Shown here piece after piece: positions 1 to 11,837 of a DNA stretch of 11,837 nucleotides. This DNA comes from Candidatus Zixiibacteriota bacterium (GTDB taxonomy: Bacteria > Zixibacteria > MSB-5A5 > GN15 > FEB-12), in contig JBGSIV010000222.1 in the NCBI GenBank assembly GCA_041742355.1, forward strand, positions 1 to 11,837, in the 5' to 3' direction. The notes under the pieces are model-generated. The model made no database searches, was not told the DNA's origin, and saw nothing but the letters and a program-made list of their open reading frames with translations. Within the stretch, counting starts at the first letter, position 1. Every line of letters begins with the position of its first letter. Position numbers and translations under genes: made by a program.

Positions 1-50
1 CCGTATTGCACCGTACGCTCCACAACACCGACAAAACCTTTTTGACCCAT
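1..50 (-). CDS. Possible 5' end of a gene running off the left edge
   Basis: GAGGAG (60-65) 9 nt before ATG 50; open frame MGQKGFVGVVERTVQY.. to the window end. Too short to verify. Confidence 0.2.
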   Translation of the reverse strand, partial: MGQKGFVGVVERTVQY

Positions 51-132
51 ACTCTGAGACTCCTCAGACTTATCCCTCAAAACTCCAAGAGTAAGAACTC
101 ATTACAGGGAAATCATCAACACATTTTGAGCA

Positions 133-1338
133 TTATGCCCGAAAAGACTCCCCTTCATTATTGAACACCAGGGTGCCAAGGGATTGCTCGCCGGCTGCCA
201 CATGGAACCGTATGCGCGAGCGAAGAGCAAAGGCCGGCAGCGAGGCGAGATAGTCGCCGTTACCGAGGTCCTCCATTGGACTGCATGTGACGTGTTGGCC
301 GGTAGCGGCGGCGCACAGGCGGCAACTGCCCGGTGTGATGATCGCGCCACCGTACGCCTCGACGTGGACTGGAAAGCTGCGCGTGCGATCGGGAAAGGCG
401 ATGAGCGGAACACCCTGAGGGAAGCTCACGTAGAGTCCCGGGGTGTAGTCATAGGTGTTGTCGACGGCACAGGCCGTGGCCAGAGCCGCCCTGGTCATCC
501 GGGTCAGGTAGTTCAAGTTCAGGTACTGCAGGCTGTCGTTGGGACTGCCGGCGACCGGGGAAGGCTCGTATTCGGAAACGCGGAGGGCACGAAAGCCGTT
601 GAATTCGAAGGGGTAGGTGGCTGCATCCCCCGAGCTCGAGTCCGGGATGACGTCGAGGTTCAGGCTCGGAAGGGAATCAGCGATGGCCGCCATCATATCG
701 GCGTACCGGCGGTCGCCGCGGAAGCCGAGCCGCGCTTTCACACTATCGGCTCCCCCTCCTATCTGATCCAGATTCAGGGCCAGGACGATGGAGTCGCTTT
801 GCCGCTTGATCCTGGTGGCATAGTTCCACGCACCCAGGTGAGCCCAGGTGCCGCCGTCAAAGAGCGCTGTCACGACAGTCATTCTCGTATCGACCTGACG
901 AAGGATCCTGGCTATTTCCAGGACGGCGGCGGCGCCACTACAGTTGTCATCAGCTCCGGGTGAACCTGGATTACTGTCGTACTTGGCCGAAATGACGATC
1001 AAGTGGTGAGGATGGGTGCTTCCCCGTTTGACGCCGATGACGTTTCCCTTGTACCTGTAGTCGAAATTGCAGCCCCATATACCGAGGTGGAAGTAGTCGA
1101 TGTAGGAGGAGTCGAGGTTCGCGGCACCCATCTTTTCGAAAATCCAGCTACGGGCGTCGTAGTCGTTACAAATCTCCTTGTCAAATGACTGGAGGGCCGC
1201 AACGTTGGCCGTGAGAGAATCCTGATCTATGAGACAGATTATGGAGTCAAGGTCAATGTCCTGGGCGGCTACGATTCGAATGGAAAATAAGGCAGACACA
1301 AGCAGGGAGAGGGTGAACCGCATGAGTGTAGCAGACAC
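133..1338 (-). CDS. Secreted M28-family (aminopeptidase-fold) protein with degenerate active site; possibly C-terminally truncated
   Basis: 401-aa ORF with GGAGG SD (1345-1349) 6 nt before GTG and a signal-peptide-like N-terminus. M28 scaffold motifs are present (NVIGVKRG, PGADDNCSG, LEIARIL, LNLDQIG), but AHYD is AKYD, GEE is GGT, SDH is GDA, and there is no YH(T/S) His. Confidence 0.8.
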   Translation of the reverse strand: MSATLMRFTLSLLVSALFSIRIVAAQDIDLDSIICLIDQDSLTANVAALQSFDKEICNDYDARSWIFEKMGAANLDSSYIDYFHLGIWGCNFDYRYKGNVIGVKRGSTHPHHLIVISAKYDSNPGSPGADDNCSGAAAVLEIARILRQVDTRMTVVTALFDGGTWAHLGAWNYATRIKRQSDSIVLALNLDQIGGGADSVKARLGFRGDRRYADMMAAIADSLPSLNLDVIPDSSSGDAATYPFEFNGFRALRVSEYEPSPVAGSPNDSLQYLNLNYLTRMTRAALATACAVDNTYDYTPGLYVSFPQGVPLIAFPDRTRSFPVHVEAYGGAIITPGSCRLCAAATGQHVTCSPMEDLGNGDYLASLPAFALRSRIRFHVAAGEQSLGTLVFNNEGESFRA

Positions 1339-1654
1339 GGGGGACCTCCAATCGACTTTCCTGTTGCGGCAACACTGCGTTCATAGCGCCGGTGGATCGC
1401 GACAGAGCCTTTTGGCGGAAGCGAGGAGTCTGGGTTCATCCGGATCGCCGGCACAAATGATAGACGAGAAAGACCATGTCGGAGTTGCATGGGAGATGAG
1501 AGGGGAAGTGATGTCGTTCGCCGCGAAGGTGCTGCTTCGGTCGTTTCATAGCACTTAGGAGGTGACAGCGCAGGGGCTATATGTCGATGCTGCGGCGATC
1601 AAGGGACCTTTTATGTGGTGATGGTACAGAGGCTTAGGAGGGGTACGGCTCGGA

Positions 1655-2794
1655 CTATTTCAGCAATCGGCGCGTGATTTCGTCGGCGAGATGGATGCCT
1701 TCATCGGATAGCCGCAGCACTCCCCGCTCCGGGATGAGGTGGCCCGACTCCACGAGAAGGGCGTACTGCCGCGGATCGAGCTGCGTTTCAATCGGGGCGC
1801 CGAAGCGGTCGGCGAAAGCCGCGCGGCTGATGCCGCGGGCGGTCCGCAGGCCCAGCATAATGGCTTCGGTCATGCGTTCCTCGGCGCCGGACTCATCGAT
1901 AGCGCGGGGGAGAATGCCCGCCTTGAGCGATGAGATATAATCGGCCACATTCGGCCAGTTGGCAAAACGGGTGTTGTCGAGAAACGAATGCGCCGACGGC
2001 CCCAGGCCGAGGAAACTGGTGCCATCCCAGTAGCTGAGGTTGTGTTTGCACTCGAAGCCGGGTTGCGCGAACGAGGAGACCTCGTAGCGATGGTAGCCGA
2101 GTTCGGCCATACGCTCGACACCGCCACGGTACAGCGCGAGGGTGAGCTCCTGGTCGGGCATCCGCACCGTGCCCCGCTGGACCCGGTGCCACAACGGCGT
2201 GCCTTCCTCGACCGTCAATTGGTAGAACGAGACATGGGGAGGCGCGAAATCAAGCAGTTGATCGAGATCTGCCGACAGCATCTTGGCCGTCTGGCCGGGC
2301 AGGCCAAAGATGAAATCGACGCCCCAGTTCTTAAATCCGAGAACATTCGCGTAGTAGATCGCCCGTTGGCTGTCGTGAGGATTGTGGCGGCGGTCAAGCA
2401 GCTTGAGCAGGCGCGTGTTGAATGACTGCACTCCGAACACCGGGCGGTTCACCCCGAAGGATTTGAGTGTTTCGAGGCTCTCCAGCGTGACGGCATCGGG
2501 GTTGCACTCGATCGAGAATTCAATGGTGTCGGCGACATCGACGTAGCGCCGCAAGTGTCCCAGCCAGTCGGCGAGCAGTTCGAGATTGGTCAGGTTGGGT
2601 GTGCCCCCGCCGATGAAGATCGTGGTGACCGTGTTCTGTTGGACGGACGGGTGTTCGGCGGCCAGCTCGGTCTCTATGCGCAGGGCATGGTAGAATTCGC
2701 GTTCGAGGTGCGCGTTGTGCTTTTCCTTGTAGAAATCGCAGTACGAGCACTTGTTGCGGCAGAAGGGAAAATGAACGTACAGTCCGAATGGCAT
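1655..2794 (-). CDS. hemW: Radical SAM heme chaperone HemW (HemN-like)
   Basis: LYVHFPFCRNKCSYCDF (CxxxCxxC), FIGGGTP, YEVSSF and the HemW-type HNLSYW motif. Start set at ATG 2794 (MPFGLY...), 2 nt after the lepB stop, rather than the track start at 2866. Confidence 0.92.
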   Translation of the reverse strand: MPFGLYVHFPFCRNKCSYCDFYKEKHNAHLEREFYHALRIETELAAEHPSVQQNTVTTIFIGGGTPNLTNLELLADWLGHLRRYVDVADTIEFSIECNPDAVTLESLETLKSFGVNRPVFGVQSFNTRLLKLLDRRHNPHDSQRAIYYANVLGFKNWGVDFIFGLPGQTAKMLSADLDQLLDFAPPHVSFYQLTVEEGTPLWHRVQRGTVRMPDQELTLALYRGGVERMAELGYHRYEVSSFAQPGFECKHNLSYWDGTSFLGLGPSAHSFLDNTRFANWPNVADYISSLKAGILPRAIDESGAEERMTEAIMLGLRTARGISRAAFADRFGAPIETQLDPRQYALLVESGHLIPERGVLRLSDEGIHLADEITRRLLK

Positions 2795-2796
2795 GG

Positions 2797-3522
2797 TTAC
2801 AGGGCATGGCCGATGCGATCCCAGCGGACATGGGTCGGGAAGTTGAACAGACCATACCCGATCCACTGGACGGCATCAACCACATAGGGGAAAGAGAATC
2901 CCGGCGCCTCGTCATCCGGCATCCACGACCAGTAGACAAACACCGCTTTGCCCCTGATGTTCTTCCGGGGCACGCCGCCCCAGAAGCGGCTGTCGCGGCT
3001 GTCGTCGCGGTTGTCGCCCATCACGAAAAACTCTCCTTCGGCGACCGTATACGGCCCGAAGTTGTCCCGGAACGAGAGATCCCCCGGGATGACCCGTTTA
3101 TCGATGTGCTGGGCGAGATCCGGAATCGCGGCTACCTGACCATCGACATACACGACCTTGTCGGCCACCACCACTTCCTGCCCCTGCAGCGCGACGATGC
3201 GCTTGATGTAATCCTTGGTGGGATTGTTGGGGTAGGCGAAGACGATGATGTCGCCGACTTTGGGTTCGCCGCCGTACTGGTAGGCCAGCTTGTTGACGAA
3301 GATGTAATCTCCCTCAAACAGCGAGCCTTCCATCGAAGAGGAGCTGACGCGGTAGGCGGAGACGACGAACACGCGCAGGAGGATCGCCGCGATCAGGGCG
3401 ATGAGTGCCGTGTCGAAATACTCGCGCCAGAGCGGTTTCGGCTCCCGGTAGCGGCGCACCTTGTCGGCCTCTTTGTAGGCCTGGGCGCGCTTGATGTCTT
3501 GAATCAGGAAATCCTCTTCCAT
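2797..3522 (-). CDS. lepB: Signal peptidase I
   Basis: Single TM helix followed by SSSMEGSL (catalytic Ser box), GDYIFVNK, YIKRIVA (catalytic Lys), GDNRDDSRDSR and IRGKA. Confidence 0.95.
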   Translation of the reverse strand: MEEDFLIQDIKRAQAYKEADKVRRYREPKPLWREYFDTALIALIAAILLRVFVVSAYRVSSSSMEGSLFEGDYIFVNKLAYQYGGEPKVGDIIVFAYPNNPTKDYIKRIVALQGQEVVVADKVVYVDGQVAAIPDLAQHIDKRVIPGDLSFRDNFGPYTVAEGEFFVMGDNRDDSRDSRFWGGVPRKNIRGKAVFVYWSWMPDDEAPGFSFPYVVDAVQWIGYGLFNFPTHVRWDRIGHAL

Positions 3523-3586
3523 GTTTTAGGTTATCGGTTCACCGGCGAATTTGCTTTAGCCGCCCACACGGCTAAAGACGACGATA

Positions 3587-3615
3587 TATATAACGTCGTG
3601 TCGCCGGGATCACAA
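3587..3615 (-). promoter_or_regulatory. Putative sigma70 promoter of lepB-hemW
   Basis: Minus strand TTGTGA-N17-TATATA, about 65 nt upstream of the lepB ATG. Confidence 0.45.
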
Positions 3616-3807
3616 GCGGGGCGAGTCCGGCCAAAACCGTGCCCCAGGGGACGGCGTACCGGTCGGACCGGCCCGTTCAGGCCAAGGGACCAGGTTTATA
3701 CCCCGCCGCGCCTGGAAAGTATCCAGGTCGGGTTCGGCTCGATCTATGATCCATAAAGTCCGCTTTTCTCGTCTGGTTGGGCGCATGCCCAGCAGGAAAG
3801 ATCTTCC

Positions 3808-3836
3808 TTGACAATCTTGTGAAGAACCATTAATGT
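3808..3836 (+). promoter_or_regulatory. Putative sigma70 promoter of the four-gene secreted cassette
   Basis: Perfect -35 TTGACA (3808-3813), 17-nt spacer, -10 TAATGT (3831-3836). Confidence 0.6.
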
Positions 3837-3917
3837 CTCAACAGGGATACGTGGACACACGTCCGTAGTATAAAAGTTTTACAATGGTTACAGGCTGTGA
3901 TTTTGGGAGGGCTCGAT

Positions 3918-4562
3918 ATGTTAGCACGGGTAGTCGGCGGACTAGTTTTCATTGGAGCGCTCTGTTTCCTGCCGACAGGATCATCCGCACAGCACTTTCG
4001 CAGGATGGATGACCGGCAGGCAATTGAGTTGACGATCGACATGCTGCGGAAGGGGATACAGCAAGAGGATACGGTAAAGATCGGTAGAGTACTGGCATCT
4101 CAAGTAACGGCTGGGGGCAAGAGCGTGCAGTCCAGGGAGGTTATGGTCAGCCGCTTTCAGGTGGTGTTCGAAAGCAGTAAGGCTGCAGATGTACCTTGGC
4201 AGCCTGTATCAACTGCCGGCAATATTCCTTTGCAGGCATCATCCTTCTGGGATTTCGATTTTGTCGAGCCGGTAATCGACATTGTCGGAGACACCGCGAC
4301 CGTCCACTGCGATTTGGTGCTGCGTGCTATGCCGACCGAATCGGGGGATCAGGGAACACTACAGACAATCAGGACTCAACTTCGGTTGGTTGCGCAAGGC
4401 GGGGGCCGCAAGCGGTCAATGTCCACGGACGATTTTCAACTCGTGTGGGACACAGGGGGTGCGCTCAAGGTACCGAGGTCATGGAAGGTAGTCGACCTCG
4501 GCTCCGTTATCGAGGTGCTGTCGATCCGATCGGTTAAGGCCCTTGAGGATACTCAAGAATAG
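3918..4562 (+). CDS. Exported hypothetical protein, probable NTF2/SnoaL-like fold
   Basis: GGGAGG SD (3905-3910) 7 nt before ATG 3918 and a signal peptide ending ..GSSA/QH. The pattern DRQAIE..I...IQQED...I..VL, then IDIVGDTATVHC and WKVV, resembles NTF2-like proteins. Confidence 0.7.
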   Translation: MLARVVGGLVFIGALCFLPTGSSAQHFRRMDDRQAIELTIDMLRKGIQQEDTVKIGRVLASQVTAGGKSVQSREVMVSRFQVVFESSKAADVPWQPVSTAGNIPLQASSFWDFDFVEPVIDIVGDTATVHCDLVLRAMPTESGDQGTLQTIRTQLRLVAQGGGRKRSMSTDDFQLVWDTGGALKVPRSWKVVDLGSVIEVLSIRSVKALEDTQE

Positions 4563-4573
4563 GGGGCAAGAGC

Positions 4574-5353
4574 ATGGCAAGCAGTTGGAGAGATCAGGCA
4601 AAGGTGATGTGCTTCATCCCACTGGTGGTGGTTCTCAGCGCTTGGGATGATTGCGAGCTGTTCTCAGGAGGTAATCCCGGTGGGGTGACCGAGACACCTG
4701 CTGAGTCGGGCCCCTTTTGGGATTCTGACGAGGACGGAATCAGCACAATAACGGAGCTTAATGAGCCGAACTGGGACCACTCCTTTGATACGACGGTTGT
4801 TGACTTTGATCCGACAATCGCCCACGGGGCTCCCAGCAACGGCTGGCTCGAGGGCGGGCTAAACTTGTGCGATACATCGGACGGGTGTTATCGCTACAAT
4901 CCCCAGGGGAAATCAGGAACCGACGAGTATTCCTATGACGATTGGGGGACTCTGGCCCTCCTCAACATGATTGAAGGGGCTGGTCGAGCATGGCGGATCA
5001 ATGGTTACAGCTCCGCGAAAATCGGAATGGGGGACTTAAGCTTGATGCAGGGTGGGACGGGTCTCGGCCACACAAGTCATGAGAACGGCTTGGATGTTGA
5101 TATTCGATATGTTCGCAATGACGGACAGCAGATAGGCCTCAATATTGCGTCAGTAGATAGCGTCTACTACGATGAAAGCCTGACTTGGGCGTTGCTAGAT
5201 CACCTTATAAGTCAAGGCAACGTTTGCGCCGTCTTTGTCGATACTCTCCACTGCAATTTGAACCATATCGGGTATTCCTTCATTACTCATTGGCCTGGAC
5301 ACAGCGATCACTTTCATGTTCGCATTGTCGATCCCGACGGAACGGGGAATTGA
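4574..5353 (+). CDS. Penicillin-insensitive murein endopeptidase-like protein (MepA / peptidase M74 family)
   Basis: GAPSNGWLEGG, WGT, GDLS...GG...GHTSHENGLDVDIRY and GHSDHFHVRI match the MepA H-x-S-H-x2-G-x-D-x-D and HxH zinc motifs. Hydrophobic N-terminus and a DSDEDG acidic motif before the domain. Confidence 0.85.
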   Translation: MASSWRDQAKVMCFIPLVVVLSAWDDCELFSGGNPGGVTETPAESGPFWDSDEDGISTITELNEPNWDHSFDTTVVDFDPTIAHGAPSNGWLEGGLNLCDTSDGCYRYNPQGKSGTDEYSYDDWGTLALLNMIEGAGRAWRINGYSSAKIGMGDLSLMQGGTGLGHTSHENGLDVDIRYVRNDGQQIGLNIASVDSVYYDESLTWALLDHLISQGNVCAVFVDTLHCNLNHIGYSFITHWPGHSDHFHVRIVDPDGTGN

Positions 5354-5365
5354 GAGGAGAGGACT

Positions 5366-6436
5366 ATGGACACAAGGAAGCGAAAGATCACCGGATTACT
5401 CCTATGCCTTCTATCACTTATCATCCTCGGAACAGCGCTCATGGCAGGTGGCGACGAGCCGAACGACACATTTGGCGAGAGTCTGTTTTCAATCGACCGA
5501 GAGGGAATTCACAGGCTTGACCCCCAGACGGGATCCCAAGAAGTGATCTTTAGCACAAGCGGGATGTACATGGTTCAGTTCATCATGGCACCGTCAGAAG
5601 CGCTCATCGCTGTACTTATCACTGAACCTGGTTTCACTCCTCCGGGCGCGGTTGACTACTCTGTGTTTCCCCGCAACCACATGGAGATCATAGACACCTC
5701 GGGCATAGTGCTTGCGAAGCTCGATGCGGACGTTCGGAAGTTTGCATGGAGCCCGGACGGCACGAAGATAGCCTATATTGCCGGCACTTACTACGAAGGA
5801 GGAATAGAGTTCATAACTACCGGGGTTGGGGTCTTTGATATTGCCAGTTCCCAGACCTCCGCCATCAACAAGGACTTCCCCCACAAGGCGCTGAATGGCT
5901 ACACCGGGGGCGAATTCAAAATCAACTGGGCCCGGCATGACGGCAACATATACCTGGAGGATATGGATCACTTCGGCGGGGCCTACTGCTATGACCCGGA
6001 TGCCGGCCGCTCTATGCCGCTGGCACGCCAAGGGATCGACTTCTCGCCGGATGGAACGTACTATCGGGAGACGCAAGACCCAGAGGGAGGGCCGCGGCAG
6101 GGGACGCATATTTTCCTCACTGCCACGGATGAGAATATCACCGATCGACTGATCAAGCGCTTCGGCCCGGACTGGGACCGTGTCTCCTTAAGCTGGGTCT
6201 TTGACCGGGGAAACTGCTTGCACGTGATCCGGCAGAGCAACACTTCAGTCAAGGTGAAGGAGCACTGGTACGAATGGCCGGTGGTAGTGAACGTGCTCTA
6301 CGACGTTGAGCGGGACAGCGTGGTGCGGGAAATCACCTGGCCGATCAGTCGTTGGACGGCCGGGCCGGACAAGCTGGTGCTGGAGAAAGACGGGAAGTTC
6401 GAAATCCTCACGTATGAGGACGTTTACGGAAAGTAG
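5366..6436 (+). CDS. Exported TolB-like/PD40 beta-propeller protein
   Basis: Purine-rich SD (GAGGAGAGGA). Signal peptide MDTRKRK plus a hydrophobic stretch. PD40-type motifs FAWSPDGTKIAY and FSPDGTYY. Confidence 0.75.
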   Translation: MDTRKRKITGLLLCLLSLIILGTALMAGGDEPNDTFGESLFSIDREGIHRLDPQTGSQEVIFSTSGMYMVQFIMAPSEALIAVLITEPGFTPPGAVDYSVFPRNHMEIIDTSGIVLAKLDADVRKFAWSPDGTKIAYIAGTYYEGGIEFITTGVGVFDIASSQTSAINKDFPHKALNGYTGGEFKINWARHDGNIYLEDMDHFGGAYCYDPDAGRSMPLARQGIDFSPDGTYYRETQDPEGGPRQGTHIFLTATDENITDRLIKRFGPDWDRVSLSWVFDRGNCLHVIRQSNTSVKVKEHWYEWPVVVNVLYDVERDSVVREITWPISRWTAGPDKLVLEKDGKFEILTYEDVYGK

Positions 6437-6492
6437 GCACGGGTTTGCTGTCGGGGATTCGCCCATGGCAGCGCGGAGGAGAGGCTAATGGT

Positions 6493-8121
6493 ATGGGAAG
6501 ACAAGAACTGAGGTCATTGGTTATTGCCGGCGTAATGGCATTTGGGGCTGCCGGTGGTGCAATTGGGCAGGAACAGAGTGAGTTCGCGTTGATCAGGGAG
6601 CCGTTCTTCACCAATCCTCTGATATGGAAGATGACGAAGGGAGTGACCAATACTCATTGGGGGAAGGACCTATTCGGTACACCGCAATCGGCATGCCAGA
6701 GCTACATCATGTCACCCAGCTACGAACTCTATACGGCCATGTCCTTTCAGGTCGACCGTGATTGGTGCAGATTAGTCTATCTGGAGACTCTGGCCGATTG
6801 GATTCGGGCGCACGGATCGGCGGGAGGCGCGAACTGCCAGATGCTTGCCCCCTCCAGTATCGACGGCACTGTCCCATGCGATGGGGAGACCGGCAGCTAC
6901 ATCTATTACCTGTATGTGGCGGATCTCATGAACAACCGCATCGTTCGCCCCCAATACCGCTGGGACACTCAAGTTTGGACCTGCAACACGCCGATCATCA
7001 GTACCAACCTGGAACGTCCTCGCGATCTTGATCTTAACGACAACTGGACCTTTTGGCCGGGCACCGATGACTACCTCTGGGTGCTCAGCGGTCGCCACAA
7101 GATCCTGCGGTACACGGTCGACGGTGTTCTTCATGCCACGCACGACTACCCCGGATGTGACGGTGCTGAGGGGACATTCTGCCGTGTGGCGGCAGTTGCG
7201 TCCGGGCGAAGCTACTGGGCGCCGCAGCCCTATTCCAATTGCGACGATCTCTACGTGGCCGACGTGGGTAACCGCCGCCTGGTTTGGCTTATCAAATGGC
7301 ATGGCGCGGAGCCTTTGGCGTGGATGGGTGAGGTCCCCATTTCTTCCACAGTCAGTGACATCGAGGTAGACTACATGGGGCATGTCTGGGTAACCGATCA
7401 AGCCGCCGGTACCATTACGAAGTACACCTCCGAACTCGAGCCGCTCTGTGTATTCGGTGGCACCGGGGTGGGAGAGAATCAGTTCATCGAGCCGGTTAGC
7501 ATATCCAATACCGCCGGGTACCTCGGGTGCGCCAACATGGCCGTTCTCGAGAAGTGGACAGACTCAAGCGGCGGCCGGTACTTCGCAATTGGTACCGATA
7601 TCGTTGATCTTACGATTAGTTCGGCGCCCGGTGAACATTCCCACGTGGTGGACTTCGTGCTCGTCGATCCGTCGGATGTCAGCGTCAAGGTGTACAACGG
7701 TCAAGGTCAGCTGGTAAAGACTCTTGTGGACGCGGCGCTCTGGTCTGGCACCTGCAGGTACACTTGGGATGGCAGGAATAGTGCCGGACAGGACCAGCCG
7801 ACCGGTGAATACTGCGTCACCGTAGTCGATACCAGTGCTGTCTGGAACGTGAGTGATAGCACTCCGGTGAATGTCGTTGTGCGGGAGCAGTGGGTACACC
7901 ATGTCGCCCAATGCTGTGCGCTTCGGGGTGATGTCGATGGTTCCGGGCATCACAACGTGGCCGATTTGACCTATCTTGTAGCATACCTGTTTCGGGGCGG
8001 GCCGGCTGCGCCCTGCTTCGAACACGCCGACATCAACGCCGATCGATCCATCACTGTCGCGGACCTGACATTTTTCGTGAACTTTCTCTTCCGTGGCGGA
8101 GCGGCTCCTCGCAGTTGTTAA
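6493..8121 (+). CDS. Exported NHL-repeat beta-propeller protein with FlgD Ig-like and C-terminal dockerin-like domains
   Basis: Start ATG 6493 (SD GGAGAGG, signal peptide ..AIG/QE). NHL motifs LYVADLMNNRI, LYVADVGNRRL, VWVTD and G.GENQF.EP. FlgD_ig segment VSVKVYN..GQLVKTLV..YTWDGRN..G...TGEY (~7678-7827). Duplicated EF-hand-like dockerin repeats GDVDGSG..NVADLTYL and ADINAD..ITVADLTF (7912-8118). Confidence 0.85.
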   Translation: MGRQELRSLVIAGVMAFGAAGGAIGQEQSEFALIREPFFTNPLIWKMTKGVTNTHWGKDLFGTPQSACQSYIMSPSYELYTAMSFQVDRDWCRLVYLETLADWIRAHGSAGGANCQMLAPSSIDGTVPCDGETGSYIYYLYVADLMNNRIVRPQYRWDTQVWTCNTPIISTNLERPRDLDLNDNWTFWPGTDDYLWVLSGRHKILRYTVDGVLHATHDYPGCDGAEGTFCRVAAVASGRSYWAPQPYSNCDDLYVADVGNRRLVWLIKWHGAEPLAWMGEVPISSTVSDIEVDYMGHVWVTDQAAGTITKYTSELEPLCVFGGTGVGENQFIEPVSISNTAGYLGCANMAVLEKWTDSSGGRYFAIGTDIVDLTISSAPGEHSHVVDFVLVDPSDVSVKVYNGQGQLVKTLVDAALWSGTCRYTWDGRNSAGQDQPTGEYCVTVVDTSAVWNVSDSTPVNVVVREQWVHHVAQCCALRGDVDGSGHHNVADLTYLVAYLFRGGPAAPCFEHADINADRSITVADLTFFVNFLFRGGAAPRSC

Positions 8122-8209
8122 TGCGCTGGCTGGGCTCGAGGGACTGCGACCAGTGTCCGACTGGGCAAGGTGACGGGAAAGACAGGAGATCGGCAATCCA
8201 TATTTGCCC

Positions 8210-8238
8210 TTGACAGCAATCCCCTGCACATCTATCTT
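8210..8238 (+). promoter_or_regulatory. Near-consensus sigma70 promoter
   Basis: TTGACA (8210-8215)-N17-TATCTT (8233-8238); predicted TSS ~8245. Confidence 0.75.
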
Positions 8239-8244
8239 ACTTAT

Positions 8245-8708
8245 AGAAACCGCCAAAGTTTCCCGTTCGCAGTCACCGCCAATCTTATCCTCACCACGGC
8301 CCGCAGCTCTTTGCAAGCTGGAACTCGATCCCGCCCCACCTCGGCATGCCCTCACTGTCGGAACATGAACCGTTCTGCTCAGGGAGGAGGTGCCAGAACA
8401 GTGAGTCGCCCCGGCTGACCGTAACCGCCGCGCCGACGCCGGGACGACGGAAGAGAAGAGACGGAGAACGAATCCGGACCAGAAGCCAACAAGCGCGAAG
8501 GCTCGAAACGGCCTCCCGCATGATTCCGCCGCGGCGCTGTCGTCATCACGGATGATGTCTGCCCGACGATCGACCTCTGCACGCTATCATCTCTGGGTCG
8601 CGGGCTACCTCCGCAACGGAATACCGGCTAGACCGTTTCACGCGGAAACAGATCTCCGTAACACGAAGCACCCCGACAGTCGGGTAACCGGCTGTCGGGA
8701 TTTCTTTT
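8245..8708 (+). ncRNA. Candidate ~460-nt structured non-coding RNA of unknown family
   Basis: Bounded by a strong promoter and terminator, has no ORF with a convincing SD plus protein-like sequence, and contains many hairpins and five ANGGA motifs. No tmRNA, RNase P or SRP signature was recognised. Confidence 0.5.
8672..8708 (+). terminator. Rho-independent terminator
   Basis: CCCGACAGTCGG-GTAA-CCGGCTGTCGGG (12 bp, one G-U, GNRA loop) followed by ATTTCTTTT. Confidence 0.8.
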
Positions 8709-8890
8709 GCTCCCCTGAGTACGGGATTCCCCCCACACATCGAGCTTACCGGCGAGTTCAGGCTTGCCCTCTGATCTGCTCAAACGCCCCTCTGTCACAA
8801 TTGTAACCCCATATCTCCGTTGCTGCTAGATCGAGTCCTTGGCCCTGCGGGGGCCATCGGCATCCCGCTTGCACCTCCCCGGGGAGAACA

Positions 8891-9154
8891 GTGAACGAAC
8901 CTTTAGGGCAGCAGGTTGGTATGAGAGTCAAATTCGTGCTGACAATGGACAACCTTGTGGTGGACGACCGTTCTATCGACCAGCTCATCCTTGACTGGGA
9001 GGCCGATGTCGATCAGTCGGAGATTCTCCAGTTGTCCCACCAGTGGATTACCTCCCGGAACTTCCTCACGCAGCGCATGTTGGGATTGGTACAGGTCGGG
9101 GAGTCTTCCCTGACGATCGAGCCATTAGAAGAGGACGAGAATGCCCAGTGGTGA
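8891..9154 (+). CDS. Small acidic hypothetical protein
   Basis: Protein-like composition and codon usage. Start is either GTG 8891 (SD GGGGAG) or ATG 8921. Overlaps the next gene by 14 nt. Confidence 0.7.
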   Translation: MNEPLGQQVGMRVKFVLTMDNLVVDDRSIDQLILDWEADVDQSEILQLSHQWITSRNFLTQRMLGLVQVGESSLTIEPLEEDENAQW

Positions 9155-9476
9155 GTGGTTAACCCAGGCCCGTGCGGTCGCCGAGCAGGCGATCGAAACC
9201 GCGAAGTCGGTGCTCTCGGCCGCCGGTTCGCTTCAGCAGTGGATTCTGGAGCAGTTCGGGCAGAACGGCCTGTACGCCGCCTACTTTGTCGGCCTGGTCC
9301 TGGGCGTGTTCCTCGCCATTCAGATCGTTCGCATCACTTTCGCTACGCTCAAGTACCTCGTGCTCCCGGGCGTGGGACTGGCTCTGATCGGGTCATTCTT
9401 CCTGCCGTACTCGTTCTTCTTTCTTCTCCCGATTACCGTGAGCGCATGTTCGCTCATTCTGCTCTTCAAGGGATAG
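9141..9476 (+). CDS. Small membrane protein (about 3 TM helices)
   Basis: GAGGA SD (9131-9135). Amphipathic N-terminal helix followed by three long hydrophobic segments. Confidence 0.75.
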   Translation: MPSGEWLTQARAVAEQAIETAKSVLSAAGSLQQWILEQFGQNGLYAAYFVGLVLGVFLAIQIVRITFATLKYLVLPGVGLALIGSFFLPYSFFFLLPITVSACSLILLFKG

Positions 9477-9548
9477 CGCCATACCTGTGGGGTTGCTGCC
9501 CCACGAGCCGCGGCCGCCGTCACGGCCGCGCGACTCCACCTCAATCGT

Positions 9549-9576
9549 AACCGCCTGCACCGCAGGCGGTTTTCTT
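9549..9576 (+). terminator. Rho-independent terminator
   Basis: AACCGCCTGC-ACC-GCAGGCGGTT (10-bp perfect stem) followed by TTCTT. Confidence 0.7.
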
Positions 9577-9665
9577 ATGACCGTCGGTTCGGGCAGCCTC
9601 TTTGCATTTCTCCATAATGAAACATAACAGGCACTACCGCCACCTTCGCAGAAGGCGCTACCGAT

Positions 9666-10130
9666 ATGGAACAAGAGGCACTGCCACAGACCTGTATCAG
9701 CTGCAAACGAGCCCTCACGCGGCACCGCGGCGTCCTGATCTGCCTGCACTGCAATCCCGAGGCGATCGATACCAGCGACATCTTCGTCGACACGATCGAA
9801 ACCGATGACCACACGTTCATCGAGTGCCCTGGCGTCACTATTTACGACGCCGAGACTGGGGAGATCGCCGAGGGCGTGCGGTGGCGGGATGAGAATGACG
9901 CCACCAAAGGTTACGACGTCATCGGCAAGCAGATTTACGCTCCCAATCACAAGCACCGCCGCCGGATCAAGAAAGACGCGGTGGGGAAGATTCGCCGGTG
10001 CCAGGCGTGCCAGGATTACACGATCCGCATGCGCCGTCCCGAAGGGCGCGACTTCTATATCCCTTCGGTCCACCACCGCGACCGGACGAAGCTCCGCCCG
10101 ATGGAGCATGTGACCTACGAGCCGAAGTAG
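9666..10130 (+). CDS. Hypothetical cytoplasmic protein with three CxxC motifs (probable zinc-binding)
   Basis: 154 aa with host-like codon usage. CISC, CLHC and CQAC motifs, one extra Cys, and basic His/Arg patches. Confidence 0.75.
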   Translation: MEQEALPQTCISCKRALTRHRGVLICLHCNPEAIDTSDIFVDTIETDDHTFIECPGVTIYDAETGEIAEGVRWRDENDATKGYDVIGKQIYAPNHKHRRRIKKDAVGKIRRCQACQDYTIRMRRPEGRDFYIPSVHHRDRTKLRPMEHVTYEPK

Positions 10131-10154
10131 GCGCTTGAAAATTCTCGTTGCGGC

Positions 10155-10180
10155 GCAACCCGGACCGGCCCGTCTCCGTA
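10155..10180 (+). promoter_or_regulatory. Possible ECF sigma promoter
   Basis: GCAAC-N17-CGTA about 50 nt upstream of the DUF2807 gene; resembles the AAC...CGT ECF consensus. Confidence 0.35.
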
Positions 10181-10229
10181 GAGTCAGGTAGACAAGAGAC
10201 AAACTGACTTAATCGGAGGGTCCGATACG

Positions 10230-10904
10230 ATGAAATCCGCGTACGTTTCGTTTTTGGGCGTCGCTTTGCTCTTCACCGCAGCGCTGCCGGTTTCCGCCGG
10301 ATTGTTCGGCCAGAAGACAGTCAAGGGATCCGGAGAGGTAGCTACCCAGGCGCGCGAGGTCGGCACGTTCGACCGTATCCGCAGCTCGGGATCATTCGAT
10401 GTCAACGTGACCATCGGCCCGCAGCAGAAGGTCACCGTCAGTTTCGACGACAACCTCATCGATCTCGTCATGACCGAGGTCAAGGGGCGCACGTTGCAGA
10501 TCTACTCGGACGGCTCCTTCAGTTCGCATAAATCCTGCCGGATCGAAATCACCGTGCCCTCACTCGAGGCGGTGGTTGTCTCCGGTTCGGGCGATATCTA
10601 TGTCCGAGGGCTCAAGGGGGCCGAATTCTCATATGAAATCTCAGGTTCCGGCGATGCCACATTGATCGGCGAAGTCGACGAGGTGGATATCGAGGTTTCC
10701 GGTTCCGGTGAGGTTGACGCCCGTGAGCTGAAGGCCAAGCGCGCCTACGTTGAGATCGCCGGCTCCGGCGATGTCCAGGTATGGGCGAGCGACCTGCTCG
10801 ACGGGAGTATAGCCGGGAGCGGTGACATTGCGTACTATGGCGATCCTGCGGAAGTGAACCGGGATGTCGCCGGCAGCGGCAATATCCGCAAGAAACAGGA
10901 ATGA
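10230..10904 (+). CDS. Exported DUF2807 / head GIN domain (beta-helix, 'Toastrack') protein
   Basis: GGAGG SD, signal peptide, VKGSG..TQ.R.V..FD.I, DDNL, and repeated (S/A)GSGD-type turns ending YYGDP..V...AGSGNI. Confidence 0.88.
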   Translation: MKSAYVSFLGVALLFTAALPVSAGLFGQKTVKGSGEVATQAREVGTFDRIRSSGSFDVNVTIGPQQKVTVSFDDNLIDLVMTEVKGRTLQIYSDGSFSSHKSCRIEITVPSLEAVVVSGSGDIYVRGLKGAEFSYEISGSGDATLIGEVDEVDIEVSGSGEVDARELKAKRAYVEIAGSGDVQVWASDLLDGSIAGSGDIAYYGDPAEVNRDVAGSGNIRKKQE

Positions 10905-11009
10905 GTCCCGACGTCTTTGCAAGCGTTCAGGGAGCCGTCAGACATCCCCATCGAGCGGATCCAACTCCCCTTCGGTTGGGACGCACCCCACGACAAACCG
11001 CCAACTGAC

Positions 11010-11044
11010 CGGCGGGAGGGCCACAACCCTCCCGCTGTTTCTTT
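11010..11044 (+). terminator. Rho-independent terminator
   Basis: GCGGGAGGG-CCACAA-CCCTCCCGC (9 bp perfect, extendable to 11) followed by TTTCTTT. Confidence 0.75.
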
Positions 11045-11227
11045 GGGCAATTCCGCGGGCCGAGTGTTCGGGCCATCATACCGAAAGCAGGGCGATCGGG
11101 CACTCTCTTCGGGCATTTTTATAGGTGAACAAATGTGCCGGTCGCAGGGCGATTAGCGATCATCAAACAGCGGGTGATGGACCGCCATAACTTTTTTGTT
11201 TCCAACAGGTTAAATAGAGATTTTCGC

Positions 11228-11256
11228 TTGCGTTGAGGTTTGAACTTTCGTATCCT
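11228..11256 (+). promoter_or_regulatory. Putative sigma70 promoter of dciA-gyrB
   Basis: TTGCGT-N17-TATCCT with an AT-rich upstream tract. Confidence 0.55.
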
Positions 11257-11275
11257 TAAAGATTATAAAGGACAT

Positions 11276-11837
<562 letters not shown>

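Follow-up and report, generated by a model that had tools for sequence, protein, structure and literature searches.

A promoter and an intrinsic terminator enclose positions 8210–8708 of the window, the 11.8-kb (11,837-nucleotide) stretch of Candidatus Zixiibacteriota DNA analyzed here, and the question is whether the enclosed sequence is a gene in its own right and, if so, what its product does. The unit is a stand-alone RNA gene of ~450 bases that belongs to no known family and is conserved across two zixibacterial families. Its features are collected in Table 1.

Table 1. Features of the RNA gene and of the adjoining downstream promoter region (window coordinates)
Feature	Position	Strand	Basis or remark
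σ70-type promoter, TTGACA-17-TATCTT	8210–8238	+	transcription start predicted near 8245
C-rich leader with CCUCAC (8289, 8350) and ACCGCC (8249, 8275)	8245–8380	+	motif conservation
Very strong Shine-Dalgarno sequence AGGGAGGAGGTG, includes ANGGA motif	8381–8392	+	pairing with own 16S tail
Minigene GUG-AGU-CGC-CCC-GGC-UGA, five codons	8401–8418	+	use of GUG putative
Hairpin directly behind the start codon	8405–8448	+	starts at +5 in the window copy
Purine-rich linker	8449–8495	+	seen in sequence
Hairpin with ACGGAU hexaloop, predicted CsrA site	8544–8557	+	conservation, covariation
Degenerate copies of the mostly unpaired motifs GCACACGCUC and CCURUCAUCC (consensus)	8580–8591	+	conservation
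3′ motif, consensus UCCGYAAUACGA, adjoining the terminator	8655–8666	+	conservation, alignment A2
Intrinsic terminator	8672–8708	+	12-pair GTAA-capped hairpin at 8672–8699
Palindromic site (8720–8736) and σ54-type promoter (8858–8873) of the downstream gene	8720–8873	+	outside the RNA

A stand-alone RNA gene in two families of Zixibacteria

Homologues were collected by synteny, because a DNA search with the region in about 60 relatives returned a single, weak match. Of 130 regions taken from upstream of the gene at 8891 (family f1 supplied 90 and other families 40), 90 matched an anchor pattern composed of a Shine-Dalgarno (SD) sequence together with a start codon 380–620 nt upstream of that gene; one of these (L126, from another family, with GTG and no promoter) was dropped, leaving 89 units. 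The units occupy 81 of the 90 f1 loci and eight of nine loci in the sister family f4, and among the remaining 31 upstream regions of other families, none besides L126 matched the anchor pattern. The nine f1 misses comprise two cuts at contig ends, three units found elsewhere, one displaced upstream, one unparsed region, one paralogue, and one unassigned case. A model of the 5′ module matches 42 of 55 f1 genomes and 12 of 15 f4 genomes; for the 3′ module, the counts are 46 and 13 (training sequences included in both). Outside these two families, the matches of the module models (R1 and R2) were all weak (E above 0.001) and unpaired, and the full unit was not found in the five weak-match places examined there. 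Metagenomes contributed 13 loci, several of them duplicates, and added little; an exact-pattern scan of a species collection gave at least 120 matching stretches, the 80 listed being from unrelated phyla, and is not informative on range. A second 5′-module copy at a contig end (G110:C65 74271–74320, L187), with a score identical to the first, is probably an assembly duplicate.

The boundaries of the unit are conserved along with its presence. The promoter had been described as the best in the window; it is the best of three promoter-like sites there, against a chance expectation of 5.1, and is upheld by its conservation: the strict pattern is found in 79 of the 85 units that are long enough, 142–270 nt upstream of the start codon, compared with 0.9 in shuffled sequences and one of 37 non-unit loci. 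The GNRA-capped terminator hairpin of 12 bp, likewise read correctly from the window, is present in all 89 units. Homologous units measure 330–554 nt, with a median of 450.

The unit moves to new loci in one piece. G076 and G116 carry the whole unit at unrelated loci, where convergent genes follow it; G084 has its 3′ part, running up to the contig end, in a similar setting; and in G175, the unit and the 8891 gene are on different contigs. The 3′ motif UCCGYAAUACGA accompanies the RNA on relocation.

No tRNA, tmRNA, or Rfam match is found in the window, in agreement with the preliminary description, which had seen neither tmRNA nor RNase P features and proposed an RNA of unknown family. With Rfam 15, no match reached the gathering score in the window or in 15 homologous loci (best E-values of 0.55–0.69), and the genome's own tmRNA, RNase P RNA, and SRP RNA lie outside the unit, on C246, C30, and C216. 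6S RNA was rejected, as RF00013 matched neither the window nor the genome (94% complete) and the architecture differs from a long hairpin with a central bubble. No known family considered was matched in all of the features compared. In the literature searched, with subscription papers and supplementary motif tables outside its range, no description of this RNA was found.

Of seven RNA sequencing runs selected with 7900–9200 as the query, six, from five studies, were compared with the window, and all six contain near-identical contigs, which lie within 8359–8668. These contigs show presence in RNA libraries; their ends cannot map the ends, strand, or level of the RNA. Two of them, from two studies and without loose ends, start at 8368 and 8369, 12–13 nt before the SD sequence, and the others start at 8359, 8381, 8419, and 8430. 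The discrete 8245–8708 transcript anticipated earlier is covered in part, the contigs shown leaving 8245–8358 and 8669–8708 uncovered, which is not evidence of absence there. The X3 and X20 contigs also include the downstream gene, and in X14, X16, and X19 the matches listed elsewhere in the window are short, conserved, loose-ended pieces only. Together, the conservation, the relocation of whole units, the lack of a conserved protein, the contigs from RNA libraries, and the lack of an Rfam match support independent transcription of an RNA outside the known families.

The ribosome-binding site and its minigene

Contrary to the preliminary description, in which the open reading frames of the region lacked SD sequences, a conserved ribosome-binding site with a minigene forms the core of the RNA. 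The segment AGGGAGGAGGTG forms 12 pairs with the 16S rRNA 3′ tail of this genome (−19.1 kcal/mol) and precedes the GUG codon at 8401. Across the units, the median SD strength is −11.5 kcal/mol, compared with −6.5 kcal/mol for 2482 long ORFs, which places the unit SD sequences within the top tenth of the genome's genes. In relatives, the start codon is AUG, most often as AUG-X-stop, and the SD-to-start spacing peaks at 7–8 nt (~65 of 89 homologues). The frame closes within three codons in 46 of the 89, versus six and seven in the other two frames; 34 are start-X-stop (two codons), and the full range is 1–55 codons. Although the anchor was chosen by its SD and start pattern, neither spacing nor frame closure was part of the choice. 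When relatives are merged into 61 clusters, the early stop is retained in 31.1 of 61, versus 4.0 and 3.9 in the other frames. After clustering, the stops at codon 3 are TGA (19), TAA (11), and TAG (4), and since all three stop codons are used, the stop function rather than a particular sequence is selected. Ten further copies outside the anchor set, of which two were read by eye and one duplicate was dropped, comprise eight of at most three codons and two longer ones, of 7 and 14 codons; these copies are not fully independent, as several were picked by the 5′ model.

The start codon is followed by a hairpin. The first helix begins between +10 and +15 in 54 of 89 homologues, compared with 28 of 150 real gene starts, a position that we take to be near the leading edge of the initiating ribosome, judging from footprint size. 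Because a strong SD sequence is kept and the start runs quickly into a stop, ribosome loading likely serves the regulation of the RNA itself and not protein synthesis. No conserved peptide, no frame-specific protein similarity, and no conserved read-through or frameshift product were detected. Dual-function sRNAs such as SgrS and SR1 also carry an ORF inside a regulatory RNA; in those the peptide is conserved, whereas here it is not, and with ORFs of 1–55 codons this class was rejected.

Folding, short motifs, and a predicted CsrA site

The description of the RNA as a large structured one holds in part. Without the terminator, bodies fold better than shuffled sequences in 88 of 89 units, with a median z-score of −3.1 and 70 of 89 below −2 (12 shuffles each). 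The exception is the window copy, whose body without the terminator folds worse than shuffles (z = +1.7 to +2.2); for 8245–8708 as a whole z = −0.38, and only terminator-containing windows score below −2. All of the stems listed from the window copy are in the sequence, but in the absence of folding stability above that of shuffles there, most of them prove nothing. Structure is therefore shown at the family level only, and no single alignable fold is conserved. The RNA is best described, judging from the comparison of its copies, as fast-evolving, with short conserved motifs and local hairpins instead of one large alignable fold. Strain contigs also differ locally. Within 8396–8472, X3 and X14 differ at 14–15 positions, in the post-start hairpin and the linker, with several indels in X14, while the other strains are over 99% identical, indicating that this segment evolves fast. 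At 8582, X14 and X19 diverge and run on into a fuller CCAUCAUCC motif, and so the window copy seems to carry a deletion there.

The short motifs are distributed along the whole RNA. CCTCAC is found in 58 of 89 units; with the 15 units lacking a scored 3′ motif excluded, it is found in 49 of 72 leaders, versus 4.8 expected. Clusters of AGAGA are found at +40 to +85 in homologues, GCACACGCUC in 31 of 88 units and CCURUCAUCC in 49 of 88 (about nine each by chance), and UCCGYAAUACGA in 62 of 88 (4.2 expected). The C-rich leader is possibly removed by processing near 8360–8370, which is weakly hinted at by the lack of contig cover over 8245–8358. A search for targets or partners of the unpaired conserved motifs found none: the longest matches to the genome's 16S rRNA span 5–8 bases and are taken as chance, and CCURUCAUCC, when paired by eye with the flagellin start region, shows no covariation.

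Collection of the homologous regions upstream of the 8891 gene, which had been recommended, also revealed a covarying hairpin. An ANGGA-loop hairpin is present in 41 of 89 units (44 hairpins in total), versus 2.4 expected. Among strains, the only variants within its 14 positions are at the free N (8549) and at 8555, where a G-U pair is kept. In an ungapped alignment of 48 sites picked by sequence only, 70.8% of cells pair and 29 double changes are found; none of 500 shuffles reaches the score and slid controls score below it, although relatedness can inflate the score. ANGGAN loops are the high-affinity CsrA site (PMC7652899), and the RNA body is predicted to bind CsrA. The gene csrA, which adjoins flgK-flgL in this genome, is found in 97 of 101 family genomes, and because it is near-universal its co-occurrence with the RNA is uninformative; fliW is also present. 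The flagellin leaders of the order, which serve as an internal positive control, carry the same type of hairpin within 90 nt in 23 of 30 cases, 15 of them at −34 to −41, and ANGGA in the SD sequence. This two-site layout, with a hairpin ~36 nt before the start and ANGGA in the SD sequence, is seen in G000:C244 4770–4820 (L190) and in L195–L223. Combined with csrA and fliW, it suggests that a flagellin-FliW-CsrA switch operates in Zixibacteria. Apart from the flagellar cluster, this genome has a second gene whose product carries a flagellin N-terminal domain and is shorter (G000:C20 874–1278, L191), and three matches to this domain are found in most genomes of the order.

Possible functions of the RNA

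The reading that we favor, at a probability of roughly 0.45, is that ribosomes, by loading onto the minigene, protect a structured regulatory RNA, which in addition binds CsrA. The C-rich leader would be cut off near 8360–8370, and ribosomes would then initiate and terminate repeatedly on the minigene, held before the hairpin, which might prolong their occupancy. Such occupancy may block RNase E/G or RNase Y, both of which are present, and shield the body from 5′-end-dependent decay, such that the RNA level would follow ribosome availability. CsrA would bind the hairpin as well as ANGGA at the SD sequence and start codon, competing with ribosome loading, while the unpaired conserved motifs may contact partners. 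In E. coli, ribosomes on upstream ORFs (uORFs) impede RNase E scanning, with protection limited by how quickly they leave (PMC9943677). Several observations count against the favored reading. In the window copy, GUG at 10-nt spacing replaces the canonical AUG, and this degenerate copy is the one seen in the RNA libraries. One strain contig loses the minigene stop, the frame exceeds three codons (up to 55) in 43 of 89 homologues, and the ANGGA-loop hairpin is absent from 48 of 89 units, including six of eight sister-family copies. RNase J, the enzyme classically blocked by SD-bound ribosomes, was not found over the cut-off in the 94% complete genome, and this too counts against the reading. Stab-SD elements also provide for ribosome binding near a 5′ end, but without a start codon, and block RNase J; here, a start codon is present.

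Extended further, and more doubtfully, ribosome loading could make the RNA a new kind of regulator, a “dummy mRNA,” in which start-X-stop with a hairpin brake would gauge free ribosomes and relay their availability to the CsrA-FliW-flagellin switch. If so, CsrA would have an RNA antagonist acting alongside FliW, outside the Gammaproteobacteria, and the gene would be unusual in that its conserved product would be a translation event and not a peptide. According to PMC7652899, joint action of FliW and sRNAs has yet to be determined for any species, and the unit would offer a test of joint modulation of CsrA in one species. Its components have partial precedents. Similar to the start-stop sites (10.1101/520783) and uORF obstacles (PMC9943677) described in E. 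coli, the minigene would provide initiation without a useful product and possible downstream shielding; those elements act in cis on coding mRNAs, whereas the present transcript has no coding sequence after the minigene. Both types of element are on record in or before mRNAs, and no free-standing RNA built on one was found in the literature searched.

An unlikely alternative is that the RNA is purely a decoy for CsrA, imitating a flagellin-type leader: the SD sequence and AUGGA would be CsrA sites, and the stop would limit junk translation. ANGGAG is found at the SD sequence in 76 of 89 units and ATGGA in 40 of 89, compared with 27% and 7.5% of 548 strong-SD genes in this genome (the test applied to units being slightly laxer), and the covarying hairpin together with the flagellin combination of a hairpin site and an SD site fits a decoy. 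A study of start-stop sites (10.1101/520783) discusses stop codons as a means of mitigating stray initiation. The RNA resembles the CsrB/CsrC/RsmY/RsmZ sponges in standing alone, in its ANGGAN-loop hairpin, and in the presence of CsrA in the genome (PMC7652899), but it differs in having 1–3 sites instead of many, a minigene, co-occurrence with FliW, and no Rfam match. The small number of sites speaks against a decoy, as do the lack of overall GGA enrichment (431 versus 417 in bodies), the 48 units that keep AUG at canonical spacing with no GA following, and the absence of the hairpin from half of the units though csrA is nearly universal.

Somewhat less probable is a base-pairing regulator or sRNA sponge, in which the G-rich SD sequence would bait a C-rich sRNA or the leader and body motifs would pair with mRNAs. 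The model is RosA of Bacillus subtilis, a processed RNA that likewise is stand-alone and has a G-rich SD sequence before a tiny ORF of seven codons, the SD sequence being the pairing region (PMC8216469). The repeated C-rich leader motifs and the unpaired body motifs are consistent with pairing, and Hfq was not found in the 94% complete genome, which is counted on the same side. The RNA has no sequence match to RosA and no known partner sRNA, and its immediate stop and hairpin are conserved across families. No partner was identified by the searches; leaders pair with the SD region of their own unit scarcely better than those from other units (52 of 87), with no coevolution; and pairing alone does not explain the selected immediate stop or the position of the hairpin.

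Improbable as well is a ribosome sink, an abundant RNA that would park 30S or 70S ribosomes, or drain initiator tRNA and release factors, and so damp translation. The top-decile SD sequence, early stop, and post-start hairpin are consistent with a sink, and in three runs the unit is the only long near-identical piece of the window among the matches listed. A single site per RNA would nevertheless require ribosome-scale copy numbers, which contigs cannot show, and a sink does not explain the conserved body motifs.

A decayed small-protein gene, or an ORF recoded by read-through or frameshifting, is largely refuted. The layout of promoter, long leader, SD-AUG, ~250 nt, and terminator resembles that of a small-protein gene, and the window copy looks degenerate; against this stand the three stop types at codon 3, the lack of any frame open longer after the stop or with frame-specific protein similarity, indels of one and two bases among close relatives, and the promoter and motifs kept across two families. 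Although a minigene and terminator precede the same gene in 89 loci, a leader-peptide attenuator of the 8891 operon is very improbable, because the unit also sits before convergent genes or away from that gene (G076, G116, G084; G175) and the gene has its own σ54-type promoter, found in 85 of 89 loci and also where the RNA is missing. Lacking a fixed position 5′ of a controlled gene, the unit was likewise rejected as an attenuator or riboswitch.

The downstream gene is found in 91 of 101 family genomes and 146 of 151 phylum genomes; together with its upstream elements it occupies window 8720–9154. Its product, a protein of 77–87 residues across those 146 genomes, matched no known family, and its named homologues are mostly labeled Zixibacteria. 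A palindromic site, detected with a loose pattern that had no control, lies ~140 nt before the gene. A flgB-like gene in this genome is also preceded by a σ54-type site. Farther along the window, a 154-residue ORF at 9666–10130, with no Pfam or NCBIfam family and weak Atlas leads only, contains CxxC pairs and a basic stretch and is syntenic in G001.
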